From NCBI RefSeq assembly GCF_902459465.1, contig NC_047067.1:17856001-17920000 (forward strand): a stretch of DNA of 64,000 nucleotides, read 5' to 3'. A model generated the notes under the pieces. That model had not been told where the DNA came from, made no database searches, and worked only from the letters and a program-made list of their open reading frames with translations. Below, in pieces: positions 1 to 64,000 of this stretch. The position numbers were made by a program, and so were the translations under genes. Numbering within the stretch: the first letter of the stretch is position 1; the number at the start of each line of letters is the position of its first letter. The DNA comes from Asterias rubens (taxonomy: Eukaryota).

Positions 1-312
1 TTTAAGTTTCAGTCTTTGAGTTGAGTTGTTTGGGCTCGTACAAGCCCAAGTGAGATTGTAATATATAATTGCCAGTCATGTTTTTGTAATTTTGAATCTG
101 AATGGCCATCACTTCATACTTGTCAATGTCCCCATCCCTTTGACCATCAGTTGATCAAATGATTGTTTTTTTCTGTCAGTCATTGGCTCTATCTGGCAAT
201 CGGCAGCTCGTCGTGGCAGCTTCGCTGTTCTCATTGTCATATGTGTTTTTCTCTTCCAGTTGTCCTGCTTTACTGTGTGTGGGACAGCATGCTTCTGAGC
301 AACAGTGATTTA

Positions 313-526
313 AGTGCTATTCACACGACAGCAATTTAACTGGGGTCCCTTGCTTAATTTTAGCATGGTTGTAAAATGTAGCAATATTGACACCATTTTT
401 GCAAGAGAACTTGGACAGTAGAACAAATTGTTGTCCTTTCTCACGAGGTACATTTTGTTAAATGTTACAACCATGCTACAATTTAGCGAGGGACCCTTGC
501 TAAATTTCTCTCATGTGAAAGGGGCT
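313..526. mobile_element. Harbinger-type MITE (TTA TSD), family H-TTA
   Basis: tta|AGTGCTATTCACAC...GTGAAAGGGGCT|tta; imperfect TIRs; reverse-complement copy at 6716-6928. Confidence 0.8.
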
Positions 527-1306
527 TTAGTTTACTTAAGTTGTCCCTTACCCACATAATTCACATGTGTTGTATTATTTTATCCTTTTGTTTTGTGTTT
601 TTCTTGAGTTCCTCCCCAGATTAAATTCTTGTACTTGATTGCTCCCCTCATACACTCATTGTTCATTGTTCTAGCTGCCCTCGTGTCATCATATTTCTTG
701 TATTTTGCTGTTCAGCCTGTTTAAGGGCTGGGCCTGTAATTCATTTTGCTTTGTTGTATCTCTCTTGGTTTTAAAGCTCTTCATTTTGCCTTGTAACGTG
801 ATATATATTTCTTTACTTTTTTTGTTGAGGTCAAATAATAATTTTTATTACAATAATACTGCCATTTTTAAACGCAGTCCTTTGAGGACTGTCATGTGTT
901 TGTGGGTCAACCAAACTTAAATTTATATGAACTGATTTGAAAATATTTGTATTGATTTGAATTGTATATGCATCTGATTGTCATAATTTAAAATGTTCAT
1001 TATTTTATTGTCTGCCTTTTGAAATGAATGTTTGCTGTTTTTGTTTTGATAATTTTAGATTCATGCTAAGGTTGTCTCAAAATTTTACTTGTTGATATTT
1101 GATTTGATTTAAGTGGTGTACTTTAATTCTGATTTGACATACATGTACCCAGTAAATGTATTTTTTATTTATTTGTGCATTTATATGTTTGTGTGCTAAG
1201 CGGCTTGAGTAGATACGCTATATAAGACTTCGATATTATTATATTAATGTTAGATGATCAGTTATTTTAAATCATGAGAATTTGGACAGACTTAACATAG
1301 ATTCAT

Positions 1307-1708
1307 GTTAAATAATAAATGATTACCAACAGTAATAGCAGGCCTAGAACAGTAAATTTCAGTAAATGCCTCTCCTGAATTTCTCTGCTAAAAGAAAATT
1401 GTTGATAGATAGAGTAACAATTTTTTCTTGATTGGTTAAGGTATGTTAAATAATAAATTTTCATTTAAAAGTAGTATCAGGCCTATCACAGTAAGTTTCT
1501 TCAGTAAATGCCTCTCCTGAATTTCCCTGCCAAAAGAAAATTGTTGATAGGTAGAGTAACAGTTTTTTCTTGATTGGTTAAAGTACCCTGTTAAATAACA
1601 AATGTTCACTTACAGTAATATCAGGCCTAACAGTAAATATCTCTCCTGAACTTCTCAGGTTAAAAAAAAATCATTTAAAGGTAGAGTAGGAAGTTATTAT
1701 TGATTGGC
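1307..1708. repeat. Three diverged tandem copies of a ~140-bp unit
   Basis: Units start GTTAAATAA(T/C)AAAT at 1307, 1445 and 1590, each with CAGGCCTA, CTCTCCTGAA and TTGATTGG. Confidence 0.85.
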
Positions 1709-1754
1709 TTTTCTGTGATTAATAGTAATATTTGATTATACTTGATGTTTTCAG

Positions 1755-1835
1755 GAGCACCAGGAGTAGGTAGAAATGAACTCAAGAGAAGAGTAATCGC
1801 AACCAACCCTGAACATTATCAACCAGCCATTCCTC
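1755..1835 (+). CDS. MPP7: MAGUK p55 family (MPP3/4/7-like) internal exon, start of GK domain
   Basis: ttcag|GA GCA CCA GGA GTA GGT...ATT CCT C|gtaag; (G)APGVGRNELKRRVIATNPEHYQPAIP(H) resembles the MAGUK GK start GPVGVGLNELKRKLL...TVPH; 81 nt, phase 1-1. Upstream exons are outside the window. Paralogue assignment (MPP7 vs MPP5/PALS1) is from recalled similarity only. Confidence 0.85.
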
Positions 1836-1879
1836 GTAAGTAAAACATGTAGGCTTTATTCACAAGATTGTAGACTTAA

Positions 1880-2245
1880 AGACACTGGACACTATTGGTA
1901 ATTGTCCAAATTGGTAATATGCACAAAATAACAAACCTGTGAAAATTTGAACTCAATCGGTCGTTGAAGTTGCCAGATAATATTGGAAGAAAAAACACCC
2001 TTGTCACACAGTTGTGTGCTTCCAGATGCTTGATTTCGGGACCTAAAAATCTAATTCTGAGGTCTCAAATTCAAATTCAAATATTTCAGTGGAAAATTAC
2101 TTCTTTTTCAAAGACTATGTTACTTCAGAGTAAGCCGTTTCTCAAAATGTTTTATACTATCAACATGATCAACAGATCTCCATTGGTAGTTAAAAGTAAG
2201 TTTTAATGCTTTATTTTGAGTAATTACCAATAGTGTCCAGTTCCT
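1880..2245 (+). mobile_element. Kolobok-type MITE family K-A
   Basis: ttaa|AGACACTGGACACTATTGGTAATT...AATTACCAATAGTGTCCAGTTCCT; TTAA target plus AG...CT termini fit Kolobok rather than piggyBac (CCY termini). Confidence 0.85.
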
Positions 2246-2327
2246 TTTAGTGAAACCATGTTTTAGGGGTCTATAGTAGAAAATGTTTACTGATCCTTTC
2301 TCGATGGTGATGTTTCTTTATTGACAG

Positions 2328-2530
2328 ATACCTCAAGACCTAAGAAATGGGCAGAGGAAGATGGTAAAGAGTATTACTACATTGAGAGGTCGCTGATGGA
2401 GGAGGCTATTACAGGAAACCAATTCCTGGAGTATGGAGAATACAAAGGCAATCTGTACGGCACCAGCATTGAGACCATTAAGAGGGTATCTAAAGCTGGT
2501 AAACTCTGTATAGTCAACGTACACCCACAG
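2328..2530 (+). CDS. MPP7: MAGUK p55 family exon (GK domain)
   Basis: gacag|AT ACC TCA AGA...CAC CCA CAG|gtaaac; (H)TSRPKKWAEEDGKEYYYIERSLMEEAITGNQFLEYGEYKGNLYGTSIETIKRVSKAGKLCIVNVHPQ, with the diagnostic FLEYGEYKGNLYGTS motif; phase matches the previous exon. Confidence 0.92.
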
Positions 2531-2540
2531 GTAAACTATA

Positions 2541-2898
2541 ATAATAATATTTGGTTTTGATATACCGCTTTATACACCATGTCTCAAAGCGCTTCCAACA
2601 TTATTACCCTGATCACTGGGGCATTTCATTCCTTAAACCATCTCAGCTCCCTGGAGAGTATACAGCCTGTGCCGCCAAATAATATGTACATTTGTTGTAG
2701 CGCACTAAGCTAAACCAACCACAAGTACTATCTCTGCCCTCACAGGTACCCATTTACCCCCGGGTGGAGAGAAGCAATTATAGTGAAGTGTCTTGCTCAG
2801 GGACACAAGTGTCACGACGGGGATTCGAACCCACACTCTGCTGAACACAAACACCAGAGTTTGCATCGGTGTTCTTATCCGCTCGGTCACGCTACCCC
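2541..2898 (-). mobile_element. Full-length tRNA-Leu-derived SINE with CORE/Meta-like central domain and (TAT)n tail
   Basis: Minus strand: GTGACCGAGCGG (A box)...GGGTTCGAATCCC (B box), then GTGTCCCTGAGCAAGACACTT...CCACCCGGGGGTAAATGGGTACC; tail AAAGCGGTATATCAAAACCAAATATTATTATTA. Confidence 0.8.
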
Positions 2899-2916
2899 AT
2901 AATCAGGGATGGTCAG

Positions 2917-3148
2917 GGGCAATCTCATGGCTCTGCTTACTGCCGACTTATGCACTGACCATCACCATTCCCCGGTTACGTGTAAGCGTGTAATTTCCAC
3001 GCTAGCTGTGTAACGTAGAATGCCTAGTAATGTGGTGCACGCACACACACAAGCCAACCTGTAAAATATGCTTGATGTGGTGCGGAATTCCCTGCTTCCG
3101 TAAGCGCTGATTCTTTGCTTACGGTTAGTAGAGCCATGAAATTGGGCC
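2917..3148. mobile_element. Harbinger-type MITE, CWG TSD
   Basis: cag|GGGCAATCTCATGGCTCTGCTTAC...GTTAGTAGAGCCATGAAATTGGGCC|cag. Confidence 0.8.
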
Positions 3149-3261
3149 CAGGTCTTTTTGAAACAATGTCTTCAGTTCTGGCTCAGGGTTGGGCTCGGCT
3201 AAGGCTTAGGCTTAGGATTAGTCTGAAATCATGCACTGTTGTTCAGAGGGCTTCAAACAGA

Positions 3262-3491
3262 GGGGTGTCGTGGCCAAGCGGATACGAGCACCGAACTCAA
3301 GCTCTGGTGCTTCTGTTCAGCAGAGTGTGGGTTCGAATCCCAGGCCATGACACTAGTGTCCCTGAGCAAGACACTTAAGTATAATTGCTTCTCACCACCC
3401 AGGGGTAAATTAAATGGGTACCTGTGATGAGGGCAGAGGTGGTTCGTGTGATTGGTTTAGCGGAGTAGTGCATATTAATGTTGCACAGGCT
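3262..3491 (+). mobile_element. tRNA-Leu-derived SINE, 3'-truncated
   Basis: GTCGTGGCCAAGCGG...CCGAACTCAAGCTCTGG (resembles the tRNA-Leu(CAA) anticodon arm)...GGGTTCGAATCCC, same core as 2541-2898. Confidence 0.8.
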
Positions 3492-3662
3492 GTCTCAAAT
3501 TCAATTCAAATATTTTAGTGAGAAATAACTTCTTTCTCAAAAACTATGTTACTGCAGAGGGAGCCGTTTCTCAAACTGTTTTATACTATCAACAGCGCTT
3601 CATTGCTCGTTATTATTTTAACCATTATTTGGAGTAATAGTAACCAATAGTGTCCAGTGCCT
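3492..3662 (+). mobile_element. K-A MITE right half (starts at the internal hairpin)
   Basis: Begins GTCTCAAATTC, ends CCAATAGTGTCCAGTGCCT|ataa. Confidence 0.8.
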
Positions 3663-3699
3663 ATAAAACCAAACCTTATCTTTATAACCCATCCTCTAG

Positions 3700-3840
3700 G
3701 CCCTGAAGGTTCTTCGTGAGAGCGGTTTGAAGCCATTTGTGATCTACGTCAAACCACCACCCCTCGATGTCTTGAGAGAGACGAGAAAGGTGCAGAAACC
3801 CAAGCTAGGCATGGACAAGAATGCCAACAGACTGTTCAGC
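3700..3840 (+). CDS. MPP7: MAGUK p55 family exon (GK domain), symmetric phase 0-0
   Basis: tctag|GCC CTG AAG...CTG TTC AGC|gtgagt; ALKVLRESGLKPFVIYVKPPPLDVLRETRKVQKPKLGMDKNANRLFS; LRETRK and the insert length resemble MPP7 rather than PALS1. Confidence 0.9.
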
Positions 3841-3960
3841 GTGAGTATTTGGACTGAAATAATATACTGCTTTCACAAACTTCTTCCAGGAGTTGAAAAT
3901 GACCCTCATACTGTGAAGTCAGATGTTCAGGCTAGCTCTGGGCATACATCTTTAACTTAA

Positions 3961-4164
3961 AGACAGTGGACACTATTGGTAATTGTCAAAGACCAGTCTT
4001 GTCACTTGGTGTATCTCAACATATGCATGAAATAACAAACCTGTGAAAATTTGAGCTTGATGGTCGTCGGGAGTTGCGAGATAACTATGAAAGAAAAAAC
4101 ATCCTTGTCTTGTCACACGAAGTTGTGTGCTTTCAGATGCTTGATTTCGCGACCTCAAATTCTA
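3961..4164 (+). mobile_element. K-A MITE left half (ends at the internal hairpin)
   Basis: ttaa|AGACAGTGGACAC...GATTTCGCGACCTCAAATTCTA. Confidence 0.8.
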
Positions 4165-4312
4165 GGATTTTAGTGGATTTGGCGCTATATAAATGTTTTT
4201 TGTTTTTATTTATTATCTGAGAACAATGGATTTACCTGCTAAGTCTGCTGCCACCTAGTGTTCTCGAAAGTCTTGCAGAATCATTCAAATTTCTGTATTT
4301 TGTCTCTTTCAG

Positions 4313-4489
4313 GAAGAGGAAATGGTTGACATGATTCAAATAGGCATGCGCATCGAGTCCAACTACAAGAACTACTTTGACGCGGTCATCGTCAACGACC
4401 AACTTCCAAGATCATATAATGAGCTGATTAGTATCGCTAGAAAGCTAGAAGTGGAGCCTCAATGGGTACCCAGTTCGTGGATGAGGTAG
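4313..4489 (+). CDS. MPP7: MAGUK p55 family terminal coding exon
   Basis: tttcag|GAA GAG GAA ATG...TGG ATG AGG TAG; EEEMVDMIQIGMRIESNYKNYFDAVIVNDQLPRSYNELISIARKLEVEPQWVPSSWMR*, the typical MAGUK C-terminus (QWVPxSW). Confidence 0.92.
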   Translation, partial: EEEMVDMIQIGMRIESNYKNYFDAVIVNDQLPRSYNELISIARKLEVEPQWVPSSWMR

Positions 4490-4676
4490 AATACGCCCAG
4501 TACCCAGAGGGTTTGTACCCAAGAAATAACCAGTTGGTTGCCAACAGTAAAGTAGCAAAACTTTTCCATTGCTACAATCGCCTTCCAAGATAGCTCTACG
4601 ACAGATGGAGAGATAGAGGTTGCGTCTTAATGGGCACTGAGCTTAATGTACAACAAGTACAATGAGGTACGGTACG

Positions 4677-4852
4677 CCCAGTAAACACCCAGTAAACACC
4701 CAGTAAACACCCAGTAAACAACCAGTGAACACTCAGTGAACGCCCAGTAAACGCCCAGTAAACACCCAGTAAACACCCAGTAAACACCCAGTAAACAACC
4801 AGTGAACACCCAGTGAACACCCAGTAAACGGCCAGTAAACACCCAGTACACC
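4677..4852. repeat. 11-bp minisatellite (CCCAGTAAACA) x16 with a 77-bp higher-order duplication
   Basis: Units counted directly; the variant pattern of units 1-7 recurs in units 8-14. Confidence 0.95.
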
Positions 4853-4951
4853 CTGTACCCAGGATGGGTGCAGGAAACATTCCAATTTGTTTCCATTGGG
4901 GTTTTGATGTTGCATTTAGGAAGCACATTTTATGGGTATTTGCTGATGATA

Positions 4952-5419
4952 GGGTATGTTCAGACAGCGTTCTAAGTTAGACCTGAACCGGTTTATCTTT
5001 TACGAGCAGCAGGGGGTGATCGTAAAAATAAAACCCCTTTGCGTTCAGACAGCACTGAGTTAAACCCGATCCGGTTTATCTTTGGTTTTAAGAGGTCAAA
5101 GAAAACGTGACCCCGTTACTCTAACATCCTGTTTATTGTCCTGTTCATTGGTCACCGTGTGTTTACGTAATGATTACGGAGGTCAATGGGTCGCCTGTTG
5201 TGAGTTAAACCGGATGTGGTCTTTTTTATTCTGTCCACACACAGTGTTAAAAGATAAACCCGAAGCGGTCTAAAGATAAACTCTCTCCCTGGACGGTTTA
5301 TCTTTTGTGGGTTGAACTCAACTCGGACTAACTTTTGAACCGTTCAGACACACAGAGTGGAACTCGATCGAGTTGAACCATGAGTTAAACCAACTTTAGT
5401 ACCGTGTCTGAACGCACCC
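4952..5419. mobile_element. Harbinger-like MITE with internal GGTTTATCTT/AAGATAAAC repeats
   Basis: ata|GGGTATGTTCAGACAGC...CGTGTCTGAACGCACCC|ata. Confidence 0.75.
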
Positions 5420-6715
5420 ATAGTCTTGCCAGAAAGATACATGTAGCACAAAGCATCTACCCATTGCATGGATCAAGTAGAAAAATCCTTAACTCAACAG
5501 TTTTCAAATGCCAAAGGGTGCTATTTTTTCCATGTGTTGCTTCCATTACCGTACATTTTGTTTAACAAAAAATAATACAACAAATTCAGATAAGCATAAG
5601 AAACACAGTTTGCACACAAAATAACCTTGATGAATTTGACACACAAAAAATAGCAATAGTGGCTGCACCAAGTTAAGAGTTCTTTATAAAAAATAAATGA
5701 GGCTGTCCATCTAGTAATTTTGTTTGGAAGTACAGCGCCCTCTGTCGTCCAAATTGTGCTATTCACATTCCACTCCATTGCTCACTTGCACCTCTGAAAA
5801 CTCTGAAAAAATATATTTTAAATTGTTGACCAATATTTTTAAGGTAGATGGTTGCAAACCTTTCACACAGAAACTTCCATAGAGGCGAACCTTATTATTA
5901 TAATTTGTTTCCTAACATGTTTCTGTTTTTAATATGTTGTTAGTGTTTCTGTAAGTGCTAAGCAGTTTTCGCTACCTTGATCCATAGCTCGATGGAACTT
6001 AAAATTGGGGACTTTTAGAAACTAGCTGTGGTGGCAGTTGCCAGGAATGCTCTTTATTAAAGATGAGGGTGCTCTCAAGATTATTTTTATAACTTCAGGG
6101 GGTATTCGCGACTCGTCCTGCACAGATTTAATATGTATTCTGTCACTTTTGTTGCGCCGTAGTTTTAAGTTGCTTCAGAGCTAGATTATAACGGCTCCTT
6201 ATTGTCTTAGTCTTATTGTCTGTGATGGATTTGAATGTCTGTGATGGCAATGTGTTCCAGTCTTAAAAAACTGTTTTGGGTATGAATGAATATACCCCGT
6301 AAGTGATACAGATGTGTTTGAGAGCGCCCTCACACAGTAAAATACGGCACATTGAAATTAAAGATGGACAGCTTGTTTGTTTGTTTGGCTTCCTACTGCA
6401 AGTGCGTCTGCTGCCACCTAGTGTCTGTAGGTCTCCCATTGTGTTAAGTTAAGGGATAAGTTCTTCCCTAAGAAAGTTTTAAGTCTATTTAACGAGAATT
6501 TATTGTAATTAATAACAGAGTGTAAATATTGTTTCAAATATATAATGTGCATTAGTTTTTGGGGTAATTTTGGTTTCCTTCAGATCGGCTATTGCAATCT
6601 TGGCTGATTGTCACGACTCTGCTAGCCCTGTTACTCTGCACTTATGGTGGCAGAAAAACTCACGTTTAGCGAAGGTGGATTTCACATATTAGCAAGGAAT
6701 TTTGGTGTTTTATTA

Positions 6716-6928
6716 AGCCCCTTTCACATGAGAGAAATTTAGCAAGGGTCCCTTGCTAAATTGTAGCACGGTTGTAACATTTAACAAAATGTACCTCGGT
6801 GAAAGGACAACAATTTGTTCTACTGTCCAAGTTCTCTTGCAAAATCTTGTCAAACATTGGTACATTTTACAACCATGCTAAAATTAAGCAAGGGAGCCTA
6901 GTTAAATTGCCGTCGTGTGAATAGCACT
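6716..6928. mobile_element. Harbinger-type MITE (TTA TSD), family H-TTA, inverted relative to 313-526
   Basis: tta|AGCCCCTTTCACATG...GTGTGAATAGCACT|tta. Confidence 0.8.
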
Positions 6929-6980
6929 TTACATACCATTCTAAGCTTACACAGCTTGTGAGATATTGATACTAACCCTG

Positions 6981-7224
6981 GGCCCAATTTCATAGAGCTG
7001 CTTAAGCACAAATCTTTGCTTAAGCAAAAAAGATCATTGCTTAGTAAAATCAGATTACCGGCCAAGACTCCACTCAATTGTTATGCTAAGTAAACAACAG
7101 CTAAATACTGGTCACAAGCAATGTATATGACATGACACTTTGGCCAGTGAACATGTGTAAAATAAGAAAGCTATTTTCGTGCTTGAGCAAATTTTTTGCT
7201 TAAGCAGCTCTATGAAATTGGCCC
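6981..7224. mobile_element. Harbinger-type MITE, CWG-type target (GGCCCAATTTCATAGAGCTGCTTAAGCA TIR)
   Basis: ctg|GGCCCAATTTCATAGAGCTGCTTAAGCA...TGCTTAAGCAGCTCTATGAAATTGGCCC|cta; same family at 61189-61596. Confidence 0.85.
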
Positions 7225-7932
7225 CTAGTGGAGACAGTAAGCGCAGAAATCAGCGGTAAGCGGATTCGTGACATTAGTTCAAGTGTATTTCAGTCATTTG
7301 CCTTCTTTAAGAAGTGTTTATGATTCGTGGGTCTTCAAAAAGACAATCTGAGTTTGTATAAAGTGTTACGAAATTATTATGGAATAATACTTTCAGAGTA
7401 GTGTTTTATGGCTGGTAGATGTTGGGAAATGGGGCGTTTCTAAATTTAAAACCATTTGTTTCTTTTAAAGATGTAAATATTGTTAACCAAGACATATGAG
7501 TTTTAATGTTGGATTAATATATAAAGTAAAGAGGGGCAGATTTATAAGTGTATCTTTATATTGAAAAGTAAACCAGGCAATTTCAGTCACCTTTGACCTT
7601 TGGTGTTCATTATACACGGTCAGTAAAATATATAATTTTTTGGTCAATTATTAAATTGCTTGTCTTTGATTTTGCTTTGTTGTATGTTCAAACTTGCCAA
7701 CATTTTAATTTAATTTCACAGCGTGATTTGGTTCAATTTCTGTGACATCTTGTTTATTTTTCATAAAAGTTATCAAATTTTAAAACTGTTGCTTTTGACT
7801 CTCCGTTTGATTATTTAAGTTAATCTTTACGTTTCTTCAAATTTTATTTTAATTTATCTAGAATTTGTGCTTTTATATTTCTAGTGGTAAAGACATTGTT
7901 ACCAACTGCCATTCTTTGTGTCATGTTAAATG

Positions 7933-7938
7933 AATAAA
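7933..7938 (+). promoter_or_regulatory. Candidate polyadenylation signal of the MAGUK gene
   Basis: AATAAA at the end of a long T-rich stretch (about 7620-7930); would imply a 3' UTR of about 3.4 kb. Inference only. Confidence 0.35.
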
Positions 7939-8339
7939 GTATAGGCTATGCCATACCATGACCATTTTTTTAATCAGTAACTTTTTGAATCAGTAACTCT
8001 CGCCCCCATAAATAGAGAGACCGGCTTTTACGGGACTTTCTTTCTTTGGCTCAATGCTGCAGGCTTTGCCTGGTCGTGGTTTTCCTCTTGGTTTTTGTAT
8101 TCATTCCCATTGTTGTTGTCGTTTCTTGTCAATCTCTGAACGCTTTGCAACCTTGGGAAAAGGTGCTATATAAATGGTGTTATTATTATTTGTCCTCCTT
8201 GCCTCGGTTTGGTTGCATTGATGTGAATGGGAAAAACAAAATGGCTGCTCTGTGATTGAGGTGTACTGCTTTTAACCCAAATCACCCCAACCCTTCAAAA
8301 CCCATGTTTCATTTGATGATGTTAGGCTGAAGACAGCAC

Positions 8340-8620
8340 TGGTAAACTGATAAATGCCAGTTTACAAATGGTGTTGGATTTTGTTTGTTATAGCGAAACG
8401 ATCCTAGCAAATCGCTTAAAGTGATTGTGGTTGTTAGCTCTCGGTTTTTAATAGAAATGAAAGGATATTTGGACTGGAAACAACATTAGTAAACTGATAA
8501 TGCCAGTTTAGAAATGTTTTTTTTTTTTTTCTTTTTTTTCTTTTGTAGAGTGGAAGGGTCCCAGCAAATCACTTAAGGGAATTGTGATTGGTAGCCCTCA
8601 GTATTGGGAAATGAAACTGG
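8340..8620. repeat. Diverged tandem duplication, ~150-bp unit
   Basis: GTAAACTGATAA(A)TGCCAGTTTA and CAGCAAATC(G/A)CTTAA each occur twice about 150 bp apart. Confidence 0.65.
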
Positions 8621-11521
8621 ACTGCAGCACAGAGCATCTAGAATGCAAAATTTTCCCGGGCCCTTCTACGGGCCCGAACCCATGCCGTAAAGGTTTGGCA
8701 CTCGTGAGCTCACTCTTCGACAGATTTTCCCCCTTGAACTTGGTTCATAGATCCGCACTTGAAGATGCTGTCAACCCCAAAGGTTCTACTGCTGCTCACA
8801 TTAATTTTACAGATGTTCTGTTCCATTCTGACAGATTTGCCCCATAAAACTTGTGTCTTAGGTCTGGTGATGATAGGGATGAAACGCCGTCTGAGCATTA
8901 GAATGCAGAAACAATATGGATATAACGAAGCTATAATTGAGTTGCTTTTTAGGTACAATAACCATGATAGCGAGAATAGATGCATCATAGCTTGAAATAG
9001 GCATTAAATTCCGACATCTGAGAGGGGGGGGGGACATCACCCCACAGATTCACTAGATTGCACCAGAGAGCATCTACGGGCTAAAAAAATTCCCGTGGCC
9101 CTAAAGCGGGCCCCGGAACCCACGCCGTAAATGTTATGTCCCCCCCCCCCCCACCTTTCAAGACGCATTGACGCCCCTGCATACTTGGATCGAGGATGAG
9201 TGTACCGTCCCCGTAGCTACACCGCGCTTAACAATTACCGACTTGATTTCAAGACTATGTGCAGAGTGGCCCGGTTTTGTTTTCACCGTTAATAATAATC
9301 ATGTCTGGCTAGAAAATATTTTCGTTCACACTATTTCTATCTTTTTCTGTACATTTATTGACTAGTTTATTTAGTTCTCTGCTTTAGATACCTGCAAGGA
9401 AAAGACGAAAGGAAAATGATGAAGGACAACACTTCATAAAATAATGTTTGATTTAGAGATAGGCATTGTAAAGAGTAAAGCTTACTTCAATGCCGTGTTT
9501 TAGAAAGCGAAAATGATTGGGCTTAAACGACACCGAAAAGAAGTATACAAATTAATTGCAATTAATCGAAAGAAGCAATGTGTTCGTGTACTAGTCCCTT
9601 TGCTGCTTCTTTAAACTAAAACAAGATAACGAATAGCGTACACATCTCTATAATAAAAAAAAGTCAGAAAACTGAAACTTTAACAACCAAATAAAGTGAC
9701 TGGCAGACATTTGCGGCCAACAATAATTGACAAAACTCCAAAGACCAGACGTTATCTGGGTCATATGCTTCCCGCCAATATTCCTCCCGCCGTTTTCCAA
9801 TCGACGGCAAACGCTAAACAGACTATGGGCTTCCGAATTCGCACACTGTAACCGCCAATCAGATACATTAGCCACCCCATGAGAAGTGTCGCGGCGGACC
9901 ACACAACAACAGGAACAAACTCCTCCATGGCGGTGTGTTTCATCCTCAGCGAAAAACATCGCAACAGTTTCAAAGTTCCCAATCACCGCGGGAAACCCCC
10001 CAATGATCACGCAGCCAACTTCCAGCCAATCAGAATGGCAGATACACCGTCACATGGTGGGGAAGTTGGATTCAGAAGAGGGACCACACACGACTGCCCA
10101 GACATTGGGAAATTGTATTGTTCGTTCGTAAACTCGTTATTAAGTGGTTGACGTTAGAAGAAAATTGGTGGAGTAACGAGCATTAAGGAGAAGCAAAACC
10201 ACTGCGTACGAAAACGGTCTATACTGCATGGAAAGCAATTTCATCGAAGGGGCGATTATTTCATGATTTTCTCGAGGGAGATGTAGTGATGATTTTATAG
10301 GACTGATACCGTCGGAATACCGCCAGCAGAGACAGGGATTGATGAAACAAACCCCGAGCCTTGAAGCATCATTTTGACATTCACTGTTTTTCACAATTAG
10401 ATTTTTGTTTTGTCTTTAAACTCCAACTCAATTTTGAAGTCAATTTAGGCGAATTTTTATTAGTACCAATCGAATATCTCCTATTTAAAATTTCATCAAA
10501 AAAGGAAAGATTAATTGATGATTGTGACATTTCAGACAAACCAAAACACCAGCAGGTAATTTAGTTTGGCTTGCGGTATGCTGTTAATTACTGCAAATCC
10601 ACATGTTACTATAATCCACCCCACAAAGGTACATATCTTAATCCCTCGGGGTAGCTATTTTCATTGTGCTCTCCAACGGACTTTCTTGCTCTTTGTTTTC
10701 CTTCATGCGAAGTTCCAATAGTTGTTTTTTTGCAAACATTTAATACTAAAATAAACTGGACACTATTGCTAATCTCGCTTTCAATGTTGAGGGCGCTCTT
10801 GTGTATAAAGGTACTGGATGGAGGAACCCGTTTTAGGAGATAAGTCGAGGCACAGGAAGACCCAAGACAATGTGGGTTAAGTTATACCCCGGGCCTTTCT
10901 TGATGAGAGATTTTATAATCCTCAGGCAACATCCCTTGTCCCTATCACTTCCTTGCTTTAGTCATCATCTAGCCATAGATCTTACGTCTCATCTGCATTG
11001 ACTTACGCAAGTTCAAGTATTTTAAAATATGCACGTCTGTATACAAACCCTTTTGAGGTCTGTTGGACGATAATATAAAAGTGACGTTTGGTTTGAGAGT
11101 AGGCTACACAAACACATTACCCGAATTTGAGCTGGGGAGAGCTTCATCTATAATGGACGAAGCTTCATAGTGTCCACCATATCTCAAAAATGGTTTAAAG
11201 ATTGTATGCCCCCTGTAGTTTAGTGATTAACTTATACTAGAAATGACATAATTTGTTATACTCGACGTGTATACCGTTGTAATTTAGTTCAATGACTCTA
11301 CAGTCATGATGATCAGTAAGTACTCGCGAACAAGAAACTGGTACCCGTAGTTTTCGATGTTCTGAAAGACAGCAAGACATTTTTTATTTCCAGGTGAATC
11401 GTTTGGTCCATGCAGTCATCTTCCCGATGGTGTCTCTCAAACATTATACAAAATACGATGGTGACGAGTCAATTTCACTGAGGGCATTTTACGCGTACGG
11501 AGTGTCACAATTACTTGTTCA

Positions 11522-11886
11522 TAAACCCTGCTCACCGTAATAGCAAAACGTAATCCCTGCTCACCGTAATAGAAAAACGTAAACCCTGCTCACCGTAATA
11601 GCAAAACGTAAACCATTCTCACCGTAATAGCAAAACGTAAACCATGCTCACCGTAATAGCAAAACGTAAACCCTGTTCACCGTAATAGCAAAACGTAAAC
11701 CCTGTTCACCGTAATGGCAAAACGTAAACCCTACTCACCGTAATAGCATATCGTAAACCCTGCTCACCGTAATAGCAAAACATAAACCCTACTCACCGTA
11801 ATAGCAAATCGTAAACCCTGCTCACCGTAACAGCAAAACGTAAACCCTGCTCATTACGGTGAGCAGGGTTTAGCAAAACGTAAACC
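11522..11886. repeat. 29-bp minisatellite (TAAACCCTGCTCACCGTAATAGCAAAACG) x11 plus a terminal unit with an inverted insert
   Basis: Period 29 from 11522; no spacers; the last unit carries a 19-nt reverse-complement insertion. Confidence 0.95.
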
Positions 11887-11892
11887 AATCGT

Positions 11893-11965
11893 GCTCTGCT
11901 GTTTTCAGCAGCAGAGTGTGGGTTCGAATCCTGGTCATGACTCCTGTGCCCTCGAGCAAGGCACT
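11893..11965 (+). mobile_element. Fragment of the tRNA-Leu SINE head/core
   Basis: CAGCAGAGTGTGGGTTCGAATCCTGGTCATGAC...CCTCGAGCAAGGCACT. Confidence 0.7.
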
Positions 11966-12671
11966 CAAATGCATTCTGCTCTACAAGCCAGGCTCCTAGT
12001 TAATGAGGACACCCATGCCTACAACCATATTTGTACGGACTGTGAAGGGACCTGTTCCAGCCCTATAAATTCTGCGTTATCCAGAGGCATGACATTGGAC
12101 CCAGGTTACTGAGCAATAAACTGTGACGTCAGGCACACGTCACTCGCTTTCAAATCTTGTTGAACGTTTATGAAAAACACTTTCCCTGCCATAAAATAAG
12201 CTTCAAAAATTTCATTTTGGTAAACAGTATTATAACAATTGGCACAGATCGCAGTTTCACACCCACATAGAAATGAGTTCATTCACACGCAAACGATACA
12301 TCTGATATAAAAACAAAACCTTAAACTTTATTTATTTTCAAAATGGTATTCACAAAATCAAGAAAGACATAACATTCTACAGTTTAACTTTAATATTTAT
12401 AAACAATAACAGAAAACAGAAACACGACACACTTAATGTGGGGCTTTTGTACACTGTAATTGTATTGAATAATAACAAACTCCCCAATAAGAAATTGTCA
12501 TTTTCTTATTAATAAGAAGAATGATCTGTGACCACGTAATGACAAGCTGAGTTCATCTCCAGACTGCAAAATGCTATACAGAGCTTATAGAGAGTATGGT
12601 CTTTCCATTCGAATGTATCTCGTAAAGGCTACTTTACAATATAAGGGCAATGTAGTTCCGGTCACATTTAA

Positions 12672-13051
12672 AGACACTGGACAATGTCAAAGACTATTCT
12701 TCACAGCTGGTGTATCTCAACATTTCATAAAATAACAACCCTGTGAAAATTTGAGCTCAATCGGTCGTCGAAGTTGCGAGATATTAATAAAAGAAAAAAC
12801 ACCCTTGTCGCACCATGGTCACACGAAGTTGTGTGCTTTCAGATACTTGATTTCGAGACCTTAAATTCTAAATCCGAGGTCTCGAAATCAAATTCGTGGA
12901 AAATTACTTCTTTCTCGAAAACTACGTCACTTTAGAGGGAGCTTTTTCTCACAATGTGTTATACTATCAACCTCTCCCTATTACTCATAATCAAGAAAGC
13001 TTTAATGATAATAATTATTTTGGAAAATTACCTAGAGTGTGTCCACTGCCT
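12672..13051 (+). mobile_element. K-A MITE, full length
   Basis: TTAA at both ends, TIRs, internal GAGACC..GAGGTCTC hairpin. Confidence 0.9.
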
Positions 13052-13636
13052 TTAACAAGATAGGGTATTAATCAAATACATTTATCGCTCTTACCAGGGT
13101 GGTGTAATGGTCAAGTTCCCTATTATGCAATGATGATGAAACTGCTTGTTTGCTATTTTGTTTTAGAGTGCCTAGACTATTTTGTCATACCAGCCTCGGT
13201 TACGATAATACACTGAGTTGAGTTGAAAAGCAAGATAGCTGTTAAATGATGACAAGGGTTTGAGAACCGTTCTGGGTTTTAGGCGGGTGCTTAATCCCGC
13301 TACTCTGTGGTACAATAGACAGTGTGGATCCCAGACGTCTTGGTGAAGTTTGTTTGTTTTATTATTCATTGGTATTTCCGTGCCAGTATATAGAAATTGT
13401 TGTCACCTGAAACTAATTAAATTCGTTGTCAGTTGTCTACATGAGTACCAGGGGTGATGTTTGATTCCCTGTTTCCTTTGGTGATTCTTATCATGACAAT
13501 GTAATTTCCCAATGAGAATACAAACCACATGGACAGTGGGAATTTTCGTAAAATACTGTAACGTCAACGGTTGTAGAACAATTTAAAGTGGGTAGAAAGA
13601 GTATGCGGGGCATTTTATGGCAAATTCTAACCTTAA

Positions 13637-14020
13637 AGGTAGTGGACACTATCGGGTAATCACTCAAAATAATTATTAGCATAACACCTTATTTGGTAAC
13701 GAGTAATGGGGAGCTGTTGATAGTATAAAACACTGTGAGAAATGGCTCCCTCTGACGTAATAAAGTTTTCGAGAAAGAAGTAATTTTCCACGAATTTGAT
13801 TTCGAGACCTCAGATTTAGAATTTGGGGACTCGAAATCAAGCATCTGAAAGCACACATTTTTGTGTGACAAGGCTGTTTTTTCTTTCATTATTATCTCGC
13901 AACTTCGACGATCGATTGAGCTCAAATTTTCAAAGACCTGTTTGTTATTTTATGTATTATGTTGAGATACACCAAGTGAGAAGACTGGTCTTTATCAATT
14001 ACCAGTAGTGTCCACTGTCT
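13637..14020 (-). mobile_element. K-A MITE, full length
   Basis: TTAA-flanked reverse copy. Confidence 0.9.
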
Positions 14021-14364
14021 TTAACTGTTTTAACTCACTTAGTCAAGGTAGCATTGATGTAAATATACAAAGATATTGACAACTCATCTTAAGATGAATT
14101 TTACTGGTTTACTGTGAAATCGACTTCAGCTAGTCTACTTTTGCCTCTATTCGTGTCCTTGCTCGAAGCCAGTTTCATAATTCAACACAGTCATTTTAAA
14201 ATAAGTCACTGGTAAAATAAAAAAAACAGACACTTACTACAGGTTTGGTAAGTATTGAAGAAAAAACACACCGATTATGAAGTCACACCAGCACATTATT
14301 TTAAGAGAAATTTTCCCATCCGAAATACTACCCAAATCATTTTAGAAACCCGGAAAATCACCAG

Positions 14365-14604
14365 GGCCCAATTTCACAAAGCCTGTAAGCACAAACATTT
14401 GCTTAGCATACAATTTCTTCCTAAATTAAAACAGGACTATCAATCAAAAATCCATCTGTTGAATATTGCTTGTTACTGGTATTCAGCTGTTGTTTGCTTA
14501 TCCTGAAAATCACGAGGAAATTTGGTTGGTAATCCCGCTTTTATCAAGGAAGACATTTCATACTAAGCAAATTTTTGTGCTTTCAGCCTTTATGAAATTT
14601 GTCA
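14365..14604. mobile_element. Harbinger-type MITE, CAG TSD
   Basis: cag|GGCCCAATTTCACAAAG...CTTTATGAAATTTGTCA|cag. Confidence 0.75.
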
Positions 14605-15240
14605 CAGTTATTTATTTAATTGCTGCAATTGAGAGAAGCCGTGTATGAACATGCAAATAACCCCAAACGAAACATTATCTGTTTGCTGTAGTTTTCTCTT
14701 AAAAAGTGAACGCAGATTTTGATGAAATTTTCACGGGTTTGTTTTGTTGTCTGGTGTTTAATTCATGAAAAACTAGACAAATGGTTTTACTCTTCCAAAA
14801 CCCCATGATACTTCACTTAAAGTTGTGAAAACTCCCCAAATCGTATGGGTTTTTTAAGTAAAAATTGAAAGCATTTAAGTATAAACGTCAGAACAATTAA
14901 ACTATGGACATTACAAAATTATATTCAATGATATAAAAATATTTTTACATCTTAAAACGTTCGTGCTAAAAGGTGGACGCATACAGATTTATTTCTAATC
15001 GTTTTATAAACATCATATTTACAGCCTTCAAACATAAACACAAATCATTATTCATAGGTTTTCGTTTCTTTTTGTGACGCAATGTCAAATCGGATATATT
15101 TAGCTCAATTCATTTGCTAAAAACCTAAATAAGAACACACAAGAACAGCATCAACAACAATTTTCGCGTTTCTTCAAATGTTCGTAAATTTTGTACAAGT
15201 CTAAGTACGAAACGATAATAATAATAATTTTGAAAAAAAG

Positions 15241-15447
15241 AACCAGACTATGTTGTTCTTCCAGCCTCGGTTTGGTAACACTGATATCAATGAGAGAAAT
15301 TGAAGATGGCTGCACCATGATAACGGTCTACAGAATGGGTTGCCAATGCCCACTCAAGAGACCTTTATCATGGAGCAGCCATCTTGACTTTCTCCCATTG
15401 ACATCAATGTTACCAAACCGAGGCTGGAAGAACAAAATAGTATGGTT
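15241..15447. mobile_element. Fold-back MITE (long TIR ...TTCTTCCAGCCTCGGTTTGGTAACA...)
   Basis: About 55-bp imperfect inverted repeats; end fragments of the same family at ~8190-8250, ~13175-13240 and ~42178-42210. Confidence 0.75.
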
Positions 15448-16145
15448 CCTATTTGCAAAATGATTATTATAAGCATTTACTATTTTTATTGGATACGAGG
15501 AACATGACCAAGATGGAGGCAGCAAGATAAAGGTGGCACCTTTTCCTTCTTCCCACATCTCGTACCGATCCAGTTGAGGACGGTTCTTTCTATGGGGAAC
15601 AAACACAGGAATCAACGGGGACCACTTGTCATTTGAAAAACCCTTTCCAGTAACAGAGTATGGGCAGCAGTAGCCTTTAGACAAGTCGCACGTGGCACTG
15701 ATGTCAAGCACGACCCCCCAATATCACGCACGAAAAAAAGTAACGCCGGTCTTTTTTCTTGCGTGTCGTTTGGGGTGCCGCCGCCGCGTGCGTCTTGATT
15801 TAAGGCTAGGTAGGGCAGCAGCAACATCAAAACCGTTGCAGTGGAATCAAGCTTCAATGAACAAATCGAGTGTAATAGGAAGAAACTATCCGGGTACACA
15901 ACCATGTGTAAATCTTGTTTTGGTTTTTTTGTGGGAGTGTTGGCTCTGAAAAGTGCCGGTGTGGTATCGACGTTTCGAGCAGTATACTCTGTTCGTCTTC
16001 AGTTCCAGAACTCCCACACCAGAGATGTACCATTGTTGCACCAGCAAGTTTACCAATTATTAACAGTTTCTTCCTATTTATCCACTAACAACATGCAAAG
16101 TTTCAAACAAGACTTAAATAGAGCAAAGTTCTTGAAATTGTATGC

Positions 16146-16390
16146 ATGCAAAGTTTGTGCATCTACTCTCTTATTATGTAAGAGTGAAAATTTCACCCTC
16201 TTGCCCGAGTGGTGTCACTTTCACTCCTTTGAGGGTGAAAGTCAATCTGTGTCACTCTTTTTGAGTGAAATTGGAACCCCAAATTGAATACCTGTCTTTC
16301 ACTCTAAAAAGAGTTGTCCACCATATTGCTCTTTGCGAGAGTGGTGTGGCGGACAAAACGAGTGGTTTTTCACTCCTTTACATTAAGAGA
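16146..16390. mobile_element. MITE-like element rich in TTTCACTC/GAGTGAAA motifs
   Basis: CTCTTATTATGTAAGAGTGAAAA at the left end vs TTTTCACTCCTTTACATTAAGAG at the right end. Confidence 0.55.
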
Positions 16391-16881
16391 TTACCACACC
16401 CATCATATCGACACTTGCGTCTCCTTCACAACCGAAAACCATCATCACAATGTTTCCAAATCGTTTAAAGATATTTTTGTGGAAACTTCCAGCCTCTAAG
16501 CGACACTCGGCACTTTATAGTTTGTCTTGAATGACCATCATCGTTCCACAAGAGGCAGGTTTACATAAAAAATCCAAGAAGAGACTCTATTCACATTTTG
16601 AATGTTTTCATATTATTCTTTGGGATCGTAAAAGTTAATTACATGTAAACAGTTTCTCATGTGCAACAAAAGTGGTCGTGTTTTCACTGCATCCGGTTGC
16701 CCCCAAGTTGCCTGTAAAAAACAAGACCCAATGGATGGTGACGTCATTCCACCTTCCTTATAATCAGTTTATAGAAACGGTCCGCCTTTTTTTTGGGGGG
16801 GGGAGGGGCTTTGGAAGTCGTAGGACACAACAACGAGAAATCGTTTTTGTTGTACTTGTAGCAACATTATTCTAAGGTATC

Positions 16882-17358
16882 TCAAAATCTGTCGTAGCCA
16901 TTGCATCTGTTTATGGTTGCAACCACAGTGCAGTTATCACAATTCACTTCACAGCACCAATGAAATCGGCACCGGCAGTTCACTTGAAAGATCACCGTCT
17001 CCTCCACGTAGCCTCTACCACAACACAAAATATCACATCCTCCAACATCCATGGAGGTGCTGTTGCACCGACGCCCCTCCGTGCCGAGTGAACCCGTCCT
17101 CGGGTTTGGCTCGCAGAAGTCTGGCGAGTCCATGGAATATACCAAGTCCAATTCAGAAGGGGGTTTCACTGTAGAGTCTTCCGGGATGAGGGTGCCGCCA
17201 TCGTTACCGCCGGTAACCTTTGCCGAGCCTTTATATTGCTCCATCAGGCGGGAACCAATCTCACGAAATGACGGCATTTTTTCCCAGCATGTTTCCAGCG
17301 TACACGAACCCGACAATCCATGACACTTACACTCTCGCCGCATAAATCGTTTAATGGC
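16882..17358 (-). CDS. WNT6: Wnt6 exon 4 (terminal)
   Basis: tttcag|GCC ATT AAA...; [25 protein letters not shown]...CRFHWCCEVNCDNC...RCNGYDRF*; palmitoleoylation-site Ser motif CKCHGLSGSC intact. Spliced CDS 80+230+281+477=1068 nt, 355 aa. Confidence 0.96.
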   Translation of the reverse strand, partial: AIKRFMRRECKCHGLSGSCTLETCWEKMPSFREIGSRLMEQYKGSAKVTGGNDGGTLIPEDSTVKPPSELDLVYSMDSPDFCEPNPRTGSLGTEGRRCNSTSMDVGGCDILCCGRGYVEETVIFQVNCRCRFHWCCEVNCDNCTVVATINRCNGYDRF

Positions 17359-19454
17359 CTGAAACAAAAGACACCACAGGAAATTAGATTGAAATCAAAC
17401 CACAACTGAATCAAAATTTCTGTTCAATATAAGAGATGACCCCTTACAAACAACAGTCAACACTAGTTTTCTTCTTAGCTCAACCCATGCAACTCAAATT
17501 GTTTACCTATTTATATATTTGTTTAAGTTTGTATCCCTCTCCCCATGTGTACATGTATATTGCGTGTCTGTAGGCGTACCTTTTTACATATTTTTATCGG
17601 TAGACTGAACCTTTAGGTTAGGGGGAAAATTTAAATTTCCCCCTCAGTCTTGCCATCTCCGAATTGTTGATTTTAATATCTTACCACGACTGTCATTCGA
17701 GTTGAGGATATAAGAAAAGAGGTGTGGAAACGTGATGAAGCGAGTAACGCGAGTAACTTTCTTTTTAACTCTAGTCGAGAGCGCTCTACTCAAATGACGT
17801 CATATGCAAAATAAGGTCTACGGTTTTTTCCAATGTATTCGGAAAACTTATGCAGTCTATTGATTACTGATCTTTGTTTATATTTGTTGTGTACAGCATT
17901 ACATTCAAAGTTTGAGGAACACTTTCTTTAAAACAACCTAAAAAGGCTCGAAATTCTTAAATTGCATTTTATCAGGGATTCAAACCAACGCCAAATAGAT
18001 TGGATACAAAAAGTACAATCTGTTATTATTGGCCGGCTTTTTGTTGGGCATTCAATCATGTTTATGTCCAGCCTATGGCATTTTAACATCACTCTTTAAA
18101 ACAGTTGAGTTGGGTAAACCACTTTCACTTGTCCAAAGCGAAGACAGCTTTATTGGGCCTTTGCGTGATAGCCTTCGATGACTCAAAAACAAGTAAACAC
18201 TTTCGCTATGGTGGTTAAAGGTATGCGTAGATTCCCTTCTTTATCTCTCTTCAAAATGGCATTTTTGGTTACAGAAGCCCTATCAATTTCAAACTAGGAA
18301 AAGTACTTTTCGAAAGTTCATTTTCTCCTAACAGTGTTCCAAGCTTTGCTTCTTGCGAAATGGCATCGCTTTACTACAGTGCGCAATAAGGTGGACCCCA
18401 GCTTTTTGCCAAATCACTTTACAACTTTGCAGTAAGACATTTCTATGATATGTTTAATTTACATGATGTATAATTTCTCTATAAAATCCTTTGAGGCAAA
18501 CCCATAGGGCCTACACTTTGTGTTTAAAGATATTATTTTGTGCGCTTTCCACCATCTCTTGTCTAGCTCCCCGTACGCACTAATGAGGATTTGTTGTTAA
18601 ATCCACAAGTTCAGACTATTATATAATTTGAATGGAGTTAGTAGAAACCAAGATGGCTACAACATAATAAAAGATTAATTCATATAAAATGCAAATTCAA
18701 ACTTCCTGTGTCCATCACTATCCAACCATTAGTTGATATGAGAAAATAGCAACAGCTAAAAAAAACTAGAACAAAAATTCACAAATTTTATTTTAACTCG
18801 CAGAACAATTTCAGCACACTAATCACTTTGCATGTCAGATAAGTTGTATATGTTGTTGAAGTATTCGTAACTATTCTTTATACCAAGCAAAACAACAAAA
18901 TACACCGCTCTTTAGTCGTAATTTTTTTATTTTATTTTTTTGTGATGGGGATTAGTTTTATTGTATTTATTGATAAGTGTTAACACTGAATTAATTTATG
19001 AACTATTGTCATCAATCGACTGATTGATTTAGCTGCTCCTTATCTTCGAAAATCCACCGATGTTTCGCCGGGAAGCCAACTTTCAAATGTTAGTCTTTGC
19101 AAATTGTTAACCTCCCCTTTAACGCCATGTCCCAAGGCTATATTGTTTTTGAAGTTTTCAGAAATTCTTGGATAATTATTTAGAATTGAAGACGAATTCC
19201 CCCCGGAGATTGAGGTCGAAGCGAAGTAGGCGCCAGACATATCTAACAAAAGCCAAAACAAATCATAAATATCTAAATGACCTGTCGCTGCTTCATTTTC
19301 AGCCGGTCGTAATTCTCTCCTCAATCAGGCAGATTTGGACCCCGTCCATTTTTTTTTCTTTTGTGGGAGTCACCACATTCGTGGCTCAAAGACCATCGCA
19401 TACAACGTGTTGTTAACGTCTTGTTCGAAGACTACCATACAACACATTCTTTAA

Positions 19455-19812
19455 AGGCAGTGGACACTATTGATAATCGTCAAAGACTAGCCTTCACAGT
19501 TGGTGTGTTTCAACATATGCATAAAATAACAAACCTGTGAAAATTTGAGCTCAATCGGTCATCGAACTTGCGAGATAATAATGAAAGAAAAAAACACCAT
19601 TCACACAAATTTGTGTGCGTTTAGATGGTTGATTTCGAGACCTCAAGTTCTAAATCTGAGGTCCCGAAATCAAATTCATGGAAACTATGACACTTCGGAG
19701 GAAGCCGTTTCTCACAATGTTTTATACGATCAACCTCTCCCCATTACTTGTCACCAAGAAAGGTTTTATGCTAATAACTATTTTGAGTAATTACCAATAG
19801 TGTCCACTGCCT
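19455..19812 (+). mobile_element. K-A MITE
   Basis: ttaa|AGGCAGTGGACAC...GTGTCCACTGCCT|ttaa. Confidence 0.9.
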
Positions 19813-19824
19813 TTAAAGGCCCTG

Positions 19825-19993
19825 CAACCGATTTCACGAAACTCTAGGATTAATCCTATCTCGAGTTAGGACGAGTAATCCATCCTAACTCAGGATGGGT
19901 TCGATTCGTCCAAACGTCTTCGGATACGGAACTGAACTCGTCCTAAGTCCTAAGATTAATCCCAAGTTAGAAAGAGTTTGATGAAATCGACGG
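19825..19993. mobile_element. Harbinger-type MITE, CTG TSD
   Basis: ctg|CAACCGATTTCACGAAACTC...GAGTTTGATGAAATCGACGG|ctg; reverse copy at 24664-24818. Confidence 0.75.
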
Positions 19994-20481
19994 CTGCTCA
20001 CGTTTGTGCAGAATGAAGAACATTACAGAAGTAGAAATTTACAATTAATTTACATTCGTTTAGAATTCTTTCTCAGTCAGAATCCTGCACGGGACCATAC
20101 TCGTTCAAATAGCAGCAACCGACTCGAACTCAAGTCTAGTCAAGAAGTACACACGCCCCCTGTGGGCCTTGGATTAATTTCCTTGAGGTAAACATGTTTC
20201 AAACTGCCTAACAGTCTCGCGTGAATTTGATTGATTTAATGTGCGGAGGTTTGAGCTCGTATTATTGTAGCAATAAATAATTAGATTTGTTTTCGGGAAT
20301 GGGTTGAACTGTTAAACATTCTTGACAAACACAAATCGCTCACGGAGCACAGTAAAATGAAATCAATCCACACATCAAAGGTGTAGCAAATAGTGCAAAC
20401 AACCAAACCAAGAAGTTATTCAAATAGTCTGCGCAAGTCTCGCACACATTCACGTGGTGTGCTCGAACAGATTTATCTTAA

Positions 20482-20825
20482 AGACACTGGACACCTTTGA
20501 TAATTGTCAAAGACCAGTCGTCTCACTTGGTGTATCTCAACATAATATGCACAAAATAACAAACCTGTAAAAATTTGAACTCAATTGGTTGTCGAAGTTG
20601 CGAGATAGTAATGGAAGAAAAAACACACGAAGTGCTTTCAGGTGCATCATTTCGAGACTTCAGCTGAGGTCTCTAAATCAATTAAAATATTTTACTGAGA
20701 AATTACTTCTTTCTCAAATACACGTTACCTACTTCAGAGGGAGCTGTTTCCCACATTGTTTTATACTATCAACAGCTCTCTATTGGTTGTTACCAAGTAT
20801 AAGTGATTATGCTTGTCCAGTGCCT
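20482..20825 (+). mobile_element. K-A MITE, subfamily 2 (collapsed CAGCTG loop)
   Basis: AGACACTGGACACCTTTG left end; GAGACTTCAGCTGAGGTCTC. Confidence 0.85.
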
Positions 20826-22011
20826 TTTTGAAAGGAAAGTGATGTCGTTGTGTTTGATTTATTTCATCTTTGCTTCTGTTAGTCTTGTGGAATTTCCTGC
20901 ATGTGTGTTCAAAGTTTAAAGTAAACAAAAAACCATATGAATATCTACATTTTTATGTGCCAATATATAGCATAGGAAGACGCCTTTTATAGCAAAACGA
21001 TGTTATTCAAGTCCATTACGTAGGCCTACATAAATACTATAGAAGTGACATAGAACCAAACATGACTGTCAATTTTGTTAAGTTATTGTTGCACCTCCGG
21101 GTGTACAATGTCTCTTCAAGTAAGAAAGGCAGTGGGCAGGGAATTGTCAATCTCTCAGCACGTGTTTCGATCCACTGATCATCCCGTCTTACAATGCAAC
21201 ATAAAGTGGGATTGAAACTTCAAGGGTGGAATTAAATCTTGTTGTATAAAAGGCGGCCACAGATACAGTCTTTAAGACATTTGTTTGCTGTTTACAACAA
21301 TAGGATTCGTGTTGTTTACAACATTAAAAAATCGTGTCGTTAAAACCAGAATATAGAGTGTCAAACAAACACTTCTTCTGTCTCCTTTTGTAGTGTCGTA
21401 TAAATTGCTTCGCAACCAATCGTTTATTTGGGGATACGGCAAATCTCAACAACTCTTCAAAAAGACCCGCCAAAAAAAGAGCATCCGTTGCTTTTATGGT
21501 GGCCCAATCTTCAACAACAGCGACCGGTGGAGATTAGCATACCAAACTACTTGATTTATCAGATTAGAAATGTGGAGAGATTTGAGTTGTTAGGTGATCT
21601 CTCAAAATAACATTTTCCAAGACAAGGGCTGAAAAGCCGCGACAAAACATTCACATGTTGATCAAACCTCAGGCATTTTAGGAAACAAGCGGCTTAAGTG
21701 AACACAAAGGGTGTCTTATAAAGGTAGAGTTTTAATCTTGTAATGAATAAAACGTTTCAGTACCAAAGTGTCTAGTATTTACAGGTGTTTTACATTCAAA
21801 CTTATTTCTTGCTTTGACTTCAGTTACCAAGACAAACATTGGGCAACAATTAATTTAAATGGGATTAGTTGGTTTTGAGATGCTGTTCATCCATGGGATT
21901 AGAACCTGATGTTTTTCCCAAACTGTCGGGTATGTTATCAAAGTCCTTCTTGTGTGTTTTATTTTTGTATAGATAGTTTCATCTTTTAAAGTTTTGGGAT
22001 TGTGAAGAGAA

Positions 22012-22122
22012 AACAACAACAACAACAACAACAAACATCCAACCCCCCAAAACAACCACCGACCATCAACCAACCCACCAACCAACCAGCCCACCGACCA
22101 ACCAATTAACCAACCAACCAAT
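22012..22122. repeat. (AAC)n/(ACCA)n compound microsatellite
   Basis: Direct reading. Confidence 0.85.
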
Positions 22123-22418
22123 TATTAAAAAAAACGCTTTTCTCCCCACATAACTCGTTAGTCAAAAAAAATATCAACGGAAAATATAATTCGTTCAAAA
22201 TAACGTTAGATTTGTGTTTTCTACAATTATTAATAAAATACTTCACTTCTATAGTGAATAGGCGCCATACCAAATCTTATAATGTTTTGCCTATTCGCGC
22301 ATCCATGCAACATCGATAGAAAAATGTGGTTCTTAGGGAAAACCTGAGGGGGTGCTGAATTAGGGACATAGTCATGATCTACACGTATTCTTAAGGACAC
22401 GATCTACTCGTTACTCAC

Positions 22419-22699
22419 CAGTCGACCAGCCTCATTATTATGCAACGTAATGAGCGTCTTGACGTCACTTCTTCTCCGTATTTGTGTGTCCATGAACTCT
22501 TTAGACTTGGTATAGCCAAACTCAATGTTGTCACCACAACCACCCCATTCCCAAGACCCATCAGGCCCGGGGCTGTCGCTGGATTTAGTGCTCTCTGCAC
22601 ACCCACATTGGAGTAGATCACCCAGGCTACATGCCTGGGTGACGGTGAACGCGACGCCCGACGTCGTGATAGCGTTGGCAAGCGCCGTCTCTGGCGTAT
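22419..22699 (-). CDS. WNT6: Wnt6 exon 3
   Basis: ctgtag|AT ACG CCA GAG...GGT CGA CTG|gtgagt; (D)TPETALANAITTSGVAFTVTQACSLGDLLQCGC...WEWGGCGDN...LHNNEAGRL; 281 nt, phase 1-0. Confidence 0.95.
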
Positions 22700-24663
22700 C
22701 TACAGTCCAACATGAAATCAAAACATAATAATACAATTATTTTGAATACATTGCATCATGTGGTCCTTACCACCTGAATGGTAGAAAGAGATATCAAACA
22801 TCAAGAATGTGTTTATACATTGTAAAATTGTTCATATTTGTCGGTACATTCCAGTAAAAGGCATTAATTAATGAGCTAACAACTCTTTGAGATAATTCAT
22901 GAAATTACAAATTGCTGAAAATACGAACATCAATATCATCACTGTTACAGCGCCCTCTGTCTCTACACTATCTCAGGTTATACTTGTTACTACCTATAGA
23001 TACAGTGACTTTAGTTTCGAAACAGAAAGACAAATACATACTGGGGTATTTCTTATAGATACTATGCAAGTTGTACAGTTTGAAACGAAACGTCCATAAA
23101 TTATATTTGGCAGTCCTCATTTACCAAACATGGTACTTTTAGAGGAAGCGTCTTCTATAAGATGAAGCATCTTCTGGCTTATATAATGATGAGCATCATT
23201 ATTGTTTCATTTCATGAAGTCACTTAGGACCAAATGTGTACCCCCCCCCCCACTTCAAGCCAAATACCCCTGCCCACCACCACCACCTCGTTCCCATTCC
23301 ATCCCCATCGCTCCACCCCGTCGAAATCTTCTTCACCTTATTGGACAATGTGAAACTAGGACATTATGACGTACATTCTAACAGGAAGCAATCTCTAAAC
23401 ACGTCAAATACCAGACACATCCAACAAACCATAATGGTTTGACACTCATTTCTGACGCTGAAAAAAGGTTAAGTAGTAATAGCGGTTATGTTTAAAACAA
23501 ACTGAAAAATGAAGGTTACGAGTTTACACCGAAGACGGGTAGTGACCCATGTCAGGACAAACATTGAGGGGGGAGGAAGGCATATTTCCCCGAGCGACAA
23601 GGCTGTGTGTCACCCGGAAAACTGGGCGTCGAAAGACGAGGAACACCACCGCATTACCCGATATGAAATTGCTACGGTTCATAAGAGAATGTTCACTCCG
23701 GGAATTTTGTTCTTATTAAGCATGTCATTGCTGGGTTGGTGGTCCGGCTGTAATGTATGATTTACGGCAGGGTTATTGGTGTCGCTCCGCTGCTGTCTAG
23801 CCGGTCATTGTCATTTGGGTTATTAGGGAAACAACTCAATCGTGAAAGTGGTGTATGAACACTAAGGGAGGGGGTATCGGTAATGACGCACAGGAATGCT
23901 TTAGTCTACCAACGACGCTTAAAAACACATGACGTCATGTCGTTCCTCCTACAGCGCCCTCTGCCAAAAAAAGTGAATCAAATTAGTTTTCAAGAAAATG
24001 CGCCAACGACTAAAACGATTAAATTTAAGTCGCAAAAGCTTGCAGTCATGTATGTGCAATTAATTTTACCAAGTGGTTTTGTGTGTGTCTGTGCTGCGTA
24101 AAAACGTTGGGGGAAACTCAGCGCCTTTCACCGAGCCTCCCTGCCGTTCTTCAGCCACAAACTGACGGCGCGTGCCACGTCAGATTCCCATCCTTCATCG
24201 TGATATTATACACACCATAAATTATACACACATATTACAGTCTAAGACATATCGCAACCCAATTCGCAAAATGTCCGAATTTATATTATGTGCATTATCA
24301 GTCGGTCGTGAAATAAATAAACAAATAACTGCTAGGGACGGACGCCAGTAGACCCGGACCCGGGGTTTGGATGCTCGAGCGAGCTCCAGTCGATGACACA
24401 CCGCCCAGGTTTCTAGGTCACGACTCGGTGAGTGCCGTGGTGTTATAATGCTGGTTGGGATCACCGCGGGAGGACATGTAGTTGGATAGTGTAGCATAAA
24501 ATCGCCCGAGGATGTAGATTTAAGATTTGAACTTGGGACGACCTACATGTACTTTTTGTTTCCTTCTTGTAAAATCTAATGCTATCATAAGAAAGGTCGT
24601 TTACTGTTGAAACATAGTAAGGAACTGTGTGGAAACTGGTTATATGCCTACTTTAATGCCCAG

Positions 24664-24974
24664 CCGCCGAATTCACCAAACTCTTCCTAACTTGGGATTA
24701 ATCTTAGAACTTAGGACGAGTTAAATTTTGTATCCATAGACGTTTAGGACGCATTGAACCCATCCTAAGTTTAGGACGAGTTAGATAGGAATCCTATAGC
24801 GTTTTGTGAAATCGGCTGCTGATTTCACAAAGAGTTAAGATTGATCGTAACTGTGAATCACTCTTAATTTCTGATTTCTAAGTGTGATGTCACAATGATG
24901 TCACAATATAAACCACTATGGTGATACTGACAGCCCATCCTCAGACGAACCTTAGTGCTTTGTGAAATCGAGCC
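24664..24974. mobile_element. Two abutting Harbinger-type MITEs
   Basis: cag|CCGCCGAATTCACC...GTGAAATCGGCTG joined to CTGATTTCACAAAG...GTGAAATCGAGCC|ctg. Confidence 0.7.
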
Positions 24975-25243
24975 CTGGTAGTATTACTGCAGCTGTGCAA
25001 AGCCTTGTGAAATCCACACGAACAGTTTTCACGACGATTACTTGTTTCATAAATTTAACAATAAATTGTGACAGGCAGACAAATTGTATAGTCAAAGCAT
25101 GAACGTCAATTGCTGCGTTTAATCCCAATCTTACGCAATTACCACAGTGCAGTCGTCTAGTTCCCCATCCAATCAAAAGCCATAACCAGTAAGAGACCGG
25201 AAAGAAACCAGTCTGCAACCCTTTCGATTAAATTATACTTTAA

Positions 25244-25614
25244 CGGCACTGGACACTATTGGAAAATACTTCAAATAATTGTGAGCATACAAACTTACTT
25301 GGTAACGAGCAATGGAAAGTTGTTGATAGTTGTTGATATTGTGAGAAACAGCTCCCTCTGAAGTAACGTATAGTTGTTGAGAAAGAGGTAATTTCTCACT
25401 CAACTGATAAAGTACAGCTGAAGTCTTTTTATTCATCTGAAAGCACATACTGTAATGCAACACGGGTGATTTTTTTCTTGCATGAGTTTTCTCATCCAAA
25501 TTGAATGAGCCCAGTTGAGCCCAAATTTTCACAGGGTTATTATTTCATTCATATGTTGGGATACACCAAGTGAGAACACTGGTCTTTGACAATTACCAAA
25601 CGTGTCCAGTGCCC
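25244..25614 (-). mobile_element. K-A MITE, subfamily 2
   Basis: Shares TTAA 25615-25618 with the next copy. Confidence 0.85.
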
Positions 25615-25618
25615 TTAA

Positions 25619-25998
25619 AGACACTGGAAATTATTGGTAATTGTCAAAGGCTAGTCTGCACAGTTGGTGTATCTCAACAAATGCATAACATAACAAACCT
25701 GTGAAAATTTGAGCTCAATCGGTCGCAGTTGCGAGATATTAATGAAAGAAAAAACACCCTTGTCGCACCATGGTCACACGAAGTTGTGTGCTTTCAGATG
25801 CTTGATTTCGAGACCTCAAATTCTAAATCTGAGGTCTCGAAATCAAATTCGTGGAAAATTACTTCTTTCTCGAAAACTACGTCACTTCAGAGGGAGCCGT
25901 TTCTCACAATGTTTTATACCATCAACCTCTCCCCATTACTCAAGAAAGATTTTATGCTAATAATTATTTTGAGTAACTACCAATAGTGTCCTGTGCCC
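25619..25998 (+). mobile_element. K-A MITE, subfamily 1
   Basis: TTAA at both ends. Confidence 0.9.
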
Positions 25999-26403
25999 TT
26001 AATGACTACAACGCAATGTCCACTTGTATACACAGGATACCACACATAATATGGCAGCAGTGTGAATGGTTTAGTTTGCAATTTTTGTTTTCAAGAAATC
26101 AGGAGGTCCGTAGCGGGTTCCCCTCTCAAAAGTAAAAGTTGCCACACGGAAAATCGCAAACGGCAACCGATCTGTAATTGCCAACAGATGATCTGGCTTG
26201 CGAATACACAACAGTCCCCGTGCAATAATCATTTCGGCGGGTCGTTATGGAGGTGGTGATATTCATGGTATGCTAGCAAGGGTCACTCACCTCATTCGTC
26301 ATATCATTGTTGGGAATAAATCACTAAAACTTGCCGTTTTGATTTTGTTTTCTTCTTCTTTTACGGAGATAAGAAAAACACCAAATATTTCTGGAGCGTT
26401 TAG

Positions 26404-26774
26404 AGGCACTGGACACCTTTGGTAATTGTCAAAGACCAGTCTTCTCACTTGGTGTATTTTAACACAAAATAACAAACCTGTGAAAATTTGAACTCAATTG
26501 GTCGTCGAAGTTGTGAGAGAATAATGGAAGAAAAAACACCCTTATCGCACAAGTTGTGTGCTTTCAGATGCTTGATTTCGAGACCTCAGCTGAGGTCTTG
26601 AAAACAATTCAAAAAAAATGGTGAGAAATTACTTGTTCCTCAAAAAACTACGTTTCTTCAGATGGAGCTGTTTCTAGCAATGTTTTCAGTATCAACAGCT
26701 CTCCATTGCTCGTTACCAAGTAAGTTTTTATACTAACAACTGTTTTGAGTAATTACCAATAGTGTCCAGTGCCT
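26404..26774 (+). mobile_element. K-A MITE, subfamily 2
   Basis: AGGCACTGGACACCTTTGG...GAGACCTCAGCTGAGGTCTT...GTGTCCAGTGCCT. Confidence 0.88.
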
Positions 26775-26999
26775 TTTAATAATAATACACGGAGTTTCGT
26801 TCAGGCCAGCTTCAAATACTGTTATTTGTTGTTTGTTCGGTTGGTTTGCTTTGTACACGGCCTTGCCTTTTCCATATTATTACCTCAATAAATATTACCA
26901 TTAAAAGACAAAGTGTACAGTATAGTGCGAGCAGCGAATGAGTCTCTCATCGTACGAAGACAAGATACCTAGCTGATTAAGAAGGAACTATTCCCTTAA

Positions 27000-27360
27000 A
27001 GACACTGGACACTATTGGTAATTGTAAAAGACTAGCCTTCACAGTTGGTGTATATCAACATATGCATACAATAACTAACCTGTGAAAATTTGAGCTCAAT
27101 CGGTCATCGAACTTGCGAGATAATAATGAATTGCAACACGAAGTTGTGTGTGTTTAGATGGTTGATTTCGAGACCTCAAGTTCTAAACTTGAGGTCTCGA
27201 AATCAAATTCGTGGAAAATTACTTCTTTCTCGAAAACTACGTCACTTCAGAGGGAGCTGTTTCTCAGACTGTTTTATACTATCAACCTCTCCCCATTACT
27301 CGTAAGTGAGGTTTTATGCTGATAATTATTTTGAGTAATTACCAATAGTGTCCACTGCCC
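27000..27360 (+). mobile_element. K-A MITE
   Basis: TTAA-flanked. Confidence 0.9.
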
Positions 27361-27606
27361 TTAAACCATAAACAAGCCCAATAGCCATAACATCCACAAT
27401 GCCAAGCGACACTGGAAGGGAAATCCGGTCATCACGTGATCACGACCTTGACAGATGTAAGGTATCGAGGACAGGATACTCTCCGGAGTATTCTGAGGGG
27501 ACTTTTAGGGTAGGCCCAACCCCTCCGGAGTGGGTAGAGGGCTAAAAGGGCCACGCGAACTGCTCTGCCCCGTAGGTGCCCCAATAAAACAATATAATAA
27601 GCTTAA

Positions 27607-28005
27607 AGGTGTACACTATTGGTAACTACTCAAAATAATTATTATTTAAAAAAAACCTTACTTGGTGGCGAGTAATGAAAAGGTTGATGGTATAAAACAT
27701 TGCGAGAAACGGCTCCCTCTAAACTGACATAGTTTTCGAGAAAAAAGTAATTTTCCACGAATTTGATTTCGAGACCTCAGATTTAGAATTTGAGGTCTCG
27801 AAACCAACCATCTAAACGCACACAACTCTGTGTGACAAGTGTGATTTTTCTTTCACTATTATCTCGCAACTTCGACGACCAATTGAGCTCAATTTTTCAC
27901 AGTTTAATCATTTTATGCATATGTTGAGATACACCAAGTGAGAAGACTGGTCTTTGACAATTACCATGGAGGTAGAAATGCAATTACCAATAGTGTTAAG
28001 TGTCT
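27607..28005 (-). mobile_element. K-A MITE
   Basis: Reverse copy with a CAATTACC-duplicating insertion near one end. Confidence 0.88.
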
Positions 28006-29011
28006 TTACAGGCTCTGACAACGAACGGGCGTGCCCTTTGCAACATGAACCTTATGGGTTCTGTGCCAATGGGTTAATCAAGCGTAATCCTGTGATACGA
28101 CCCTGAATTGCTATTATAGCCTACGATGTCGCTAGCGCACTGGGTTTCCTTTGGCGAGAAAGTTGCGTAGATCCACTACTAATATGCCGCTAGTAGGGTC
28201 TCCACCTTCTTGCAACTATGCTTTGCTCTATTGCTAAAGTTAAAGTACTTCGAGTTGTCCTACGAACTATGATAATGCGTTTTGAGATTTGTGTAAGGTT
28301 TCAACATTGCTTTTTTTTATAAAAAGGGTTTAAAAAAATGCGCTCTGAGTGTCTGTACGGTTTTTTGAAGCAACCTTTCACCAACTGAGCTAAACAACCC
28401 AACGTATCAATAAAAATGACAAATTTCAACATGTAAACAAGATTGACATGGTTGGACTATATACTCAAGACCTTGTGTATTCTTTGAACTCGTAAACCAC
28501 ATACTTTGACAACACAATTACATCGTACTGGCTAGAATGTCAAGGTTTTACAGGGTTAAATTCCCAAAAGATTCCAAATTCCATCATTGTGTTGTAAAAA
28601 ATCACACCTCAGCGGACTAGACAAATATTGTGATTTTTTTTTTTTTTTTTTTTTTAACGGGTTTTATGATTTTAGACCAGCAACGTCGGGTTGCGTTGTT
28701 TTGTTAAAGTGACTGATGCGCCATTGGTAGATTGTCAAAATATACGGTCAATTTTGTATTCTTTTCTTTTTCTTCGAAATCAATGTAATCAGAATTGGGC
28801 TGGAATGACAAAAAGTCACGGTCTGTTTGGTGTACAATGGGGATTATTGCTAATATTTGAAACTTTGTAGAAACTATTAACAAGTTTAGATGTTGGCAAA
28901 CAAGATTTGTGTATCTGTCAATTCTGTAAATCTATCTGACGGACGCGTTTTTATTTTATAAACACTTAGGTTAAAAACAAAAATGCAGAGAGTGAGAGGG
29001 AGTGAGAGGGA

Positions 29012-29160
29012 GTGAAGCCGTTGGTCCCGTGTGTTGTGTAAACGCATGTAAAAGAACCCAGTGCACTTATCGAAAAGAGAAGGGGTTCGTCCCGGTGTTC
29101 CTGGCTGGATTGGCAACATATTGCACCATAGCACCTTGTAAACCATCACATGGTGATTAA
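29012..29160 (+). mobile_element. Deu-domain SINE fragment
   Basis: GTAAAAGAACCCAGTGCACTTATCGAAAAGAGAAGGGGTTCGTCCCGGTGTTCCTGGC resembles the Deu domain shared by AmnSINE1/DeuSINEs as I recall it; not aligned computationally. Confidence 0.7.
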
Positions 29161-29240
29161 GGATTAGGTCTTATATCTCAAAAATTCGCCCCACTCCTTG
29201 CAGTACTAATACCTGGCGCTTTGTATCCTTTGGCAAAAGG

Positions 29241-29748
29241 NNNNNNNNNNNNNNNNNNNNNNNNNNNNNNNNNNNNNNNNNNNNNNNNNNNNNNNNNNNN
29301 NNNNNNNNNNNNNNNNNNNNNNNNNNNNNNNNNNNNNNNNNNNNNNNNNNNNNNNNNNNNNNNNNNNNNNNNNNNNNNNNNNNNNNNNNNNNNNNNNNNN
29401 NNNNNNNNNNNNNNNNNNNNNNNNNNNNNNNNNNNNNNNNNNNNNNNNNNNNNNNNNNNNNNNNNNNNNNNNNNNNNNNNNNNNNNNNNNNNNNNNNNNN
29501 NNNNNNNNNNNNNNNNNNNNNNNNNNNNNNNNNNNNNNNNNNNNNNNNNNNNNNNNNNNNNNNNNNNNNNNNNNNNNNNNNNNNNNNNNNNNNNNNNNNN
29601 NNNNNNNNNNNNNNNNNNNNNNNNNNNNNNNNNNNNNNNNNNNNNNNNNNNNNNNNNNNNNNNNNNNNNNNNNNNNNNNNNNNNNNNNNNNNNNNNNNNN
29701 NNNNNNNNNNNNNNNNNNNNNNNNNNNNNNNNNNNNNNNNNNNNNNNN
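29241..29748. other. Assembly gap (508 N)
   Basis: Run of n in Wnt6 intron 2. Confidence 1.
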
Positions 29749-31053
29749 TTTGCCAAAATCTGGTTTCTTTCCGTTCGCAGTTATTTTTGTTTACCGATGA
29801 TGGTAACAGCTCCTTTAAGCCAGTCTAAAGGGTTATGGTTTTGAGTACACTCCCTCCCTCTCACTCTCTGTCTGCCTTGAACTTATAAGGACCCCAAGGT
29901 CTCCGGGAAAATGACGAAAATTCCTGAGTAATTTTCCCGAAATTAGGAAACAGTGGGTCGTAGCGGCACGATGTGGTACTTTAAGCACGCTTTGCTCCCG
30001 GGCAAATTTGCAACTGTTACAGGGTTGAAGGACATTGTAGACAGAAAAATATGCAATACAAATAAAGGTTTGTTTGGTTATTTCGACAAGTGTCCGTTTG
30101 GTGTGGGTTTTGTTGTAGTAATAACTTTGTTTAGATGTGTGGATTTTTTCTTCTTTTTATTTCATCGTGGACAAGCAACTTATCAATAGAAATGTGTTAC
30201 TTTTTTAAACAACAAATCAAAGTGAAAGTTTGTCAATGTAGTACACAATACATGTACATCTTTAATAATAATAGGGAAGACTTCGTGTATTTATTTTTTC
30301 AGACCAAATTAATCAAATCATCGGAACATTTTCTGGTTTCTATATGTGAAAAAGCGAACGTACATAATTTCATTTTAAGTCGTCCGATCTATCCACTTAT
30401 TCAAACAAAAAACCAACAGCAATTTATAATAATATAAACGTTATTTATTTATTTATTGCTCAGCTAATTTTTCGTTTTCGTTCGTTTTTTTTCCCTACTT
30501 TGTTTTCTTTTGTCATTTTCTCAGTAAGTATCTTTGCTCTGTAGACTTTGGAATTGTTAAGGCATATCATTGATACTATGGATGCAATATCGGCGTGTAG
30601 CTTTAATAGTTTTTGTTCGACAGTTTTGCGTCTTTCTTTCTTTTGAAAACAGACGTTGATATTTATTTGAACAGTACTGACACTGATATTGTGGAAATAA
30701 ACATCAATTTTTTCAAAAGGGTAAACCACACAATCTATTTTGTGTCGGCTCTAAAACCATTAGACGCTCTCGTCGCTTTGAAAGTTGTGTGTGTTATGGT
30801 CTCCATCTATGGTTTAAGAATATTCAGGATATGAAGAACAAAATAATTTTATGTATACGAAGACAGTCGACAAAAGAGAGCTATCTTGATGTTTGGTCGT
30901 ATGTCAGATGTTTGTCGGTGTGTTTGTATATCGGGCAAGAAGGAATTCCTTATGGTTTTGTGTATTGTTTTATATTAGGGCGTCTGTATTATGCTCACTT
31001 AAATGAAATACTTCAGGAAAAATAAACAAGTATTTATATATCAATTTAAGTAA

Positions 31054-31310
31054 TAAACCACGAGGAAAAAACTGACTGGGTAATTTTACTTAATTTGGGG
31101 TTGAACAAAGGACAAATTATTACAGAGGGAAATTGAACATACAAGACAGTTTCAGGTCGAATGGCTTCTGACTGGCACCCGAACAAAGATATTGACAAAT
31201 AGGGAGACCGCAAACATAGGGCGCCGGCATATTAATCCAGAGGTCGGAGGTTCAAGTTCCACTTTGGTTAATTCAACCCCAATTTACATAAAAATGCAAT
31301 TTACAAGAAC
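31054..31310. mobile_element. Two head-to-head fragments of a tRNA-like repeat (family also at 41245-41432)
   Basis: AATAAACCAC..GACTGGG..AATTTGGG shared with 41245; GGAGGTTCAAGTTCC B-box-like segment on +. Confidence 0.55.
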
Positions 31311-31327
31311 GAACAAAAACGTAAAAA

Positions 31328-31600
31328 CTCCCGCTCTTCCTCAGAGATCCTCTTGGCTGAACATCGCACCGTCTCTAAAGCTGGTTGACAAGCATTTTTT
31401 GCTGCTGCTTCCAATCTATGGAACTCATTGCCATCACATCTTCGCCGTGCAACTTCACTTCGACAATTAAAAAAAACTACTAAAGACTCACATAAATACT
31501 TTTTAAAATAATTACAATTTCACTCTACATTGGAACATCTTTGTAGCATCTTCTGTGGGCGCTTTGTAACCTTGGGGAAAAGGCGCCTCATAATAACAAT
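31328..31600 (+). mobile_element. L2/CR1-group LINE 3' remnant
   Basis: Frameshifted RSSSEILLAEHRTVSKAG/DKHF/AAASNLWNSLPSHLRRATSLRQLKK/LLKTH matches the L2 ORF2 C-terminal pattern (LRSS..LL....GDRAFS.AAP.LWNSLP..FK..LKTH), followed by a GCGCTTTG..GAAAAGGCGC tail. Confidence 0.8.
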
Positions 31601-31683
31601 TGCTGATGTGTAATGTAGTAATTATAATATGTGAGATCCAAATGGAGTGACATTATCGGATAATTTAGGATTAATATGCCTAC

Positions 31684-31913
31684 CTTGTTTGAGAATCTTG
31701 ACAAATGAGTTGCCGACCATGGTGCAGTTCCATCGATGGTATCTTAGCTGGAACTGGCACTCCTTCATCGCCAACTTGGTACCTTTCACAACCTCATCCA
31801 CGATCTCAGGCTCCCTCCGACAGATGTCATGCTGTTTGTTGCCGCTACCCCGGAGCTTGCGCGATCGCCGGCAGATGCTGTTGGGGTCGAGGTTGAGGGG
31901 ACTTCCCACAGCC
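31684..31913 (-). CDS. WNT6: Wnt6 exon 2
   Basis: tttag|G GCT GTG GGA...AAA CAA G|gtaggc; AVGSPLNLDPNSICRRSRKLRGSGNKQHDICRREPEIVDEVVKGTKLAMKECQFQLRYHRWNCTMVGNSFVKILKQ; AVGSPL..DP.SICR is Wnt6-diagnostic. Confidence 0.95.
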
Positions 31914-32034
31914 CTAAATAAAGAATATAATAAGACATTGACTGCGATAGCTGTTCTATAAATGAACAAAGTATGTTGGTCTTTGTCCTATGACAAAACT
32001 GAAAAACACATATTTTAGGATAGGTCATCTTTAA

Positions 32035-32417
32035 AGGAACACGTTGCCTTGGATCGGACGAGTTGGTCTATAAAAAAGCGTTTGAAACCGTTTGTTATGA
32101 AATGTATATGATTGGAAAGATGTTTTAAAAGTTGAATATAATAATCCACACAAGTATCACTCAAAATTGCACGGTTTTCATTTTACGTCGTGAATTAACA
32201 CGGTCGGCCATTTATGGGAGTCAACTTTTTGACTCCCATAAATGGCCGACCGTGTTAGTCGACGAGGTAAAACGAAAACCACGCAATTTTGAGGCATATT
32301 TGTGCAGATCATTGTATTCTACTTTTACAACATCTTTCTAACCATATCAATTTTATAACAAACAGTTACAAACGCTTTTCAAAGACCAACTCGACCGATC
32401 CAGGGCAAACTGATCTT
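32035..32417. mobile_element. Fold-back Kolobok-type MITE (family K-B), whole-length palindrome
   Basis: ttaa|AGGAACACGTTGCCTTGGATCGG...CCGATCCAGGGCAAACTGATCT|ttaa; perfect 29-bp central stem at 32196-32257. Confidence 0.9.
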
Positions 32418-32455
32418 TTAAGGATTGTCTCTGTCCTTAATCATTGTACAGTTAA

Positions 32456-32830
32456 AGACAGTGGACACTATTGGTAATTGTCAAAGACCAGTCTTCTCAC
32501 TCCGTGTATATCAACATATGCATACAATAACAAACTTTTGAAAATTTGAGCTCATGGTCGAAGTTACGAGATAATAATGAAAGAAAAAACATCCTTGTCA
32601 CACGAAGTTGTGTGCTTTCAGATGCTTGAATTCGAGACCTCAATTTCTAAATATGAGGTCTCGAAATCAAATTCGTGGAAAAAATTACTTCTTTCTCGCA
32701 AACTACGTTACTTCAGAGGGAGCCATTTCTCACAATGTTTTATACTACCAACCTCTCCCCATTACTCGTCACCAAGTAAGGTTTTATGCTAATAATTATT
32801 TTGAGTAATTACCAATAGTGTCCACTGCCT
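32456..32830 (+). mobile_element. K-A MITE
   Basis: TTAA-flanked. Confidence 0.9.
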
Positions 32831-33522
32831 TTAAGTATCATTGCAAAAGGAGTACGACACACTGAATTCAACATTAATTGTGTGCATTGCATTGGAGATA
32901 AAATGTACTTGATGATTTTTTATTCTCATATACACATAGCTCTGGAAAAGTCAGGCTGGTCACAAAGAACACCCAACAACAACTTGCCCGTATAAACTAA
33001 TACATTTCTGTCCTATAATGTGTATCTTTTTGCCAAACTCTCTCCTTTTTCTTTCCTTCGAAAAGTACAACACCATTCACATACTCTTGAATCCATTCCT
33101 CAGCCAAACAAACATCGAGAGTGCTGAGGGGAATTCAGTAGTGGACTTTTCTGAGTCATGTGCTCTTTTTATTTTAATTTCGTTTCCTTTTTTGGTCTTA
33201 ATCTCACGAGCCCCCTCTCGATAGACATGAAACGTCTCACCTCGTTGGTGAGCCATTTACCACAAGGGTTTGTAAAATAAGCGGATTGCGTAACTTATAA
33301 AAAAATGGAAAAAAACATGGTATTCCTATCAAGTATTAAAATTGGACATTACCGCTGGCTCTGGAGGGAGTATGGTTTTCATGTAAAAGTCTTCATAAAT
33401 CATCATCGGGGATGTAGTATCATAAAATATAAACCAATTTCGGCAGTAGATGTGAAAGAACGTCCTTCACAAAAGGCATGCCGTCTGGGTTTTACTTGTT
33501 GCCAAAATGTTGTCAGCCACAA

Positions 33523-33879
33523 AACAGTGGACACTATTGGTAATTACTCAAACTAATTATTAGCATTAAACCTTATTTGGGAACGAGTTATGGGGAGCTG
33601 TTGGTAGTATAAAACATCGTGAGAAACGGCTCCCTCTGAAGTAATGTAGTTTTCGAAAAAAGAAGTAATTTTTCACGAATTTGATTTCGAGACCCCAGAA
33701 TTAGATTTTGAAGAAATCAAGCATCTGAAAGCACACAACTTCCTGTGACAAGGGTGTTTTATCTCGCAACTTCGACGACCAATTGAGTTCAAACTTTCAC
33801 ATTTTTTTTTTATGCATACGTTGAGATACACCAAGTGAGAAGACTGGTATTTGACAATTACCAATACTGTCCAGTGTCT
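33523..33879 (-). mobile_element. K-A MITE
   Basis: Reverse copy, one hairpin arm partly deleted. Confidence 0.88.
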
Positions 33880-34427
33880 TTAACCTTGATATGGCCCCTC
33901 TTTCCGATAGGAGTATATCAGTGTTCTGTCCTCGTGTCAAGCATAATCAGTGCCGGACAACTATTCTTAGTTCAGATATCAAGAAACGCCTAGGTTACCA
34001 AACAGTTCATCTCGTATTGGCATAAATACTTATACCGTGATTTGAACCATCTCCTTTTAGCGTGGCGGATCAAAACAGCTCGACCCATTGTTGTTTATTC
34101 GATATCTCACCATTAAATCAAAATGATTTTTGAAGAATCCCTAACTTGTGAAGTACCCAAAGTGCTAAAGCGCAGCGTAGCCCGTGGCGTAAGAAAACTT
34201 CCTATAATAGCCATTACTCTAATGCATGGATAAAGCCAAGTCAACTTGTAGATCAGACGAAACCCTGAAACCCCCCTCGACTATAAACCATTGTCTGATC
34301 AATACTTCCTGGAACTTCAACAATTCACATGGGCCTAAAAAAATAATTTGTCTTGAAAACACCCACAAGGTATGGAAATGACGAAGATATGGTCTGATTT
34401 ACCTGTCAAACGCATAAAGAGAATAGC

Positions 34428-34604
34428 CAGGTCTGCATGCTTCGTTCTAGAAAGAGCAAGGACAAAAAGGCATTTTATCCTTGGTCAAGGGCACCCTATT
34501 ATGAGAAAATTAAATTTATACTGGGGCATTTCAGGGGCACCAAGGCAACGACCAGTGGGCATGGAGGCAATCGCCTTTGTTGCATCCGTGAAGTATCAGG
34601 TCTG
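34428..34604. mobile_element. Small CAGG-terminated dispersed repeat (second copy at 56873-57056)
   Basis: CAGG(T/C)CTGCATGCTTC...GGCACCAAGGCAA...GAAGTATCAGGTCT shared by both copies; TSD not established. Confidence 0.6.
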
Positions 34605-34825
34605 GGCAGGTGTGGTCACGTGTAGTTTTTTTCCAATTCAAAAGAAAACAATTATTTACTTTTAAAACGAACCCTAAACCTTGGTCAAAAGGGCCTATTG
34701 AATGCCCCCAGGACGCGTAAACCTAGAATGTAATTTTTATCATTATTACAATATTTGCTATTTTAAAACTCAGATTTCGCGTAAGTTCCGCATAGCTTGT
34801 GGGTCATATATATACTAACCAATAA

Positions 34826-35142
34826 ATTGGTAATGGGGAGAGGTTGATAGCATAAAACATTGTGAGAAACGGCTCCCTCTGAAGTGACGTAGTTTTCGAG
34901 AAAGAAGTAATTTTTCCATGAATTTGATTTGAGTCCTCAGAATTAGCCTTTGAGGTCTCGAAATCAAGCATCTGAAAGCACATAACTTCGTGTGACAAGG
35001 GTGTTTTTTCTTTCATTAATATCTCGCAACTTCGAAGACCAATCAAGCTAAAATTTTCACAGGTTTGTTATTTTATGCATATGTTGAAATGCACCAAGTG
35101 AGAGGACTGGTCTTTGACAATTACCAAAAGTGTCCAGGGTCT
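34826..35142 (-). mobile_element. K-A MITE lacking one terminus
   Basis: Family sequence from GGTAATGGGGAGAGG to GTGTCCAGGGTCT|ttaa. Confidence 0.85.
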
Positions 35143-35944
35143 TTAAACCTAAATAAGTTTGGCACTTGTACATACATAATTAATTTGCCATTGTTCATTT
35201 GCAAACTGTTGGTTTGACTACCACTCAAACAATTACAGATAATTGTTACAACCTGTTCGGAAATAACTTTACCAATAGTTCCAGCCGGCGTGTCATGCCG
35301 GTGTGACTTTTATGTTGGCCCGCTGTGTATTCGATTGACCAAAAGCAACTACATCCGCAATAAAACTAATCTAATATGATTACAATGTTTTTCCTTTTTG
35401 TATGTGCCTGATGTCATAAAGTTGTTATGGTAATTGTTAAGTGTATTGCCCACAGTCCACGGTACGCGATAAGGGGTTTTAATGCGGTGTTCCAAGGTTG
35501 TGGGTGGGGTAGTTAATCTGCTACCAGTATGTGCGTGGCTTCATGGACCATACCGCAAAAAAAAAGACAAATATGTACAAAACGCAAGAAGCGAAGTATT
35601 AGGAATCTTTCAAACTTTCCTAATGACACGAGTAACATGAACTTTTTGTATAATCAACTTCGTTATGTTGATTTTATTTCCATATGGTTACGAGGTTTGT
35701 TTGAAGGCCGAATATTACTCTAAGTTACATGTTTTGGGCTGTATGGAATTTCAACAATGTGATAAAAAAAATTGAAATACGATTTGGGGGAAGGGATCAC
35801 AAGGGAGTTTGGAAAGAACGCACCAAACAAATATGAAAATTAATTCTTAAATTATTTTGGGGTAAAACAAATACAACTAGTCATCGTTTCCTTTTCACAG
35901 TAGAAGCATGATTTGATGTCGATGAAATGATTAATGCACTTTAA

Positions 35945-36328
35945 AGGCAGTGGACACTATTGGTAATTACTCATAATAATTACTAGCATAAAACCTTACT
36001 TGGTGTTGAGTAATGGGGAGAGGTTGATAGTATAAAACATTGTGAGAAACGGCTCACTCTGAAGTAACATAGCTGTCGAAAAAAAAGAAGTAATTTTCCA
36101 CTAATTTGATTTCGAGACCTCAGAATTAGATTTTGAGGTCTCAAAATCAAGCATCGGAAAGCACACAAATTTGTGGTGTGACAGGGGTGTTTTTTCTTTC
36201 AAAGTTATCTCGAAACTTCAACGACCAATTGAGCTCAAATTTTCACAGGTTTGTTATTTTATACATATGTTGAGATACACCAAGTGAGAAGACTGGTCTT
36301 TGACAATTACCAATAGTATCCAGTGTCT
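35945..36328 (-). mobile_element. K-A MITE
   Basis: TTAA-flanked. Confidence 0.9.
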
Positions 36329-37477
36329 TTAAATTACAAAACAAAGTAATTTGTGTTTTGTCAGAAAACCAAATTGATAATAATCTCCGCTGACACGGTT
36401 TTTTTTATTTAAGAAAAGTGAAATGAAAGTACTAAGAGTTCTTGCTAATTTATGTTGCGTTTAGTAAATCAACTTTTGAATATTGAGCTACCAACATTGT
36501 GACAACAGGCAGTTTCATTTTCGCGTTTTGTTTTTTTGTAAATTAAATTTCGTTGAAGTATGTAGCTCTAAACGGCAACTAAAAATGGGGGGGGGGGGGG
36601 GCACCATAAATTAATTCCACTGACATTTTGAATATTTCCCATTCCACCAATCAGTGACAGACTTTTGGTATGTCTGGCACCGCAATGTTTGACTTTTTGA
36701 GCAGACATCAGTTGGAATGTCGATAAAAAAACACGTTATTTTTAATGAACTGGATGATACGTTTTATCCAGTGTGTGTGTTGAGTTCTGTGTATAGGCCC
36801 TAATTGGTTGGAACTGTGCAACCTTGGAACTGCCTGCATTGACAGTTTACTCGGTACCATAAGATGGTATATATCCTTTGCAGCCTTTCAGCTGTTCGGG
36901 TCCCTGGTTCGAATCCCTATTATTTCGTGGGTTAGGGTGTTCTTTCTACCTACACAACTGACATCACCGTCTGTATATTTACAGTCTGGGTTACTCACTT
37001 TTGCAAATCCCATATAGATAATTTTTATTAGATTGATAACCACAAATATTTAAATATTTTTAATAATAATAATAATATGCATTCATCGAACACTGCCCAT
37101 AAACAGAAGAGTTCATTTATTCCTACCCCTAAACACACCATACACCCATCTTGGCAAAATATCACCAAATTGGGTGATCATGCTTTTGAGATACCATTTG
37201 CGCGGTCGTGTATAGTTTAAATCTATTTGACAATCGAAATAAAAATTGAGAGCTGAAGGACAGCTCTCCAAAGTTCAATCAGACAGAGATGTTGTCATGA
37301 TTGTAAAATTGACTGTTCTGTTATCAAATTAAAAGTTATTTTGCGGTTGGGGGATGACCAACTAGAGTGACAAAGCAGCAATTGTAAGGATCCATGATTT
37401 TATGCTCTGGTAACTATTACATAAATGCACGGGTACCAGTGTGGTTTCTTAATGGCTTCACTAAAGATACCACTCGT

Positions 37478-37537
37478 CGGTGAAACAAAACAAACAAACA
37501 AACAAACAAAACAAACAAACAAAACAAACAAACAAAC
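37478..37537. repeat. (AAAC)n microsatellite
   Basis: Direct reading. Confidence 0.9.
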
Positions 37538-37636
37538 ATGAGTGTCAGATGTCTAAGAGACAATTTTGTGAAAAGCCAAAACTTAACAGGATACCAGATG
37601 AAGATGGTGCATGTGAAAATGTAATTCGGTTGGTGA

Positions 37637-37961
37637 AGGCAGTGTCCACTTTTGGTAATTTACTACTCTACCTGTGTCCAAAATAACTTACTTTGTAAAG
37701 AGCAGTGTAGATCTGCTCATATCTTTGTTAGAAATGACCTTATTTGAAGTTATATAAATAGTAGGTTCACCCGAATGTTTGAATCCAAGATGGCGGGCAT
37801 CTGACGCAGTTCTATGTAACATTTTGTTCCTTATCTGTTTTTCTTTCACCTTCGATGACATTGATTTAACATGTTCACATGTTTGTTATTGAGTGCATAG
37901 GTTAGGATCCACCAAGTAAGGATACTGGTCTTTGACAATTATTAAAAGTCTCGTCTTGCCT
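37637..37961 (-). mobile_element. Old, diverged relative of K-A
   Basis: AGGCAGTG...GGTAATT at the left end, CTGGTCTTTGACAATT...GCCT|ttaa at the right end; interior highly diverged. Confidence 0.55.
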
Positions 37962-38532
37962 TTAAGAGGACTTGTGCTTTGTAAGTGAACAAAAGTTCAG
38001 ATGTGCAAACCGACATCGTACACACTTAGAAGTCCATGATCCAAACAGCATATTGTGTGTATCATTGCGTCCCTTTGGGAAGTAACCTAATATACACGAC
38101 ACTTGTATAGTTTGTTAACACGGCCAGGTACATGGTTTACACACTTGACAAGTTTGGTCAATCCTGAGAAGAATAATCACCACACAAACATTTGCCGTTT
38201 ATTAAAAACACAACCGTTTATCCCCCTTCCGCAAAATATGCCCACGTTTCAAAGTTGAGGCGACCACTTTATAAGAGCACCCCCCCCCTTACCCGAGCCA
38301 CAGTTACTTAGTATAAACGTCCTATGTACAATCCAACCTTCGTTTAGTCACTGCTGGTTTTAAAAACATTAATTTCCTTCCCCTCCTTTCCACTTCGTTG
38401 GACCTACTCTCGGCGGGCCTTTAGAGAGAAAGTGTGGATAACTATATATAGGAAAAGGCGGGAAAGCTGGGACAACAAAATATAAAATTGTAGGAAGTTC
38501 CTTACGATAAGATGTTGTGTAAGTATACTCAC

Positions 38533-38612
38533 CACCACAGTCCAATGATGTTCGTCGGTAAGATGAGAAAGAACAGAAGTCCAACAACAAAGTTACTCGA
38601 ACTCCGTACCAT
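38533..38612 (-). CDS. WNT6: Wnt6 exon 1 (signal peptide)
   Basis: Not in the ORF track. Minus-strand ATG at 38612: MVRSSSNFVVGLLFFLILPTNIIGLW-TG|gtgagt; hydrophobic signal peptide ending GLWW, and phase 2 joins exon 2 to give GLWWAVGSPL as in vertebrate Wnt6. Confidence 0.9.
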
Positions 38613-40704
38613 TGTTATAGTACTTGCAAACTCTCCCCAGTCGCACAAAACTCAATCAGCAAACACAGCAAGATGACTCAAATACTGGGAGGGGGTAAAC
38701 TGGTAAGGGATGGGACACAGTTATCGATGTGGAGTGTTTTAAGCAGTTACTGGCATACGGATTTGATCACTTTGCTGAGCTATGTGGGATCCACCGCGGC
38801 TATGCTATACACGGTGATTAATCTATCCACAGGAGTAAGCGGAGAACTTGGCAATCGGGCGGCGGGGCAATGAGGGAATTCCTCCCCGGCGCAGTCTGGA
38901 TCAAGTGCTGACAAGTCTTCACGAACTTCGATGTAGGCCCCCACACGCTTCAATTTCTAGCCGCAGCTTCAAACACATTAAACTCAAGTATTTTCCCACA
39001 CTGTCTTAATGTTTTTTGCACACAAAAAAGGGAAAAGTAAAGCTGATACAAAAAATGCTATTAAAATGAGAACAGAAGATGCTGAAAAATACTCCGTAGT
39101 CAGCGTTGGTTCCCGTGACGTCGAAAGGGTGAAATCGTTGCGTTGTTTTCCGGTTGCTATTTTTCAATGTGTAGGCCAACGTACTAATTGACTTTTTCTA
39201 GCGGTTAGGCTTCTTCAGAAGTTACGTTTATTCTGCACATGGTTCCTAAACTACCTCGTGGTTTTATGTGAAAAGAGGGAGAGGAAAAAACTAGAAGATG
39301 TACACGTGTTACGTATAATCCACAAGTGTAGTACTTGAGGCTTTAATCTGAGGGGCTGGTATCTACCGCGAGAAGTCATGAAGGTTTCGATCTCCGTTAA
39401 TCCCTCCTTGAGTTGAGTATGATTTACGCGAAGGGGGCTGTCTGAACGTCTTGGCAACAAACCACACACAAACTATGTTGTCTCCTCATCGTGTGCACTG
39501 CTGCTCACAAGTGGCTCACCGCTTTAAAATGAAGTATCCTTTTGGCATTGTGGTCGTCCAATTGCTGCGAATGTTCCGGTGTAAAAAACATGCTATCTTT
39601 TTTCCCCCTTCTTGGTTTTGGAAGTCCGTTTTTATTTCATAACGTGGACGTCAGGATCAAAGCTTGGCATTATGTCAATCAGTGTGTGTCAATGACGAGG
39701 CGAGGTGGCCCGTTTTGACCTTAACCAAACTCCACTCTCCTACTTCTGAGTGAGACAGTCCCCTAATTTCACTCTCTCACTATTTCTCTCCAATTCTCCT
39801 AAGACTGATGGCCCTTCGTCTTAGCTGTTGAATTTCCGAAGTGATTCACAAACAAATTCTTTTGTGTGCGCTGGAGGAAGTCAACATTTCAATCAGAAAA
39901 ACAAAATCAGTGTTTACTACAGCTACATGTGAATCCACAAAGTAAGACAAGTACCAATTTAATAAAATATTGCTTGCTACTCATCATAAGAAATAGCCAC
40001 AATTGTGTCAGGAGAGTGTTCAATAAAACTGTGATTTTTGCTCAGTATGACTACAACTGTGATATTTCCCTCAGTAAAGTTCCTCGTGAAGTGACCGTTT
40101 ACCTGACGACGCTGGGGTACAGCCACGCGGCAAAGTGCACGGTAGATCTCGCTGTCCATCCACGCCACTGAGGTTTCGACAAAACCGTGACCCGGGACTG
40201 TGAACATTCCATTGCCAGATATCGCTCAAATCAGAGGCACACCGCACCCGCCGGATTAGGCCCAAGTGCCATAAAACAAATTGATAAAAATGGTTTATGA
40301 CCCGATAGGACAAACTCTATGTTTAGTCATTGTAAGCAGCTGACATTGTTATTATTATTAGACAATCATTGTATACGTAGCAGTCCATTGTTCCTCATTC
40401 ACAATAACTAGCTTATATTTAGAGTCTTTGGTCACAAGGTAGGACCCCAAGAATCTCAAAGTGTTCCAATTACGCGCGATGTTTGCATGAGCCATGAATT
40501 GATGACCCTCATTTTAACAACAACAGCACAACGAAATGTGTGTACCATTTGTTTTAGGGGAAGCGCTACTTTTCAGACGAGAGTGCTGACTTACTAATCG
40601 ATTTCTTTGTCAATTTATTCTGAAAATTAACATGCAAAAAGGTGGCAAATTAACGAAAAATGTTAGGCGTGCTCCTTGCTGCTTTGACTTCAGTTCAGTT
40701 TCTC

Positions 40705-41048
40705 ATTATTGGCAATAAAACCTTTCTTGGTGACGAGTAATGGGGAGAGGTTGATGGTATAAAACATTGTGAGAAACGGCTCCCTCTGTAGTGCCATAGT
40801 TTTAGAGAAAGAAGTAATTTTCCACGAATTTGATTTCGATACCTCAGATTTAGAACTTGAGGTCTCGAAATCAACCATCTAAACGCACACAACTTCGTGT
40901 GACAAGGGTTATTTTCTTTCATTATTATCTCGCAACTTCGATGACCGATTGAGCTCAAATTTTCACAGGTTTGTTATTTTATGCATATGTTGAGATACAC
41001 CAACTGCGAAGGCTAGTCTTTGACAATTACCAATAGTGTCCACTGCCT
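40705..41048 (-). mobile_element. K-A MITE lacking one terminus
   Basis: Ends GTGTCCACTGCCT|ttaa. Confidence 0.87.
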
Positions 41049-41244
41049 TTAACTGACTTTTGGAAATGTCCTTGGTGTCCGTTTTAATGCTGCCCTCAAT
41101 ACGGCCAGAGATGCGATTGGTACCCGTTCTTGATGAAATTACAGTGACAGTTGTTTTCCGTTTTCTCAATTACTATAGGCCTAGACACTGTATTTAACTG
41201 AAACGTTCACAAGTGACTTTTGTTGTATTCTTGATAATTAGATA

Positions 41245-41432
41245 ATAAACCACAACGGAAACCGACTGGGTACAATTTTAACGAATTTGGGATTGACGAA
41301 GAACAATTTTTAAAAAGTGGGATTTGAACCAACGACCTCCGGATTAACGTGCCGGCGCTCATACCAACTGAGCTATCTATCCCTATGTTGGCAGTCTCCA
41401 TTTTGTCAATATTCTTGTTCAGGGGGACCAGT
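41245..41432 (-). mobile_element. tRNA-derived repeat (Asn-like GTT loop)
   Basis: Minus strand TAGCTCAGTTGGT...CCGGCACGTTAATCCGGAGGTCGTTGGTTCAAATCCC; no acceptor stem. Confidence 0.65.
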
Positions 41433-41635
41433 CAGCTTAGGTCTCGAATTCAATTCAAATAATTATTTGAATGCGAAATGAATTCTTTCTCCAAAAATAC
41501 GTTACTTCAGAAGGAGCCGTTGCTCACACTGGTTTTACTATCAACAGCTCTCCATTGCTCGTTACCAAGTAAGCTATTTTGTTATGCAAACAATTAGTCT
41601 ATTGTGAGTAACTACCAATAGTCCAGTGCATGCCT
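41433..41635 (+). mobile_element. K-A MITE right half (starts in the hairpin loop)
   Basis: CAGCTTAGGTCTCGAATTC...GCCT|ttaa. Confidence 0.8.
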
Positions 41636-42306
41636 TTAAGGTTTTCACCAGTCTTCTTTTAATTTGAAGACACCCTTTATAGTTGTCTTTTAAAAAAGTT
41701 GGAAAAGTCGCAACTACACTTTAGAACAATCAATAATTTAAGATTGATGCGAAAAGTCGGGGCATGATTCGACAATTCTGGCATGACTAAGCCAACACAT
41801 GGATGCTATTTGAGTAATTACAAACGAAATCAAAGTGCACAAAATACAAGATTTAGTAATGTGTCGATGAAAAACCTGATTTAAGCAGGAGTAAATAATT
41901 TCAAACATCCTGGTGTTCAGCCGAACAACATATCCTAACACTTGCCCATTTCAATTAAAATCTAATGAGGGAGTCACGTTTTTGAAAAACCGGGGAACGA
42001 TGTTGTTGTTCATACTATAACCTCCTGGAAACGGGGGAAAACAACACAGAATCACACAGTCTTTTCCCGAACACCTTGAAATATTGACATAATATCTTCT
42101 TGGTTGTGGATTCGTAATGAGTCCAATATGCTAGCAATATTTTTTATTTTCTCTCTCATATTAAATTCAATAATGGTCAAACCGAGGCTAGGAGAGCAAA
42201 ATAATCTGACCACATTTTGTGTTGTTGGAATCAGATCCTTTATCGCTATATCACACAGGGAACAAGACAGAAGAAAAGTGGCAGCACCCCTTTCCCCTCA
42301 CATAAT

Positions 42307-42459
42307 GGGTGCGTTCGTTTAGCTTCCCTGGGTCGACCCCGTCGTGTGGCGTTTTTTTTTCTTTCCAGGACGAACGTGTGCAGATAATTACCACGTTTGT
42401 TCTGGAAAAAAACCCGTCACACACCGGGGTAGACCCAGGGCAGCTAAACGAACGCATAC
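42307..42459. mobile_element. Palindromic Harbinger-like MITE (GGGTGCGTTCG TIR)
   Basis: GGGTGCGTTCGTTTAGCTTCCCTGGGTCGACCCCG...CGGGGTAGACCCAGGGCAGCTAAACGAACGCATAC. Confidence 0.8.
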
Positions 42460-42602
42460 ATAGTTTGTTCATGTTAGGGACTTGTCATATTATGAGGAAA
42501 CGTCCGGTCGAGTCCATGGGAAGGAGGCAACCTGGCCTCACTGTTGCATCAAAAAGAGCACTTCGTTTAGCACGAGAGACATTTTTTTCCAGCAGCGTCT
42601 TT

Positions 42603-43151
42603 CACTGCAGAAACTGGGGTGTTCAAATTAACACCATGGGTGTTAGCAAAAGGAAATAAAATTAACAACATTTGGTGTTAAAATATCACTAACTACATAA
42701 TTACATATTATGTGTTTTGTGAACAGCGTGTGTTGTGTTAAAGGCAGTGTGGACACTATTTGAAATTACTCAAAATAATTATTAGCAAAACCTTACCGAG
42801 AAACGGCTCCCTCTGAAGTATTCCGATAAAAAGTAATTTTCCACGGATTTGATTTTGAGACCTCAGATTTAGAATTTGAGGTCTCGAAATCAAGCATCTG
42901 AAAGCACAAAACTTCGTGTGACAAGGGTGTTTTTTCTTTCATTTGTATCTCGCAACTTCGACGACCGATTGAGCTAAAATCTTCACAAGTTTGTTAATTT
43001 ATGCATATGTTGAGATACACCGAGTGAGAAGACTGGTCTTTGACAATTACCGAAGGTGTCCATTGTCTTTAACTTCGAGTTTGATTCCTTCTTGGGAATC
43101 TACGTGACAAAACCCATAGTGTCAATTTTAACACTCACGTTTTTTGCAGTG
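42603..43151. mobile_element. CACTG...CAGTG (EnSpm/CACTA-like) MITE interrupted by a K-A copy
   Basis: CACTGCAGAAACTGGGGTGTTCAAATTAACAC vs GTGTCAATTTTAACACTCACGTTTTTTGCAGTG. Confidence 0.65.
42742..43068 (-). mobile_element. K-A MITE with internal deletion, nested
   Basis: TTAA-flanked inside the CACTG element. Confidence 0.87.
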
Positions 43152-45202
43152 TAGTTTTTCTGAGAAATGTAGGTATAACAATGAAGCTTAGTTTTCATTT
43201 AACTGGCATGCACGAGCAAACAATAATTTGTCAATGTTAAGAGGTATATTGATTGAGAAATATCAAATAATTATTGTTGTCGTCCCGACATTAGCAGACG
43301 TCCATCACCCATGTACAATTATTTGAATGTGATTTGACATGTAGCCTCGTTTTGTATTGCCCATCCAAATGGTCTCGTGATTTTCGTTTTCAAACAGCAT
43401 CTGCAAAACTCGTTCTAAACCTGCGAAAATCTGGCCGAGTAACTTTAACTTTCCTTCGATCAACACTAACTTTGAATTCCCTTCGAAAACAACTCGTTTG
43501 TTTGTTCAATACCATAAAATACATAATCCGCCAGTAATTATCCCACAATTAGATTTAAACCCATAATATAGATTCACCTAATTGGCTGTGAATTCCCTCG
43601 AACCCCCCACCGGTAAATGAACAGACAAGTTCCTGAAAATGCAAAATGTGAGGAAAGATGTAGATTGATGGGAGAGGGGGGAAGTCAAGCCCCCTGTGCT
43701 CTAGACGCTTAGCCCCGTCAAACACCCATTGCCATTTATCTGAAACTCTATCCCCCAACAACCATCCAACATCACCCATAATAATAATCACAGTATAACA
43801 TTTTGTGGCTGGTATTCTGTTAGCAGTTTATGGGGCTTGCAACCGCTCGGCAACCCCATGGAAAGAACAGGGAGCACTTTGGTGGATGTGGGTCCGCGGT
43901 TGGGGCCTTGTTTCTTTTTCTTTTTTAAGTGGAAAAACAGACATTGGGGAATGGGCATTTTATTTTTGTAAATATTGATTGTAACAAGTTCATTACTTTA
44001 TTCCTGATTAGAGCCAGTGGGAGGTCCATATGGTTTTATAGGTTTGGGGTTTGGGACGACGTTACCATTAGCTCTGGGCTAAATGACATTAGGAACGAAC
44101 TTAAACAGTGTACGGTGGCAGGACGGTAGTTCAGTTTCAAGTTTAGTCTTGCCTCAAGACGTTACTTGTGACGTTAGCTAGTGGAACGTGCACTCGCTTC
44201 ATGCTCACTGTGTTTACTTTTCCCTTGTGGTAAAGACACAGACTGAACTTCTTTTTTTTACAACAAAGAAAGGGCAAAATAATTAACATGTCCTGTTTAG
44301 TTTCTTGGTCCACTAAAATAAAACTGTATTTTGACTTTCTGTTTTGATCTTCTATGAGATACCGACAGATGCTACAACATGTCATACACTTCTTGGCAAT
44401 TTCGTGCCGGTCTGCACCAGTGCTCAGAGCAAACCTATAAATCCACATTGTTTACAAGAAATGCAGAACCCCAATCGAAATGCAGTACACTTTAACCAGA
44501 AGAGTATTATGGTTGCAATGCTCATGGATTTACTTATCACTTCCCCTTGCGATGCTGTTTTGACCACCCCCCCCCCACCCCACCTTGAAATAGATTTTTC
44601 TGGAAGGACCAAACTCGATTTGTTTTTCCTCTTGTCGAATCAAAGACGAAAGAAGATATTAATCACAGCTTTGTTATACTGCTTGCCGAAACAAAGTCCA
44701 CAACCACCCCCCCCCCTCCAAAGGATTAGTTTTGTGTGATCACCGACCAATCATTTTATCGGCTACTAAACATTAGCATCCTCGTTTGAACCCAAACTAT
44801 TCTCTCTCTGGACACGACACTGGTTTGATTTACCCAAAACTTATAGAGTTATAGTATTGAGTCCATGGTCCTGTCTCTATGATCTATCTCAAAATGCTTC
44901 GTAAGGGCAGAATGGAGATTGTTTTTTTGATGTTACTCTCACCCTCCCCTCCCCACAATGACCGAGTCCTCACCCCCACACAGTGGACCCCACTGACCCC
45001 AATGACTGCCCGCCCCTCGTGGTTGGTCACCATCTAACCATAAACCGGCGTGAGGGCGCTATTTCATGAGGATCGTTAAATATTAACCCACAGTTTAAAG
45101 GTCTTGAAAATATTGCGCAACCGCAATCATTTATTGCCGAATGTGTTGTATAATAAACTCAAAACAAAACGATTACCAAAAGGGCCAATCGATATAACTT
45201 AG

Positions 45203-45500
45203 AGGCATTGGACACCTTTGGTTATTGTCAAAGACCAGTCTTCTCACTTGATGTATCTTAACTGTTGCAAGAAAAAACAAACCTGTGAAAATTTGTGCTC
45301 AATTGGTCATCGAAGTTGCAAATGAAAGAAAAAACACCATTGTTGCACACATTTGTGAGCTTTCATATGCATATTAAACAGATGCTTTCAGAGGGAGCTG
45401 TTTCTCACGATGTTTAATACTATCAACAGCTCTCCATCGCTAGTTATCAAGTAATTTTGTTATGCTAATGTTTTGAGTAATCACCAATTGTGTCCAGTGA
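45203..45500 (+). mobile_element. K-A MITE subfamily 2, hairpin region deleted
   Basis: GCTTTCATATGC...GATGCTTTCAGAGGGAGC junction lacks the hairpin. Confidence 0.8.
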
Positions 45501-45892
45501 ACAGTTCAAGTACTCTACTGATTTTTATTTCTAACAAATAACGAACGTCTAGCTTCCTCGTCTCTGTGCGTCACTGACTCTCTGACACTACACAATCCTC
45601 CACATAGTCTCGGTGCAAGACGTCCCTATCCTGTGTTTCCACGACCAATAAAAGTCCGCTATCCACCCGATCACGAATTGTCCCAATACAGAACAGAAAC
45701 GTGTTGCATCGAGACTATCCTCCACACCGGTATAGCACACTCACACGGCTTCATAAATCCTGCTTCAATCGCCTGCAACATGTTACGTTCCGTCGTTCCG
45801 GGTGATGTACAATGCACACGCGAGCAAAGATCAGCCGCGCTCTTTCGTTCCGGCAATAAATCGCTGTATCCAGCAAGTAGATACGAGCCTAA

Positions 45893-45895
<3 letters not shown>

Positions 45896-45924
<29 letters not shown>
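45896..45924. repeat. Poly(G)29
   Basis: Direct count. Confidence 0.95.
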
Positions 45925-46350
45925 TGACGGGTCGATTGTCAAGTGCAGGAAGAGTCGGTCGTGATGATCTGCCAAACTTAAAGGCACAGTGTATATGAAA
46001 CATTATGTATTGGTCTAGAAAGCACTCAGTCAGGCTGTCTTGTCGATTGGACGATTGGAGATAGTTCAAATAGTATAACAAACGGTCTTTCTAAGAATGA
46101 ATAGTCCTCATAAAAGAGATTCGTACAGGGTTGTACCCGCATACAATCATTACTTCCTAAACCCATGGAAAAAGGACCCACTAATGGTCAATCTAATTCC
46201 CTGAATAATTATTGAAAACATACGCACAGTCTGTTATTATAAAGTACACAGTCATTAATTGTTCGAATGCTAACAAAAGTAGCAAATTTATTTATTTTCC
46301 TTTACAAAGGAACATAAATATAGGATGATTCAATCACACAACTGTCTTAA

Positions 46351-46726
46351 AGACAGGGGACACTATTGGTGATTGTCAAAGACCAGTTTTCTCACTTGCT
46401 GTATCTCAACATAATATGCATAAAATAACAAACCTGTGAAAATTTGAGCTCAATCGGTCGTCGAAGTTGCGAGATAAAAATGCAAGAAAAAAAAACACCC
46501 TTGTCACACGAAGTTATGTGCTTTCAGATGCTTGATTTCGAGACCTCAAATTCTAAATCTGAGGTCTTGAAATCAAATTCGTGTAAAATGACTTTTTCTC
46601 GGACTACTTCAGAGGGAGCCGTTTCTCACAATGTTTTATACTATCAACCTCTCCCCCTTACTCGTTACCAAGTAAGTTTTTATGCTAATAATTATTTTGA
46701 GTAACTACCAATAGTGTCCACTGCCT
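46351..46726 (+). mobile_element. K-A MITE
   Basis: TTAA-flanked. Confidence 0.9.
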
Positions 46727-47412
46727 TTAAATGTGTATATTTGTTTCCATTCCCGTTGATAACCAGAGCAAAATTACGTTTTTAAAGTATAGTTAAAACA
46801 TTTTTTTAGAATGATGCATTTTATGCCTATGTGTTCTACGGCTGTTAATTAGCACATGCAGTATACAACCATGTATGGTTAGCCTATGTAGTTTCGATTG
46901 AAAGTGCATGCCTTGCCCATCTGTGCTTAATATTTCTTCACTATTTTTATTTTTTAGTGCAAGCACTTTTTGTTTTATTTCATACTCACAACAAACCACG
47001 ATTATACAAAACAAAATAGAGGACAAAATGTAGAAACCTCATCAAGAAACAATTTCAATTTGGTATACAGATATAAGATTCTCTGATTTTAGAAAATAAT
47101 TTTCTCGCACATGGCAGTACTTCAAATCAGGAAAACTTGTTGTACTCAAGAAACTTTATTAAATGTGTTCCTGTTTTTACAAAATGATGTACAACCCCTT
47201 TAAGATTAATAAGTAGGCCTATATCAAGTTATAGATTAATCTTCCTTGTTATCCTTCTTAGTAAGTTGTGTAGCGGAAGTTATGCAGTTGTTTGGGCGTG
47301 TTGTGTCTGGTTCTATGCTCGTGTGTCAGTGACAAACGCGAGCGATGAACTAGTTTGACGTATGGGATGCGCTGACATTGCGTCTGAAATAATGGCTCTG
47401 TAAGTAGGTTAA

Positions 47413-47791
47413 AGCCAGTGGACACTATTGGTAATTGTCAAAGACTACCCTTCACAGTTGGTGTATCTCAACATATGCATAACATAACAAACCTGTGAAA
47501 ATTTGAGCTCAATTGGTCGTCAAAGTTGCAAGATAATAATGAAAGAAAAAATACCCTTGTCACACGAATTTATGTGCTTTCAGATGCTTGATTTCGAGAC
47601 CTCAAATTCTAAATCTGAGGTCTCGAAATCAAACTCGTGGAAAACTACTTCTTTCTAGAAAACTAAGTTACTTCAGAGGGAGCCGTTTCTCACAATGTTT
47701 TATACCATCACCCTCTCCCCATTACTCGTTATCCAGTGAGGTTTTATGCTAATAATTATTTTGAGTAATTACCCAATAGTGTCCACTGCCT
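47413..47791 (+). mobile_element. K-A MITE
   Basis: TTAA-flanked. Confidence 0.9.
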
Positions 47792-48255
47792 TTAAGTCTT
47801 TACCTACATGTTAGTTTGAGAGGGAAAAAATGTTATGATGTGTTACAGATCATGGTGGAGATGGATTTGGAACTAGACCATGTCTGGACTGTACTCTTAC
47901 ATTGGGTTCCAGCGAACATTTGCTTCAATTTTCGAAGGGAAGTTTACGCTCATAACTTGTACAGTCTATAAACGGTCGTTTTTTCGTGAATCCTGGGGCC
48001 GATTTCACAAAGAGCTAAGATTGATCTTAAAGTCACTTGGAAATATAATTTGTTCTTCTTCAAACATTGGTGTATATGTGAATGAACAATAAAATAAAAA
48101 CAAAAATCGAGTAATTGTTTGTAACGATTTATATGTTTAAACAATAGATAAAGTTGTTTTTGGGGTGACTCCGCCTACCCCTTTTGTAACGTGGCTCGAG
48201 GCAGACTTTGCCTCGATCGAACATCGAACACACGTACGTGAATAAAAAGGTGATA

Positions 48256-48420
48256 AAATCAAATTCGTGGAAAATTACTTCTTTCTCGAAAACTATGGCA
48301 CTTCAAAGGGAGCCGTTTCTCATAATGTTTTATACCATCAACCTCTCCCCATTACTCGTCACCAAGAAAGGTTTTATGCTAATAATTATTTTGAGTAATT
48401 ACCAATAGTGTCCACTGCCT
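48256..48420 (+). mobile_element. K-A MITE right half
   Basis: Starts AAATCAAATTCGTGG (end of the right hairpin arm), ends GCCT|ttaa. Confidence 0.85.
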
Positions 48421-48997
48421 TTAACAGAGGAAAGAATCCCATGTCAGCTCAAACTTCCTCTGATCATTTTCATGTTTTAGTTGGTACATATTGATGTTTA
48501 GACAAGCACGCGTGAGTTTGCATTAAACAGAATGATGTAACGTTTTTCCTCGACTGAAGAGATTTGTAAGAAACATAAGTGTAGGCCGTTTTCATAGAGG
48601 GCGCTCTCCCGATAAGGTGATCGACACCGAGTACACGAACTTGCTGCCGAGTAGGTCTACATTTGCATAAACACTATCGTTAATTCCTCCCGAGTGATAA
48701 CTTTAATTACTCTATGCTAAGAATGGATAAATACTTGAGGAGGTTTTGTGAAATTGATAAAAAGACAAATCCATACAACACACCTTAGACCATACTTAGA
48801 AATATGTTTTTCAACCCCCCCCCCAAGAAATTCAACAACAGAGGGCGTACTTCTTGAAAACCAATGCAGGCACCCATTTATGGGGAGATCACTATACATG
48901 TTCTTTTTATAAATAAGTAGCGAACTCCGTTTTGTTGTTGACAAACGTCCATTTGATAAACCGCTACAAGCATTGTTGCGGTACAGACATACTGTTT

Positions 48998-49195
48998 GCA
49001 CTGGACACCTTTGGTAATTGTCAAAGACCAGTCTTCTCACTTGGTGTATCTCAACATATTATGCACAAAATAACAAATACCTATGAAAATTTGAACTCAA
49101 TTGGTCGTCGAAGTTGCGAGATAATAATGGAAGAAAAAATACCCTTGTCACACGAAGTTGTGTGCTTTCAGATGCTTGATTTCGGGACCTCAAAA
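48998..49195 (+). mobile_element. K-A MITE left half
   Basis: GCACTGGACACCTTTGG...GATTTCGGGACCTCAAAA. Confidence 0.85.
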
Positions 49196-50402
49196 TTAAT
49201 TCTCGTTCAACCAATCTTGTGTGTGATTAGAAAAGTTTGCAAAAGTTTCTCCATCACATAACCAAAACGCCATCTTGACTTCGTTAGTTGTCCATACATG
49301 TACATGTAGATAAACTGCTCCGGAGCCAGGTTAATCGAGTTAGACTGGGTAGGGGAACAATGCAGCGTTCAATTTTGACATCTTGATCGGTTAAGTCTAT
49401 TGTTGGCTCTATATAGTTAGCCACCCAAACTTGTTTACATCTTCTCTCAATTTGATATTGTCATCCCATGATAAATCTGTCTGTCGCCATCTTGTGAGTC
49501 TGATTCCCCGTGTGAATGCGCAGTGCACATTTTCGGCAACGCGCATTCAACATTTAGACGCGCGCCATATCTTTACAATGCACTCTTGTTGTCACCCTAA
49601 ATGGCACGCCTTAGGGCAGAGGACAGACTCATTGCGTATAAGTCCCCTGAATGAGGTCAATGAAGAGCTACCACTGACTGAGGAGTCGTGCGCAGCGGGT
49701 ACGCACATTGTTTGACATCAAAGATGGCGGCCACTGCATGAGACATCAAATCAAAGAGTCATACCCTTTGTAATAGTTCAATATACTATAATTGGTATAC
49801 GTTTGTTAAATGATTACACTTGAAAAAACGTTGTTGTAGTTTCATGGTTTATTGTTCATGGTACATTGTTCATGTTGACTAGCAATATCACTAATCTACA
49901 GTTAGCCAGCCATTTATCGGTGTTAAACGATAATCCTACATCAATGGTTTTGGAAATGTTATGCCATCTTGTTTTTTTTACCCCATACACGACGAAATAG
50001 TCTGGTGCCTTTCCTGTAATTTTCAAATAGCACTTGGATCATAATCGCCGTTTAGTGGAATAGGACAAAATGGCAACAGCATGACAAAGTAGTACCAATC
50101 GCTTCGCTATTTAGACCAATTATATACAGATGTTGACTTTTACAAAGAGTAATGTTTTACTCATCACAATATTCGGGTTGGGATCTTCATATACAAAGTT
50201 TTCAATTTCAAGTGAATTTTAGAACATTTTAGTTTAAAAAAAAATGTATCAGTCGTGGATAGATTTACATGTACTTCAATACGGGTTTATCTGAGAAAAT
50301 ACCATTGTGCAGGTATACCGTTCAAACTCCACACAGCATTATGCTTTTATGGGAGACTTTTGAACGCTCGGATGGCAAAAGACTTAACAGGTACGTTTCC
50401 AT

Positions 50403-51767
50403 AGACCTTTTCGCAAATACCCATTGCGCAGGCGCTAGCTGTTGAATGAGATGCATGCTGGTCTAGCTAGGGATCAAACTTAATCGCTAGCTACACCAAC
50501 ATGCACCTCATTCCATACATAACGCATTTGTTTCGAGTATTTCGATTAGGTCTATTGTGTACGTAGTTCTGAGCATGTACACACTACCGAGAAGTATGGA
50601 TTCACCTGGTAAGTCTGCTGCCACCAAGTGTCCTGAAAGTCTTCCATTATAATTACATGTAATTGAGGAAAACAAGTACTAGGTCAGTATTCATATACAT
50701 TATTGCGAGAAAAGGTTTTGCTTTGATTTTTCCACGCAATTCAAAATCACGCAATTTTGTTTAGCTTCCACTGATATGCCGGATGTATGGCGTTGGTTAG
50801 GGGCAGCTGGTTTAAACTGGCAAACTAAAATAATCCACTTAAGCTATTGAAGGCACATTCGTATCTAAAACGTTATCAATACTATCGGCAAAATTCCAAG
50901 TTTTAGCATAACAAAACGAACATATTTACAATTTATATTACGAGCTTTAAAAAAATCAGTATTTTGTCTCACAATTGTACAAGAACTGTTTATATGCACT
51001 GGACACGATTGGTCATTACTCAACATTTTTGTTAGCATAACTTACTTGGTGAACGAGCAATGGAGAGCTGTTGGTGTAGTATAAAACATTGTGGGAAACA
51101 GCTCCCTCTGAACTAACAGAGTTTTTGAGAAGAAAAAAAGTAATTTCTCACTAAAATATTTGAATTGAATTCGAGACCTCAGCTGAGGGCATCTGAAAGC
51201 ACCCAACTTGTGGGGGAAGGGTGTTTTTTCTTCCATTATTCTCTCGCAATTTCGACGACCAATTGAGCTCAAATTTTCACAGGTTTGTTATTTTATGCAT
51301 ATGTTGAGATACACCAAGTGAGAAGACTGGTCTTTGACAAATACCAAAGGTGTCCAGTGCCTTTTATGACAGCGAACATGTTTTATAAGCATCACGAGCC
51401 ACGTGTAACTTTTTAAAAGCTTTTTCTTTAAACATGCCAAGCTAATAAAAAACAAAACAGCTTAGTTAAAACGAAACGGCAGGAAAACACATTATAATAA
51501 GTTTCCACAGCTTTTATATGTTGATCATATTAATTTTTTATACAGAGTTGCACATTACGACTCTGGCGAGTTACCATAATAATTCCTTGCACAAAAATAA
51601 ATCTTTGATCCTGCAATTGTTGCTAAACATCGTATTAGTTTTTAGCTTTTACTAATTATTTAACTTGTGAAACAGGGTTTGTTGATCGAAACTGGTTTGT
51701 TGATCTCACTAGGTGAAGAGATGTTTCACCCGTCTGCGCTTGCGCAAGTGTGTTTGCGAAAAGGTCT
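50403..51767. mobile_element. ~1.37-kb non-autonomous DNA element with ~37-bp TIRs and AT flanks (ISL2EU-like), containing a K-A copy
   Basis: at|AGACCTTTTCGCAAATACCCATTGCGCAGGCGC ... GCGCTTGCGCAAGTGTGTTTGCGAAAAGGTCT|at; superfamily assignment tentative. Confidence 0.65.
50995..51362 (-). mobile_element. K-A MITE subfamily 2, nested
   Basis: GAGACCTCAGCTGAGG followed by deletion of the rest of the arm. Confidence 0.87.
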
Positions 51768-52550
51768 ATGGCAAAGGGTTATTGCGCCCTCTGTTGATGA
51801 GGTGTGACAGTGTGGTTATAATCATTTGACTTGCAGTGGCGTTTTTTTTTGTATGAACTTTAGTGTTTTTTTGACGGCAAGTCTAATTCCTAATACAGCA
51901 CCGTCATAAGAATCGTCAATACAGCACAAAATGTTAACTAGAAATCAACAAATGGGGGCGCTGTTGCCAGACATCTAGACATGTACATAGATGTGTTTTT
52001 TTAATGGCAAGTCGTTTGATCCCAGTCTGAGGCAAAGACAGGCGATTACCATAGTTACAACCACGTTCAAACCTAAACGACAGATTGTTGATAACCTCTG
52101 AACAATAAAGTAAAATAGATATTGCCAATATTCGTATGGTTTGTATTGATACCAATGTTTTTAAACTTTCCATAAAATGTCGTGGATGGCCTTTTTATCG
52201 AAGCCACCAAAATGATATCACCTCTAAGATTAACCGGGCAAACATCTTTGTGGTGAACACACAATTCACTCGCACACATCAACACAATTCACTTAAATAT
52301 TGATAAAGGTATCATATAATATCATATTTACATATAGAAACATAAAGTTCATAGACCATGTGTCACGGTTAAAATAGTATGTATCAATTCGAAGCCATCA
52401 GACCCTTTTTAAAAAAATAGTTTCCTTTTTAAAAAGTATTTTGCCCAACGTCTCCTGATGTCCAGTTTTCTCTACCAATATTTTAACACGTGACACATGA
52501 TTTTAAACAAAATATTTGATTACCGAAATACTATTATAAATTATGACTTT

Positions 52551-53090
52551 CTACTGGCATCGGTAGACGGTCCTTATTGATGTACACTCCTGGCATTTGA
52601 CTTTGCAACACCAATGAAAAGTACAGCTACATCTCTCCTTAATCCGAACTTGCGAGCCGTCGTAGTCTCTCCCGCAGCACATCAGATCACACCCGTCCAC
52701 CCCTAACGATGTGTTGTTGCACTCCCGCCCCACCGTGCCGAGAGTTCCCGCCCTCTCGTTCCTCACACAGAAGTCCGGAGAGTCGTCGAAGTAGACCAGG
52801 TCTCGTGGGCCCGGCGGTTTGTGGTTGGAGTTGTACGGTTGGAAGTTGGCTTCGGTGCCGCCGTTATCTGAGCGGTCGCCTCGGTCCCTCCGATCGCCCC
52901 GATCTCCCCGGTTGCTATTGCCTCTGACTCCCTCGTTCCGTAGCGCGACTCTGGACGCACCGTCGAAGCGATCCTTGAGGAATTCGCCTACGGAGCGGAA
53001 TGTGGGAAGTCGCATCCAGCACGTTCTGATTGTGCAGCTGCCGGACATTCCGTGGCATTTACACTCCCGACGCATGTCTGACGAAACCGT
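52551..53090 (-). CDS. WNT1: Wnt1 exon 4 (terminal)
   Basis: gaatag|ACG GTT TCG TCA GAC ATG...; [48 protein letters not shown]...[12 protein letters not shown]...[27 protein letters not shown] found no exon 1-2 sequence in 56011-64000, so intron 2 is longer than 8 kb. Confidence 0.96.
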
Positions 53091-54864
53091 CTATTCAGGA
53101 AAAGAAGAAAAATATATATCAACCATCAATCGCAACTAAAATCAAATTTGAACATCAAAACTGTAGCTATATAGGAATCTGTTGATTGTATTGTTCCCAT
53201 TCTTTTAGCAGACTCTCCCTTACTTTAAACAACTTCATGAGCTTTCGTAGCACATACAAAAAACTATTTCATCGGTAGTTGTTGCTACGAAAGATCGCAT
53301 GGTGTGTACCTTCCTTGTTAAACTCAAGTATTACACTCATTTTGGGAACGGCGCTTTATCAAAATCCACGGAGGTGCATGCACACCAATCCCAACCCTTC
53401 AACAAGACCAGATCCGCATAATTATAGACAAAAAAACAGTCAACTCAAAGAGAGAGCAAGCTTAAGCAATTAGGTCCAATGTATTCTTCAAATAGGAGAC
53501 ACTTCCAATCAAAAATCAGTATTCCGCTTGCAAATTTGGTGAAGCATGGGTTACAGATTTATGAAAAGCGAGCAGCAGCCCACCAAAAAGAGAGGGTCGT
53601 GATTAGCACCTCAGATAGCAAATCCTGCCCTCAATCACGGCTCTTGCCCCCGCAGCTATTGCCCCACACACAGCCCTCGCCCCACGCAGCCCAGATTCCC
53701 TTGAAGTGACTCACAATAAGCTTGTCCTCAATAGCATTTTATGGGGGGTCCTTTGACATTCTGTAACGCCGACATAATAAATGACAGAATAGAGCCGCTT
53801 CCTTTTATAAAAAAAGGCCCCTCATCTTGTTGTATTAAACCGTTTTTATTCGCTTTGCTTCAGAACTTTTAATGACCCAACTAAATTGTTGGAGGCAAAA
53901 CTGCCAACATTGTCTCAGACAATGGTCCACTTTTGTTTCGGTTTAAGGTCCTACTAAGCACTCGTTTACGATCTGTACCGACGGGGCGATTGAAGACACG
54001 ATTGGGGTCTGTAATTTGGACGTGGATGCGAACAAGAGCGGCCGATGCACCGGACAATTACCCAACACAGCCCTTCAAAATGCTTCTTCTTTCTGTTACA
54101 ATTTGAAGAAACACAAACAAAAATGCTGCCCTTTTTATAATAAGAGGTTAGCGGGTCTCTTTTGATTAGGGGGGAAGTTTGGTTTAATCGGTGAACCGCC
54201 CCACAGCAAGCGGTTTACGACTTGGGTGTCGCCGAGTTGACGGAATGAAGTCGATGGCGCGTGGTGGTCCAAGCTGAGACAACTTGCTTCGCAATTACCT
54301 GTTTTTTGTATTTAACCGAAAACTCCAACCCGTATTCAGAGAGTTGGGTGTTTTCATAGAAGAAAAAAAAGGTGTTTTGCCCGGCATGGCAGAGTCATAA
54401 ACGTCATGAATAACATCATTTGTATCGAGTATTCATTTTAAGATTGGTTCCTTTTTGCTTTTTTTTATTCGTGGGAATTGTGCAGATACCGATGGGGCCA
54501 ATTAAACTGAATAAAGGAAACCGTTCCAGATATCAAAGGGGTGGACAGTCGTACGTTGTGATTCACCAGGTGTAACACAATAGGATTTTAGGAGCTCAAT
54601 CCATCTGATGTTATAGAGAGAGAGTTACAATAACGAACCAGTAATTGCAATAAGAAGATAACCTATACATAAAGGTTGTTTAAATATACCGCTTGACGGT
54701 GACAGCGATAATAAACGATTCCCTTCCCAAGAAAACGATGGTGGTTTTAGAAGAAGAAAAACCTGCATCATGACACAATCCGGTCCCGACAAAGACACGG
54801 AAAAGTACACACACAAAAAGAGACAACAAGACTGATGATGGCTCTTCCGGTGCAGCAAATGAAA

Positions 54865-55640
54865 ATAGTCTAATAGATGTTAAATTTGCATCGGGGATAA
54901 AGAATATGCATTTTGGTTTTTACCCATACACCGATGTGTGTTAGCACTGTATACTCAGTACTTTCCCGGGTTCTGTGAACAAAATATCACAGGCATATTA
55001 CTCGGGTGGGATTCGAACCCAAAACCTTTGCAATTCTAGAGCAGTGTCTTACCAACTAAACTAACGAGGTTGCCCGGTAGCTAGAGGCAGTTCGAATCCT
55101 ATGTTTTAGCAGCGGGCTGCAACAATTTAATAGATGTTAAATTTGCATTGGGGACAAAGAACAGAAGTGTGTGAATACTTTGGTTTTTCGCACCCATGCG
55201 CCTACATGTTTGAATTTTTTAACATAAATGTTACATTTCTTAATTTGTTAACTTATTAAGTTCTTTCAGGGTGCAAGAAATTGTCATCTGCTCTATCAAT
55301 GCAAATATCGTGGGTTCGAATCCCACCCGAATGATTTGCCTGTGAGTTTGTTTTACAGAACTCGTGAAAAAGTAAAAAAAAAAGCGTCTGAATAATTCGC
55401 CTTTTCACACCCATGCGCCTATGCGTGTTTGTATTTTTTAATACAAATGTTACGTTTCTTGATTGGTTGGCTAATGAAGTGCTTTCGGGTTGCAAAAACT
55501 TGTCATCTGAAGTAGCAATGCAAAGGATGGTTGTTGGTTCGATTCCCACCCGAGTAATTTGCCTGTGGATTTTTTTTGCACAGAACTCGTGAAAGTAGGC
55601 CTACTGAGTGTATTCACATCAGTTTCAGGGTAATAAAAAA
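54865..55640. repeat. Cluster of three tRNA-like repeat units in Wnt1 intron 3 (one on -, two tandem ~217-bp units on +)
   Basis: GGTTCGA(A/T)TCCCACCCGA..TGCCTGTG..ACAGAAC at ~55020 (-), ~55315 and ~55540 (+); CACCCATGCGCCTA at ~55190 and ~55407; a 3' fragment also at ~60505-60595. Confidence 0.75.
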
Positions 55641-55744
55641 AAACTATATTTTGAACTTGGCATTGTGGTGGATTTTGTTATGTATACTTTTGTAAAACAA
55701 AAGTCTAACAAAATCAATTTTTATGAAAAGAAAAGTTTACCCAC

Positions 55745-56010
55745 CAGTCTTCCAACTTCGTTATTGTGTATATTCATCATGAACCTCAAGTCCCGCCCTT
55801 TCTCGTCAGCGTCGACGAACTTCTGCGAGAATCTATGACCGAAGGCTATGTTGTCACTGCACCCGCCCCACTCCCAGTCTTCGTCACTGGGTCGCTGGTA
55901 CTTGTAATCGCAGGTGCACGTCTCAAGGCTCCCTTCACTGCACGATCTAGCTACAGAGTGGGCTACTGCAGCGCTGGTGATGGCGTATATAAAAGATGTT
56001 TCTCTGCATG
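55745..56010 (-). CDS. WNT1: Wnt1 exon 3
   Basis: catacag|CA TGC AGA GAA...GGA AGA CTG|gtgggt; [35 protein letters not shown]...[13 protein letters not shown]...[16 protein letters not shown]; [11 protein letters not shown] and DLRFMMN are Wnt1-diagnostic. Confidence 0.95.
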
Positions 56011-56872
56011 CTGTATGGAACGACAAATTCAAAAGAAACAACAACTTTAATGTGGGATGTTGTTTACTGACAAAAAACAACAACAATCATTGAGATGTTT
56101 TGCCCCCCTCCCTTCATACTGAGCCCCACCCCCTTTAAATTGCAATGAGATAGTCCTCATGCTTGCAGTCAGTACATTGTTGAAACATAGGACCACAGCC
56201 ATTATGCAGATACAGCAACAACTTAAAATGCAAAGGGTGTTTTATTTTCACCAAAAGCTGCCACGTTTAAGACGTTTATCTGTCCCTTAAGACACCAGAG
56301 TATCAAGGAAACATTGGTGTCAACGGCTGTGTAGTGAACGTATGCATCAGGTGAGTGTAACGAAATGAGTAACAGCTTATATGGAGTTTTCATTTCATAC
56401 ACAAAATAAATTAACACACATTCTCAAGATGCATCCCTGTGGAGACATTTTGTGTTCTTTCTATATTGTCCCTGTACTTAAGATTTTCTTATCACAACAT
56501 TCCTTGTGGAGCACCCCGGTCTTCCCTATAAAGTCCCTTTACTTTCCCTTTTCGTTATGTGCTTGTCTCCAGAAGGTACCGAATGTGAGAGCAACTTGAA
56601 ACAGAAAAGCCAAGTTGTCTTTCCACTTGTCTCATCTCATTTTCAAAGACCTGCTTTTTTCCCTTGTGCAACTTGATAACAAGCAAAATGTTTACAAACT
56701 TAACCGCTTAAAGGTTCAAATTAAAGGCAGCAAAATAAACATTCACATTGATAGTGAGCTTGTCACCACCGTATTTTATTGGTGAAACATACTCTTTCTG
56801 TGGGCAATGAGCGATAAAGACCACAAACACTGGCAACCATCATTTTGGGTTCTCTTTAACATGTAGCCAAAT

Positions 56873-57056
56873 CAGGCCTGCATGCTTCTTCTTTTGTTTT
56901 TTTTTGTTTTTTTTTTGGGGGGAGCAAGGGGCATCAAGGCATTTTCTCCTGCGTAAAGGGCACCTTATGACGAACGAAAGCATTTCAAAGGCACCAAGGC
57001 AATAATCATGGGGCATGGGGGGCAATTGCATTCATTACCTTCAAGTATCAGGTCTA
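56873..57056. mobile_element. Second copy of the CAGG-terminated repeat
   Basis: See 34428-34604. Confidence 0.6.
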
Positions 57057-58349
57057 CATGCCAAATTATTTGAAAATGAATGTGAACTCTTGGGTGTCTG
57101 CCATCTTCCTACCCCGTCCCAGAAACTACGCAAAACAAACACCAGTTGAGTGGACATTCCGTAAAGCAAAGCACCCAAAACAGTTCTGATTGGATTTTAT
57201 CTGTTATCCCATTACACTATTGTCTAAATCCCTGCCACCGTTTTATAAAAACTGCTCAAGTGGGTTAATCAATTGAGTCTAATCCATTGGTATTCCAACC
57301 CAACAAAAGGTAATGGAGAATTTATATTGTGACTGTATAGCCGAGCGTGGAGAGAAGACACACTAGATCGCTCGCTCAGGGTAGGTACAAATAAACGCAT
57401 TTATTCTACACGACCAACTCCGGGAAAAGTCAATGTAGGAAACATTATTATTTTGGTAAACTGTTTGTTGTCGCTTGGAAAACAGCACTTGACAAGACAA
57501 TCGTGTGAAGTGCTTAGACACATTCGTGGGGACACAAGGACGTACGGGGTCCTATGGTGGGTCACTGCCGGTCAGCCGTCCGAATGATTTGGTGTCCTAA
57601 AGTTACGACGTTGATGGAACTGTACATGCGAAAATGCTCTTAAGATGTGTGGATTTGTGAAGTCTGTCATGTTGTGTTTTGAGTTGTCACTCAGTAAATG
57701 CCAGAGGTTTTTTATAATGTAATTTTACATTTTATATAGATTGTTTTAATTTAGTGTTTTTACACGGCAATTGGAAATTATTTGGGATAATATGACCAGA
57801 AAAAGCCAAAATGTGCAGTGAACACAGGTACACATAAGTCAAGGACCGATGCAATAAATACAGATGAAAAAATAACAAAAAGAAATTCAGCAAATAATAT
57901 ATACATTTGCCTAACTAAATAATTACATTAACTTAACCACAAGCTAGAAATGAAACTGAAAAGTCATTACAAAATCAAAATGTTAAAACATCATGGAAAT
58001 GTGTTTTTATGACGTTGAAGAAGTTGAAGACCTCCCATATAAACGTGTACTAAAACGTACATGGCAATGCCTAGAAGGAAAAATTGATAATTTAGAGAAT
58101 TTAGTCAAACAAACCGCGTAAGTAACGACAAATCTGTACAAAAACTACCTACCATGCCCCAAAATGTCTGTATTCAATTTCAAAGTCATCATTATGGGGA
58201 AACAATACGCCTCTCTCAATATTTTTGCATCCGTACGTCACAATTCTTACCCAAAACGAGACTATAGGCGCAGCCACTGCAATTGGTGGCTGACGTGCGC
58301 CTATAGCCTCATTTTGGGTAAGAATTATGACGTCATGCATGAATATTAA

Positions 58350-58719
58350 AGGCAGTGGACACTATTGGTTATTGTCAAAGACTAGCCTTCACAGTTGGTG
58401 TATCTCAACATATGCATAAAATAACTAACCTGTGAAAATTTGAGCTCAATCGGTCGTCAAGTTGCGAGATAATAATGAAAGAAGAAAACACCCTTGTCAC
58501 AAGAAGTTGTGTGCATTTAATTTCGAGACCTCAAGTTCTAAATCTGAGGTCTCGAAATCAAATTCGTGGAAAATTACTTCTTTCTCGAAAACTATGGCAC
58601 TTCAGAGGGTGCTGTTTCTCACCATGTTTTATACCATCAACCTCTCCCAATTACTCGTCACCAAGAAAGGTTTTATGCTAATAATTATTTTGAGTAGTAA
58701 CCAATAGTGTCCACTGCCT
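58350..58719 (+). mobile_element. K-A MITE
   Basis: TTAA-flanked. Confidence 0.9.
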
Positions 58720-59419
58720 TTAAGAGAAGCATATGGTCCATGGTTTAAAGTAAATCCATAATATGGCACGGGTTGTTTGTTGTTGTTGTGTTGTTGTGTT
58801 TTTTAAGACCGAAACTAAGATTCTGCGAGACAGCCCGGAATATCGAAAGGTATCGCCACAAAACAAAATATTGCGAAGTTGTCCGTTCGGTTTATTTTGA
58901 CGAGACCTTTTCCCCCTTGACTACTTTATCCCCATTGGGACGCTTAAAAAGTGTCAACTGGTGTTTCCTTGTTGCATTTTTGATGATGATTCGAGGATTC
59001 CGGTTCCATTTGAGCCGTTTTTGTTTCGGTTTTTGGGAAGAGGGACCGGTTGTGCTAGAGCGATTATTGGTCACTGAAGATTGAAGGATACACCAATCCG
59101 GGGGATCGCGTTGGAGAAGTGTCTCTTTTCGTCGGATACGCAAGACATCAATATGTCCTTCGGATGCCAAATAATGAAGAATGAAATGATGCTTAAAGGA
59201 AGTGCATTTTAAACAGTTACGCTACGTAATAAAAACAAGGACAGTTGAGTCGTTGACCTATATTATATCGTCAGAGAACACCAATGTGGTGTTGTGGCTT
59301 ATGGGTTTTTTCTTTCGTGTAATTGCATTTGGAAACATTTATTTGTGCAATGGTGTAATTTTGTTTATATTCTTGAGTTGTCAATGTTGTAAAAATGTAT
59401 GCCGTATGTATGGTTTTAC

Positions 59420-59585
59420 AGACCCTGGAAACTATTGGTAATTGTCAAAGACCAGTCTTTTCACTTGATGTATCTCAACTTATGCAAAAAATAACAAACC
59501 TGTGCAAATTTGAGCTCAATTGGTCGTCACAGTTGCGCGATAATAATGAAAGAAAAAACACGCTTACCTTGTCACACGAAGTTGT
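59420..59585 (+). mobile_element. K-A MITE left part
   Basis: AGACCCTGGAAACTATTGG...CACACGAAGTTGT. Confidence 0.8.
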
Positions 59586-61188
59586 TACTCATTCTAACTT
59601 AGGACTAGCCTTAATTTTTTAGTAGGACTAGTCCTAAGTTATGATAAGTCTTCACACTTCCATCCAAGCAGCAAATACGCTTTCCAGACTAGGGCTTTTA
59701 GCCAAAACCGCCATCACAAATACAATTTATGACTGGTATATGCTCATTTCTGCTAAACAGAGTTTTTAAAGCAATATTTTCTGCTTAAAAACTCTTTGAA
59801 ATTGGGTCAATGAGTTTAATATTGATGAGTAATTCATTTATTATTAAGGAATTCAAATCCAGTTTTAGTATAGTGAGTTCCCAGCTACATTTACAGTAAT
59901 TGTGAAATTTTAGCAAGCAAGATTTTCTCCACGAAGAGAGGTGCATGTATTTATAGAAACTTGGTTATAAAACTTGTGTGGCATCCAAATAGCTTCCCAT
60001 GTTTCTCCAGGGATCCGTACCGGGTGAAAAAAACACCGGCCCGAGATTGATCGGTTCTCATCACAAAAATGTCGCGTCCGGTACTCTCGCCATATTGGGA
60101 ATCCATTTTCCAAGTAAGGGTGACGAATTAGGGTCCGTTTTAGGTTAATGGTTGAGGTAAAAAGTACCGAAAAGAGAATAAATAAGCCTTTGAAAAAAAT
60201 AACTACAAATATATCCCCTTTTTGACATGTTCATGTCAATTTGTTACTCGTTTAGGGCTAAAATGTATTAACACGGGAATGCAATCGAAAAGAACAGTGG
60301 ATATTTGTTCTTTCTTGTCAATTCTTTTCGTCAAATGCAGCATCAGCAAAGTATCATGACCCATTACTATATTTTATACCCCTTTGCCATAGAATATTGA
60401 CTTCATGTTTGATTTGTAAAGGCCACAAATTAGCAAATTAGTGATTTCAAAAACCTGTGATTGTATTTCTTTAAGAAATTTGTTTTCTTACTTTTTTTTT
60501 GTTTTTACCCATACACCGGTGTGTGTTAGTACTGTATACTCAGTACTTTCCCGAGTCCTGTGAAAAAAATATCACAGGCATGTTACTCAGGTGTTTTTTT
60601 TCTTCTTTTTCTTAATTTGATTTTCAAAAGCATTGTTTTTAGGACAAGGATCCAAGTACAGATCATAGCCACAAGCTCCCTGTACACGAATTCGAATCAC
60701 ATAGCTTAGCGTAAACGTAAAACAGAGAAATAACGAGGGCTTAACAATAGTGTAAACCCCTTTTAATATATTGGATAATCGCTATAACAGACGAACGAAA
60801 TACATCGGGGACTAATCTATCAATCAGTTCGTACGGAACCTAACGATTTGGGAGTCAACGTTATTTGGCATCGGCCAACAAAAGGACTTCGCCATCGATA
60901 ACTGTCACTGCTGGAAATTATTTTGTTATAATCGTCATGAGGCCAATGCACTCGGGATTGATACCTCTTTTTAAAAGGCTTGTGGCTACGCGATTACTTT
61001 TTAAATAGTGTGCTTACTTTGGGAAGTGGCTATAGAATGGCTGACAAGATAGAAGACGGAGCCGTAGCCGCTGTGATGAAATGGAACAGTTGTGTCTTAC
61101 TAGTTGCACAAGCTATTTTGTGTGTGAGAAGGCCATTCTGAAGCTGTGACGTGTTTCACGTATGTTTTACGAAGTCTCGTCACACCCG

Positions 61189-61596
61189 GGCCCAATTTCA
61201 TAGAGCTGCTTAAGCACAACATTTTGCTTAAGCAAAAAAAATCCTTGCTTAGTAAAATCAGATTACCGGCCAAAAATCCACTCAAATGTTATGCTCAATG
61301 TATATGACATAAAAAAATTGCCAGTAACATGTGTAAAATAAGCGAGCTGTTTTCGTGCTTAAGCAATTTTGTTTGCTTAAGCAGCTCTCTGAAATTGGCC
61401 CCTTGGCCCTATTTCAAAGAGCTGCTTAAGCAAAAAATATTGCTTAACAACTCTCTGCTAAGCAGCGATGCGCAGGATACCAGTCACAAAATAATGGTAC
61501 ATGTGAGATTTTTAGCTGGTAAACTTATCCTGGGCTAGTATAGCTTTGATAGGCTTAGCATCTTCTTGTGTTTAAGACGCTCTATGAAATCGGGCC
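61189..61596. mobile_element. Two tandem Harbinger-type MITEs sharing a 3-bp spacer
   Basis: GGCCCAATTTCATAGAGC...GAAATTGGCCC|ctt|GGCCCTATTTCAAAGAGC...GAAATCGGGCC. Confidence 0.85.
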
Positions 61597-62960
61597 CACG
61601 TGCTTGCTGATTAAACCGTTTATCTTGTGTATGGTGTGCAAGTCTGACGTCTAGTTATCACTCACTGACTACACTCGTACTTATGTACAGCAAGTCAAAA
61701 ACTTAAAAGTTTTAAATTAAACATCTACAAAAAGATGTATTGTAGCCATAAACAGTGCATAACAAGGCAATTTGCATTAACCTCAAAGTAGTCGCACTGA
61801 TAACCATTCCATTACGCACTTATTGTACATCCCAATGGAGTTTTAAGGGCACTGGTTACCTATTCAATTTGACATCGCAATCAAGTCGTACGAACTGAAC
61901 CGAACTCGGATGGTGAGCGATGGTTTGGATGTGACCTTAAAAATGCATTTTTCTGTACTTCTATAATAAGTGCACTTTCGGGGGCGGGTGAGAGGGTGGG
62001 CACCCTGCACTGAATGCCATTGGGCCACAATGTGCCGCTACCGAATGTGGTATTAACCTATTGGTGCTTCAAAACGACGTCTATTGTTTGCTGTGGTTTA
62101 AGTTATGCCTATAGTATGCCAATACAGACAGTTCTATAAATATCATGCATTTTAAATTCCAGTGCATTGGTCACTCACCATAACTATACTTTCACAATAG
62201 GTTTTATATCAATTCTTCAAATTGAACTGTGTCCTTATTATTTTGTTACGCACTTTCTTTTTTTTCAATTTCATTTTCACGAAACAATTAACTCCATATT
62301 CCATGTAAAGCAAGAATTAAAACAACAAATATTGACAGGAATCTACAACATTGGTGGCTATACACAAAAAGTAGACCGAAATCAGATACTTTTGACAAGT
62401 TTACTCAATAACAATATTGATATTTGTTTCGTTTAGGAGACGTCACGTCTTGTATTATTGGTTTTTATTTTTTATGTTGATATTAAATTTCATGTTTATT
62501 CAAAAACAAGTTCACGATTGGTTTTCCTTTTCATCTCCAAACTTTAACCGCTGACTTTGTTTGACTTTACCGACCGGCTGCGCTTGTCGGCCCCGGTTCC
62601 ATGTTAAACGCCAGCGTGTTGCCCCGTCGGCTCACCCTTTGTTCTTGGATTAGATTTCCCGCCCCAACCCTTTCCCATCAGAGTAGCCACCTCAGATTTC
62701 TCTGTGGTTTTTGTGTTTTTTATTTCATGGTGGAAAATTTGTAACCAATTTCCCCCTGTTTCCTAGCTGGAGGTTGTCAGATCGGAGGAGTGGAGTCTAA
62801 AAGAATACATGGAAACTCTAGAAGAATGTCTGTTGTGTCAAACAATAATTAATATACAGATGACGCGCAGATAGCCGGAAGATATTTGAACAGCAATTAG
62901 CTATGAATGATGTTTGGGGAGGTGTTGGTACACCACACTTAGGCTACAGGTGCATCTTAA

Positions 62961-63144
62961 AGGCACTGTAAAGATAGTATAAAACATTGCGAGAAACGGC
63001 TCACTCTGAAGTAACGTAGTTTTTGAGAGAAGTAAAGTAGTAATTTCTCACTCAAATTATTTGAATTGAATTCGAGACCTCAGCTGAGGTCTCGAATTCA
63101 AGCATCCGAAAGCACAAGTTGTGCGACAAGGGTGTCCAGTGCCT
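62961..63144 (-). mobile_element. K-A MITE subfamily 2, doubly deleted mini-copy
   Basis: ttaa|AGGCACTG...GAGACCTCAGCTGAGGTCTC...ACAAGGGTGTCCAGTGCCT|ttaa. Confidence 0.85.
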
Positions 63145-64000
63145 TTAAGTATATTATTTCATTAAAAACTATGTTGTTTTACTTTAAATATGAAACTGAT
63201 ATAATCTATAGGTTTGTTTGTTTGTCTTCATTATTTTGCGGTTTTTGATATCATTGTTGTTACCACTTTTGATTAACTTTCGTGTAGGTCCAAGCCGACT
63301 CTCTTGTTTGTTTTCCGAAATATAAAAAAAAAAATTGTATTTGTTATACAATATAGTCTGCCTTTGAATTGAAATAAAGTGGCTCTAATTCAATTTGACC
63401 ATGCGCTCAAAAATCACAGGATGGCGTTTCCTTGTATTCACTCCGTACATCAATAATAACTAACTTCATAAATGAAACCCATAACAGAACACCGGGGAAG
63501 AATTTGCAAGGACAAAGGAGAACCGATTTCTGAAAATCAAAAAAGCCCTGCACGTCATTCAAATAAAATATCCACAAACTATCATTGAATTAGCATCCGG
63601 CTGTCGTTGTACCGGGTAGTGTAGCGGGCCAAACATCCTCCCCGAGCCCCGGAGCTGCGCGGCGGCCTTAAAACGCAAGCAAAGGCGGCCCCAAGCCGTG
63701 AGTTGATTTTCGGCCAGCCTGCCGCCCGCTGTAAGGCGGATCGAGTCACATCACCTCACGCCGAGTTGATAGTTTTTCTCATCAAACTCGCCACACCGCC
63801 AAAAATGTTACTGTAACATTCTCCTGTTGATCGGGGGGATGTTTACAAGGCCTACAATTGGTTTTTCCCTTGTGTTTAGGACCACCGCGAGAGTTACGTT
63901 TTCTGCCGAGTGTTAGACGAGCGGCAAGTCGAGGTGCATGAAGAATTCCATGAGGTTGATTTGATTACCATTGCAAGCCGTCTCGTGCGGCGCTTCGGGT

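What the first reader, a model, noticed from the sequence alone, without database searches (positions are those of the whole stretch)
52866..52910. Wnt1 linker carries a five-fold R-x-D repeat with three RGD motifs
The sequence reads ...[22 protein letters not shown]... in the variable linker between the N- and C-terminal Wnt domains, roughly 15 aa longer than vertebrate Wnt1 here. The 9-nt units differ at synonymous positions (CGG GGA GAT / CGG GGC GAT / CGG AGG GAC / CGA GGC GAC / CGC TCA GAT) while R and D are kept in all five, which points to amino-acid-level constraint rather than recent slippage. RGD in exposed loops is the canonical integrin ligand, and Wnt linkers are known co-receptor contact sites (Wnt7-RECK; LRP5/6 engagement; the large Wingless insert lies in the same region). 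The hypothesis is a Wnt that also engages RGD-binding integrins, or an alternating-charge loop that tunes solubility and spread. I do not know of a Wnt-integrin ligand of this kind being described.
Basis: partly seen in the sequence, partly recalled or inferred. Interest (0 to 1): 0.78.

Follow-up and report, generated by a model that had tools for sequence, protein, structure and literature searches.

The report
Starfish Wnt1 loop with repeated RGD
The five-fold R-x-D repeat with three RGD motifs is real and sits in a floppy, fast-evolving loop of a sea star's Wnt1 signalling protein, but another sea star genus has no RGD there, so it looks like an ordinary lineage-specific repeat, not a conserved integrin-binding site.

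Summary
It lies in the last exon of Wnt1 (53090-52551), and transcript contigs show that exon spliced to exon 3. The genome is an Asterias-type sea star. A. rubens Wnt1 has the same linker, and A. amurensis differs by one residue outside the repeat.

The integrin reading is not supported. The Patiria orthologue aligns codon for codon over units 2-4 (RGG-RRD-RGQ) but has no RGD. Sea urchins, sea cucumbers, crinoids and hemichordates lack the insert. Three unlabelled echinoderm sequences, probably brittle stars, have a related R/G-rich stretch without RGD.

Between Asterias and Patiria the linker has dN 0.38 (omega about 0.5), against dN 0.03 (omega about 0.02) for the rest of the exon. AlphaFold gives pLDDT below 50 across the repeat, and solved Wnt structures have nothing aligned there.

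Best reading: an old 9-nt codon repeat in the hypervariable Wnt1/Wingless linker. The spaced arginines are retained, and the aspartates, and hence the RGDs, appear to be an Asterias-lineage gain. The likely effect is partial neutralisation of the usual basic patch. A real integrin role remains possible but unlikely.

The parts
52866..52910 (-). Five 9-nt units encoding [15 protein letters not shown] (the finding itself)
   Evidence: Sequence and translation. Lag-9 periodicity is 24/36 and beats all shuffles. The nucleotides are identical in transcript or DNA contigs of two further labelled organisms, and there is one synonymous change in A. amurensis.
52848..52925 (-). Hypervariable linker segment (R56-A81 of the exon) between ...RNEGV and NFQPYN...
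   Evidence: 15/26 residues are identical, with 6 further gapped columns, against Patiria; the rest of the exon has 143/153 identical. dN is 0.376 against 0.032. AlphaFold2 pLDDT is below 50 over [25 protein letters not shown]. Solved Wnts have no aligned counterpart.
52551..53090 (-). Last coding exon of Wnt1 ([19 protein letters not shown] ... TVYRCQ, plus the stop codon at 52551-52553)
   Evidence: Pfam wnt E = 1.6e-59. The splice joint 53090/55745, with GT..AG on the minus strand, is seen in transcript contigs of runs X3 and X16. The linker is the same as in Asterias rubens Wnt-1-like XP_033629711.1, and the rest of the region compared (139 columns, from MSGSCT to the end) is identical.
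53091..55744 (-). Intron between Wnt1 exons 3 and 4 (2654 nt). It holds a very high-copy dispersed repeat at about 54789-55181.
   Evidence: The joint 'skips 2654, CT..AC' appears in X3 and X16. Depth is thousands-fold at 54789-55181 in all four runs.
55745..56014 (-). Wnt1 exon 3 ([16 protein letters not shown] ... WEWGGCSDN ... NNEVGRL)
   Evidence: ORF and WGGC motif. The transcript contigs cover 55745-56014 contiguously with exon 4.

Best explanation
This is a lineage-specific low-complexity insert in the intrinsically variable, disordered linker loop of sea star Wnt1. That loop joins the lipid-bearing N-terminal domain to the cysteine-knot C-terminal domain, and it is the same site that carries the large Wingless insert in flies.

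A 9-nt unit of the form CGN-GGN-GAY/GGN was amplified by replication slippage before the Asterias and Patiria lineages split. It left an R-x-x-R-R-D-R-G core that both genera keep. In the Asterias lineage, point changes then put Asp at the third position of every unit. That produced a regular R-x-D alternation and, as a by-product, three RGD tripeptides.

The loop is probably tolerated rather than specifically required. If it has an effect, the most likely one is electrostatic. The extra aspartates partly neutralise the basic patch that Wnt1 linkers usually carry. That patch is thought, from general knowledge of Wingless/Wnt and heparan sulfate, to help matrix and glypican binding, so neutralising it would slightly alter spread or solubility.

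Shown here: the position, periodicity and disorder prediction of the repeat, transcription and splicing of its exon, its phylogenetic distribution, and the rate contrast with the rest of the exon.
Inferred: slippage as the origin, the direction of change (a gain of Asp in the Asterias lineage), and any effect on charge.
For: - The repeat and its significant 9-nt periodicity are confirmed.
- Patiria miniata units 2-4 align codon for codon: CGG GGC GGA / CGG CGG GAC / CGC GGC CAG against CGG GGC GAT / CGG AGG GAC / CGA GGC GAC. The array therefore predates the split of the two genera, but Patiria has no RGD.
- Echinoids, holothurians, crinoids and three hemichordates lack the insert. An unlabelled echinoderm clade from ENA metagenomes, separate from the four labelled classes, has NRGGGDYSKKDRS-like sequence without RGD.
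- Linker dN is 0.376 (omega about 0.48) against 0.032 (omega about 0.02) for the rest of the exon. The amino-acid identity contrast gives Fisher p = 1e-5.
- 3 of the 4 nucleotide differences between the window and A. amurensis in this exon fall within or right beside the linker (52849, 52899, 52917).
- AlphaFold2 gives pLDDT below 50 and coil exactly over residues 262-286, [25 protein letters not shown].
- PDB Wnts leave query residues 55-80 unaligned.
- Linker length ranges from 23 to 138 residues among 321 Wnt1-like proteins. RGD occurs in the linker of only one other sequence (P0034).
- Charge: basic count is 11 in both genera; acidic count is 7-8 in Asterias against 5 in Patiria; the family median is 2 acidic residues and net +7.
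Against: - Within the five Asterias units, every change in the Arg and Asp codons is synonymous (CGG/CGA/CGC; GAT/GAC). This hints at some purifying selection on the R..D pattern in this lineage. The number of independent events is small, and GAC in units 3 and 4 could be shared by descent.
- Linker omega of about 0.5 is relaxed but not fully neutral, and dS is near saturation, so the figure is rough.
- Copy number is stable across all Asterias-type samples seen, so the array is not an actively unstable microsatellite.
- Only two asteroid genera could be compared. The direction of change rests on parsimony with outgroups whose linker alignment is uncertain.
Confidence: 0.78

Rival explanations
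1. Integrin ligand. The three exposed RGDs let Asterias Wnt1 bind RGD-recognising integrins. That would tether the ligand to cell surfaces or matrix, or recruit an integrin as a co-receptor.
For: - Three RGDs sit in a secreted protein, in a loop predicted to be flexible and not packed against the fold.
- Arg and Asp codons vary only synonymously among the units.
- The motif is identical in every Asterias-type sample examined.
- From general knowledge, exposed RGD loops often bind alphaV/alpha5-class integrins, and RGD followed by Arg or Lys is active in iRGD-type peptides.
Against: - There are no RGDs in Patiria despite orthologous codons, and none in any other echinoderm or hemichordate Wnt1 linker.
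- The linker is the fastest-evolving part of the exon.
- The three motifs are copies of one unit, so their number carries no extra weight.
- The Asterias samples differ by only about 1%, so identity among them says nothing about constraint.
- Two paper searches found no direct Wnt-RGD-integrin binding. The one RGD noted in a Wnt (human WNT6) is mentioned only as a sequence feature.
Confidence: 0.06
2. Selected charge-patterned spacer. The strictly alternating +/- loop is adaptive in the Asterias lineage. It could work as a polyampholyte that reduces heparan sulfate or glypican capture, or that tunes access of LRP5/6-type co-receptors to the linker. The RGD tripeptides would be incidental.
For: - Spaced arginines are conserved between Asterias and Patiria, and there is a basic-basic-acidic-basic core in the unlabelled echinoderm clade.
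- Asterias has extra acidic residues on the same basic count.
- Only synonymous variation occurs at the R and D codons within the array.
- Fewer than 2% of Wnt1 linkers have 8 or more acidic residues.
Against: - The rate contrast shows relaxed constraint overall.
- Echinoid Wnt1 works with a linker 18 residues shorter and a net charge of +1, so the loop's charge is clearly not tightly fixed in the phylum.
- There are no functional data.
Confidence: 0.13
3. Proteolytic switch. The overlapping R-x-x-R motifs (RGDR, RRDR) are proprotein-convertase-type sites, and cleavage there would separate the two Wnt domains.
For: Four overlapping minimal RxxR motifs lie in a disordered loop.
Against: - Asp at P2 and the lack of a basic P2 residue make these poor furin-type sites (general knowledge).
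- Many other Wnt1 linkers carry far better polybasic runs with no reported cleavage.
- The motif pattern is not conserved in Patiria beyond RRDR.
Confidence: 0.03

Closest known systems
Drosophila Wingless and other arthropod Wnt1 linker inserts
   Same: The insert is at the same site, after the RFDGASRV motif and before HKPP/DLVY. It is lineage-specific and of variable length. Across 321 sequences the range is 23-138 residues, and dipteran proteins reach 450-480 aa.
   Different: The sea star insert is short, about 12-17 extra residues. It is built from a 9-nt codon repeat and alternates Arg and Asp, whereas the other inserts are long and basic or Ser/Asn-rich.
Patiria miniata / P. pectinifera Wnt1 (XP_038047182.1, BAV17673.1)
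   Same: True orthologue. The exon is 93% identical outside the linker. The insert lies at the same place, with the RG-x-RRD-RG core aligned at nucleotide level.
   Different: It has no RGD and only one of the five Asp residues. It has 6 extra residues (SNSN, PG) and a net linker charge of +6 against +3/+4.
RGD-bearing extracellular signalling proteins with proven integrin binding (for example the TGF-beta latency peptide and IGFBP-1/-2; from general knowledge and reviews listed)
   Same: A secreted signalling protein with RGD in an exposed flexible segment.
   Different: In those proteins the RGD is conserved among orthologues and binding has been demonstrated. Here it is absent from the nearest other genus and has not been tested.
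Human WNT6, described as having an RGD motif (PMC7794017)
   Same: A Wnt ligand in which an RGD tripeptide has been noted from sequence.
   Different: It has a single motif in a different paralogue. That review reports no integrin function for it.
Wnt7a/b linker recognised by RECK (PDB 8tzo/8tzp Wnt7a found; the RECK dependence is from general knowledge)
   Same: It shows that the NTD-CTD linker can be a specific co-receptor contact.
   Different: The Wnt7 linker is conserved among vertebrate orthologues and partly ordered. The sea star segment is unconserved and predicted to be disordered.

Membership tests
Wnt1 orthologue (Wnt family, PF00110) | Wnt domain recognised by profile | tested here: met
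   PF00110 E = 1.6e-59, profile positions 157-305 of 305.
Wnt1 orthologue (Wnt family, PF00110) | Conserved cysteine framework and the [10 protein letters not shown] lipidation-site motif | tested here: met
   All invariant Cys columns of 19 Wnt1-like sequences are present, and [10 protein letters not shown] is present.
Wnt1 orthologue (Wnt family, PF00110) | Closest relatives are Wnt1 rather than other Wnt subfamilies | tested here: met
   Best named hits are all Wnt-1/wingless. The window groups with Asterias and Patiria Wnt1 at 97/98 support.
Wnt1 orthologue (Wnt family, PF00110) | Expressed and spliced as predicted | tested here: met
   Transcript contigs of about 3.2 kb in X3 and X16 join 55745 to 53090. 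Raw reads of the RNA run X24 barely cover the exon.
RGD-type integrin ligand | RGD tripeptide in an extracellular protein | tested here: met
   There are three RGDs. Wnt proteins are secreted (family knowledge).
RGD-type integrin ligand | RGD presented on an exposed, flexible loop | tested here: inconclusive
   AlphaFold2 gives pLDDT below 50 and coil over the repeat. This is compatible with exposure, but it is a prediction of disorder, not of a presenting loop.
RGD-type integrin ligand | RGD conserved among orthologues | tested here: not met
   RGD is absent in Patiria (2 species), 4 echinoids, 2 holothurians, 3 crinoids, 3 hemichordates and 3 unlabelled echinoderm sequences. Only 1 other of 321 Wnt1 linkers has it.
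RGD-type integrin ligand | Demonstrated RGD-dependent integrin binding | not testable with these tools
   This needs binding or adhesion assays, or at least complex prediction, which was not available here.
Codon-repeat (slippage-derived) low-complexity insert | Tandem periodicity at DNA level | tested here: met
   Lag-9 matches are 24/36 with shuffle p below 5e-5. TRF finds 2.3 copies at 91%.
Codon-repeat (slippage-derived) low-complexity insert | Located in a region with indels and elevated substitution among orthologues | tested here: met
Codon-repeat (slippage-derived) low-complexity insert | Copy-number variation among close relatives (ongoing instability) | tested here: not met
   The same five units are found in the window, in A. 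amurensis, and in contigs of organisms B and C. The array is old and now stable.

The most novel reading that the evidence does not exclude
In the Asterias lineage, Wnt1 has acquired a working triple-RGD loop that binds an RGD-recognising integrin. A Wnt ligand would then be tethered to, or would signal through, an integrin directly. This would be a recent, lineage-restricted gain of a second receptor contact on a morphogen.
Probability: 0.05. Interest if true: 0.7.

Novelty: new member of a known kind. Interest (0 to 1): 0.2.

Why it matters
If the RGDs were functional, this would be a direct physical link between a Wnt morphogen and integrins. It would also be an example of a new receptor contact arising from a codon repeat. 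The evidence points the other way.

The finding is mainly a clean illustration that the Wnt1/Wingless linker is a hotspot for lineage-specific, low-complexity inserts. It also shows that RGD tripeptides arise there as by-products of Arg/Gly/Asp-rich repeats.

The residual value is modest. The Asterias and Patiria linkers form a natural pair of variants, alternating charge against mostly basic, that could be swapped to test whether linker charge affects the range of Wnt1 in echinoderm embryos.

Tried and rejected
- The protein search with the exon alone returned nothing closer than 68%. Full-length sea star Wnt1 proteins fall outside the length window. A profile led by a full-length Wnt1 and cluster listing solved this.
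- A third protein search with A. amurensis Wnt1 found no further asteroid cluster. Only Asterias and Patiria could be compared, and no Acanthaster, Pisaster or other sea star Wnt1 was in the collection.
- Contig look-ups for the unlabelled ENA relatives gave no taxon. Their placement as a separate echinoderm clade, probably ophiuroids, rests on elimination in a tree built from 139 columns.
- Raw reads of RNA run X24 gave almost no coverage of the exon, so no expression level is claimed.
- Paper searches for a Wnt-RGD-integrin interaction found only reviews of other RGD proteins and the WNT6 remark.
- In PMC6588345, 'linker' refers to Frizzled, not to Wnt, so it is not cited for the Wnt7-RECK contact.
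- The Atlas search did not resolve the subfamily of the neighbouring Wnt gene.
- Furin-type cleavage was considered and ranked low on motif quality.
- Co-folding with an integrin could not be run with these tools.

Full report
**What is there**

The minus strand of window 52866-52910 reads CGG GGA GAT, CGG GGC GAT, CGG AGG GAC, CGA GGC GAC, CGC TCA GAT.

The surrounding open frame matches the C-terminal half of the Pfam wnt domain (E = 1.6e-59). It keeps the [10 protein letters not shown] motif and every invariant cysteine of Wnt1-like proteins.

A splice acceptor precedes [14 protein letters not shown] at 53090. Exon 3 ([16 protein letters not shown]...WEWGGCSDN...NNEVGRL) lies at 56014-55745.

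Transcript contigs of about 3.2 kb in two public runs, X3 and X16, join 55745 directly to 53090, skipping 2654 nt with GT..AG on the coding strand. So the exon, repeat included, is transcribed and spliced as modelled.

Exons 1-2 are not in the window. In Asterias amurensis the gene spans about 24 kb, which would put them beyond the window's end at 64000.

**Is it more than chance?**

The 45 nt have 24 of 36 matches at lag 9. The mean for 45-nt windows of the same exon is 11.4. No nucleotide shuffle out of 20,000 reached this value, and only 0.02% of codon shuffles did.

Tandem Repeats Finder picks up only the first 2.3 copies, at 91% identity. Units share 4 to 8 of 9 bases. This is therefore a real but old and diverged tandem codon repeat. 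The three RGDs are copies of one amplified unit, not three independent occurrences.

**Whose gene is it?**

Earlier notes of this scan describe the genome as a sea star. I checked this. The window's linker is the same as in Asterias rubens Wnt-1-like XP_033629711.1, and the region from MSGSCT to the end, linker aside, is identical to it. Exon 4 differs from A. amurensis XP_071792224.1 by one residue (TEA against TED) and 4 of 540 nucleotides.

Public runs of three coded organisms hold 74-100% of the stretch's 31-mers. In contigs of organisms B and C the 45 nt are unchanged and no indel falls in the coding exon. These samples differ by only about 1%, so their agreement says nothing about constraint.

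**The decisive comparison**

Full-length sea star Wnt1 proteins were reached with a profile search and cluster listing. In Patiria miniata and P. pectinifera the linker reads SNSN(S/N)NRPGSERGGRRDRGQQRAPTGTES.

A codon alignment of the genomic exons shows that units 2-4 are orthologous. CGG GGC GGA / CGG CGG GAC / CGC GGC CAG in Patiria lie opposite CGG GGC GAT / CGG AGG GAC / CGA GGC GAC in Asterias.

However, Patiria has RGG, RRD and RGQ. It has none of the three RGDs and one of the five aspartates. Only the spaced arginines and the RRD-RG core persist.

The wider distribution, all unless stated:
- Four sea urchins, two sea cucumbers, three crinoids and three hemichordates lack the insert altogether.
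- Three unlabelled ENA metagenome sequences have NRGGGDYSKKDRS, NRAGGGYRRSRDFK and NRNDAGYRKNRDSR at this place, again without RGD.
- These three form a clade separate from asteroids, echinoids, holothurians and crinoids. By elimination they are most likely brittle stars.

Parsimony therefore makes the aspartates, and with them the RGDs, an Asterias-lineage gain.

**Rates**

Between Asterias and Patiria, the 26 alignable linker codons have 15 identities, plus 6 gapped columns. Their dN is 0.376 and omega is about 0.48.

The other 153 codons of the exon have 143 identities, dN 0.032 and omega about 0.02. The identity contrast gives Fisher p = 1e-5. dS is near saturation, so the omega values are rough, but the 12-fold dN contrast is robust.

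Three of the four window-against-A. amurensis differences also fall within or right beside the linker.

One point favours some constraint within Asterias. All variation at the Arg and Asp codons among the five units is synonymous. The number of independent events is small.

**Structure**

Solved Wnt5a, Wnt3a, Wnt3 and Wnt7a chains align to query residues 1-54 and 81/86-179. Residues 55-80, which hold the repeat, have no counterpart.

An AlphaFold2 model of A. amurensis Wnt1, built from a 49-sequence alignment, has mean pLDDT 76.7 and pTM 0.75. It gives pLDDT below 50 and coil for residues 262-286, which are [25 protein letters not shown].

The loop is thus predicted to be disordered. That is compatible with exposure, but equally with a neutral spacer.

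**Family background**

Among 321 Wnt1-like proteins gathered here, the DGAS-to-DLVY linker ranges from 23 to 138 residues with a median of 38. The sea star's is 50. Only one other sequence has RGD in the linker: P0034, with NRGDRRKRSRR.

RGD turns up sporadically elsewhere. For example, the four non-Diadema sea urchins in the set have CDYK(Y/F)RGDSGNDWEW in the N-terminal domain. Human WNT6 has been described as carrying an RGD motif (PMC7794017).

Two literature searches found no report of direct Wnt-RGD-integrin binding.

Wnt1 linkers are usually basic, with median net charge +7 and a median of 2 acidic residues. Asterias and Patiria both have 11 basic residues, but Asterias has 7-8 acidic residues against 5, giving net +3/+4 against +6.

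**Interpretation**

The best-supported reading (about 0.78) is an old slippage-derived codon repeat in the hypervariable, disordered Wnt1/Wingless linker. Its arginine spacing is retained. Its aspartates, and hence its RGDs, are a derived and probably incidental feature of the Asterias lineage.

If the loop matters at all, partial neutralisation of the basic patch is the most likely effect. I give a selected charge-patterned spacer about 0.13.

A genuine integrin ligand is not excluded, because an exposed RGD in a secreted protein can bind. It has no comparative support, and I put it at about 0.05-0.06. A convertase cleavage site is less likely still.

**Limits**

- Only two asteroid genera were available.
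- The outgroup linker alignment is uncertain.
- Contigs cannot reveal rare length variants.
- No binding or complex prediction could be run.

Noticed in passing
window 16882-17367, about 22547 and about 31735 (minus strand): A second Wnt gene lies downstream of Wnt1 on the same strand. Its exons carry RWNC (about 31735), WEWGGC (about 22547) and CKCHGLSGSC...CRFHWCC (17367-16882). By the conserved Wnt1-Wnt6-Wnt10 cluster it is probably Wnt6, but the subfamily was not resolved.
   Followed up: partly
window 54789-55181 (Wnt1 intron): A very high-copy dispersed repeat. Summed depth is thousands-fold above the flanks in DNA and RNA runs of all organisms, with many loose ends and internal joints. 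It is likely a SINE/MITE-like element.
   Followed up: no
P0270, P0390, P0391/P0392, P0393 (sea urchin Wnt1), residues about 158-161 (66-69 in the shorter P0391/P0392): Lytechinus (two species), Strongylocentrotus and Paracentrotus Wnt1 carry RGDS in the N-terminal-domain loop just before WEWGGC (CDYK[YF]RGDSGNDWEW). Diadema and the sea stars ([11 protein letters not shown]) do not have it. This RGD is conserved across several urchin genera, unlike the sea star one.
   Followed up: no
window 52300-52550 (Wnt1 3' UTR): The transcript contig of organism C differs from the window here by several indels (minus 15, minus 6, plus 1, plus 1) and substitutions around 52400-52438. The coding exon has only two substitutions.
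   Followed up: no
window, whole: The window contains 508 N. Their position was not examined and they were not filled.
   Followed up: no
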